This document shows positions 1-64,000 of a DNA stretch of 64,000 bases, piece by piece. The stretch lies in NCBI RefSeq assembly GCF_009914755.1, contig NC_060932.1; one strand, given 5' to 3'. The DNA is from the human T2T-CHM13v2.0 reference genome, Homo sapiens. The notes below the pieces were generated by a model. That model saw only the letters and a list, made by a program, of their open reading frames with translations. It ran no database searches and was not told the origin of the DNA. Within the stretch, counting starts at the first letter, position 1; each line of letters begins with the position of its first letter. The position numbers and the translations under genes are program-made.

Positions 1-340
1 TTGTCGTTCACCACAGTCTCCATCACTCACTTGCTTCCGTTCCTTGGATATGCCAAGCTCCATCTTGCCTCTCAGCTCATGGCTCCAAGTCTTCATAAAA
101 AATGCCATCCTGTCCACATTTTTTTTTTAAACTAAAGAACTATTTATCTTTAGATTTTTCAAAGGTCACTCCTGACAACCTAATAACCTCCCCATCTCCC
201 AACCCTGGATCTAAATTAAGTGTCTTTGCCACTACATACTCTTCTGGCAACTTCTATTTTCCCTTTATACAACTTAGCACATTTTGGAATTATGTATTGA
301 CTTAATTTCACTTGTTTATAGCTTGTCTCTCGCATGAAGC

Positions 341-503
341 CAGTGGTTCTCAGTTTTGGCTGCATTTTAGAATGATATAGGAGTTTTAAATAATACTGGT
401 ATATGGCCTCCATCTAGACCAAATCAATCACTGAGGGGTGGAGCCCAGACGTCTTCATTCAGGTGATTCTGATGTGCACTGTGAATTGAATACCACAGCA
501 CTA
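341..503. mobile_element. MER5-family hAT-Charlie MITE remnant
   Basis: CAGTGGTTCTCA start and CAGGTGATTCTGATGTGCA internal motif typical of MER5. Confidence 0.6.
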
Positions 504-1753
504 GAAAGGTAGGCCCCTAAAGGACAAGAACCATCTTTTTTTTGCTCAGTGCCCTCCACTGTTTCTGGCTCATCATATTGAGAAATATTTACTGAGTTTT
601 GTGGAATAAATCATTCTAAAATTGTTCTAACATTTACCTTATTATAGTTCTCTGCACTCCCTCTATAGACACAGTTCCTTCCTTTTTGCCTTAGCTCACA
701 TTCTTTCCTCTACCCAGAACACCTATTTCCTCTTTTACTTGGTGTACTCCAATTCATTTTTCAAGACTTAGCTCAGACATCATCTTCTCTAGGAAATCTT
801 ACCGTAACCAGGAAGGACAGGTGCCCCTCCTTTGTGTCTTACAACAGCGTGTGCTTGCTTTGACCATAGCATTTAACACATTATTTTGAAATGATAAAAG
901 TGCCTCTCATCTTTGTTCGCTTGTGAACTCACCAAGGTGTTGGATCATCTTGCATTTTTTGAACTACTCATTTTTCTTTTTAAATTTTGATTATTGAGTT
1001 TATCTTTGGTTGAGTCTGTCATGATATAAATCCCAGGGTCATCATTCCTTTCCTCTCCCTTAAGTTAGTGATCAGAAATATGCAAAAATATTTATCTGAG
1101 GGGATGTTCTTTTTATTTATAATAGCAAACATTTGAAAATTGATCCTGATACATCCATAGACTGAAACATCATGCAGCTTTAAAAAATCATATTGTAGAT
1201 TACTTAATACATAGTGTTCATATGATATATTGTTACATGACAAAACATGTTTCAGAACATATGTACAGTATGATGCCACTTTTATAGCACAAGCTTTATC
1301 TATCCATCAGTCAGTATAAAAAGATAGGCCAAAATATATGAAGAGTGGTTATTATTGGATGGTGGTATTTATGTCCTTATGTTTTTATGTGTTTTCTATT
1401 TTAAAATAATGAACATGCATTATTTTGTAATCATAAAAAGCACAGTACAGTTTTTTAAAATGTGGCATTGATTATTCACTACTTGGGAGAGCAAAATGAA
1501 GGTAACTGATATTTTGCCGAAGACATAAAAAAGGCTGAACCACCTATCGCTTCTGTAACTTTTTCCTCCACTTTAAATATTTGAAATTAATAAGCTGTGA
1601 CGATTGATAATTAACATTTAAACAGAGCAGTTTTTCAGACTACCCACACTTCTATCCTATAATATAAGTAATGAAATCCATATTGTCTTGTTCCTTTGTG
1701 AACTCTGAGAGCACGTTATTGCTGTACAGAGCTATATATCATAATTATTTCTA

Positions 1754-1948
<195 letters not shown>

Positions 1949-4399
1949 CTATATAAAAAGAAAAATAATTCTTATAGAAACAACTAAAGGCCAATATTCC
2001 AAATGAATTCAAAACTCAATGAAAATAAACAGTAATATATATTGTCTGCATTAGCATAAAAATATTAACTGCCAATGGCTATGGACATGTCATGACTCAA
2101 AATTTAGAAAAAAAATACCTATAGTATAATGGCAAGAATTTAGATCTTGCTCAGATAGACTTGGGTGTGAATCCTGTCTCTACTACATATTGCTACGTAA
2201 CCTCTCATCCTCAGTTTCCTAACCTGTAAAATGGGGATAAAAATGGTACTTATAACAAAAACTTAATGTGGTACTTAATGATAGCTATTAATGATAATAT
2301 ACTAATAATAGATTGTTAGTATATTAGGACCAACATAGATCAAAATCTTTGCTAGATATTTTTCTTTCTTAAAACATGTTTCACACCATTGTTAGATATT
2401 ATTATTTAACCTTGCAGGCTGGTCTATCTTTCTTCTCCAACTCAATTATCTTCTTAAGGCAGGGAAAAAAAAAGTACACAATAGATACAAAAGCAATATC
2501 TGTTGAGTGAATGATTGTTCATATTCACTTTAATAGTGTAAGAAACACTGTTTGGCTATAGGTCTGTATTTGTCATCTGTTTAAATAACTATATCTATAT
2601 GAGCTAAAAAAAATCTTTAGGTGCTACAAAAAACTCACTTACATAGTAGTTTTGAATCTTTTGCTTTCAACAAATATATATTTTTTCATTTTCTCTCAGA
2701 GCTGCTAACATGTAACAGCTTTCCTCTTGTGGGTGGTCCTGTCCACCCCTTGAGGGAATTATGATTTTGCTGTGAACTAATTGTAGAGTCAGTGGCAGAG
2801 AAAGGAGAAGCAAAGGGTCTGCTTCCAATTTGTGGATCAGACAATCATTCCTTTAGCAATCACCAGTTTTCTGTAACAGCTTCAGTAGCAGACACTTGAC
2901 CTAGATCCATATGAAATTTAGACTTCAGGGTTGCTTGACTGATAAGGCAAGCTAATAATTTATGATTGAAGTATCTCCAAGTAGCCATTGGTGAGAAGCA
3001 TTCAGATGAATGTGCTGTTAGAATTTTTAAAAATCACTTCAGAAAGTATAGCTTTTGCTTCTCTAGGATAGAAAAAAAGGCCAAGGCCAGAAGACATATC
3101 TTCTTAATACAGTCTAACAAATACTGATGAGAAGCTGTTTTGAGCAAGGCTTTGTATGATAACCTTGGAGGAATTAAAGATGAAAGAAAGTAAGTCTAGT
3201 TGGGGTGATCTTGTAAGTAAGCAGAAAAGCTGTAATTGATGGTAGAAGATAATCATGTCATAAAACATTCCACAAATATCCATAAAACTTATAAGATAAA
3301 GAGAGTTAATTTTGCTTGGGAGTGGGATGGGAGAGATGGGAAGCACCAGGAAAGTGCTCATTTGGGTAACAAAATTTGAATCATTTGAGGATGAGGATGA
3401 TTTGTATTTGCAAAGATGCACAAAGCCCCTTTTATGCAGAGGGAAATTTACCTTTTCTTTGGCTGCTATGTATTTGCTTTGTGCAAAGTATACACGTTTT
3501 ATTTATATTTGTTTTAGTCCTACTATGTCTGATAGGTTACCATATTTGCTAAAGCAAATTACAAACATAATTTTTTTTCTAAAAGGCATGGTTCTTTTTT
3601 ACTAAAAATTAAATAAATGTCCCAAGTGCTTAATTTCTTTAAATGCTGTCATCATTTTGGAATAATTTCACTTCAGAAATTGGTATTCTGATTCATTTAA
3701 AACTCACTTAGAAAAAGGCAAATAGACTTTGGATTGATTTTTGGATCTTCTCCACTAAAGAAAATTTGTGTCTTTGATATGGTAAAGAAAATCCACTTGA
3801 AATATGCTTGGAAGTTCTTGAACATGTACATGTCTGGAATATTTCTGCAATGAAGGTAACTCTCAGTCACTCATGTCCATGGAGAAGATTTACATTGTAA
3901 ATGATCAGAAATAGAAGATCTCAAAAGACCCACTTATATTCGTTTTCATATAAATAATTTTAATTTTTGGCACTAATTTTTAAGGTTTTAATTATAATTT
4001 GTAAATCAAAAATGAAATTTTTATTCCTTGAACAACTCCTATCAGAATGTATTTTGATGAAAATTCCCAACTATATTAAGTTATATTCATGGGAAATATT
4101 AGTGATTTTAAATATTGTTTTCCTGTGGCAGTAATTCTGATTTCATATAAGTACATATATAATATAAAAATTATATATGTATATATAATATGTACATATA
4201 ATATATAATATAAAATATATATTATAAAAATTATATACAATTTATATATAATTATATACATATAAAATAGAAATACTGCCACAGTAATCAGAATATATGT
4301 ATATATACACACACACAAATATGTGTGTGTATAGTAAATTCTTATAATTTTATGTTGCCTTGGCACCAATTTTGAATATAAGTTTAACTTTCTCATACT

Positions 4400-5190
4400 G
4401 GAAGTGGGATCAGTCACACTTGACAAGGTTTCCAGTTCTCTACCTCTTCCCAGTTCCTCAGTGTGGTTGATCCAGATACCTGCTTTATACCACTGCCTCC
4501 TGGTGACCACCTCTCTATGGTACAGCTGGATGCAATTGACTAGAATTGCCCCACTGACCCCCAGAGCCCACGTAGACGAGCAGATATTCCACAGTAACTA
4601 CCTGTCAGTCACAGCAAGGCCCCATGGAACTCATGTCTGCTTGCTGTAAACCAACCTGTTAGAACTTCCCCTGGGAAACCTCCCTGGGTAACACCCTGGA
4701 TCCCAAAAAGGCTTTGGCCCATTCTCTCTCTCTCCCCACTGGTTGAGCACGAGTGTTACCCCTTCCCATTGGCCCTGTGAGGCGTGCTGCCCTTTTCTGT
4801 CTGGGATCTGTAGGTAATGAAAATGCTTCTATTACTTCATGGGTTTTGTTGTGCTGCTGCTTCTGTGTCTCGCCTGACTGACATATCCAAACCTAACTTT
4901 TTTTTCCAGTAGAGGGTTTTCCTAGGGAGTGGCTATCTTATAGGAATAAACTGGACACGGGTCAGACGAAAGCCACAACGGCATCGGCCAATATAAACAA
5001 ATTCCCTGTGAAAGAAATGTCTGTTCATGGTCGACCACCTAGGCATGAGGTTGCCAACCGGGATCAAGAAGTATCCCATGAAAGGCACACTGTGAACAGC
5101 CACCACTCATCCTCTGGAACCCCGTGAGGGCAAGGCTGGAGTACAGCCACTCTCCCAAGACAGAACCCAAGACCAAATGAGAGGAAATCC
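4400..5190 (+). mobile_element. ERVL-type solo LTR (MER54/MER74-like)
   Basis: GAGTGGCTATCTT..GGAATAAACTGGACAC.GGTCAGAC and AAGAAGTATCCC.TGAAAGGCACACTG motifs; boundaries approximate. Confidence 0.55.
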
Positions 5191-5206
5191 TAAAAATGTG
5201 GCAGCA

Positions 5207-5483
5207 CAGTTGGCCTCCGTATCCATGGATTCCACCTCCACGGGTTCAAACAACTGTGGATGGAGAATATTCAGAAAAAAAATAGCAATACCACAATAAC
5301 AAAATACAAACGAAAAATACGGTATAACTACTATTTACATTGCATTTGGTACTATAAGTAATCTATAGTGAGTTAAAGTATACAGGAGGATGTGGGTAGG
5401 TGATATGCAAATACTATGCCACAGATTTTGGTTTCCTCAGGGGTCCTGGAACCAATCCCCTGTGGATACCATGGGGTAGACTA
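5207..5483 (-). mobile_element. MER2 (TcMar-Tigger) DNA transposon
   Basis: CAGTTGGCCTCCGTATCCATGG at one end and GGTCCTGGAACCAATCCCC..GGATACC at the other resemble MER2 termini. Confidence 0.7.
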
Positions 5484-5593
5484 TATTTTTTTCAATACTG
5501 AAAAAATTGGAAACAACGTACTGTCAATCTATGGGCAGATAAAATATTGAATATTTGTAGATTGGAATATTACAAAGTAGTTAAAATAAACTA

Positions 5594-5890
<297 letters not shown>

Positions 5891-8060
5891 TTAATTGACT
5901 AAAAAATGAAAATAAAGATTAAAATAAACTATTTATATTTAAATATATGATTAAACTCAACCAATAGTGTGGTCTGAATATAGAATATATTCAGTATGAT
6001 TCCACCTACAAAAATCTAAACACACTACTACCAGTTTATGTTTATATGACCATAAAGTAAAATGGTGAAGATGAGGAGTGGCGGGATATCCTCAGATGAG
6101 GGTCATCTTAGTGGCCACCTTAGGGAGGGAGGAAGGAGAATGGGTTTGGGGAGAACTGATGAAACTTCAACTTTCATTTTTATTAATTTTAAATTTTAAG
6201 AAAATAAGTGTCTCCCTTTGTGGAGAAATGTGTTTAGCCTTCTTTCCCCTTTTATCCTTTAGGTGGGCTCAGGGACAGATAGCAGCAGTGAAGGAAGTCG
6301 GATCAATGGGAAACGTGAGACCAACCTAGGAGACAAGCCTGAACATAGATAAGCAAACAATTAGCACTTTTCTTGGCAGGAATACACACAAGCACTTACA
6401 TCGATAGCTTTCAGCTGACGGCTTGGATTTTCTCAGAGAAAAACATTTGAACCAATCTAAATATGACTTTTTATTAACATACTTGGATAGCACATGGATC
6501 AAGTCATGCAAACTGAATTTAGCAGCTGTATATAGTAAAAACTTAGAATTTAAGTTTCACCAATTAAGTGATCCTGTCCCCTAATGATTACTTTATGAAA
6601 AGATGCCACTAGCTTTGGGGCAGCTTTGGTTTAGGACTAAATCTTTCTTATTTGGATTTAGGCCTAGTGAAATAAAGTTTGCATTATGATGTCATTATAT
6701 TTTAAAATGTGTTTGAGAACTATTATTATTCTTTTTTTTTCTCCAGAAAATGATTATTTTCTTGAGATATACATTGCTTCATTATTGTGTGATTAAAAAG
6801 AATTACATCCTGGGGCTTTTTCTCTCGGCAACCCAGCTCCATTTTGTTTACAGTTAGGAAATTTTCTGATGTATGAAAAGACAGGATTGCTTTGTAAATG
6901 TCTCTTTTTTCTATAAAGTGAGAGTAACTGAGAAAGTATCAACATTAACATTATATTAGTACATAATATTTATACTATGTTTTACTGTCTTATCCTTACC
7001 TGTTTAATTCTTCCAGCCTCCCACTGATGCCTGGCATTAATGAATATATGGTCATCACTCCTGGCTTTTAGATAAGAACTGGAGTCCCAGGAAGCCTGTC
7101 GACTTTCTCTAAGGTCACACATGCGGTAGGTATTGGAGGAAGAGTATCACCAGAGTGTGTGTTTTTATCTACACTTGGAGCAACTTGAGATCAAAGTGTT
7201 TGTATTATTCACTCTTGTATCCTTAGTGTCTCATCAGGGTTTAGGGCATGTTGGATGGTAAATAAAAATGGGCTGACATATAGAATGAAGCTGTTAGAAA
7301 TTATTCCATTTTGGACAATGAGAAATTCAGTGCTGTATAGCTGTGTTACCGATTTGAATGAGGATATTGGAGATTTGAATGGAGTTGGGAGAAATGTTAT
7401 TTTGATTCACAACAGAGCCATAGGTTAGATGGTGGTTCTTGTACCCAGGAAATTCCACTTTTAATAATGGCAAGCTCCGAATACAATTGTAAAGTTGGTA
7501 AAATGTTTCCTTGGAATGCGTACCCTCTTAGTCCTATAGAATTTCTCCATTTCTAGGCTCATTTCTGCTTTCTTTGAAACAGAACTTAAGATAGCATCAG
7601 TATTTTATAACTCACTGTGAATTTAAGTCACTCCCAAGTATAAGCAATGGTCTTCAGGGCTTTTTCCATCTCAGCCTGCTTATTACAAAAAGACGTGCTT
7701 TGTTCTACCTTAAACCCCATTCTCATTAAACAAGTAAGTTATAGGTGATATGACTAGGGCAGGGAATTCTGAATTCAGTTCTTCATGCCATTGACTATGC
7801 GAGGCATGATACTGATTGGTAGCTGTTGGGACCAGCAAAGTCAAATGTGATAAAAAATTTGCAAAGTGCTGTGATGTCATAATTTTTAATATTACTTCTA
7901 AGTAATATTAGACCTAAACTTACAGTCAATATTTGCAACACTAGTAAAAATCATCTTCGTCAAACTTTCTCTGAAAATTGGCAATAGTTCTAATTTTCTA
8001 GGAGTTTGGGTCAAAGTGGGAAGTCATGAGTTAGACGGAACTCTGAGGATGAAACTAATC

Positions 8061-8587
8061 CAGCAGTCCCCAGTCTTTTTGGCACCAGGGACCAGTTTTG
8101 TGGAAGACAATTTTTTCACTGATGGGCAGTTATGGGGATGGTTTCGGGATGATTCAAGCACATTACATTTATTGTGCATTTTCTTTCTATTTATTATTAC
8201 ATTGTAATATATAACAAAACGATTATACATCTCACCATAATGTAGAATCAGTGGGAGCCCTGAGCTTGTTTACCTGCAACTAGACAGTCCCATCTGGGGG
8301 TGATGGGAGACAGTGAGGAATTACCAGGCATTAGATTCTCATAAGGCAAGTGCAACCTAGATCCCCGCATGCATAGTTCACAATAGGGTTCTGCTCCTAT
8401 GAGAATCTAATGCCACTGCTGATCTGACAGGAGGCGGAGCTTGGGTGGTAATGCCAGCAATGAGCAGTGGTTGTAAATACAGATGAAGCTGCTCTCACTG
8501 ACCCACCACTCAACTCCTTCTTTGCTGCCCGGTTCCCAACAGGCCACCGACTGGCACTGATCTGTGGCCCTGGGGTGGGGACCCCTG
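8061..8587 (+). mobile_element. MER1A hAT-Charlie element, full length
   Basis: 527 bp; terminal inverted repeats CAGCAGTCCCC / GGGGACCCCTG; 8-bp TSD AACTAATC / ATCTAATC. Confidence 0.85.
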
Positions 8588-9453
8588 ATCTAATCAATTT
8601 TTCTATGATCAGGCAGGGCCACAGGAAGAATCTGATTTTACCTGTGTAGAAACTCCCACATGGTTGCATCAGTTTTATTTCTCCATTTAATAATAACTAT
8701 GTAATTTACTATATGCCAGGTACTGATATAAGTGCTTCATATGTTTTGAGTCCCTTACAACCAAGTATGTTATCTCATTTATTTAGTATCTCCCCTCCCT
8801 ATCGGAGGGCTCCAGAGGGCAGAAACAACATGGCTGCCGTAGCTGGGCAGTAGCCCTCCATGTCTGGCTCAGTGCTTTAGACAGGTCAACTGCTGAGGAT
8901 GTATAGTTGAATGGAGTTCATTTAGATTATAAACTCACTATTCAAAATATTTTTTAAAAGTCTAGCAACAATACTTCATTTCTAATACCATTAGGGTAAA
9001 AATAAAGTTGGTAGAAATGAAACACAAGTCTCACTGTAGTCTCACTCTCACGTTCTGATTTCAGGCCCTGTGGAGTAAATATGTGATGACATATCAGATA
9101 AGTAGGATGTCACTGCTGGGGATCTGCATGTGAGTGCTAGAAAGCATGCTGCCATTCCGGTTCTCTTCTTGGCTCAGTCTGTCACTCACACACAAAACAC
9201 TTCCTTCTCATCCTTCCGTCCACAGAAGTCACAGCCTTTGCAGGCTCTCTTTGCCACAGAATCGCAAACAATGAGTCAAAGATCCCAGTGAGGTGTCCTG
9301 TTGGGATGGGTTCTGCATAATTACCAGAGCAGCAAATAGACATATTGTGCCTTCCTTGTCGGACTGTAGTACCTACATTTCAATTTTGGTATCTCTGGGT
9401 CTCTGGTTTCCTACTGAACTGGGGGCTGTTTCTAAAGGATGCGATTCTAATGC

Positions 9454-9472
9454 ACGCCACTAGGTGGCGCAA
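9454..9472 (+). promoter_or_regulatory. Predicted CTCF binding site in CNGB3 intron 13
   Basis: ACGCCACTAGGTGGCGCAA matches the core consensus CCASYAGRKGGCRS; TGCGATTCT resembling the upstream motif lies 5 bp 5'; not inside a recognisable repeat. Confidence 0.7.
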
Positions 9473-10004
9473 CAGAACTTTTATTAAAGTTTCTCCCGTT
9501 TCTGGTAATGCAGTAGTAGAGGCAAAATGTGATTTCCCCAGCATTTAATATGATAACATATATTTAAAAATCGAGATCGAAATAATAAATCATCAGAAAT
9601 GAGGGGAAATTGCCCATCTCATAGAAATGAATCGCTGCTTATTAGCTTAATACTTGTGCTTGGGCCTGGAATAACGTGAAATCTGCAAGGAAGAGGAATC
9701 ATTTTTGTGAAAAATTAATATATATATATAATTTGACTATTCATCTCTGAGCTATTTCAAATCTCTGATCACCCATGTTGAAGCAGCAAATCTTACTAAT
9801 TAACCACAATTTATTGAAGCAAAGTTTTAGTGAAAATCTGTGACTCTAATTCCACCTGCTTTGATTAAGAGGAGAAAAAACCTACATGAGATTCAGAGCC
9901 TTTTCTTAGCAGGAAAGTAGAAAAGTGTATGTGACTGTAGGTATCTATCTAATGTGCCAAGTCTTAGTCTGTGAATATCGCCAAAGGATTGCCTTGGTCT
10001 TGAC

Positions 10005-10301
10005 CTTTTTTTTTTTTTTTTTTTTTTTTTTTGCGACAGGGTCTTGCTCTGTTGCCCAGGCTGGAATACAGAGGCACAATCATGGCTCACTGCAGCCTCA
10101 ACCTCCTGGGCTCAGGTGATACTCTTGCCTTGGCCTCCTGAGTAGTAGGGACTACAGGCACCTGGCTAAATTTTCTATTATTTGTAAAGATGAGGTCTCA
10201 CTATGTTGCCAGGCTGGTTTTGAGCTCCTGGGCTCAGGCAATCCTCTTGCCTCAACCTCCCAAAGTGCTGGGATAACAGCCATGAGCTACCGCACTGGGC
10301 C
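10005..10301 (-). mobile_element. AluJ-like element
   Basis: Poly-T followed by reverse-complement Alu body. Confidence 0.9.
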
Positions 10302-10515
10302 AGCTTGACTTTGGACTCTAGTGAAACTTTTCCAGTTCCTTCCCACCTTATCAGTGATCCGGATAGGGTTGGTAGAGAACTGAAGGTAAGAATGATAGAG
10401 TGGTGTGAAGAAAGCCGTGCTCAAACTGTCCCAATGCTTAGAGCTCAATGACCTCAGTCAGGTAAGTTGTTTGCTCTCCGTAAAATGGGATAGTAACAAA
10501 GCTTTCATTGGAAGT

Positions 10516-10830
10516 GTATTAGTTTGTTAGGGCTGCCATAACAAAGTTATACAGGCTGTGTGTGCTTTAAACAACAGAAATTATTTTCTCACAGTTCTGG
10601 AGGCTAAAGGCTTAAGATCAAGGCATCAGCAGGTCTGGTTTCTTCTGTGGCCTCTCTGCTTGGCTTGCAGATGGCTACCTTCTCACTGTGTCGTTACATG
10701 GCTTTTCCTCTGTGCACTTGCACCTGTGGTGTCTCTGTGTGTCCAAATATCCCCTTCTTATAAAGACACCAGTCAAATTGAATTAGGACCCATCCTCCTA
10801 GCCTCATTTTAACTGAATCACCTGTTTCAG
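10516..10830. mobile_element. MLT1 (ERVL-MaLR) LTR fragment
   Basis: TGTATTAGTTTG.TAGGGCTGCCATAACAAA and TCTCACAGTTCTGGAGGCT signature. Confidence 0.75.
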
Positions 10831-11739
10831 TAAACAGGTTAATACTTTTACATGCTTATGAGCTTTCACCCAGGTGCCTCTAGTTCCTCACTCCATGGGC
10901 TCCTACGCATCCTTCTAGGTCCCACACCTGGACCATTCCCTCCTTTGTGCACTCAGCTCCCTGGGTGCATAGGTGGCTTTCAGTGAAGGGAGGAGACTGG
11001 TTCAGAAGCAGTGCAAGGATCAGTCAGGTATAAATTATGAGATGTAGGGTGGAGGATCACTATTCATCCTATTTCCTTCCTAAGAAAATAAATTTGTGTA
11101 AATTGCTAAGACTACCTCTATGAAAATAAATTTAGAAAGATTCCATACCTACATATTTTCTATTTCACTTGGCTTTACAAAAAAAAAAGTTTTTTTCATG
11201 TAACAGAAATATAAATGTAAATGGATTCTTTCTGGAAAGAACTGTATCTTTAACAGAAATGTCAGGAAAGAATGAATCTAAGTTATACACAACATTAGCA
11301 AGATGTGAAGATTTAACCTTTTTTCTCAATCAGATGTTGCTGATTTGGTGGAGTACCAAAAAGTACATATAGAAAGCAAAAAAACTATGAGGCAAAAAAC
11401 TGATATCTTCTCAAATAGGAGATGATCCCATAAAAGTCATTGGTATCTAATTTAAAGCATTTGTTTTCCTTTAGAAAAGAGTTACTTACTGTCACTTATT
11501 CTCAATTAAGTTCGTCATTCAGGTATAACGAGTTTTATAATATTTTAAAACACTGTTAAGATAATTTAGCTTAGTGACTTTCATACATTTCTGACCATAC
11601 CTATAATAAGACATACATTTTCATTGTGCTTAGTACACACATAAATATGTATATGTGATTTTAAAAATAAAACATACAAAAATTTTATAATACCTACTCT
11701 TATGTATGAGGCAGTCTGCTATTTTGTTTTTAAAATTTT

Positions 11740-12440
11740 TTATTTACTTTTTAATTTTTATTTAATTTCAATAGTTTTTGGGGAACAAGTGGTTTTTGGT
11801 TACACAGATACGTTCTTTAGTGGTGATTTCTGAGATTTTGGTGCACCTGTCACCGAAGCAGTGTACCCACTGTGTATACACTATACCCATTGTGTAGGCT
11901 TTTATCCTTCACCCCCCTTCCCACCCTTCTCCCTGAGTCTCCAAAGTCCATTATATTATTCTTATGCCCCTGCATCCTCATAGCTTAGCTCCCACTTATA
12001 AATGAGTATATACAATATTTGATTTTCTATTCCTGAGTTACTTCACTTAGAATAATTGTCTCCAGCCAGGCGTGGTGGCTCACGCCTGTAATCCCAGCAC
12101 TTTGGGAGGCTGAGATGGGCAGATCAGGAGGTCAAGAGATTAAGACCATCCTGGCCAACATGGTGAAACCCTGTCTCTGCTAAAAATACAAAAATTAGCT
12201 GGGCATGGTGGCACTACTCAGGAGGCTGAGGCAGGAGAATCGCTTGAACCCGGGAGGCACAGGTTGCAGTGAGCCGAGATTGTGCCACTGCACTACAGCC
12301 TGGGTGACAGAGCGAGACATTGTTTAAGAAACAAAAAACAACAAAAAAAGGAATAATGGTCTCCAACTCCAAGTTGCTGCAAATGCCATTATTTTGTTCC
12401 TTTTTATGGCTGATGGGTATTCCGTGGTATATTGGTGTGT
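11740..12440 (-). mobile_element. L1 3' end (L1PB/L1MA-like) interrupted by an Alu
   Basis: Reverse-complement L1 3' UTR motifs (TTAGCTCCCACTTATAAATGAG, TTCACTTAGAATAAT). Confidence 0.75.
12065..12350 (+). mobile_element. AluSc-like element with a small internal deletion, nested in L1
   Basis: GAGGTCAAGAGAT diagnostic; 15-bp TSD GAATAAT(T/G)GTCTCCA at 12050-12064 and 12351-12365. Confidence 0.9.
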
Positions 12441-13579
12441 ATATACAAATACATCAATATGTAGTAGAGGTGTCTGCAACTTAGAAATGGAGTTTACAGT
12501 TGAGTGTTATTTTGCAGAACAATGTAGAGTAAGTCTCATTCCTTGTTCATATAACAGACTTTAGTATATGAAACTTCTGCTGCCCTTGAATTTATTTATT
12601 TTTCTCACAACTAAACATCCTCAGCATCTACACATTTTCTTTTGGGGCCATTCTTCTTTTTTTTTTTTTTTTGAAAATGGAGTAATAATTTACGTAAAAT
12701 GAAATATACAGATCTTAAGGGACAGTTGGATCAATTTTGATAAATGTATACACTTATGTACCTTCCCCGGCAAGACAAAAAACATTTCCATCACCCTACA
12801 AAGTTCCCTTATGCTTCTTCCTAATCAATCTCCTCATCCCCATTCACCACCAGAAGCAATCATTAATCTGACTTCCACCATTACAGAATAATTTATGTTG
12901 CCCAGGCTGATCTTGAACTCCTGGCCTCAAGCTATCATCCTGCCTCCACCTCCCAAAGTCCTGGGATTACTGGCATAAGCCATGGAACCTGGCCTGCAAT
13001 ATTTTCCTTTTGGACCTAGGTTTGGAATTTTACTTTTATGCTTGTTGACGTTAATCTTGTTGGCTTTGCTTGTTGTTTCAAAGTATTCAGTAATTTTAAA
13101 TTTTGTAATACATTTTATTATATTCCTTCTTTCTTTGTGTCATCTGCCAATTTGAAAACCACATCTTTTATATGATCATCAAAATATTGATGGAAATCTA
13201 GCACAGGCCATAGCTAAGAAAAGAGTCCTAGAATACTGACCTAACTCTAATAACTTAGAGTCATGGGTTAACCTAATGCTGGGAGTGACTATGCCTAACC
13301 ATTCTACTATACAGCTTCTGCTTCTTCATCTTGTTTCTAATATTATTGATTATATAATTTTAAGACATATCCTTCTGTCTGGATTACATTTTTTCTTCTT
13401 TCCATACTTACATCTTAAGTGATCACATTGAGTCCTTTGGCTTGAAATACACCAATATGCTGACAGGTCCAAATGGATTGCTCCAGCTTGGACGTCTCCC
13501 CCGAACTCAGATTTATAAACCAAACTGCCTACATGAAATTTTCAACTGGAATCTAACAGTCACCTCATCAAACAAACAC

Positions 13580-13980
13580 ATCTGTTTTTGTGCTGATATT
13601 AAAAGGACACCACAGACTGGGTAATTTATAAATAATAGAAATTTATTTCTCACAGTTCTGAAGACCGAGAAGTCCAAGATCAAGGCATTAGCAGGTTTGG
13701 TGTCTGGTGAGGGCTGCTCTTTCTTCCAAGATGGCGCCTTGTTGCTGCATCCTCCAGATGGGAGGAACACTGTGTCCTTACATAGTGGAAGACTAGGAGG
13801 GCAAGAGAGTTCTTCCTTCCCCTTGAGACCTTTTATAATGGTGCTAAACCCATTCATGAGGGTGGAACCCTCAAGACTCAATCACTTCCCAAAAGGCCAC
13901 ATGTCTTCATGCTGTTGCATTAGGGATTGAGTTTCCACATGATTTTTGAAGAAGACACCATTATCCAAATCATAGCAACA
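13580..13980. mobile_element. MaLR LTR (MLT1A/MST-like) inserted in L2 remnants
   Basis: CACAGACTGGGTAATTTATAAA..TTTCTCACAGTTCTG..AAGTCCAAGATCAAGG signature. Confidence 0.7.
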
Positions 13981-14376
13981 TCCAAAAACAAAGAGTTGGT
14001 TTCCAGCCCACCCAACCTACACTTACTTTAAAGTTTCCTATTTTGCAAATGATATCTTTGTTCTTCTTGTTCCTCAGGCCTAAATCCTTGGAGTCATTTT
14101 TGGTCCCTTTCTGTCTCTTACCCTCTTCATGTAATCAAACAGGAAAAACTATGGGCTTTTTGGGTTTGAATATACCCAATATTTCGCCACTTCTCAAAAA
14201 CTCTGCTTCAATAACCCTGGGTCTGTTCACCATCATCTCTTCCACAGATGGTTGTGATAACTTCCATTTGGCCTCCCTGCCTTCTACATTTACTTCCTAA
14301 GGCCTTTTCTTCACACAGCAGGAAAGATCCTGTTCAAACTGGTCTTGAATAGGTCATTTTCTGCTCAAGAGCCTCA

Positions 14377-14768
<392 letters not shown>

Positions 14769-15041
14769 TCAGCCTCCCTTTTTTTTCACTCTTCTCTGAC
14801 TACTCTTGCTTCCACCACTCTGCCTTTGCTCCAGCCACTCTGGCTTCCTTGCAGTGTGTTTCCAGCTCAGGGCATCGTGTCATCCATCCTCCCGTAATAT
14901 TCCCTCCTGTCCTCATTCCTCTCTCTCCTCTCCCATCTGCGTAGCTCACTCCCTTGCTTCTTGCAGTCCTCTGCTTAAGTGCTCAAATGCATTTAATCAG
15001 AGAGGCCTTTCTTGCCAGTACCACCCTCATCCTTCTTAACC

Positions 15042-15460
15042 TGTGACATGGCTGGGATCTGTGTCTCCACCAAATCTTTTGTCGAATTGCAATCCCCAAT
15101 GTTGGACGTGGAGCCTGGTGGGAGGTGATTAAATCACAGGGGCGGATTTCCTATGAATGGTTCAGCACCATCCCCTTTGGTACTGTCCTCATGACAGTGA
15201 GTGAGTTCTCATAATATCTGGCTGCTTAAAAGTGTGTGACACTGACCACACCTGCCTTGGTCCTGCTCCTGCTATATAAGATGCCTGCCCCTGCTTTGCC
15301 CTTTGCCATGATCAAAAGCTCCCTGAAGCCTCCCCAGAAGCAGATGCTGCTGTGCTTCCTGTACAGCCTGCAGAACCATGACCAAATAAACATATTTTCT
15401 TTAGAAATTACCCAGTCTCAGGTATTTTTTTTTAATAGCAATGTGAGAACAACCTATACA
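15042..15460 (+). mobile_element. MST (ERVL-MaLR) solo LTR
   Basis: AATCCCCAATGTTGGA..GCCTGGTGGGAGGTGATT and ATTACCCAGTCTCAGGTATT signatures; TG...CA ends. Confidence 0.8.
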
Positions 15461-16145
15461 ACCTGCTTAACTTTGTTCATGGCGTTATCACCTCCACACA
15501 TTTTATGCGTTTATTTTTCATTCCCTTCTTCTGGAATTTAAGCTCCACTTGAGTAAGTATTTGTTTTCAGCTATTATATTCCCAGTGGCTAAAGTGGTGC
15601 CTGAAACATGGTGGGAACTTCATAAATACTTGTTGAATGAATTAATTGAATGGATGAGTCGGTGAATGCTATACCCAGAAGGAAATATTAGGTGAGAAAA
15701 ATTTATATGTGATATAATGCACAAAAAGAGTAGTAATACTTAAAACACTCAAAAAGTTAAAAATTTCTTTGTTATAATTTTTTTTTCCTGAAACAAAAAG
15801 CTTCTAAATTAAAATTTGGCCATTTTAAGAGTCTAAATCCAAAGTATTTGTAATAGAAGACATGATTAGGTATAATTCTCTGATTGTCAGGCCATTACAG
15901 AGCTATTCTGGAGCCTGATTTGTTGTGAATTGCCAAGGCACATTTATAGATGGGAGGTGATACATGTACTAGCAAAGACATAGAGCCATGTAATTTAAAT
16001 TATATTTAAATTAATGCAAGAAGAGTCTGAAGAACTCTTCTTTTTTGACACCAATTAGAAGAGAAAGAGGGTTCTAAAGAATAAGCCGTTGGCTGAAGAG
16101 AGACCTGTAATTTATTTGACTCTTTAATTCCACATAATTTCTCTA

Positions 16146-16379
<234 letters not shown>

Positions 16380-17119
16380 TCAAACCCCGATGCAGAATAA
16401 TTAATGAAATAAGTCACCAAGGTACAAGTAGAAAAATTTTTAAAATAAAGGAAACAAAATGCAAACACTTTTTATACATAATTAGATGCATCAGATTCTA
16501 TATTTTCATTACTTCTATTGGACCTCCATACCTATTACAATAACACTATTATGCTTATGCAATAAAAGAAGTATTTTTAACCCTGGATGACATACTGAAT
16601 AATTCCAGAACATTATGCTTGCTGAAACTTTAGCTATGAAACGTAATGATCATAGCACAAAGGCTAGTGAACAAGCTAGCATGGCTGAAGGATCTAGTTC
16701 TTATTTTCTGATTCTATTGATTCCAGCCTTAGCATTCAAGGGATGGCAAATAATAATGAGCACCATGTGGCACTGGAGAGCTTACAGAGCTCTGTCACAC
16801 CCATTATCTTATTTGACCCTTGTGACAACCCCAAGGGTAAATGTTCTCATTCCTACTTTGCAGAAAGAAGAAAAACAAAAAGGACTGAAGCCCTGAGAAG
16901 CTGTAAGTGACTTGCTCCATTGTGCATAATTAGTAGGTGGCTCAGCTGGGATGGAATCTAAAGAAAAAATGTGCTAAGAGAGTAAATTCAAATTATTGTT
17001 ATTTACTTGCTTATTAACTCGATGAAGAATGTGAATACATTACAGATTTTTCTACATGTGAATTAAATGATGGGCTTCAGGCTGATAAAATGTTCCGTAA
17101 ACAAAATTGCCTATTCTTT

Positions 17120-17330
17120 TTTTTTTCTTTTTTTAAAACCTTGTATTTTAAGTTCTGGGGTACATGTGCAAGTTTGTTATACGGTAAACTCATGTCATGG
17201 GGATTTGTTATAGAGATTATTTCATCACCCAGGTATTAAGTTTAGTACCTATTCATCGTTTTTCCTGATCCTGTCCCTCTACCCACCCTCCACCCTCCAG
17301 TAGGCCAAGGGTCACGTTTGTTCCCCTCCA
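17120..17330 (-). mobile_element. L1PA 3' end, heavily 5'-truncated
   Basis: Poly-T then TTTAAGTTCTGGGGTACATGTGCA..CATCACCCAGGTATTAAG. Confidence 0.75.
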
Positions 17331-18087
17331 GAAAATTCCCTATTCTTAATGGTTAGAATTCCAAGAGTTTCTGAGAGTTGATTTTTTTTAATGTTTTCTT
17401 ATATTATTTAGAAAAGAGAGAAATTGCTGTATTACATCCCTATTTTGATTCAAATATAGATTCTAAATATGAAAATCCTTCATATATAAACACAGTTTAT
17501 TGTTTCCGAGGGCTGTCTCTAGTTACCTCCTAAGCCAAGGAGTTGAATCATTATCTGCCTTCGCTAAGGGGTGCGAGGCAAGAAGCCTGGCACCACTCCT
17601 TTTGTTGCTCTGCCTGCCCACTTCAGATGCCTTCAAGTAGCTGCAGATGTTCTAGAGAGAGGCATGTTGTTTTGGTCATTCAGGAAGAGATTCTAAACAC
17701 GAGGCTGGAGTTTTAAGAGGCTTAAAAGTGTCAGAAAGGTGAAGAAAAGACCCTACCATAATAACCAGTGGTTTCTGTCTGCTCTTAGGAACCTTTGTGA
17801 TTTGAGAATTTCATTGTAATTTGCACTCTGGAGCATTTTTGGCTTCTTAGTGGCACTAATTCCTATTTCATATGGTAAGAACAAACTAAAAGTTGAGTTT
17901 CATTATTGTCAACTAGCAGTGCATTATCTTCGACTTATTTTATATCCCTCAGTAACAATTATTTTTAACTGCAGTAGTATAGTGGTATAGTTGTAGACAC
18001 CATTAATTATTTAGCACCTCATGGAAGCAATTGTGTGCCCTGAGGCAGGATGGGAGTGGCCTGAAAGGTTGCTGCTTTCTATTAGTA

Positions 18088-18736
18088 CAGTTGACCCTTG
18101 AACAACACGTGTTTGAACTACACAGGTCCACTTATACAAGAATTTTCTTCCGCCTCTGCTACACCTGAGAGCAAAACCAACTCCTTTTTCTCCTTCTCCT
18201 CAGCCTACTCGACAGTGAAGATGAGGAGGATGAAGACCTTTATGATGATCTAGTCTCACTTAATTACTAGTAAGTATAGTTCTTTTCCTTATAATTTTCT
18301 TAATAACATTTTCTTTTCTCTAGTTTATTTTAAGAATATGGTATATAATACAGATAACATACAAAATTTGTGTTAATAGTAAGGCTTCCAGTCAACAGTA
18401 GCCTATTAGTAGTTCAGTTCTGGGGGAGTCAAAAGTTATATGTGGATTTCTTTCTGTTATTTTGAGACAGAATCTGGCTCTGTTGCCTAGGCTGGAGTGT
18501 AGTGGTGCATCACCACATTCTGCTAATTTTTGTATTTCTAGTAGAGATGGAGTTTTGCCATGTTGGCCAGGCTGGTCTTGAACTCCTGACCTCAAGTGAT
18601 CTGCCTGCCTCAGCCTCCCAAAATGCTGAGATTACAGGAGTAAGCCACCATGCCCAGCCTCAAAAGTTATATGTGGATTTCTGACTGTGGAGTGAGGGTT
18701 GGCATTGTTAACCCCCACTTGTTCAAGGGTCAACTG
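18088..18736. mobile_element. Tigger2a/MER28-like DNA transposon with nested Alu
   Basis: Terminal inverted repeats CAGTTGACCCTTGAACAA / TTGTTCAAGGGTCAACTG, flanked by TA duplication. Confidence 0.85.
18452..18659 (-). mobile_element. Internally deleted Alu nested in Tigger
   Basis: Alu left arm intact, right arm largely deleted; direct repeats TCAAAAGTTATATGTGGATTTCT on both sides. Confidence 0.85.
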
Positions 18737-19165
18737 TACTGTGTTCTGGGTAAGAGAGTGATATTGAAGTAAGAGCAAGAGTTTGGAAGAGAAGAGATGC
18801 GGGTCTGAGTTCTATTTAGACTGTGTGCTGGCTCTGTGTCTTCGCCCAAATTTCTCAGTTAGGAGCCTCCATTTTCTACCCTTCAAAGGGATAGACAATG
18901 CCTAATTTTCCCACTTCCTTTTTTGTATGTGTGACTATATGAGACAATGTGTGTAATACCGAGCATCCAGAAGATGCTGATTAAAATTTAGCCTTTTCTC
19001 TTCCAAGGTTTTCAAAACCAGTAAGATATTTATATTTCAGGAAAAAAAAAAAACCTGTAGCATTAAACGAATGCTTTAAGGATCATTTAGTTGTTTTTCA
19101 ACCTTTTGTTCAAATCCAACTAGTCTCTGCTACCTTACAGAATTTTCATCATATGACAAGGTTTA

Positions 19166-19357
<192 letters not shown>

Positions 19358-20862
19358 CTAAAACCACAAATATGGTCACTCCACGCCCAGCAGAGGAAAT
19401 GAGTTAATAAAAGTCAAATTACATGTTTTCCACATGATATACTTCCTTCTAATGCCCTGATTACTTGATTTTATTCATTCATTCATTTTTATTTTATTTA
19501 TTCTTGCCCAGACAACTTTTCAGCAGTGGATTGATTTTAAACATACTGATATTGGGTCCTAATATCACCCACTTCCATAAAATATTGGGCAAATTATATT
19601 CTCTCTCTGATCCAATAAGGACAACAATAAGACCTGTAGGACAAACCAAGTGAGAATTCAGCCATGTAATGCATAGGACTACACATAGTCTTCTTTGGAA
19701 ACTTGTATTTTACTGCAGAAATGTTAGTATACATTGAAAAAATTATACAGCTGTGCTTATGCAAGGAGTGTGCAATAAAAGTTGAGCAATTGTCTGGCAG
19801 AATGGCTAGTCCATTTTGGTGAGTCTTACTTTGAATGCATCCTTCATAGATTATCCAGTGTGGCTGGCTATATAGACTCAATTCATCATGAAATTGCAAC
19901 CTCTGTACTTCCCTTTGTGTTGTTTAGACAGATAAAATCAAATCTCATCATGCTTAAGGCACAGTATTCAGCAGAAGTTGAAATGTGCTGAAATTACTGA
20001 AGCATCATCTACTGCTGTGACAATTCTTAAGAAACTGTCAGGTTTTAGTTCTTGGATGTTTATAACTCACCCATAAAAACCCACTCTAGGTTAAAAGCTG
20101 ATCTTTAAGGTCTCAGCACAAAAAAGATATATAGCTCGACTCTTCCTCTCACATAGAGGGAGGCAAGTGGCTGTAAATATGCTTTGACTGTGGGTTTATA
20201 CTAGGGAGGAAAACCAGGGCCTCACTTTCACACTCCTAAGACTTTGCTCATTCATTTTAGTAGCTTTTGAGCCTTTTCTGCTTATGGAAAAACGACTCAT
20301 TCTTTGGAGTCTAGCTCAAATGGCTCTTTTTAATTGTGATGCCCTCCTCAGTTTCCATTTTTAGAGCCAAAAAATTCTTCTACATATTAAAACTATCTGC
20401 AGAGGAGCTATGCAGCTAGTCCAACTGTATATATCTTTTTGAGTCTCTTACTCCTCAGTGGCTCTTCCAAATATTCCTCAACAACCTCAATTCCTAGATC
20501 TCACTTTTCCATGCTGTTCTTGGCTGATAACTTACATTACCTAGTCACCTAAGGCTGGGAGACTTGGTATGTTAGGAGAGGGCTTGGGAGATTTAATAGA
20601 GTATTAAGTTGGGAAGCAAGGACTATTAAAAGCATTATTGATTGCTGTTGAGGCTCCAATAATTTGTAGTGACAGTAATTTGAATGGTTTGTGTGATATC
20701 CTTCAGCAATGTTGGGTTTTGTTGTTGCAGGAGTTGAGGAAGATGTATATTCTATAATGGATTGCAGGCTAGGGAAGTACATGAGAGTATGAGAGGAAGA
20801 AAAATGTCAGTTTCTGTGAGTTGCATCACAAAATAGAATATTGTAGTTAAAATGTGATGATT

Positions 20863-21163
<301 letters not shown>

Positions 21164-21439
21164 GAGTGATGATTAGTTCCATCGTATAGTCTCTATGTGG
21201 GAATTTTGAGTGAGTGGAGGGTTTTTTTCTGTCCCAGGCTTTTAAACTTTTATTTCTATCTGTTCCCCTGCTCAGCATCTTTTATTCACTATGAGAGTTT
21301 GAGGCACATATCTGTATCTCTAGCCTCAATCTTTCTCTTGTGGTCTACTACCACATTTTCAGTGACTTGATATTCCTTCTTGTTCCTATTGGAACCTCAA
21401 ATCCAATTTAAAAGCAGATGTGGTGTGGTGTATAAAACA

Positions 21440-21590
21440 GCACTTTTCAAACATTCGTGTGTGTATGAATCACTTGACGATTTTGTTAAAATACAAGTTC
21501 TGATTCACTAGTCTGAGGTGGGGCTTGAACTCTGAATTTCTCAAGTGCTGCTGCTGCTGCTTGTCCAAAGATTACACTATGAGTAACAAG
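21440..21590. mobile_element. MER5A-like MITE remnant
   Basis: GAATCAC..TTGTTAAAATACA..TTCTGATTCA..GTCTGAGGTGGGGC motif. Confidence 0.55.
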
Positions 21591-22306
21591 ATAATTGAAC
21601 TGGTGCTAGAAATAGTATTTTAGTCTTGATGTGAAAATCGTCTTGCACATAGTAAGTGCTCAATACATGTTAAATTTTACTGTTATTATCAGTGTTATTA
21701 TATATGGTTCTTCCATACGACCCTATGAACTACATGTATGAATCAGGGATGCCTCTTAATCTCTTTAAACTGGAGTTTTCTCATTCGTAAAGCAGAGAAA
21801 AAATTGACTGTGATATGACAACTTCACGTTGATTTTACTAGAAATTATAAAATAATGTGATTTTTGCTATTTATATTCAAATGGATTTGAATTTAGTATC
21901 TCTCAAACCAGCTTCCTATTTCATTGTTAATATAATCTCCCCAGCCATGAAGATAATGATATTTTATACTTAACAATTTTTAGCTCTTAGTGTTCATCTT
22001 CCTAAACCTAAATATTTTCTACATAGAGTTTACTTTACTACCCCTCTCTGTATTTCATTAACATGTTAAGGCTGGAACTGCCATATCCCCGTGTATCTGT
22101 ATTAACCTGTTTTATTTTCTATGTTTTGATATGTTAATATCAGGGACTTTGCTGACTGAGGCCTTGCTTGTTTCTCCCACGGTTAGAGATGGTGGCCAAA
22201 TCTCCTGAGAGTGTGTCTTCCATGCGTAAACTAACTAATCTGGAACCCATATCCCAACTGCCTTCTGTATCAGGTTCTTACATGGGCTCCTACATTCAGG
22301 CCACTA

Positions 22307-22558
<252 letters not shown>

Positions 22559-23024
22559 TTACTAGACTGACTTTTTTGAGAATAAATACAAGGAGATGCT
22601 ATAGTAAACATTTGTGAAACAATAACTTATTAATTATTTTATATGGCATTTTGTAGCCTCTGGTTTAAATGACCTCTGAAGTCAATTATAACCCAGTGAT
22701 TTTATAACAATATTTGAAATTTAAGTAAATAAAAGAGATTTTAATGGTTTTCATTAGGGTCCAAGTAAAAAGTTAACTTAGAAACAACTTTCTCTGAGAG
22801 TTCAAACTATGCTATTTGCTGACAGGTCTTTTGATAGATTTAATGGCTTAAAAATGGAAAAGCACTGTTGATCTAATCACATCCTCCTTCAACTCATTAA
22901 AATAGAAGAAAGTTAGTTCAAAAAAAGAAGAACCAGACAGATTTTAATTTTTCCTCCATAAAGTTTACAAAGACCTGTTAGTCTTTCAAAATGACAGCAC
23001 TGTGTATCCAGTGATTCATACTCA

Positions 23025-23207
<183 letters not shown>

Positions 23208-24424
23208 CTATATCATCGAAAGACCACTATTCTTGGGAGAATATAGTACTATTAAATTATAACAAATTTCCTACTAATCAAGATTTTCTTTCTCTAGACA
23301 GCACTGGCAAACAGCATGTGTGCTAATGTAAACTTCTTAATAAATGCTGTGAAATGATGAAACAAGCCCAAGGAGGGTGTTTACTAGCCGTTACCAAAAT
23401 TTGGTAGTCTAAATAACCACCATTTTTATTAGGCTTATAGTTTTATGGGTCAGAATTTTGTGCAAAGCCCAACAGAGATGACTCATTTATGTTCCATGAT
23501 GACCGGGCCCTCAGCTGGTATGAGTTGAATGGCTGGAGATATCTGGAAAGATTTGATTGAAACCAAATGTCTGAAACCTTGATTCTGACTGTTGGCTGGG
23601 TTCCCCTGTTCCTTTCCACATTATGTCCTTTTGGAATGCCCAAGGTAGCTGCTTACCTCACATGTCTGATCCTGAGCTGGGAAGATTGGAACAGTAGAGG
23701 GTGGCTGGGTATCTTTTTTCATTCAGCCTCTCAATGTGACTAGCTTGGGCTTCCTCATAGCATGGATGTCTAAGGTAGATGGATTTTTACATGAGAGCTG
23801 TTTTCCCCCAGAGCAATAGCAGCCCAGGTGGTAGCTGCCAGGTTTCCTATAACTTAGAAGCCCTATATCATCTTATAGTTGTCACATTGTATTTGTCAGT
23901 CAAGTCACTAAGGCCAACCCAGGTTCAAGGGAAGAGACATTTGAATCCACCTCTCAATGAGAGAAGCAGCAAAAATTTGAGGCTGTTTTTAAACTACTAC
24001 ACTATTGATTTGTGGGAATATTATAGAGATCAAATGTATTTATGCAGATGAGAGAATCTTCTATAGTTTAGATCCAATTGTTTTTACTAGTGGAAAACAG
24101 AACAGATGAATATCTCTTCTATTTTTCACCCACATATTATTATATTATTGAATACGTAAACCATGGCAGAGACAGAGGAGAGCTGAGCTCCATCTTAATA
24201 GGGAAATTACTGTTGATTGTAATGGGCAACTGATCTAGAAATTTGGTATTGAAGAAAATCAAGTATGCTCAGAAATGTACTTGATAAAATTTCTGTACTT
24301 GAACAATTGCAAATGAAGAGGCTGAGGTCATTACAGACCAGATAGGAACAGGATGAGAAAAGAATATGATAAGGATTAGTAAAGAACATATAACATTTAC
24401 TTAGCTATCCAGAGAGTCCTTAAC

Positions 24425-24756
24425 ATACTATGGTTTGATTTTATGATGGCATAAAAGCAATATCCATTCAGTAGAAACCATACTTTGCATACTCATACAA
24501 CCATTCTGCTTTTCACTTTTAGTATGGTATTCAATAAATTACATGAGATATTCAACAATTTATTAGAAACTAGGCTTTGTGGTAGATGATTTTGCTGAAC
24601 TGTAGACTAACATAATTGTTCTGTGCACATTTAAGTTAGGTTAGGCTAAGCTATGATGTTTGGTAGGTTAGGTGTATTAACTGCATTTTTGGCTTGCAAT
24701 ATTTTCCCGATAGGTTTATTGTGATGTAACCTCATCAGAAGTCAAAGACATCTGTA
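24425..24756. mobile_element. MER47-like (TcMar-Tigger) element
   Basis: TTCAATAAATTACATGAGATATTCAAC and TAGGCTAAGCTATGATGTTTGGTAGGTTAGGTGTATTAA motifs; ends CATCTG|TA. Confidence 0.7.
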
Positions 24757-26098
24757 TATATATTTCATAATTCTTGTGCACTTAGGCATACTATCTGGTA
24801 ATTCTACATAGCTCTGATAACTTGGTCTGTATCAAGCATTTCCACTGAATCCTTTAAAAATGTCATTTATATAAAGAACGTCTCCAGGTTTTGTTACAGA
24901 GGGACATTAAGATTTTGTGTGTCCCAACTAGCTATTTCAGCATCTTGTACAGACACAGAAAAGGAGTACTTTTTACGGAATCCTGCCCTAGTCGAGCTTT
25001 TATTTCTTATCTAGGTATGCCACATATAACATTAGCACTTTGGGTAACTGGGCACTAAGCTTTGAACAAGGGTGGTCTTTTCTTGTAAAAATAGTTTGAG
25101 ATTTTAAGATCTTCAAATAGTAAGAAGTTGAGGTTTACAAAGAAAGAAAGAAACTGCAGTTGAAGTTAATATTCAAATAAAAACAGATCTAGAAAGAAAT
25201 TACTCATTTTGAAATTCAATACCTTTTGAAGGACATAGGACTCTTTTTTTTTTTTAACCTAGTTCCTTGTTATAGGAACAGAAAAAATAATGAACTCTTT
25301 GGTAGGGCTTGAAAACCACTATGCCAAGAGAATAAAAATGTTACCACTGTATAATTTTTTTCTAGCAGTCTTCCTTGGACTTACTAATATCATAGTGAAC
25401 TTGATGTCAAAGAGAACCACCTTGAAGAAGTCTGGAATTAATTTTATGGATTGCATTTTAACTTTTCAAATTCCAATTTATAATTTCCTATTACCTGATT
25501 TATTTTGGTCACCGGTTTTGGACCTGTGGGTCTCTTTAAATTAAGGAAATTTATTAAACCTGACATTACCCAAGAGTGAAGAGAAACAAGATTCTCTCCC
25601 AACATGGTCAATTCCATGATAAGTGTTGGGATTACTTCCCCTCCAAAGTCACTCAAAAGTTTGTCCTACTTTAACAGGAACAAACATAAGAATTACTTTC
25701 TCCCATTTTCTTTTTTATGATTTTAAAAAATAACAATCAAATGTAAAATTTTGGCATGGATTTTCCAAATCTCAAGGGTTTGGCTTGAACAATTTTTTTT
25801 ATATTAAATAGTCTGCTATGTTAATTGGAAGTTTTCTGCCCTGATGCTTTGAGATTTATTTTAGGATTCTTTTCTCAGTCACATCTTACACCTAGACATG
25901 CATAACCAAAGGTAAGATTTGTAATTTAATTAGATGACCTCTTATGGATTTCCTAAGATTAGCTTAATTAGTCAAGTGTGTCCATCTCTAATATCTACAT
26001 CCCAGTCAGATAGATCTTTTCAAAGAGATTCTATCTGGCTGGATTAACACATGAAGTATCTAATTATTAGCTATACAATGCATCAACTGTATAACACA

Positions 26099-26100
<2 letters not shown>

Positions 26101-26146
<46 letters not shown>
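26101..26146. repeat. (AT)n microsatellite
   Basis: More than 20 perfect AT units. Confidence 0.95.
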
Positions 26147-26149
<3 letters not shown>

Positions 26150-26564
26150 CACATATACTTAGGCATACTTAAAGCAGTAAGGCAGGATTTGACATAAAGC
26201 CATAAAAATATTTAGTATGAAAATAGAAAGCCTTTCTCTGTGAAACAAACATAACATGCAATTTCCCCCAATATATTTTTATGAAACATTTTAAACAAAC
26301 AGAAAAATTAAAAGAATTTTACAGTGAACACTCACATGCCCACTGCCTAGATTCTACCATTAACATTTTACTATGCTTGCTTCGTCACATATTCCTCCAC
26401 TTATTTATCAATAAAACCTTCTTATTTTTTGGATGTATTTCAAAATAATTTCTAGACAGCCAGAAACTTTCTCCTAAAAACAGTACTTCAGAATATATAT
26501 GTTAACTGGAGTTCAGTATTTGTTTAGAGTTATGTTTTATTTTGAATATACAGTTAAAGCACTA

Positions 26565-26913
<349 letters not shown>

Positions 26914-26919
26914 TTAAAG

Positions 26920-28730
26920 AAAGTACAGTATTATCTATAGGCATTATGCCATACAGTAGATTTCTAGGACTTACTCATTTTGCATAATGGAAGCTTTGTA
27001 CTCCTTGACTTACACTTCCCCATTATCCCTTTCCTCCAGCCCCTGGTAACCCCCATCCTACTCTCTACTACTACGAAATTGACTCTTTTAGATTCCACAT
27101 ACAAGTGAGGTCATATGAGGTCAGACGGTATTTCTCTTTCTGTGTCTTGTTTATTTTGCTAGGCATAATGTCCCCCAGCACTATCTATATTGTCACAAAT
27201 GGCAGAATTTCTTTCATTTTAAGGCTGAATGATATTCTATTATATATGTGCATATTTGCCATATTATCTTTATCCTTTCATTAGTTGAGAGAAATTTAGG
27301 TTCCTTCCATGTTTTGGCTATTGCGAATAATGCTGCAATGCTGCAATGAACATGGGAGTGCAGATGTCTCTTTGAGATACAGATTTCAATACCTTTGGGT
27401 ATATTCACAGAAGTGGCATTGCTGGGTCATATGGTAGTTATTTTGTTCTTTTGTTTGTGGATATCCAGTTTTCCCAGTACAATTTATTGGAGAGACTATC
27501 TTTCCTCATTGCATATCCTTAGCACCCTTGGACAGGCAGTTGACCATCTATGTATTCATTTATTTCTGGGCTCTCTATTTTGTTTCATTGGACCATATGT
27601 GTGTTTTTATGCCAGTTTCATACTGTTTTGATTATGGTAGCTCTGTGATATATTTTGAAATCAGGAAGTGGGATGCCTTTGGCTTTGTCCTTTTTGCTCA
27701 AAATTACTTTAGCTATTCGGGGTCTTTTGTGGTTCCATACAAATTTTTGGATTTTTTTCTGTTCCTGTAAAAAAATCATTGAGATTTTGATAGGGATTGC
27801 ATTGAATTTATAGATCATTGTGAGTAGTTGGGACATTTTAACAATATTAATTATTCTAGCCCTTGAATACAGATGTCTTTCAATTTATTAGTTTCTACTT
27901 TAATTTTTTATCAGCATTTTGCAGTTTTCAGTGTACAAGTCTCACACCCCTTTGGTTAAGTTTATTCCAAATATTTTATTCTTTTTGATGCTTAATTTCC
28001 TTTTCAGAGAGTTTATTGTTAGTGTGTAGAAATGCTACTGATTTTTGTATCATTTAATAAATTTTGACAAATGCATATACCTGTGTAACAAAACACATGT
28101 TAAGACATAGAGCCTTGCCATCACTTTAGAAAGTTCTCTCAATTCTTTTCCCAGTCAATCCTTACTCAAATGCGCCAGAGGCAATCACCTGTTCTAATTT
28201 TTTTCTACCGTGGATAAGTTTGCCTGTTTTAGAATTTCACATAAATGAAATCGTACAGTATATATGCTTCCGTATAAGATGTCTTTTACTCAGTATGGTT
28301 TTGAGAGTTATTTATGTTGTGTATTGGTAATTTATTCCTTTTTATTGCTGCATAGTATTCATTGTATCTTTATACCACAGTTTGTTTATTTATTCACCTA
28401 TGGATGAATACCTAGCCTGCCTCAAGTTTTTGGTTTTGATGAATAGAGCTTCTGTGAAAATTCTTGAACAAGTTTTATTCTGTGAACATATATTTTCATT
28501 ACTTTTGGGTAAAATACCTACATTGGAATTTTTGAGTTGTAGGGTAGTTGTGTTTAGTTGTAAAATAAACTGTCAGATCTTTTTCCAATATGGTTTTATC
28601 ATTTCACATTCCCTCTAACAATATGTGAGTTCCAGTAACCCCATGTTATCCTAACACCTGGCATTGTCATTATCCCAGCACTTGGTATTGTCAGTCTTTT
28701 AAATTTCAGCCATTGTGGTAAATCTGTAGT
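26920..28730 (-). mobile_element. Old L1 (L1MA/L1MB/L1ME) fragments including ORF2 C-terminal remnants
   Basis: Minus-strand ORFs [24 protein letters not shown] and PKGIEICISKRHLHSHVHCS resemble L1 ORF2. Confidence 0.8.
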
Positions 28731-30557
28731 GGGACATGCAATTTTTAAAAGTACCCCTTCTATACTTATCTTTCTGTGTGGACCTTCCTAACTACCTCAA
28801 TCCATCTTAGTCCCTAGTTTCTGTAAACTTATTACTGGAAGCAATGGCTATGAGGGAGAACGGTCTTATTAGAATGTAAGTGCTACAAAGGTAGGTGTTT
28901 ATGGGCCTAGTAGCACACAATAGGAATTCACTAATATTTGTTGAATGACTGGAATGGATGAGTGAATGCATACCTAGACTTACTGAAATGAGAATGTAGG
29001 AAGACTGTATCTGTGAACACATCTGTTGAATCTCCTTCTGAACTCTCCCCTGTCATGCTTCTCACTGACCTTCACTTCCTTCTGATCCACTGATTCTTTG
29101 CTCTGGGTTTTTTGTTTTGTTTTGTTTGTTTGTTTGTTTGTTTTTGTTATATTCCAAGGGTGACCCTCTAGGAATTGTAATATAAATATCCTCCCTCTTC
29201 CTCTCCCTTTCCCCCCTCCTCCCTTTCCTTCTCTCTCTCTGCCATTGTCTGATCTCAGCTATGAGGTATCTAGGACATCCTGAATAAATATTTTCATCTA
29301 CCTAAGTCTCATCATCTTTATCTGTAAAATTGAGAAGGTGGATTACCTAAATTTTTCTAGCACTATGGTATAGTAATTCTGATTCCTTCCTTACATCAAC
29401 TAAAGTCAATAATTCCCATGATGCCTTGTTTACTTCTCTTTTTTTCAAAGAAAAGATACATTAGGGACTGGGACTGTGGATTTGTTAAAAAATTTGTGCA
29501 CAGTGGGAAATTTATGTCAGAAAATACATAAAATTGGGATATATGTGGACAAAAATACATTGGGAACATTTTTAAGTATCACATAATCTTAGGTACTTAC
29601 TTGTGTTCTCCTTTTGAACTAAATATTTGCATTCTTTCTCACATTTTACAGTCTAAAGAAGGATGTTATTCACTCAATATAAATAAAAATGCCTTCTATT
29701 GATGTGAATAGAAATTGCTGTTCTGATGAGAATTAATGGAATCATAATAAACTTGACTTATTTTAAATGTTCACAGTGTTCCATTTATGCCCCACAGTCT
29801 GCTGCCTAATTCTAACTAGGTCAAAATTTGCAAATCCAAAGGCCTAATGAGCAACCTTCAATTTATAGGTCACCAGGACCATCACAAGGGTTAAGTTAAA
29901 AAATAGGTAATTATTGCAAAAACTTGGCTTACAAGATCAAAGGGTAACATGAAGCAATAGAAGGAGAAATTGATGTTAAAAAAACTATTAGGATAAGTAT
30001 ACTAGTAACTGACATATGCAAATTATCTAAAAAGATAAGTAAAGAGGCTGCTTTTAAAAGCATTTTCATTGCAAGGGTGGCAACCTGTGTCCCTGACAGT
30101 TGGTAACAGGATTGTTGGAGCTTTGGTTTTGAGTGAGAATGCTTCAGTCTAAATGAGCAGAGCAGAGCTGATGGGGTAATATTTATAGTCAGAGAATGTG
30201 AGTTGTATGATAACAAGGCTGTGGAATTTATCGAAACTAGGTTTGGGCCTAGAAAATGATCACTTTTAGTAGTTTTTCTGTGAGTGATTAAGAAAAATGG
30301 GTAGTTTCTAATCCTTGGGTGCAAGATTCTGTTTGTACCCATGAAATCAAGCTTGTTATTTGGGTTATCAAATCTTTTATATGTTTATTGTTTCTGGTTA
30401 CTTGACCTGTCAATAATTATGTTTGGTGTCTCACACTTTGATGATATATTGGCCAATTTCTCCTCCTTCTATCAATTTTTGCTTTATGGTTTTCTTTGAA
30501 TGATTGTAAGTATTTTATTGGGTGCATACACATTTAGAATTGGAATATCTTGATGGT

Positions 30558-31003
30558 AGTAAATAAAATTTATAGGAGGCCATTGGTTTGGACTAAACTC
30601 TTGCACTAGGCCAAACAGACCAAAGCAAAATGGAATTACTCATGCTGAAGTTCTATGTCACCAAACTGAAACTAAGTTGTTTATCTGCCATTCCAAGAAA
30701 TCAGGAGAGAGAGAAAGAGAGATAGCTAAATCCCCAAACTAGCCAGTTTTATCCAGCATGGTAAGGAAGTCCCCTCTACTTTAACCTTTAGAGGGAAAGT
30801 AACTTTGAAATGACCAGTCCGTTTTTGTTCTCTGTTTCTGCTTTCTTCAGCCCTTTTCTGCCTATGAAGCCAACCTCCTTTGCTCAGCTCATCAGAACAC
30901 TCATTTTATTTTATAGAATTGAGGTGTTGCGTGATTCTAGAATTGCAAATAAAAGCCAATTAAGATCATTAAAATAAATTTGTTGTAATTTTGTCTTTTG
31001 ACA
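30558..31003 (+). mobile_element. ERV1 (MER4 group; MER72/LTR54-like) solo LTR
   Basis: AAATAAAATTTATAGGAGGCCATTGGTTTGGACT start; AATAAA followed by ..GTCTTTTGACA end; subfamily uncertain. Confidence 0.65.
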
Positions 31004-31144
31004 ATCATGAATCAAAACTTTTATCATTATATGGTGAACTTTTTCTCTAAAATGGCTTTTGTTTTAAAGCTTATTTTGACTAATGTTAATTGACAATCTC
31101 TATTAGCATGTGAGTTTAGTTCACATTAATTTACTGCACATATT

Positions 31145-31773
31145 TGTCAGAGGTGTTTGAACCAGAGTGACTCCCTCTTGAAAAGGGGCTGGGTAAAATA
31201 AGGCTGCGACCTACTGGGCTGCCTTCCCAGGAGGTTAAGCATCCTAAGTCACAGGATGAAACAGGAGGTTGGCACAAGATACAGGTAACAGAGAGCTTGC
31301 TGATAAATTAGGTTTCAGTAAAGAAACTGGCCCAAATCCACCACAACCAAGATGGCGATGAAAGTGAACTCTTGTCATCCTCATTGCTCATTATACGCTA
31401 ATTATAATTCATTAGCATGCTAAAAGACACTCCCACCAGCACCATGACAGTTTACAAATGCCATGGCAATATCCAGAAGTTACCCTATATAGTCTAAAAA
31501 GGGGAGGAACCCTCAATTCTGGGAATTGCCTACCCCTTTCCCTGAAAATTCATGAATAATCCACTCCTTGTTTAGCATATAATCAAGAAATAATTGTAGG
31601 TATTCTAAGCAGTCCATGCCACTGCTCTGCCTATGCAGTAGCTATTTTTTTATTTCTTACTTTCTTAATAAATTTGCTTTCACTTTATTCCATGGACTTG
31701 CCCCAAATTCTTTCTTGCACAAGGTCCAAGAACCCTCTCTTGGGGTCTGGATCAGGACCCCTTTCTGGTAACA
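31145..31773 (+). mobile_element. MER41 (probably MER41B) ERV1 solo LTR
   Basis: TGTCAGAGGTGTTTGAACCAGAG start, GGACCCCTTTCTGGTAACA end, 629 bp, near-TSD TATT/TACT, tandem GAS motifs present. Confidence 0.85.
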
Positions 31774-33379
31774 TACTGATCTATTTTAAATTGTCCTTAC
31801 CATCTTATGTTGTGTCTTCTATTGTCCTGCCTTTCCTGTACTTCTCCCCAAAACTGCCACTCCTTATCTTTGTGTCTTTTTTTGGACTGGTTTGCTTTTT
31901 AAATTTCCTTATTCATTTTTTTTTCCCCTTATACTAATTTAGAAGTTATTCTCTCTATTTCTGTTCTTTAGTGGTTACTCACACTCATTTTCTATTGTAC
32001 TCCAGGTTTGGTACATATGTTTGTGTTTTAGCCTTTGGAGATACTTCTTACTTTCTAGGGAACTCAGCAATCACTGAAAACTGTTGTAATTGTATTCATT
32101 TAGAAACTTATAACAAATAATTATAATAAGTAACTTAACAAAATTACAACAGGTAATTTATCTTGCATTTTAGAGAGAGTATCTTGGCTACCTGGGCTAT
32201 GATGTAGCTGGAATTAGAAATCCAAAACACTAGCACACTTGAAGTTTCTTATGGGCTAAAGCTGAGATTTCTTTCTTCTTGTTACAATGCAGATTTGGCC
32301 ATTCCTTTCGTTTTTCCTTACTCCCCCTCTCTCTTCCTGCTTTTATATACCTATATATTGTCTATTATTATATACTTAACACTGAGCTTAACACTGGGAA
32401 CAAGATATAGTCCCTAGAAACTCCACAGAGAGGCGTCTAGGTGTAAAAGGAGAAATAGCTTCACTTTCTGGAAGGCATTCTGATGCAATCCTATATTGTT
32501 TTGCTAATTTGAAAAAAACAGCTATCAGCCACAGTCATCTAATGATGTTGGATTACATATTCACTTTGAGGCAATTTTACTGTAGCTGGTATTTTAGTCA
32601 ATTTTTAGATAAATTAGTTGTTTATATCAAAGTAAATAATTCACATTCTAAAGGGAATTATTTATTTAGTAAATTTTCTGGAAATTGAGTGTCTGTGTGT
32701 GTGTGTTTCCCAATCAGTGGTCCTTCTGACTTTAAATTCTTTAAAATCGGTTCTGGTTGTTATAATCCCTTATGCATATCCAACTCACTCTAGGTAGTAT
32801 GTAATTTTGTAAGTTATTTTCCCTCTCTTTGCTCTATCCTATAATTGCTCTCCATCCCAAGGCTGCAGTGAGTTGCCCTTCAAAGTAATGCTGGGACCTG
32901 CTTTTTTTCCAGTTTGGACATTGCCTTATTATATGTTCAATGTCATTTCACTGGAGCAGAAAGTTAGTGAAGTCAACTTTATGCCAGGTCTTTGTATTTT
33001 ACCAAAAGGAAATTTCACTATTAAATAACCCAGTTGCCATTTCTGAGTCCTGATTCTACTGTTCTAAATTTTTCAAGTGATCTTTTTTTATTTCTGGGAC
33101 ACTTGCATACCTAATTGTCAAGTTTAATTTATGATCCTCGTTACTCTCTAAGTGTTTAATTGAGTTAGTGGTTATAGCTGACTCATAAACCCATAAAACC
33201 CTTCACTGGTAAACTAATTAGCCACTGCACCTGCCCTTTAAATAATTAACATTGTTCATTACTAACAATCGGCATCGGAGTTATTAAAAGTTACCTTACT
33301 GCTCAGTTGTCTAGAGGCTTTCAAACTTTTTTGATCATGATCCAGAGTAAAAAATGCATTTCACAGGCCAACTCAGGAT

Positions 33380-33399
33380 ACACACACACACACACACAC
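33380..33399. repeat. (AC)n microsatellite
   Basis: About 10 AC units. Confidence 0.85.
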
Positions 33400-33499
33400 T
33401 CCCCTACTATCTATCAGACTCTGATATTTTCTATTCTATTATTCTCTATCTTCTTTCATTTAAAAATGTATTGACTTACTAAAGAGGTTTTTCAGCTTA

Positions 33500-33910
33500 A
33501 AAATTTTTATTTAGACCAATTCATGGGGTACTCATGCAATTTTGTTACATGTATACAATGCATAGTGATCAAGTCAGGGTGTTTAGGGTGTTTATTACTC
33601 GAGTACAATACATGTTTTGAAACTACAGTCACCCTACTCTGTTGCAAACGTTGAATATATTCTTACTGTATGTTTGTATCCTTTAATCCACTTTTCTTTA
33701 TGCGCTCCTCTCCCCACCACTCACCCTTCCCAGTCTCTGTTATCTTTCCACTCTCTGTCTCTATGTGATCAAAATTTTTAGCTCCCACATATATGTGAGA
33801 ACGTGTGATATTTATCGTTTTGGGTCTGGCTTATTTCACTAAGATAATGACCTTCAGTCCCATCCATTTTGGTGCAAATGACATGATTTTATCCTTTTTT
33901 ATGGCCAAAT
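33500..33910 (-). mobile_element. L1MA-like 3' end
   Basis: TTTAGCTCCCACATAT..GAGAAC and CTGGCTTATTTCACT reverse-strand L1 3' UTR motifs. Confidence 0.7.
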
Positions 33911-34032
33911 AGCATTTACCAGCCATTGAATGGGTTATGACAGCTTCAAAAACACTGGCTCTCATAAATTCATACAATGAAACAGAATGTTAAAAATAAT
34001 CAATAAAGGTTTCTTTCAAAATCAGAACTTAC

Positions 34033-34155
34033 TCGTTTCCTTCCCCATCATACACCCATCTAGTAGTGCCAATTCCTTCATAGTTTGAAGCCCAGTAATA
34101 AACACAGGCATTAATGTGCAGAATAAACAGCAAGTATCCAGTTGTTCGAATAACT
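34033..34155 (-). CDS. CNGB3: CNGB3 exon 10 (123 nt), S5 and turret
   Basis: Translates [40 protein letters not shown](E); CAG acceptor, GTAAGT donor. Confidence 0.96.
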
Positions 34156-34903
34156 CTGTCAGAGAGAATAGATGCAAAGTAAGATTCATGTTGTTTCTGA
34201 AATACAGCCTATTTTAACATTTTCTTTTCCTTAAAGTCACCAGCGAACCCCTTGCTTTGGATTTGTGAACTGTTAACTCTCATTAGTACAGTACAAAGTG
34301 ATGGTGCCATTGCATGTTTTCTGATGGCAATGTCTTGACTGGGATTGACAGAGTGTAAAGAAAAAAAAAAGAAAAAGAAAACTTCCTCTCTTTTCACAGA
34401 TGTTGTGAGTCAACTCCGTGAAAGACATGCCTCAAAGGTCACTTCTTCAGTTTAAGTCCCATAAAATACACTATGCTAATTTAACTGGATATCTCTGAAA
34501 AGCTCATGAGACTTTATGCTACGATGAATGGCAACTAGAGGTTTCGGTGCAAGTAAAATTTAGAACAACAAACGAATGAAATTCAGATTAGGAATGAATT
34601 ATCATGAGAAAGGTTTAAAGTTAACTTGCAAAAGAGTATGTTTTTCTGTACTTGTTTTGACAGAGGCAGATAATAAGTCCTATTTTCTTAGTCCAGTATT
34701 CTAAAATCTGATATGATTTTCATACTCTTATTTCACTTAAAATATCCACATCTGTTCTAGAACATAGTCCTATATTTTATATAGCCAAAGCTGAAATTAT
34801 ATCCTTTTTTTGAAGAGGGGGGTCATATCCCTGCCAAATTCCGTCTAAAATGTTGTACCATTGCTTTTTCCCCTTCCCCCAAGTATACTGAGTTATACTT
34901 TAC

Positions 34904-34968
34904 CTGTAGATATATGCTTTGTCCATTATAGACTCTAGGTGATGATTAAATTCAAAAAATGAAGTGTA
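34904..34968 (-). CDS. CNGB3: CNGB3 exon 9 (65 nt)
   Basis: Translates YTSFFEFNHHLESIMDKAYIY(R); TAG acceptor, GTAAAG donor. Confidence 0.95.
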
Positions 34969-37900
34969 CTATATAGAAAAGCAAAAGAAATCCAAAAGCA
35001 TGTTAGTCTTAAATATATATATTTAAATAAAACTATATGAAATAGATTTTATTACTGAAAATAATTTCATTCATATGTCTTTTTAAAAAAACCAAGATCC
35101 TGTTTAGTGATATTTTCCTCTGGACAGTACATTTTATAGCATGGTATTATACTTCCAGAGCTTTATTTTGCTTTATTTTATTGCTACCCTGTAGTTATAG
35201 TCTTATTTTTAATGTTTGTTGAAAATGAAACTTAAAAAACATTGTTTTCCTTTTTGTTTTGAAAGCATGTAGTAGAACTCTGTTTCCCAACAATTAAAGT
35301 CACACTCTCCAAAAACATACATAAAAGAGGAAAAGTATAATGCATTAAAGTTATAAATAGATGTTAAGTCTTATTGCTCAACACTAGCATTATTTTTCAG
35401 TAAATTGCATTAAATGTGTATTTGTTTAAACAAAATTTAAAGTTCAGTAAGTATTAGCATTGGCCGTTCTTGACATTATTCAAAGATACAAAGAGTTTAT
35501 GTGCATCTGATACAAGCAGAGTTACTATTTCCCTCAAGGTTTTTTCTTGCTTGCTTCTACTTTTATCTCAACCTTTTCTGCCTGCATGCACTCCTACTTC
35601 CTACTTCCTACTTCCTACTTCCTCTTTTGTTTCTATAGGCAGTAAAGTATGGAATCCAGAGCAAAATGCCAGTTCTATCTCTACCACTTACTACTGTGTA
35701 ACTGTGGAAAAGTCTCTTGCTATTTCCGTGTCTTGGTTTCCTCATCTGTAAAATGAGATCAATAAGAAAAGATGCCCCCCAAAAGGGTTGTGTGCATACA
35801 TGAGTTAATATATTTAATGTGCTTCAAATCATAGACTCTTACAGATAGAAGGGACTGCAGAGATTACTTAGTTCAAAATTTTGCCCAACGTAGATATGAC
35901 TGCAATAGAACGTTTAGAATTAAAAATAGTATATGTAATAGTAATGACTATTTAACTAGAAATATACACAAATGATTTGTTTTTTCCAGAGTTCCTAAGT
36001 AGGAAAAAACTTCTTAAACACTCAGATTATAATTTAAATGTGTGGTAATTTGTTTATTGTGCTCTTAATACAAGTTTGCACAAAGGCATGATTTTAAATT
36101 TAGCTTAAGTGTTCACTAAAAATAAAATGTATATTCATTTGTTTTCTCATTTATAACTTGGAGACATATAGATGATAAATATTTATCCTAGGGAATTGTG
36201 CATTAAGATGACACCCTTAAAAATAAGTTATATGAATGGACTATGGGGCTTTGAAAAGAAGATTAATGTTGACTGTCAGGATCTCCTATATTTAAACATC
36301 TAATGGATAGAGAGGGCTTTTGGACATTTTAGGTTACAGAGATGGGGAATGAAGAGTTGGCATTTTATAAGCTTTTATCATAATGCCAGATAAACTCCTA
36401 AATCTATAGAAACCTGAGAATTTCTGAAAATTGTTTATGTCCAAGCAGGTACCTTCTGAAATTTCCATGTGAGACTGAAAATTTGATAAGGGATGGCCTG
36501 ACCACTAGATTGCTTGGAACATTATTGTGTTCCACCTCCATTTATTCTCACATTCCATGGTCAAACCAGAAGTCTCTAGAGTTGTCTCAGATGTTTGGAA
36601 ATATGGGATAAAGAACCTCTGAAGTTTAAATATCAGAGCAGAGAAAAAAAAACCCTTTCAGCCTGAGGCCTACCCAGTCAATCTGATTATAATAAAGAAT
36701 TTGGAGTTAGATAAATGTGATAGAGTTCAGACACTGCCCCTCATATGCAGTGTGTCTGGACAGATTTTTCCGCCATGCTAATTCTCATTTTCTTCGTCTC
36801 TAAAATGAAGTTGTTGGGAGGAATCAGTGAGATAATGAATATAAAGTTTTAGCAAAGTGTGTAGCCTCAAGTGTGTATTCAACAGACAGCTGCAACTATT
36901 ATTGTCGTTGTTGTTGTCAGGATCTGCTGGTGTTACCAGGTTATGTTATCTTGTCTTCCCAAGATGCAAAATAGATAATTACCTACAATTTATAAAGTCT
37001 TTTGTGATCCCTTTAAGAAGGTTGTTTTTGGAAATATATTGTTGCTATTGTTAAAGATTTACATGAAATTTCAATTTCTGACTCTCCTCAAATTCTTTTT
37101 AGGTATCAAATGAAGCTATGAGTTATAAAGTATTTATGTCTTATAACCATTTTGAATAGGTAATACATTCACATAGTTCAAAAACAATATGAAATATATG
37201 CTTCCAACAGTCTCACTCTTACTCTTGCCCCTATCCGTCCTGATTTTCCTTCCTGCTTTCCCTTGCCATCTCAGGTAACCACTTTGATGAGTTTCTTTTT
37301 GTAGCTTTTCAGTGTTTATGTAAATACACAAAAATTGAATATTTTTCCTTTTCTGTTATACAGAAGGTAGTATTGTTCTATAAACTGTTCTGTAACTAGC
37401 TTTTTTACTTAGCAATTTATCTTGAAGTTTTTTCCATATCAGTACATAAAAAGCTTCCTCTTCTTTGTTTTAAAGCTACAAAATGTTCTACTATATAAAT
37501 TATATAAATATATTTTGGTATATTTAACTAATTCCCTCTTGAGAAACATTTGAGTTATATTCAAGTATGTAAGTAAATGTGATGTGAAAGTATGTGCTCA
37601 CATACTTGTGAAAGCATGTCTGTGATGTAAAAGTATGTTTACATTTTTTTTTAGAATTACAAAATTTAAGATGAGTAAGATAATTTAGGGTAATCTAACC
37701 TAACCCCTTAATTTTACATCCCATACACCATGCATTCAGCAACTGAAAAAGGACAAATAGAAAAAAACAAAAAGTATAAAATACTCATTTGTAATTATAG
37801 CTAAATTTAGAAATACAAAGCATCCCTATTTTAGATTATAAAAACATCTGTTATGAGATATGAAATAAAAACCAGGAGCAACTTTCACCAGTAGACATTT

Positions 37901-38076
37901 TTTTCTTCATTCATTAAAAAAAATTATAGCATTGATGAGGGCAGAAAGATGGAGAAGAGTTTGGGAAAAATTAAGAATATTGATCATTTTAAGATACTTT
38001 AAATTGTTTCAAGATTTCCATTATAGGGAAATAGAAATATTTCCATTATAAGGGAAAAGACAATTAAATATAGTTA

Positions 38077-38298
<222 letters not shown>

Positions 38299-39064
38299 TC
38301 AATTAACTATGCATGGGGCTTTTTAAGGCGTATTAGCACCATGAAAACTATTTTGTAGCCTTCTTCCAACATATTTCATTTCCACCTCCATGCATCTGAT
38401 CTCTCCTTAGGCGTTGCATTTACTGGGATTTTTATTGAGCTGTCACATATACAATGGGCATAGTTGCTAATGTTAAAATACGTTTTAACAGTGTTTTTAA
38501 CATGGGGCTCTTCGACTAAAAATCAAGTCCATTCTTGATTTTATTTGAAAGCATTGTACTTTCATTGTAGTGATATATTTTTATGTTTCAGCCAATTCTC
38601 CTGTGTTCACAGTTGATTATATTGTGGTTCATTTAGGCTCTTCAATGCTTTCTACTCTTGTCTACTTCGAACCATTTTGCTACCAATAAACTGTTTTAAA
38701 AGTATCTATCAGAGCCTGTGCAGGCTGAGAGAGGAGAGCAAAGAAATCAATAATGTTTGCAATTAATCAGCAGCTCTGATGGGAGAAGGTATTGAAAATA
38801 TTATTATAGCTAAGAAATTTTCAAAAATTGTCATGTATTAAAATTATTTTGGCCTTCTGTTACCCTGGTCATTATGAAATGACAATGTCATACTTCATAC
38901 TTTCTTGATGGCAACAACAATAAGAAATTCTTTTGTGTAAAATAATTATTCATTTTTATTAAATTTTACATGGTCTTAATAGGGTATATGAAAAACTTTA
39001 AGACATTTTAAGACAATTAAGAGCAGTTAAGAACATATTGTAAGGCCACACATATAAAATAGAG

Positions 39065-41580
39065 AGCTGAGGAAGTCCTAGACAGAGGAATCCAGCAAGA
39101 GAAAGAAATAAAGGGCATTCACATCAAAAAAGAGGAAATCAAAATATCACTGTTCGCTGATGATATGATCGTATCCTAGAAAACACAAAGACATCTCCAA
39201 AAGACTTCTAGATTTGATAAACAAATTCAATAAAGTCTCAGGTTGTGAAATCAATGTACACAAATCAGTAGCACTGCTATACACCAATACACATACAAAA
39301 ATGACCAAGCTGAGAAGCAAATCAGGAACTCAATCCCTTTACAACAACTGTAAAACAACAACAATAACAAATCCCTAGGAATATACTTAACCAATGAGGT
39401 TAAAGATCTCTACAGAGGGAACTACAAAACACTGCTGAGAGAAATCACAGATGACACAAACAAATGGAAACACATCTCATGCTTATGGATTGGAAGGATC
39501 AATATTGTAAAAATGACGATACTGCCAAAAGCAATCTACAGATCCAATGCAATTCCCATCAAAATACCAACTTTTTTTTCACAGAATTAGAAAAAACAAT
39601 TCTAAAATTCATATGGAACTGAAAAAGAGCCCTCACAGCCCAGGCAACCCTAAGCAAAAAGCACAAATCTGAAGGCATTACACTACCAGACTTATAGTTA
39701 GCAAAACAGCATGGTACTGGTATAAAAGTAGTACATAGACCAAAGGAACAGAATAGAGAACCCAGAAATAAAGTCAAATACTTATAGCCAACTGGTATTG
39801 AACAAAGCATACTAAAACATAAATTGGGGAAAGGACATCTTGTTTAATAAATGGTGCTGGGAAAACTGGCAAGCCACACGTGGAAGAGTGAAACTAGATC
39901 CCTATCTCTCACTTTATACAGAAATCAACTCAAGATAAATCAAAGACTTAAATCTAAGACCTGAAACCATAAAAATTGTTGAAGATAACCTTGGAAAAAC
40001 TCTTCTGGACATTGGCCTAGGCAAAGAATTTATGACTAAAGCCCCAAAAGCAAATACAACAAAAATAAAAATAAATAAATGGGACCTGATTAAAAATGTT
40101 TCTTCATATAAAAAGAAATAATCATCAGAATAAACAGACAACTCACAGAATGGGAGGAAATATTTGCAAACTGTGCATCTGACAAAGGACTAGTATCCAG
40201 AATCTACAAGGAACTCAAACAAATCAGCAAGAAAAAAACAAATAATCTCTTCAGAAAGTTGGCAAATGCTATTAATAGATATTTTTCAAAAGAAGTTATA
40301 CAAATGGCCAAAAAACATGAAAAAAATGCCCCCCCGCCCAAATTGCATCATATCATCAAACCTCGTTGATTTTACTCTACAGGTATTGATCTTTGTAACA
40401 AGTTAAGAAGTGTACAGAACAGTAATTAAAATAATGTATTTAAAATGAAAAAGCAGGCACACTGTTGACCTGTCTAGTGCTACTCTAAAACCTATAGTTT
40501 TCAGCTCAAATCATAATGATTTTTTTTACTTGCTTTCTATTCAATTGCTCAACTCCCCTCTCAACTCCTCTATGATTACAGTCATTAGTCATTAGCCATT
40601 TTAATATTAACACATTGGCACAGATTTCTGTAGATCAACCATCTGATCCAGCAATCCCACTACTGGGTATCTACCAAAAGGAAAAGAGTCATTATATGAA
40701 AAAGACACATGCACATATAGGTTTATTTCAGCCCAATTCATAATTGCAAAAAATATGGAACCAACCGATCTTTGTAACAAGATTTGTACAGAACAGTAAT
40801 TAAAATAATGTATTAAAAATAAAAAAGCAGACACACTGTCTGCTTTTTAGTGACCTGTCTAGTCATTAAGGAAATGCAAATTAAAACCACAATGAGATGC
40901 CACCTTATTCCTGAAAGTGGCCATATTAAAAAGCCAAAAAACAATAGATGTTGGCATGGATGTGGTAAAAGGGGAGTGTGTATGCACTGCTGGTGGGAAT
41001 GTAAATATGTAAAACTTCTATGGAAAACAGTATGGACATTCCTTAAACAACTAAAAGTAGATCTACCATTTGATCCAGCAATCCCACTACTGGCTATCTA
41101 CCCAAAGGAAAAGAAGTCATTATATGAAAAAGACACACGCACATATAGGTTTATTTCAGCCCAATTCATAACTGCAAAAATATGGAACTAACCTAAGTGG
41201 CCATTGACCAATGAGTGGATAAAGAAAATTTGGCATATGTACACCATGGAATAATATTTAGACATAAAAAGGAATCAATGTCTTTTGCAGCAACTTGGAT
41301 GGAGCTGGAGGCCATTATTCTAAGTGAAGTAACTCAGGAATGGAAAACCAAACACTATACGTTCTCACTTATAAGTGGGAGCTAAGCTCTGAGTATGCAA
41401 AGGCATACAGAGTGATATAATGGACTTTGAAGACCAGAAGGGGGGGTGTGTTTGGGGTGGGACAAAAAAACTGCATACTGGATACAATGTACACTACTCT
41501 GGTGATGGGTGCACTGAAATCTCATAATTTACCACTATATAATTCATCCATGTAACCAAAAACCACTTGTACCCCAAAAG
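39065..41580 (+). mobile_element. 5'-truncated L1 (L1PB-like): ORF2 RT/C-terminus and 3' UTR, interrupted at 40329-40863
   Basis: CTGTTCGCTGATGATATGATC (LFADDMI, RT motif); [13 protein letters not shown] and DLPFDPAIPLLAIYPKE ORF2 C-terminal motifs; L1 3' UTR. Confidence 0.9.
40329..40863 (+). repeat. Complex templated insertion built from nearby sequence
   Basis: Segments match 41712-41984, 41057-41193 and 41760-41833. Confidence 0.85.
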
Positions 41581-42157
41581 CATAGAGTTGAGATAATTAA
41601 TTGCCTAACAATTTCAAAGCCTGCCGATATTGAACAAGAATAGGGACTTCTGGTTTGAATTAACCAGATTAGCTATTATAAACAAATTACTTACTAAAAG
41701 TATTGGCTTAGAAATTGCATCATATCATCAAACCTCATTGATTTCACTGTAGAGGTATCGATCTTTGTAACAAGTTAAGTGTACAGAACGTAATTAAAAT
41801 AATGTATTTAAAATAAAAAAGCAGATACACTGTTGACATAGTGCTACCCTAAAACTTACAGTTTTTGGCTTAAATCATAACGATCTTTTTGCTTGCTTTC
41901 TATTCAATTCCTCAACTCCCCTCTCAACTTCTCTAGGCAGACAGTCATTAATCATTGACCATTTTTGGCACAGATTTGTGTAGACAGAGATAATTTATTT
42001 CTCATTGAACTGTAGAAAATTGAATTGAAGTATTGACCAACACTAAACCCTGTGCAAGACAATTTGCAAAGCATGTTGGGGTTGAAATAGGAGTAAGATA
42101 TTGTTTCTATTCACAAGAAGTTAACAAGCTAATAGTGAATGATCAGGTACAAAAATA

Positions 42158-43434
42158 CAGTCATTTGTCACTTAACAACAGGGACATATTCTGAGAAATG
42201 CATTGTTAGGTGATTTCATCATGTGAATATCATAGCATGTACTTACATAAACCTAGATGTATTGCCTACTACACACGTAGGTGGTATGGTATAGACAGAC
42301 AAGCCTAGGCTTCTAGGCTACAGGCCTAGGAGCATGTTACTGTACAGCATGCTCTGTATATTACAGTATATTATTGTATGTTACTGTACAGCATGATACT
42401 GTACTGAGTACTGTAGGGAATTGTAACACAATGGTAAATATCTTTGCATCTAAACACATCTAAACATTGAAAAGGTACAGTTAAAAATATGATACGAAAG
42501 ATAAAAAATGGTACACCTGTATAGGATACTTACCATGAATGGAGCTTGCAGGACTGGAACTTGCTCTGGGTGAGTCAATGAGCGAGTAGTGAGTGACTGA
42601 AGGCCTAGGACATTACTGTACACTACTGTAGACTTTATAAACACTGTAGAGTTAGGCTACACTAAATTTATTTAACAATTTTTTCTTTAATAATAAAGTA
42701 ACCCTAGCTCACTGTAACTATTTTACTTTATAAGCTTTTGAATTTTTAAAAACTTTTTTACTCTTTTGTAATAACACTTAGCTTAAAACACTCATTGTGC
42801 AGCTATACAAAAGTATTTTCATTATATATGTATTATATAAGCTTTTTTCTATTTTAAAATGTTTTTATTTTTACTTTTAAGCTTTTTTGTTAAAAACCAA
42901 GACACAAGCACACAAATTAGCCTAGGCTTACACAGGGTCAGGATCATCAATATCACTGTCTTCCACATCCACATCTTGCCCCACTGGAAGGTCTTCAGGC
43001 TCCATAACATGGGTGGAGCTGTCATTTCCTATAATAACAATGCCTTCTTCTGGAATGCCTCCTGAAAGATTTGCCTGAGGCTGTTTTACAATTAACTTTT
43101 AAAAAAATTCATAGGAGTACATTCCGAAATAACAATAAAGAGTACAGGATAGTAAATACATAAGCTAGTAATATAGTTGTTTATTGCCATTATCCCCAAT
43201 ATTATGTACCATACATATTAGTATGTACTATACTTTTATATGACTGGCAGCCCAGTAGGTTTGTTTACACCAGCATCACTGCAAACAGGTGAATAACACA
43301 TTGCACTGTAATGTTATGATGGCTGTGATGTCACTAGGCAATAGGGATTTTTCGGCTCCCTTATAATCTTATGGGACCATCACCATATATGTGGTCTGTC
43401 ATTGACTGAAATGCCATTATGCTAACACATATTA
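42158..43434. mobile_element. Tigger3b (Golem-type) DNA transposon
   Basis: TA|CAGTCAT..CACTTAACAACAGGGAC.TATTCTGAGAAATGCATTGTTAGG start and GTGGTCTGTCATTGACTGAAATG end; ~1.27 kb. Confidence 0.75.
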
Positions 43435-44293
43435 AATATATAAATTAATTTAGTCCTTATTCAAACTCAGGAAAGTAAGAGTTTGGAATAAGCTTTATGG
43501 CATTACAAAAGTATTTATCCTCTTTGTAGAATTCATCAAAGCAGCATAGAGATCTTTTATGAATATGCCTAAGTATGTGGCAATATTTAATAAAGAAAAT
43601 TAGTCGGAGATTAAAAAAAAAACAATTGAAAGGGATGTAATCATTGTAGATTTCCAACAAGGATAGTCTGAGACCTAAACCCAGATTTGTATTTTTAAAC
43701 AAACTCTGAGGCCACTAAAGAATTGTCTTTGAAGTGAGAGGCTAGAGTTCACTCCAATTGGGTAAACCTAAATAACCCCTGACCTCTGCCTATTTCTCAG
43801 AGAACAAAGTACTTAGAAAATAATTATGGGCAATAAAACGTTATGTTTTAGGAAAGGAACGTTCCATGTTATCTAAACAATTGCTTCTCTTCTATTAATA
43901 ATTTTTATTTTGAATATATGAGAACAAGAAAGAAGCGGGAGTAAAAACAATTTTGCAAACCTTTACAACATCATGCTACATGAATTGGGGGCTAGAATTT
44001 TGTAGACAAGACAAAGTATACAACCCATATTCCTTTACTGATGTGTAAATTAGAATTCAAATCTGGGCACTAACTTATTTTGGTCTGCTTAATAAGGGCT
44101 TATATGTTGAATTACCCACTTGCACATACAAGGAAACATATCAGGTAATTATTGAGAGGCAGAAACTTCAGGCTTATCATTGTCTAATAAAACTTCGTAT
44201 GTACAAACTTTGTTTATAGAAATCTATAGATGGGATTTAAAGTCAAAATGGTAATAGATCACGTGAGCAACTTTGAAATTGTTTGTCACCTAC

Positions 44294-44344
44294 CTGAAAT
44301 TTTGGAGAAGTCCTGTAGTGTTTCCTTAGCTCATTTGAATCCAC
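44294..44344 (-). CDS. CNGB3: CNGB3 exon 7 (51 nt)
   Basis: Translates VDSNELRKHYRTSPKFQ; TTTCAG acceptor, GTAGGT donor. Confidence 0.95.
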
Positions 44345-47019
44345 CTGAAAGATATTTGTATTTTCATTAATTTTAGCCAATTTCATCAATTATTTTTTTC
44401 TCACTTTTAAATTTATAACTGTTTCTCTTGGTTGGTTCCTTCCAATCTCAGCCAATAAACATCCTCCATATTCCCAGGTATTAAAACAAAAAATGTTTGG
44501 CTTTAGTTTTCTTCTTACTATTGCCCTATTGTTTGCCACAATCAAGCTTCTCAAGAGAGTTGCCTACCTGCTTTACTCTATATCCTTCCCTCACATTCAT
44601 CCTTAACTCATGGCAATTTGGTGGCAATTTGGCTTCTTCCTGCTTCTCTCATTGCATCAAGGCTAACAGTGCAAAGGTCACCAATGATCTCCTAATGATC
44701 ATGCCCAGGATATCCTTTATGGCACTTAGCATCCTGTTATGGCATTCATCATGATTTGAAATGACACGTATACTGCTTGGCTCATTTACTTAAAATTAGT
44801 CTACTCCATTAAACGGTAATCTATCTGAGGACAGGTTTGATTTTGTTTAGCAACTAAATTTAACTAGTGCCTAGAATATACTAAAAGCCCAATAAATATT
44901 TATTAACTGAATGAATAAAGAAATGGAGAGATGAATAAAACCTCTGAAGCATTAAAAATTTTTTGGACAATTTTTTTCCATGAAACTTTTTCTTTTCAAA
45001 GAATCTGTAATCCCACTCTTAGTTTACTTATATCTTCACTTCCTACTTTTCAGTTTTCTTGGATTCTTGGGCTAGTCATTTAAAAGTCAACATTCCCCAG
45101 GATTTAGCTCTCTTCTCTTTTCTCATCATACTTGCTTCCTGGGAAATCTCACCCACATTTATAGTTTCAGAGATTACCGTGCGGGTTGATGCTACCAAAT
45201 CTCTACTTCCACTAATATCACTTTCTTGAGCTGTTGATGGGTAAGCAACTGCCCATTGTCCTCTTCACTTAGCAGATCCACTGCACCAAACCTGAATTCA
45301 TCATCATTCTTCATTCTCCTTGAGCCAAACTGCTGCTCCTCCTGCTTCCGAGTATCCTATGAGCAATCTCATCTACACTGCTTAGTGGTCCTACACTGCA
45401 CATTCTCCCTCAGCCCTGATACAACCAATAGCCAAGTTCTACTCATTCTTCCTAAAATTTTCTCATGGCCATTCTCTGCTTTCTGGCACTGCTGTCTCTG
45501 CCTTTAGTCTTGTTCCCCTTGATCCATTCTACAGTGGCCGCCAGATGATCTCTAAATCAGATCACTTAAAATCCTCATTTATGTCAAATCCTGCAACTCC
45601 ACATGATTTTAAGGAAAAAAGTGCAAGCACCTTTTCAGGGTATACAAAGCTCTACTTTCTGTTTTCCACTCACTTCCCGGAGCATCCCAGAAACAGAACC
45701 CACTCTGTTCAGCATTTCCTCAAATGCGTCAGAGGGATGCCTTTGCCCATGCTGTCCCAGAGCTCAGAACATGTTTTTCTTTTTTTCTTGTGGAGGAAAA
45801 AGGTGCAGGTAACTCCAACTCATCCATCAAGATTTGGACTAAGGGTCTTCTCTGTCAGATGGTTTTCTCTGAGCCTTATAGCACCCTGGGCATGCCTTTT
45901 CATGACTCACAACATAAAATCCCACCATTTTTCTTTTGTTGGTCTGTCCTAGACATTCTGAGCTATGTAAGACAGTAGGGTCCAATCTTTGTCCTCTATT
46001 TCCTCAGTTCCTAACACAGTGTCTAACACACAGTAGGTGTTCAATAAATGTGTGACGAGTGATAGATGACTAGAGTGGCATTTGTTAATATTCAGACCTA
46101 AAATAATTAATTTGAATATTGGACTTTTATGTTTCACTTATATGTAGTAAAGGATTTTCTAAGGGCTCTTAATTAGTTGACCAAAGCATTATAACTTGGA
46201 CACATGGAAGTAGCGTCTTCTAACAATTATCATTCAGGCTGTCTGGAAGTTTTAAACTGCTGCTTGATCAATGTTAAAGATTGGTTAGTCAACTCCCTAG
46301 TTACTCCCCACACTACTGACTTTTTTGGCTATAATTTTTACTCATATACATGTACTAAATTTTACAGAAATATATTAGAAAATATATGACATGCTCATTT
46401 AATGATTTTTACTGTGAAACAAAATGGCTTACTGAGCCATGGGTAGACATAGATACGGCTTCAAATAAATAGTGTTATAAATCATGTACCACAAGAGTAA
46501 AATCAGTCACTTCCCTCAAAGTTTATATGGGACAGCCAGATAGATATCAAGTGCTAGACAGTTAAGTTAAAATACTACCTCCACCCTGCACTCAGGAAGA
46601 ATGTTCTTAGCATATTTGTCTGTTTACTTTCAAGGTTGTCTATGATTCTATGATTGAATAAATGTAAATGCAACTAAAACTTGCTAGATTAAATGAAATG
46701 TGATTTAGTGATTTTAAAATCTATCTTCTTTAGAGCAGTAAATAAACTTGGCATCATTAGCCTTATGAGGATCAGCATGCTTACCGGTAACAATTAGGTA
46801 CTTATTTTTAAAATGTCACCCCACTTAATTATCTCTCCCTCTTTTAAGCCTCATGATTATACCAGTGACATTTCTTCAGGGGAGGCTTACTTTAGGAAGG
46901 ATATGCTAATTGCACCTAAATCCTTTTCCAATAGATAGCTTTTGAAGAAGATCTACTCAGGTGTTAGTATATTTACTTAGTATTTACCTCTTCTTTCTGC
47001 TCCCACCCCCCCAACCAAA

Positions 47020-50000
47020 ATGGCTAAATCCATTTATTCCAAAAGAAAAAGCAAAATAAACAGAAGTTGCATCACCAGGGCACCATGACCCCATCCTTGC
47101 CTCCTTTCTCTGTCCCGTACTATCAATAAAGAAGTTTCCCAGTCCCAAATAATTACTAGAACCTCCTCCCCATGTACCAGCTTCAACCTCCTCTATGTAT
47201 GATACAGGGGGTGGCCCTACCCTGGAATATACAAAATTTTACACAGATAGAATATGTACACTGGGGAAGGGGAGCCACCCCCAGCAGCCTGTTCTCTTGC
47301 CTGGTCTACATTTAGCCCCATTGTCCTGCCTCAGCTGCCTCTCTGAGTAAGAAGATGGGAGCCCCCGTGAAGGAAAAGTTGCTTAGTGAGTCAGGCCATC
47401 AGGGAGGCCACCAGGCCTCCTGCAAATAAATCAACCCTATGAGCCTCTGGCTCTTAAATAACAACATAATCATCCAGAAATTAAGGACTCAGCCCTGGCC
47501 AAGGTGGCAAAGGGTCTGCACTTGTTTGTCTCCCCCCATCACACAGGGGTCTTACCTTGCTCCTCTAAGGATAATGGGGTGACTGGGAAGGGGTGGTAAG
47601 GACCTGGTGGGGATGGAGCCTCTGGCCCCACTTCTCCAAGCTTTGCTGACAGTGGCCGGCTTTTAGATGATGGTGATCTTCACCTCATTTCTTGTCAGCA
47701 TGATAGAAAAATGGAATGCAGGGGTTGCTGCCCAAGCCTGGGTGCTCCTGGGGGTTCTGCATCTCAGGAAGCAGTTGCATAATCTGCTGTGCAGTGGGAT
47801 TGTCATGGGGAGAACCCTCCCTGGCCTCTTCTTGTGCAGGCTCCACGCTGTGGGCGAGGCTCATCTTGCAAAGATCACCCTGTTTGTTGGCAGCCCCGAG
47901 CTCCTGTGGGAGCTGGGGCACCTGGAGCGGGCTAATCAACAGGGTTCTTGGCAGCTGCCAGGAATTTGCCATGCCACTTGTTGTGGTTGCCCACAAGCCG
48001 CAACACCAGCTCCTGCAGCTCCTGTAGCTCCAGCAGCTCCAGCAGCTTCACCTTCATCTCCTCCTTGTCCTGGGCCAGGCTGCTGATGTATTCCTTCTGG
48101 TGCCACGTCTTCAGCACTGACCTCTAGCTCTGGTACAGTGTGATGTACTTTCCTGCGGGAGGACAGGGTTCAGACGCTGGGACCCCTCTGACCACCGTGC
48201 AGCTCCCCCTGCCATGCCCTGGCCTCCCCCTCACTGATGACGTCTGTCTCTCCAGACAGCTGGATGCAGCGACGTTCCAGTTTTTCCATCTGCTCCTTCA
48301 GGTCCACCTTCTCCTGCATGAGCTCCATAAAGTGGCTCTGCAGCTTCTCCATGGCCCCCTGCAGGGCCCGGTGGGCCTCCCCACACACAGAATCGCCTCC
48401 AGTCCCTGGGACTAGGGCTGCTGCCTCTGGCTCCTTCTGGACTGAGGCCACCAGGTGAGCCAGACACTGACAGCCTGACAGCTCACCCTTTGCTCCTTCA
48501 GCTGCCCACGTGGCCATGCCTGCTCCTCCTCGGCACTGGCCACAGCTGAGTTTAAAAATGCCACCATGGCCTCCCGACTCTCCAGTTCCTCCGGGATGCT
48601 TGGCATGAGCGGAAGCGCCTCCTCCTCACTGTCCAGTCCATCTCCTTCCCCATGGAGAGCCATGAGGGTCAGCTGGGCCTGTGGCTGCTACTTCTGCTGG
48701 CTGGTAGCTTCCAGGTGCTCCTGGGTCTCCTGCAACCCTTGGCAGGCCATCTTGGCCACGACTTTGCCCTGAGCTTCCTCCTGCTGCAGCTGGTCTATGA
48801 GCTGGGTCTGCAGCAGTAACTGCTTGTGGAGCTCCTTCTCATAGGGCACCTGCTGATAGGTGGCCACATACTGCTGCAGGTGACCCAGGTACTGATCTCA
48901 CTACTGCTGTAGACTCTGAGCCTCTTGGCTCTTCAGCTCTACCATCTCCTTCAGCTCACCCAGCTTCTCGCTCGGCTCTTTCTTGATGTGCTGCTCCGAC
49001 TGTGGTGTGCTGGTGATCTCCATGTTCTCATTGTTCAGCTTCATGAAGCCAGTCTGCAACTTGGCCAGCTGCTCTTTGAGCTCACCATTCTGGAAGACTG
49101 CATGACTGATGGTGGTGAGGTCATTCTGCATGGTCTCCAGGGTTTGCCTGTGCACCTCCACCTGCTCCTCCCAGAGCTCAGCCTTCTGCTCTAGCTCCAG
49201 CAGCCTCTCCTCCTGCTCTTGGTTCAGGAGACTCAAGCCCTCATTGTCTTGCGCCTGGGCTTGGAGCTGTCCTGCCAGACCCTCCAGCTCCTTCCGCAGG
49301 TGCTCGGCCTCCACTTATAGCTGCTGCTCCACCTCAGAGGGCCCTGCTGGGGGCTCCAGGAGCAGGGGTTCAGCGATCTGTTCCCTCAGTTTGGCCAAGC
49401 TGGTCTCCAGCTCCTGTACCCGAGTCATGCTGTGCTCCTTCTCCTCCCTTAATGTGTGCACCTGCTCTGACATCGGCTGCATCCTCTGCTACCGCATGGC
49501 CCTCCCTCCTTTCAGATTTTCAGTATATTGGTCTTTCTCCATCTGTAGCTGTTTCAGCAACTCCATAACCTGCCCCAGGTGTGCTTCCAGCTGTGCCTGC
49601 TCCTCCATGGCCTGCTGTAACTGCTGGTTAGCATCAGGGGGTTCACACTGGCTTGAGGACTATTGAAGCAGGAGCTTGGCCTCTCCAGCTTCTTTTGCAG
49701 ATCCTCCAAGTTGAGCTGGATTCCTGACTTCTCTGTCACTAGGACTCAAATTTCTCTTCTAATTCTGAGTTCTGTGGCTTCAGATCCTCATATAACTCCA
49801 GCCTGAGGGCATCTCTCTCCTTGGTTAACTCTTTGTTGTATTTGTGTCTTCTTCTGCTATGTAGAGACAGCAGAGAGAGCCCACTCCAACTCTCCCACAC
49901 GCGCCAGGAATACTGCAGGCAGCTGGCCAGATCCTTTGACTCTCCTTCAAACTGCCTGGCAGCATGCTGAGTGTAATACAGAGCTGTCCATAACTCTGCC

Positions 50001-50803
50001 TTCTCGGACATGAGGATCCCTATGGTCTGAATTTGAACCTGTAACCACTCCCTTTGGCTCCCTGCTTTCAGTTGCTTGCTTTCTTTTCTTCTTCCAGTTG
50101 ATCCAGAATTTCTTGGTTTTGTTGTTTCTCCAGATCCTTCAGGTTAGCAGATGATGCAGGGCCCTCCCCATTGACAAAGGATGTAGACTCAGAGGCAAGA
50201 CAATTGAGCTGTTGAAGAGTTGTCCTGGGCTCTTGATCAATGAGAAAGTCTTGGTTTCATCCATGAGATTGGGACCAATGTCAGCATCATGATTCTGAGG
50301 TGCCGCCATGCTAGTGAGACTGGCACCAGGGGAAGAGACACCACCAGCTAACATGGTGTCATGAGCAGACAGTTGTAGAGGAGAAAGCATGGTCTTTGCA
50401 CATATCCTCAGGTGAATGGCAACCACCAGAAGTGGTTGTCTCAGGATTGCTGCCATTTTTCATTTTCTCCTTTTTTGCTCTTGTACCTACACCAGAGTTG
50501 TTTGTATGCTGATATTCTCTCAATGTTTTCTTGGCCACAGCCAATTTGCTCTGTAGGGTTTCTTCAGACATCACAGGCAGGGTGGGAGGTGGGGTTGGGG
50601 CCATATCAGCACGATCCTGGCAACCACTGCTAAACACATCCAGTCATCTACCGGGCAGATGTGCAACTGATCCAGAGGAGAGTTAACCAGGGCCACACTA
50701 GAACGCAGAATAGGGTGTGGTCTCAATGCTCCAAGCCCATTGGTCAATGAGAAAGATGAAAGGGAAAGGAAGCATGGCCAGGTGGCAGCATGTCCAGAGG
50801 GAC
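47020..50803 (-). pseudogene. GOLGA2P1: GOLGA2 (GM130)-like processed pseudogene, near full length with 5' leader and 3' UTR; probably the locus named GOLGA2P1 (name from memory)
   Basis: Collinear fragments MSEETLQSKL (ATG at 50571), [59 protein letters not shown] and terminal EVKITII* (TAA 47665-47663); many frameshifts and stops; introns removed except one; AATAAA at 47038-47033. Confidence 0.9.
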
Positions 50804-52200
50804 GATTTTTCTCATGCATCTGTACAATGGAATTATAGGATTGTTGGGCTCTTGCTAGATTATATTGATTCTTATTAGCTCCAAACTGCACTCTGGCTTT
50901 GCCTCTGACTAAGATGGCATTTATTTGCATAATGACCAATTCTTTTGTGTAGGCACAGCTACAGCCCTGTTTTGTGAGAAGTTCCATACACAGTGCTCCC
51001 CCATCCAATACATATCCTCCTGAGAGAACAGGTAACACCACTCGAACAAATGGAGGATAAAATGGAAAATTGTCCTGCTACCCTCCAAAGTCTATGAATA
51101 CCAATACTAATAACTTGGCAATTCAGTTTAAGGTCCTCTTCATAAGGCCAGTTAGCTCAAGGCAATAACATTCTTCCCAGGCCTCTTAAGAAATACTCCT
51201 ACCCCAGAAAAGGCCCTTCTTTCTGGTGTTAGGAGCCATGGTCCAGAAACACAAATCCAGTAGCATTTCAGCCATTTACCTCTCAGATCGCCTCCTCCCT
51301 AAAGTTCTACTTTCCTGGGTTTTTTTGTGTTTTGTGTTTGGCCTTGGTTCTTCATTCGTTCCCCCATATGAGTCAGTAAAAATGTAGCCATTAGCAACTT
51401 CAGTTAATATATAACAGATTCATACTTTAGGACGACAACCCAGTTGACAACCACAACAGTTTCTTAAAAGACATGTTAAACAAAATATATTCTATGCTTT
51501 CTTTTTCTTTTTTGATCTGAAGATCATTGTGCAAAAGACTATCAGGGTCGACCTTCTGCAGTTTAACATGCCAGTCATGTACTGTCATTTACGAGTTCCA
51601 CTGAATAAATCCTTTTCAAGCAATATTGCTTTGCTTTTGCCAGAAGATAAAAATCATGTAAGAGTTAATTCTCTATCAGGAAGAGGACAAAAAAATTCCA
51701 GCAGACCTGTTTTATGTTTTATAACTCCATGATCTGCATACGTCCCTGAGCTCTTTCATAAGTCTATCTGAAACTTGCACTGACCCAAACACCACATCAC
51801 ATTTAAATGGCCTTGACTTTGAGTCTTCCTAATTTTCTCTAATGTTGCCAAATTTTCTTTTTCAATTCCTTCATCCTCCAACTTTTTCCCACTAATAAGT
51901 TCTTCTTTCTTCATCTTACAGTGATTTAAGTATTTTATATCTCCAGCCATCTCTTCTTCCTCTTCTTCTGAAGTCACTTCTATTTTCCCATTCTGACCCA
52001 TGGGTAGTGGTTGATCTAGCATCTCAAACATCCAGGTGCTTAGGAAGGTTATATAATCTGCAGAGTTCACATATCAACCACTTCAATTGCTGACGAAGGT
52101 AATTGTTGTTCTCAGTATCTTCTGGACGTTCCAGAACTGATGTCAGATTTGGGTCATCACAGTCCACAAACCATATTGGTGAAAAAGATGGATAGGATTC
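50804..52200 (-). pseudogene. UBE2Q2-like (ubiquitin-conjugating E2) processed pseudogene segment lacking the first and last coding parts
   Basis: Collinear fragments [74 protein letters not shown] (catalytic Cys motif) and [17 protein letters not shown]; frameshifted. Confidence 0.9.
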
Positions 52201-52860
52201 TTGGAATCTCTAGGCACGAGAAGAGGCTCAACCCATCATGGAACAGTCCTGGCCTCCGTGGTGTCTTGTCCACAGGAGATTCGGCAATGTGTAAATATTC
52301 AGGAGACTGGCCCAGGTGCAGGGCTGCGAGGGTGCGCTGCTGTCCCCGTGCCGCCGCCGCCAACTCAGTCCGCAAAGCTGAGCATGGGGCGCCACTGCAG
52401 CTCTTTGTGAGCCTGCGCCAAGCCGCACACCGCAACCCGTATTCACTCCTTCTGATAAACAATTCACAGAAACTTCATAATTTTACACAGGACAGATGGA
52501 AGAAGTATTTTAAAATAATATTACCTGAAACAATTATAATGCAGATTAAATAATTATTCAAAGAAATAAAATCCTCGAACTGAGATTATCATTCATTCAC
52601 TCCTTCAAACATTTCTTGAGTATACTCTAAGTTCCTAGGGTAGATAAATAAGTGAATCGAATACTGTCCCTACTCTCAAGAAACTTATCCTCAGGTAAGA
52701 AAGAGAGATACATAGACAAATAGGAGACAAGAGGGAAAAGTGAAGTGTGTGGACAACCATTCATTTAATTCATTTGACAATCAATTGTGTATTTTCTATA
52801 TGCCAGACCCTGAGCTAGGTGTCTTATTCAATCTTCATAATAGGTTTATGAGGTGGGTAC

Positions 52861-53192
52861 TGCGATAGCCAGGTGGGAGGGGGTTGCTGGAGAAACTCCA
52901 ACCAGCCTGCCCACTGAGGTGGAGCCTTGGAAAGTTTGCTACATTTGCAGTAGGGAGGAGCCTGGTCCCTCCTCTTCCTGTGTGGAACCTGGAATTCGAA
53001 CAGTGGGCACAAGCACTCTAGCAGGGGGCTCTGACCTTGTGGAGGATCCCTGTTTCCCCCCTTTTTAAACCTTTTCACACAATAAAGCCCTGCTTCAGTC
53101 ACCCTTCAAACCGTCTCCGAGCCTAAATTTTCATGGCCATGGGAGAGCCAAGGACCCTGTCTTTAGCTGAACTAAGGAAAAGTCCTGCAACA
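52861..53192 (+). mobile_element. MER61-like ERV1 solo LTR
   Basis: TG..AGCCAGGTGGGAGGGG start, TTTAGCTGAACTAAGGAAAAGTCCTGCAACA end, perfect 4-bp TSD GTAC (52857-52860 / 53193-53196). Confidence 0.8.
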
Positions 53193-55424
53193 GTACGACT
53201 ATTCCCATTTTGGGGGATGAAAAAGATTGTATTCAATAAAAGGGTAAGTTTAGTTTCTTCAAGTTAATGCTATTAGCAAATTTCAGAAGTGAAATTTGAC
53301 CCCAGACTGTTGGTTTCTACTACTTCATAATTAGCCTAATCGATATTTAACACAATTAAATAACAGAATTATGAGTAAAGTGTAGGAAACACAGAGAAGG
53401 GAGTGGTTTTCTTCAGATTGGTTTATAAAGAGCAATTGAGAGGATTAAGTACCAAAAGCAGTTGATTATAAAGGAAGGCCTAATTGACATTGTAACTAGA
53501 TGACACTGAGGATTTCTGTGAATTTTGTGATTGGTAGGTTTAGCAAAGGGCTGTGCATGTGAGTGTCTCTTATCTAAATAATCTTCACTGTCATTTCCAA
53601 CTCAATTTCTGCTATCTATAAAGGAAATTACATACAAGAGACTTTTTGTTTGACTGCGTTTCAAAATTCTGTTATCTTTGTAGCACCACTTTTAGGAGCA
53701 AGATTTTATAAATAAATGCTGTGAAAAACTTGTAAGGCCTCCTGGTTTCTATTGTAGCTGTTAGCACCTCAATCTGTTGTCTGTTACTTGCTTATTTTCC
53801 TTCAAGGCCTTGGGGAATTCATATTTCCATCCTCCAGTTATGGTGCATTTATTTAATAAATTAAGTAGATGTATCTACCTAGCAACTGTAAGTATTTAAT
53901 AAATGTCTCTTGAATGAATGATTCAGTGGTGTTACCAATGGTAGCATGGATAGCTAAATATGAGACCTTCAGGTTGGGTACTCAATGTGCATAGTCTTCT
54001 TACCAAAATGTCATCAAGTTTCAAAGGCTGCAGCTACTTACTCTAAATTAAAGAAACCATTAAACTTCTTTTGAACAAACAAAGCAATTATTTCCTGCTC
54101 TATATTTGTAGCTTATGATAATGCATTTTAAATAGAGCCTGTTGAGTGTGTTTTTTACCGGTTATTTTTCTTGGTTTTAACACTTCATTGTGTGCAAAAG
54201 CCTCTTAGAAAATTGAAAATAAAAGTCTCCCTTTACTGATTTTGTCATTTTCCATTTGTCAAACATTGATTTTCTCCCCCCTTGTGAGTCTAATGGAGGT
54301 TGAAATTAGTGTTCCTTTTGTTGTTGTTTACTTCTTATTTGTACACCGTCATCACCATTCATCAAGCTGCCAGGTTGCTCTGGGGATGGTGCTGGTGATT
54401 TAACTAATGCTCTAAAGTCTGCACAAGGAATTTTTTGAATAGACTTTTGGCATAGCTTTGGCTTTTGCCTTTAGTATTTCTTTCTAGGAAAGATTTCAAA
54501 TATAGAAAACACTTCCCAGAAAATGACAATTATTTTAAGGAAGAAAAAAATATTCAAAGCTATTCCTTTCAGCTTTTTGATAATTTAAGACCTTCTGAAG
54601 ATTCAACAGAAAATATTAAGGAGATTAAGCGACCTAACTGTCTTCTTCAAAATTCTACATGGACCTAAGATGCCATATAGGCAGTCAGTCTGCTCTTCCT
54701 ATTGTGATATTGGAGGACATGTTCTGTGCAGCCCTTGCTGAGCCTTGGGAGGAGGATGGCACACTGGCCACAGTTGGAAAGGTAGCTTCCTTCTAGTTAG
54801 CTGGGGAAGGGGCTTGGGGTAGTGGTTATAAGACTTGGGTTTGTGCTTGTGAAAACACATTTTTCTGTTTCTTAGATTGATTGGATTGACAATAAACTTC
54901 CCTCAACACTGAGAATAAATCCAGGAGAAGATAATTTCTCCTAAGGGTAAGAATGCTAATTTCTTAGGAAGGGCACTGCATTTGATCATGAGAAATAGGA
55001 TGTGATGAATTTGGCAAGTAAAGAATAAAAAGATAGACCTGTAGATGCCATATTCATTAAAAAACAAAACACCAGTGGAGGTGTTCTACGTACTTGTGAT
55101 TTGCCCATATCTGTGAGGGGTGTGGCTACCTCTCTGTGGTTTGGCTGTATTGATGGAGATATGGATGGCTCATTGCTCTTTCATTCTCTTACCACACTGA
55201 ATAATAGTATATTTTGCAATGGTGGAAATCTTCTGTGCTGTCCACCAGACACATGGTTGTTGAGTTCTGAAAATATGAACAATGTGGCTGAGAAACCTGA
55301 ATGTTTAATGGTATTTAATTGTAACTAATTCAAATTTAAATTTGAATGGACATATTTGCCTAGCGGTCACCATATTGGACAGTGCGGTGAATCTATATTG
55401 ATTAAAATGGTCATGACCATATAA

Positions 55425-56190
55425 TAGCCAAAAAACAAGTGAAAAAATGCTCCACATCACTAATCATCAGAGGAATGCAAATCAAAACCACAATGAGATA
55501 CCATCTCATACAAGTCAGAATGGCTATTACTAAAAAGTCAAAAAACAGCTGATGCTGGCAAAGGCTGCAGAGAAAAGGGAGCACTTATAAACTGTTGGTA
55601 GGAGGGTAAATTAGTTCAGCCACTGTGGAAATCAACTTGGAGATTTCTCAAAAAACTTAAAACAGACCTACCATTTGACCCAGCAATCCCATTACTGGGT
55701 ATATATCCAAAAGAAGACAAATCTTTCTAACAAAAAGACACATGCACCTGCATGTTCATCGCAGCATTATTCACAATAGCAAAGACATGAAATCATTCTA
55801 AGTACCCACTAACAGTGGACTGAATAAAGAGAATGTGGCACATATACACCATGGAACGAGATCATGTCCTTTGCAGGAACATGGATGCAGCTGGAGGCCC
55901 TTATCTTAAGCAAATTAATGCAGGAACAGAAAAACAAATACAGCATGTTTTCACTTATAAGTGAAACATTGGATACTTATGGACATAAAGATCAGAACAA
56001 TAGAAACTGGGGATGACTAGAGGGAGGAGGAATGCAGGGAGGAAGTGGGGGAGGGCAGAAAACCTAATTATTGGGTACTATGTCCAGTACCTGGGCCAAT
56101 CGTACCCCAAACCTCAGCATCACCCAAGATACCCAGGTAACAAACCTGTATGTGTATCTCCTGAATATAAAATAAAAATTGGGGGAAAAA
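55425..56190 (+). mobile_element. L1PA/L1PB 3' portion
   Basis: ATGCAAATCAAAACCACAATGAGATACCATCTCA and CCATTTGACCCAGCAATCCCATTACTGGGTATATA; A-rich end. Confidence 0.85.
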
Positions 56191-57166
56191 AAGGGTCATG
56201 AAAGCTTTGCTTTGTAAGTTAGGTTTTCCCAAAGTGTCCAGGCCTAAAACCCTGTGCTTGATTTCTCTACTACATGGAGGCACTTCACTTGGTTCCTACT
56301 ACACAAAGATAAACAAGGCACAGTCCGTGTCCTAAAATATTACAGCCTAGTACTTTCTCACAACACCAGGCTGTCTCCTAAGAAGGTTGAGTAGGTTCTA
56401 ATGAGTGAAATAATACCTATCTTATTTTTAAAAGTATTGAAGTGAACGGTAGACTGTAATGTGATAGAAAACAACTGCTTCACAGACTGTTTGAGGCTTG
56501 ATTACCAGAGGACTATATATTAAATGGTTTCTTCTTTTGGTATTGATAATTGATCTATTTAAAAAACATTATTTAGGTAAAATATGTGGATAGTTTCAAC
56601 ATTTCAGACTTGGCACTCTCTTTGTAGGCTCAAGTATTGTCAAATTCTGAAACACTTGCTAACCTGAACCTGCGTGATTGTAGAGGCAAGGCCTGGGTTA
56701 GGATCCTGGCTCAGCTACTATCCAGCTTTGGGCTTTGAGCAAATAACCTCCCTCTCTAAACCTCAGTTTCCTCATTTGTAAATGGGGCTAATTACATCTT
56801 TTTCATAGTGTCATTGAAAGGATTAAGGGAAGTATTATAAATAAGTTAACTAGAACAATAATGCTAGCTGACATTTAATACTCATTCACTAGGCACCAGA
56901 CACAATCTAGGCACTTCACAGGCCTCAACTTATTTAATCTTTCCATCAATATTATGATGGTGTTTTTGTTATTTTCACTTTAAATATGAGGAAACTAAGG
57001 TACAGGGAGATGCATGTTCTCCAGCACATTGTGAACACTCAATGGCTGTTTTATAATTGTTTTCTTGTTATTATTGCTCATGACTTCTTGCAATTATCCA
57101 TGCAGATAGCCAGTCAAACATTAAATAAAACAATGCTGTTACTTTTTGTAGCCCAATTAGATGTTA

Positions 57167-57478
<312 letters not shown>

Positions 57479-58285
57479 TTAGTTTGGGGAGGTTGGGGCA
57501 CTACCCTCTACAGAGTAATTTGCCATAGGAGGCTCTATTAAACATTCAACACCATTCTGCCTCTGGACTGTGAGGCTCCGGGCTTTACAAGAGATGTTAA
57601 ATGATCTTATCACCTCTTCCGAAAGTGGAGAGTTTCCTTCCAGTCTCCTTAAGAAGTGGCCCCTCTGAGTCTGTCCACACAGGTAGCTGTACTATTTGGA
57701 TCAGGCAACGAGAATTTCAAGAAAAGTTGGAAGGACTTTGCACAGACATCACTGCAGCCACAGATCTTTAGTTCCTCAGTAGTTAAGTTGCAGGATTGAT
57801 TGCCCAGGGCAGGTGGCAGAAAGGCCACATCCTGCCAGAAGGAGTATGGCACTGAATGGGAGGGCAGAGGGTCAGCCCATTAAAGTAGTCCATGTCCCTT
57901 CACACATAGCCCTTCTCTGCCTCTGGGAGGCTGCAGGAAAGGATTTGTTCAATTAGAATAATCAACAATGTGAAGCCATGGAAGAAGACTGACACTTTAT
58001 AATGATGTGTGAGTGTGTCAGTGCACATATTGCGGAGTGCTTTGGGCCTTCTTTTCAAAGGTAATTAGGGGCAGGAGAGGATCTGGACTGCCTTTTAAAT
58101 ATAGGCAGGAATATTGTATTTCTTGTCTTCACCAAAGATGGGCAAATGATCCTTTGCAGGTTATATAATTTAAATTCTGCTTCCTAGTTAGATTGAGAAT
58201 ATGAAGTAAGGAAAATAGAAGCTATCTGTGACTTTGAGTCACAGGGTTTCTTGGTGATAGCCAGCCCTCCCACTATGATAATTCA

Positions 58286-58495
<210 letters not shown>

Positions 58496-58525
58496 TTAGT
58501 TTAGTTAAAAACTTGAATTTCTTAA

Positions 58526-58775
58526 CCAAACACCGCATGTTCTCACTCATAAGTGGGAGTTGAACAATGAGAACATATGGGCACAGGGAGGGGAACATCA
58601 CACACTGGGGTCTATCGGGGGGTGGGGGACAAGGGGAGGGATAACATTAGGAAAAATACCTAATGTAGATGATGGGATGATGGGTGCAGCAAACCACCAT
58701 AGCCCATGTATACCTATGTAACAAACCTGCATGTTCTGCACATGTATCCCAGAACTTAAAGTATAAAAAAATCCA
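58526..58775 (+). mobile_element. Short L1PA 3' end insertion
   Basis: GCATGTTCTCACTCATAAGTGGGAGTTGAACAATGAG..CCCAGAACTTAAAGTATAA; 19-bp TSD AAAAACTTGAATTTCTTAA (58507-58525 / 58776-58794). Confidence 0.92.
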
Positions 58776-59147
58776 AAAAACTTGAATTTCTTAAAGTCGG
58801 AACGTTTATGAATCTTCCTCTTTTGATACAGACAGATGAAACAAAACCTTCATGACATTTAAAATAGTGACATTTATTTCACTGTGTGTGTGTTTGTATA
58901 AAGAAAAAATACGTCAATGTAAAAAATTAAAGGAAAAACAATTTTTAAAATAAATAAATGTTAATAAATTTTTACAAAAAAAAAAAAAGAACAGGAAAAA
59001 CTACTAAATGATGACAAAATTCAGGATAGTGTTTACCTTGGCAAGGGGGCTTTGTCACCTGGGTAGACCGGAAGTTTTCTCTAGTGAGGGAAATGTCCTT
59101 TATCTTGGAGGGTGGTGATGGTGATGCAACAAGACTATTCATGTGTA

Positions 59148-59340
59148 AAAATTATCCAGGCATGGTGGTGCACGCCTGTAGTCCCAGCTCCTCTGAAGGC
59201 TGAGGCAAGAGGATCATTTAAGCCCAAGAGTTAGAGGCGGCAGTCAGCTATGACTGTGCCACTGCACTCCAGCCTGGGTGACAGAGCAAGACCCTGCCAT
59301 TAAAAGAATAAAATAAGATTAAATAAATATATAAATAAAA
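59148..59340 (+). mobile_element. Alu right monomer (AluJ/FRAM)
   Basis: AAAAATTA.CCAGGCATGGTGGTGCAC..GACAGAGCAAGACCCTG with A-rich tail. Confidence 0.8.
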
Positions 59341-60082
59341 TGTTTGTCTACACTGAAATATTTATGGATGAAATATAGTGTCTGGAATTTGCTTTAAAAG
59401 CTCATTGTAACTCCAATATTACAGGAAATAAATTTTAAAAAATGAAAAAAGAATATGTTAAAATAATTGAGCTGTACACTTAATATTTGTGGATTTTACA
59501 GTTTTTAAACTGTCTCAAATAAAAATGTAGCGTATAAAATAAAGACATTCTCACATTAAAAAAGAAAACAAATCATGTTGTATATCTTAAAGTATACAAT
59601 AAAAACAAAATAAAATAGTAACATTTATGAAAATATACAGGTAATGAAAACACTGAAATTTGGAAATATGTAACAGGTTTAAAGCTCACAAATAAGGTGT
59701 CACAAAGGTGTTACAAATAGAGTATTTTAAATACAAGCTTGATTTTCACATACTTTGGAGCATTAATAAAGCCAGAGATCCGAAACACTGCAAACGTACA
59801 TCATTCCACAGGTTTTGGTTTGGTGCTTCTTTACCCTCACACATGTCACACACAATATTCTTTTCAATATATCTTTATCGAAGTATAATAACTATGATTT
59901 CTTTTAGCCTCTTCTGTTTAAAAAGAAACTGTTATACAATACACAGTTTATTTTGAAAACCCACATTCTCTTATACAGAACTACAAGGAATCTCAACTCC
60001 ATCCCATGTAATTATCAACTTGATTTGCATTTATATGTTAAACAACAAAGCTTTGTTCTATTCTTTTCCTGTATATATATAA

Positions 60083-60429
<347 letters not shown>

Positions 60430-60849
60430 AATTAATTTTTCATACACACATTTTTGTAGTTATTAGCGTGGTTGATAATAGTCCCTCCCCTTACTTGATT
60501 GGTTTGTTGATGTCCTTTGCTCTCTTGGATACCCAGGTAATATTCCTGTGTTTTTATAATATGTACTTTGCATAACATGGGTATTTTAAATATTTACAAT
60601 AAAATTTGTTATAGAAGATACTGTTTGTGTCCTACACATATATCCTGAGCCTGGAGGTCACCTGTAGGAGGCTTCCCTGCATCTGTCGGAGGATTTCCTC
60701 TAGCAGGTTTACTGAAAGTGCTGGGGAGGTAACAGTATCAGGCTCCAGCACCAACCAGTTTCCTCCTCTTCCATTCAAGTAATTTTCAAGTATGAGCCAC
60801 ACAGTTTTTCAGCTGGATAAAGCCCCAATGGCAGAGCAGTAGTCCTCTT

Positions 60850-61020
60850 ATTCTTTTTCTTTTTTTTAATTAAAAAAAAGAGATAGGGCCTCACTATGCT
60901 GCCCAGGCTGGTTTCAAATTCCTAGGCTCAAGCAATCCTCCTGTCTTGGTCTCCCAAAGTGCTGGGATTATAGATGTGAGCCACTGCACCCTGCCAGGTG
61001 TGAGCCACTGCACCCCGCCA
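60850..61020 (-). mobile_element. FLAM/Alu left monomer with tandem duplication of its 5' end, inside an old ERVL-type LTR remnant (~60630-61160)
   Basis: TGTGAGCCACTGCACCC..CCA occurs twice in tandem; flanking LTR ends CTCAGGGTCTGCTTTTGGG..CCAAACTAAAACA. Confidence 0.75.
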
Positions 61021-61184
61021 GTAATCCTCTTATTAACCCATCTGTACTGTCTTAACTTTGTTCTCTGTCTCACCACTCGTACCTTCCTGGATTACTCTCA
61101 AAATAAACTGTACGTAAATCATTTTCTCAGGGTCTGCTTTTGGGAGATCCAAACTAAAACATCTGCAAAACACAGGTCCCCTCA

Positions 61185-61442
<258 letters not shown>

Positions 61443-61674
61443 TTAAATCTTTTCACCTTCCTTATATATTCAAGATTATTAACTTCCCCTTTTTTGCAAT
61501 TGAATAGCACAATTCAAATATTAGGTTTAATGGAAATAGTGCTGGTGGAATACAGATTTGTTATTAAAATAATTAGAATCCTCAAATAGCAAGTGGTAAC
61601 TCTTGACCATATTGGATCTTGATGACAGTGATTCTGTTATTACATTGTATCACTAGGACAAGTAAAGCTACAGA

Positions 61675-62350
61675 TGGTGGGGCAGGCAGAAGCCTAAGAT
61701 GGCCCCAAGATTCCCTGCCCCTTGGTATATGTGCCTGCATAATCCCAGGGACAATAAGTATGGTGGTTTTATTCCCATCAGTAGTCCATGTTATGTGGCA
61801 CAGTTGATAAGGAGATTATATAGGTGGGCCTGATCTAATCATACCAGGCCTTTAAAAGTAGAGTTTCTCCAGCTGCTGACACAGCAAGAAGGCAGAGATT
61901 TGAAGTACAAGGGAGATTTTACTTGAGATAAATCCTCCATGGCTGATCGTGAAGAAGAGGGTCACCTGGTTAGAATTTCATGAGGCCTCTAGGAGGCTGA
62001 GAGTGATTCCTGGCTAGCTGTTCACAAGAAAACAGAGACTTCAGAGGTACAACTGCGGGAACTGATTTTGCCAATAACCTGAATGAACTTGGAAGTAAAT
62101 TCTTCACCACAGCCTCCCAGTGAGAGCCTAGTCTGGCCTGGCCAACACCTTGATTTCAGCCTTGTGAGACCTGAAGCCAAGAACCCGGTTGAGCCCACTC
62201 AGACTTCTGATTTGGACCCATTTGCTAATAGCTGGGTGGTTTTTAATTTAATTTTATTTATTTGTTATATCTTCAACTTTTATTTTTGGGTGTTGTTTTA
62301 AATCACTTAAGTATGTGGTAATTTGTTATGTGGCAATAGAAAAATAATGC
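61675..62350. mobile_element. MLT1 (E/F-like) MaLR LTR
   Basis: AAGATGGCCCC, GGTGGGCCTGATCTAATCA, CCTTGATTTCAGCCTTGTGAGAC and GTGGTAATTTGTTATG..GCAATAGAAAA motifs. Confidence 0.75.
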
Positions 62351-62379
62351 AGCTGCTGTGCTTCAATGAACTTCCTTTT

Positions 62380-62680
<301 letters not shown>

Positions 62681-64000
62681 AATGAACTTCCTTTCTGAGA
62701 AAATACACAAACAGCCTAGCATGGAGCGTAGAGTAGACATTAGGATACTTCATCAAGACCTGAGCTTCTTCACAGATTTCCCTCAGAGCTCTCACTGTCT
62801 ATCTTCCTTCCAATGTCTGACATTGGGTCTACATGAGCCCATGTAGGCTCCATCCATACTCTTCTCATATCTGCCCTTCCCATCTCACCTCCAAGTGGCA
62901 GCCCATGGGGTTCACAGCGCATCTGGGCAACTTGTAGATTCCACTTAAGAAAATCTCAGTATTGAGTATGAGCCCCTCTCCATGAACCCCTTCCCTACAT
63001 GGCCCACAGATATATTACATCTATAAATGTTTACAGGTTCCCAGACTACCCATGTTTTTCTCTCTTACCTTCTTATTATCATGGTACAATTTATACTTCT
63101 TTCAAAGGTAAACGGTCCTGTCTCAGAATCAAGATCTCCAAGTATGTCACATTAGGACATATAAAAGCCTACTTAAGGATGGTAGAGACCAAGGGGCAGT
63201 GAACATAGTTCAGATTCATCTTCAACAGTTCAGAAATAGGTGGACACTAGGTCCATAAAGCCAGAATAACTTTTTTCCTGATTAAGACTTGTTGTCATAG
63301 ATATAATTTCACTGATTCCTTCTTAAAGGTGTGCTTAGAAGTTTATTCATCCATCAAGCAGTTATTGAGTTTCTACTTTATGTACTGCAAATAGAAATAT
63401 AAGTTACACAGTGTCAGGCCCGATAGTTGTTCATAGTTTAATGGGGGAAACAAGGATGTCAATCCATAGCTAATGGTAAATAATAAAAACATGTGCAAAG
63501 TACTTTGCTCCACACTGAATTTAGCCTGGGGTGTCAAGGAGGGGCTTTGTAGAGGAAGTACACTGTCTTAAGGGACCAGCATATCTTTGACAGATAAATG
63601 ACAGACTGTCTTTTAGGCATGGAGAGTGATATGTTCAAAGGCATGAAAGAACATGGCATGTTCAGCAGATTTTGGTGTGATTGGAACAGAGTATATGTGT
63701 GTGTGTGTAGGGGGCCAGGTGGCAGAGGGTGGCAGGAGTGATGGTGGTTGGGTATGGAAAGGAAAGGTGAGTGAAGTCAGGTTATGATGGTCCCATGTGA
63801 TCTATTGAGGAGTTTAGACATTAAGCAGTGGGCAAAGAGAGCCAATGCAGGGTATTAAGCAGACGAAAGGCCTGAGCAGACAGCTTTGAACTTTGGAAAA
63901 TTAGCAATAGTGAGAGGATAGGCTAATGAGCTGTACTGGAGCTTTTGGATAATTCAAAGAAGAAATCAAGAATGACTAAGTTTCTATTACAAGAGACTAG

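What the first reader, a model, noticed from the sequence alone, without database searches (positions are those of the whole stretch)
47020..52451. Single retrocopy of a three-part chimeric mRNA: unknown first exon + UBE2Q2 + GOLGA2-like
On the minus strand a GC-rich leader (52451-52201) joins UBE2Q2 at ESYP, which I recall as the start of exon 2. UBE2Q2 then runs spliced to HEKN, losing only its short terminal part (GWYTPPKEDG), and joins golgin 5' sequence directly at 50804/50803. There is no poly-A, TSD or spacer between the parts. This points to one reverse-transcribed read-through transcript, not two adjacent pseudogenes. UBE2Q2 pseudogenes and GOLGA copies are known neighbours in the chromosome 15q24-25 duplicons. 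The golgin part is full-length and GM130-like, so it may be a snapshot of an ancestral duplicon transcript (inference).
Basis: partly seen in the sequence, partly recalled or inferred. Interest (0 to 1): 0.8.

Follow-up and report, generated by a model that had tools for sequence, protein, structure and literature searches.

The report
Three-gene chimeric retrocopy in CNGB3 intron
A dead, intron-less copy of one spliced RNA that joined pieces of three chromosome-15 genes (probably APBA2, then UBE2Q2, then a GOLGA2-like golgin) sits in a CNGB3 intron and preserves a transcript of an early form of the chromosome-15 golgin duplication unit.

Summary
On the minus strand, window 52436-47020 is one processed copy of a spliced RNA.

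- **Leader (52436-52201).** It is two exons, not one. They match C15:26663172-283 and C15:26699152-261, 36 kb apart, upstream of APBA2 coding exons on the same strand.
- **UBE2Q2 part (52200-50804).** It holds eleven canonical exons plus three cassette exons. All 13 junctions fall on GT..AG sites of the parent gene, and the terminal exon is absent.
- **Golgin part (50803-47020).** It enters at an AG acceptor conserved in chr9 GOLGA2 and in every chr15 golgin copy examined. It is full length with one retained 82-nt intron and ends 12 nt after AATAAA.

No poly(A), repeat or spacer lies at the inner joints. Changes specific to the chr8 copy are equal across parts (5.6%, 5.6%, 6.6%; Fisher p = 0.33).

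A locus at C15:60.07-60.09 Mb still has UBE2Q2 exon 12 lying 11.3 kb upstream of the same golgin acceptor. The source was therefore an early UBE2Q2-golgin duplicon.

The copy is a pseudogene. No terminal poly(A) remains, and the target-site duplication is only 12 of 15. Primate dating could not be done.

The parts
52439..52453 (-). candidate 5' target-site duplication (AGAAGGAGTGAATAC), followed by two extra G (52438-52437) before the copy starts
   Evidence: 12 of 15 match to 46994-46980; 43 of 2000 shuffles reach it (14 of 2000 when the 5' copy must abut the element)
52307..52436 (-). leader exon A, homologous to C15:26663172-26663283 (CpG-rich first exon upstream of APBA2)
   Evidence: homology starts at 52436; the source has a GT donor right after the match; 20 of 109 aligned sites differ, 9 of them CpG to TpG/CpA in chr8
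52201..52306 (-). leader exon B, homologous to C15:26699152-26699261, 36 kb downstream of exon A in the source
   Evidence: the source is flanked by ...tttaCAG| and |GTGAGT; 15 of 102 aligned sites differ
50804..52200 (-). UBE2Q2 part: eleven canonical exons (nominal exons 2-12) plus three cassette exons; the terminal coding exon is absent; broken by stops and frameshifts
51612..51706 (-). cassette exon x6a, from UBE2Q2 intron sequence C15:~73747255-73747349, with AG/GT flanks in the parent
51311..51464 (-). cassette exon x8a, from UBE2Q2 intron sequence starting at C15:73751783, with AG/GT flanks
51077..51310 (-). cassette exon x8b, from C15:73752161-73752396, with AG/GT flanks
47020..50803 (-). 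full-length GOLGA2-like (GM130-like) mRNA copy. It starts at a conserved AG acceptor about 197 nt upstream of the ATG and ends at the GOLGA2 cleavage site. It holds many stops.
48153..48234 (-). retained 82-nt GT..AG intron, homologous to a GOLGA2 intron on chr9
47033..47038 (-). AATAAA polyadenylation signal; homology to chr9 ends 12 nt later, at 47020
46995..47019 (-). 25 nt of G/T-rich sequence where a poly(A) tail is expected (unexplained)
46980..46994 (-). candidate 3' target-site duplication (AGAAGAGGTAAATAC)

Best explanation
Window 52436-47020 (minus strand) is a single retrocopy of one spliced, polyadenylated chimeric RNA. It is presumably LINE-1-mediated and is now a dead pseudogene in a CNGB3 intron, in the same orientation as CNGB3.

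**The source RNA**
- It began at the first exon of a gene upstream of the APBA2 coding exons, most likely APBA2's non-coding exons 1-2.
- It spliced into UBE2Q2 exon 2 and ran through exon 12, including three non-canonical cassette exons.
- From the exon-12 donor it spliced into an AG acceptor about 197 nt upstream of the start codon of a GOLGA2-derived golgin gene.
- It then ran, fully spliced apart from one small intron, to that gene's poly(A) site.

**The source locus**
- The UBE2Q2-to-golgin joint requires a locus where a UBE2Q2 copy lies upstream of a golgin copy on the same strand.
- That architecture is the chromosome-15 duplicon (LCR15 / GOLGA core duplicon neighbourhood), in an early and still intact state.
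- The retrocopy is about as old as the duplications that made that locus. From rates I recall, this is roughly 35-50 million years.

**Shown:** intron loss, splice-site joints, equal divergence of the parts, and the existence of the UBE2Q2-golgin architecture.

**Inferred:** LINE-1 mediation, the APBA2 name for the leader exons, how the leader came to lie in cis, and the age.
For: **1. Intron loss.**
- 13 of 13 UBE2Q2 joints fall on GT..AG sites of C15:73725151-73767809. Ten were found by script and three were read by eye where indels defeated the script.
- 18 of 24 golgin joints fall on GT..AG sites of chr9 GOLGA2 by the same script. The other 6 were not resolved by the script and not read by eye.

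**2. Leader.** It is two blocks in order and on one strand, 36 kb apart in the source, joined at ...CCAG|gtaag and ...ttaCAG|. Its end sits at a GTGAGT donor.

**3. APBA2 link.** PID-domain exons lie at C15:26870633-26882959 on the same strand. One of them is named APBA2 by PDB entries 3sv1/3suz (E 5.5e-38, against 1.8e-28 for X11/APBA1).

**4. Golgin acceptor.** ccacAG|GTCCCTCTGG is present in chr9 GOLGA2, in the C15:60.07 Mb copy and in 7 of 7 other chr15 golgin loci. The UBE2Q2 side ends at ...GAGAAAAATG|gtatgt.

**5. Source architecture survives.**
- C15:60086299-60086229 (exon 12) lies 11.3 kb upstream of the golgin acceptor at 60074916, on the same strand.
- The 80.25-80.30 Mb and 82.27-82.31 Mb copies have the same layout but lack exon 12 through a 7.3-kb deletion.
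- The sequence just upstream of the golgin is shared: a spacer collinear over about 6.6 kb between the 60.07 Mb and 80.29 Mb copies, and at least 1.5 kb of it in 7 of 7 other golgin loci examined.
- Homology to chr9 starts only about 70-80 bp before the acceptor.

**6. One age.**
- chr8-specific changes are 40 of 716 (UBE2Q2 coding), 27 of 478 (cassette exons) and 100 of 1523 (golgin; 85 non-CpG).
- Fisher p = 0.33, or 1.0 for non-CpG changes.
- The leader differs from its source at 23 of 211 non-CpG-type sites. This is close to the 48 of 478 between chr8 and the parent in the cassette exons.

**7. Single copy.** The processed joint occurs only once in the genome.

**8. 3' end.** The copy ends at the GOLGA2 cleavage site, 12 nt after AATAAA.
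Against: - **No poly(A) tail.** 25 nt of G/T-rich sequence follow the cleavage site.
- **Weak target-site duplication.** It matches at only 12 of 15 positions, and 43 of 2000 shuffles do as well.
- **Leader not in cis today.** No place in this genome has the leader exons next to a UBE2Q2 copy. The leader search gave 3 candidates: itself and the two APBA2-upstream exons. APBA2 and UBE2Q2 are 47 Mb apart today.
- **No source copy closer than the parents.** In pairwise identity the chr8 UBE2Q2 part is nearer the parent gene (about 92%) than any duplicon copy (84-92%). The three-branch counts show an unresolved trichotomy, not a nesting inside the duplicon clade.
- **Tree placement unresolved.** The 3'-exon tree leaves the chr8 position among chr9, chr12 and the 60.05 Mb copy unresolved.
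- **APBA2 exon identity rests on recall.** That the leader exons are APBA2 exons 1-2 rests on position, strand and my recalled gene span, not on an annotation I could see.
Confidence: 0.85

Rival explanations
1. The three RNAs were separate, and were joined by trans-splicing or by reverse-transcriptase template switching during one LINE-1 insertion. No genomic locus ever held them in cis.
For: No locus in this genome holds the APBA2-upstream exons next to a UBE2Q2 copy. The golgin part starts just downstream of a GC-box-like GGGCGG in what looks like the GOLGA2 promoter, so 50803 might lie near a cap site.
Against: - Both sides of both joints sit on canonical donor and acceptor sites. Template switching has no reason to stop at the last base of an exon.
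- A cis layout with UBE2Q2 exon 12 upstream of the same golgin acceptor exists at C15:60.07-60.09 Mb.
- Trans-splicing remains possible for the leader joint only.
Confidence: 0.08
2. Two or three independent processed pseudogenes inserted next to or into each other. This is how the annotation treats them (UBE2Q2P10 and GOLGA2P1).
For: The hub's annotation gives two separate pseudogene names. Pairwise identity to the parents differs: about 92% for UBE2Q2, about 86% for GOLGA2 and 72-81% for the leader.
Against: - No poly(A), target-site duplication or spacer lies at 52201/52200 or 50804/50803.
- The UBE2Q2 piece would lack its own 3' end, and would end exactly at an exon's last base.
- chr8-specific divergence is equal across the parts.
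- The unequal pairwise identities are explained by faster change on the GOLGA2 side and by CpG decay of the leader.
Confidence: 0.02
3. The chimeric copy was made elsewhere, or is a DNA-level piece of a chromosome-15 duplicon, and reached chr8 by segmental duplication.
For: Golgin and UBE2Q2 copies have spread by segmental duplication to chr7, chr10, chr12 and Y.
Against: - The chr8 copy lacks all introns but one. Homology stops at the first base of the leader exon and at the cleavage site.
- The duplicon spacer and the DNM1-side flank that accompany DNA-level copies are absent.
- No second copy of the processed joint exists in the genome.
Confidence: 0.03

Closest known systems
PIPSL (co-retroposed PIP5K1A-PSMD4 read-through transcript, hominoids)
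   Same: One retrocopy made from a single RNA that joined exons of neighbouring genes by intergenic splicing. The abstract of PMC2773790, seen, calls this 'co-retroposition' and says it had not been reported before PIPSL.
   Different: - Here three source genes contribute, not two.
- The source locus was itself a product of segmental duplication and no longer exists intact.
- The copy includes non-canonical cassette exons and a retained intron.
- It is much older by divergence.
- It is a dead pseudogene, whereas PIPSL is argued to code.
Chromosome-15 LCR15 / GOLGA core duplicon units (ITSN2/DNM1-GOLGA2 units; GOLGA2P, GOLGA6, GOLGA8 copies with neighbouring UBE2Q2P copies)
   Same: The golgin part shares the family's acceptor site. 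It branches at the base of the family in the 3'-exon tree. The UBE2Q2-then-golgin order is that of the duplicons. Passages of PMC3814877 seen place the first chimeric unit in the Haplorhini ancestor, which fits the divergence found here.
   Different: The chr8 element is RNA-derived (no introns, no spacer, no DNM1 flank), is on chromosome 8 and is single copy. UBE2Q2 occurs 0 times in the main texts of PMC3814877 and PMC6436712.
Ordinary processed pseudogenes of GOLGA2 or UBE2Q2
   Same: Intron loss, a 3' end at the poly(A) site, and decay by stops and frameshifts.
   Different: One insertion carries three genes' exons. The UBE2Q2 part has neither its own first exon nor its own 3' end.
Template-switch chimeric retrocopies (for example U6-mRNA chimeras; recalled, not read here)
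   Same: Two or more RNAs end up in one insertion.
   Different: Those joints are not at splice sites. Here all the joints are.

Membership tests
Processed pseudogene / LINE-1-mediated retrocopy | Introns of the parent genes are removed at their GT..AG borders | tested here: met
   UBE2Q2: 13 of 13 joints (10 by script, 3 by eye). GOLGA2: 18 of 24 by script, 6 unresolved. One 82-nt intron is retained.
Processed pseudogene / LINE-1-mediated retrocopy | The 3' end lies at the parent's cleavage site after AATAAA | tested here: met
   Homology to chr9 and to a chr15 copy ends 12 nt after AATAAA, at 47020.
Processed pseudogene / LINE-1-mediated retrocopy | Poly(A) tail | tested here: not met
   25 nt of G/T-rich sequence follow the cleavage site, with no A-run. 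It may have been lost with age.
Processed pseudogene / LINE-1-mediated retrocopy | Target-site duplication flanking the whole insertion | tested here: inconclusive
   A 15-mer matches at 12 of 15 positions. 43 of 2000 shuffles reach this, or 14 of 2000 under the stricter placement.
Co-retroposed chimeric transcript (PIPSL kind) | Exons of different genes are joined at a donor of one and an acceptor of the other | tested here: met
   Leader exon B donor GTGAGT to the UBE2Q2 exon-2 acceptor. Exon-12 donor to the golgin acceptor ccacAG|.
Co-retroposed chimeric transcript (PIPSL kind) | One set of insertion marks only: no poly(A) or duplication at the inner joints | tested here: met
   Read directly from the sequence at 52201/52200 and 50804/50803.
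Co-retroposed chimeric transcript (PIPSL kind) | The source genes are neighbours on one strand | tested here: inconclusive
   Met for UBE2Q2 copy then golgin: 3 of 3 duplicons examined, and exon 12 is kept in 1 of 3. Not met in this genome for the leader exons, which exist only upstream of APBA2.
Co-retroposed chimeric transcript (PIPSL kind) | All parts have the same age at the insertion site | tested here: met
   chr8-specific changes are 67 of 1194 against 100 of 1523, Fisher p = 0.33. For non-CpG changes they are 66 of 1194 against 85 of 1523, p = 1.0.
DNA-level copy of the chromosome-15 golgin duplicon | Keeps the introns and the shared upstream spacer and downstream flank | tested here: not met
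   Introns are absent. UBE2Q2 exon 12 abuts the acceptor directly, where the duplicons have 10-11 kb of spacer. Homology ends at the cleavage site.
Template-switch chimeric retrocopy | Joints at arbitrary positions or at RNA ends, not at splice sites | tested here: not met
   Both inner joints lie on splice sites. Whether 50803 is also a cap site could not be tested.

The most novel reading that the evidence does not exclude
The retrocopy is a fossil of the founding transcript of the chromosome-15 golgin family. The GOLGA2 segment that seeded the family arrived with almost none of its own promoter, since homology to chr9 starts about 70-80 bp before the acceptor. On this reading it was first expressed only as the 3' part of a fusion gene. 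That gene was driven by the APBA2 promoter and read through a partial UBE2Q2 copy in an early anthropoid. The core-duplicon family would therefore have begun as a three-gene fusion transcript, and this copy would date that stage.
Probability: 0.3. Interest if true: 0.7.

Novelty: new member of a known kind. Interest (0 to 1): 0.5.

Why it matters
Retrocopies of intergenically spliced RNAs are rare. PIPSL was described as the first two-gene case (abstract of PMC2773790). This one joins three genes.

Its larger value is as a dated record. It shows that a UBE2Q2 copy and a GOLGA2-derived gene were already one transcription unit at about the time both were duplicated. It also shows that this unit was intact: exons 2-12 were all present and the golgin was full length. 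Transcription appears to have started from exons now found only upstream of APBA2.

The history of the chromosome-15 golgin duplicons underlies the 15q13, 15q24 and 15q25 rearrangement disorders. One review says their duplication architecture is 'not yet well resolved' (passage of PMC6920530). An outside fossil gives a fixed reference point for that history.

For annotation, UBE2Q2P10 and GOLGA2P1 are one insertion. The gaps in the UBE2Q2P10 model at 51077-51464 and 51612-51706 are cassette exons, not introns.

I found no paper that names either pseudogene (0 papers). In the listings I recognised none that links UBE2Q2 to the golgin duplicon's origin. UBE2Q2 does not occur in the main texts searched. 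Supplements were not seen.

Tried and rejected
- **Pfam on the leader frames and most UBE2Q2 frames.** No families were found. UQ_con reached only E 0.0083, below its cut-off. I relied on DNA mapping and PDB instead.
- **'chr8 derives from today's parent UBE2Q2'.** I first read the higher pairwise identity to the parent that way. The three-branch counts showed a near-equal trichotomy, with the parent's coding exons simply slow (8-10 changes of 716 sites). I dropped that reading.
- **UBE2Q2 exon 1.** I tried to locate it with a short recalled motif in the 20 kb at and upstream of exon 2 (C15:73715001-73735000) and found nothing. The exon numbers used here are therefore nominal.
- **A DNA-level APBA2/UBE2Q2 junction.** I tried to follow the duplicons' UBE2Q2 homology upstream of exon 2.
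  - The homology runs at least 7.7 kb into intron 1, and in one copy almost to the start of my 10-kb query, so the border was not reached.
  - No more sequence could be fetched.
- **Origin of the spacer upstream of the chr15 golgins.**
  - It is not from chr9 or UBE2Q2.
  - It has a full-length relative at C2:71229225-71232454.
  - I listed its frames for a Pfam scan but did not run the scan.
  - I could not link it to the ITSN2 module named in PMC3814877.
- **Golgin junctions.** The splice-site script failed on 6 of 24 golgin joints and I did not read them by eye.
- **Rooting.** No outgroup sequence was available, so neither tree can be rooted independently.

Full report
**What is there**

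- Pfam finds GOLGA2L5 (E 1.7e-50 and 9.2e-31) and GM130_C (E 1.9e-28). UQ_con reaches only E 0.0083, below its cut-off.
- The frame 51077-50805 best matches PDB 1zuo_A (E 1.5e-46). I recall that entry as UBE2Q2. UBE2Q1 is next.

**UBE2Q2 part (52200-50804)**

It maps block by block to C15:73725151-73767809, which I take to be the parent UBE2Q2 gene, at 81.5-97% identity (the low-complexity exon 4 at 81.5%, the other blocks at 87-97%).
- Eleven blocks are the canonical coding exons.
- Three further blocks (51706-51612, 51464-51311, 51310-51077) map inside UBE2Q2 introns. Each is flanked there by AG and GT, so they are cassette exons.
- All 13 joints fall on GT..AG sites: 10 found by script and 3 read by eye.
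- The terminal coding exon exists in the parent at C15:73770176 and is absent from chr8.
- The UBE2Q2 part stops at the last base of exon 12. The parent reads ...GAGAAAAATG|gtatgt and chr8 has C at that last base.

**Leader (52436-52201)**

It has only two relatives in the whole genome (3 candidates including itself).
- C15:26663172-283 matches 52436-52307.
- C15:26699152-261 matches 52306-52204.
- The two blocks are in order on one strand, 36 kb apart.
- The first block is followed in the source by gtaag. The second lies between ...ttaCAG| and |GTGAGT.
- Identity is low (72% and 81%). Twelve of the 35 differences are CpG-to-TpG/CpA changes in chr8, and the remainder is 23 of 211 sites.
- PID-domain exons lie 171-184 kb downstream on the same strand. 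One of them is named APBA2 by PDB 3sv1/3suz.
- From position, strand and my recalled APBA2 span of about 234 kb, I infer that these are APBA2's non-coding exons 1-2. No annotation confirmed this.

**Golgin part (50803-47020)**

It maps to chr9 GOLGA2 (C9:140483283-140462944) through all its exons.
- 18 of 24 joints fall on GT..AG sites by script. The other 6 were left unresolved.
- One 82-nt intron is retained.
- Homology ends 12 nt after AATAAA.
- The part starts at gtccctctgg. In chr9, in the C15:60.07 Mb copy and in 7 of 7 other chr15 golgin loci, this is preceded by ...ccacag, a splice acceptor.

**One event or several**
- No A-run, duplication or spacer lies at either inner joint.
- I counted changes specific to the chr8 copy, meaning sites where two relatives agree against it. 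They are 40 of 716 in UBE2Q2 coding exons, 27 of 478 in cassette exons and 100 of 1523 in the golgin (85 without CpG-type changes).
- The parts do not differ: Fisher p = 0.33, or 1.0 for non-CpG changes.
- The processed joint is unique in the genome.
- The outer marks are weak. There is no poly(A), and the 15-mer duplication matches at 12 of 15 positions (43 of 2000 shuffles reach this, or 14 of 2000 under stricter placement).
- Two extra G lie between the candidate duplication and the first leader base. This could reflect copying of the cap (inference from recalled knowledge).

**Source locus**
- In three chr15 duplicons a UBE2Q2 copy lies upstream of a golgin copy on one strand.
- Exon 12 with its flanks has just one other genomic copy, at C15:60086299-60086229. 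It lies 11.3 kb upstream of the golgin acceptor at 60074916.
- The 80.3 Mb and 82.3 Mb copies share the spacer but lack a 7.3-kb piece that holds exon 12.
- The spacer just upstream of the golgin is shared: collinear over about 6.6 kb between the 60.07 Mb and 80.29 Mb copies, with at least 1.5 kb of it in 7 of 7 other golgin loci examined. Homology to chr9 begins only 70-80 bp before the acceptor.
- The copies therefore descend from one UBE2Q2-spacer-GOLGA2 junction.
- The three-branch counts give near-equal branches for the cassette exons: chr8 27, parent 21 and duplicon 36, of 478 sites. The retrocopy is thus about as old as the duplication.
- In a 21-row tree of the 3' exon, chr8 sits with chr9, chr12 and the 60.05 Mb copy outside a 97/93-supported clade of the other 17. 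Its exact place within that group is unresolved.

**Age**

A chr8-specific divergence of about 5.6% suggests roughly 35-50 million years, using primate rates I recall. No tool gave this figure. Passages of PMC3814877 place the first chimeric golgin unit in the Haplorhini ancestor, which agrees.

**Open points**
- How the leader came to lie in cis.
- The missing poly(A) tail.
- Presence or absence in other primates.
- Rooting of the trees.
- The upstream border of the duplicons' UBE2Q2 homology was not reached. Further sequence could not be fetched.

**Literature**
- No paper names GOLGA2P1 or UBE2Q2P10.
- Searches gave no title or abstract start, among those listed, that describes this element.
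- UBE2Q2 has 0 occurrences in the main texts of PMC3814877 and PMC6436712.
- I saw passages only of PMC3814877, PMC6436712 and PMC6920530, the abstract and outline of PMC2773790, and no supplements.

Noticed in passing
window 51612-51706, 51311-51464, 51077-51310: Three stretches inside UBE2Q2 introns behave as cassette exons with intact AG/GT flanks in today's parent gene (C15:~73747255-349, 73751783-~938, 73752161-396). They would break the reading frame, so they may be non-productive alternative exons of UBE2Q2 or of its transcribed copies.
   Followed up: partly
L024 region, C9:140463444-140464400 (chr9 GOLGA2 3' end): The chr9 gene holds three copies of the segment that encodes the last residues and the start of the 3' UTR. 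The chr8 copy has this segment only once. Either chr9 duplicated it later or splicing skips the extra copies.
   Followed up: no
L035:1663-4551 (C15:60077663-60080551) and relatives: The spacer that precedes the chr15 golgin copies has near full-length relatives at C2:71229225-71232454 and C7:30666753-30669627, and a partial one at C5:175463250-987. Its origin is unclear, and I could not tie it to the ITSN2 module of the literature.
   Followed up: partly
C15:80287281 and C15:82276133 (L021, L028): The 80.3 Mb and 82.3 Mb duplicons jump from UBE2Q2 intron 11 straight into the spacer. Relative to the 60.08 Mb copy they lack 7.3 kb, including exon 12. The 60.09 Mb copy in turn lacks exons 9-11 and everything upstream of cassette exon x8b.
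   Followed up: yes
window 47020-52436 relative to CNGB3 exons 44294-44344 and 57206-57414: The retrocopy lies in a CNGB3 intron in the same orientation as CNGB3 and carries an AATAAA. The hub table lists a RefSeq 'silencer' at 47916-48087, inside the golgin part. Neither was examined.
   Followed up: no
window 55094-55108: The RefSeq UBE2Q2P10 model adds a 15-nt exon 2.9 kb beyond the 5' end of the retrocopy as defined here. I did not test it. It lies outside the homology found.
   Followed up: no
window 51706-51715: A 7-nt tandem repeat (ATAAAAC twice) sits at the joint of exon 6 and cassette exon x6a. It is probably a slip after insertion.
   Followed up: no
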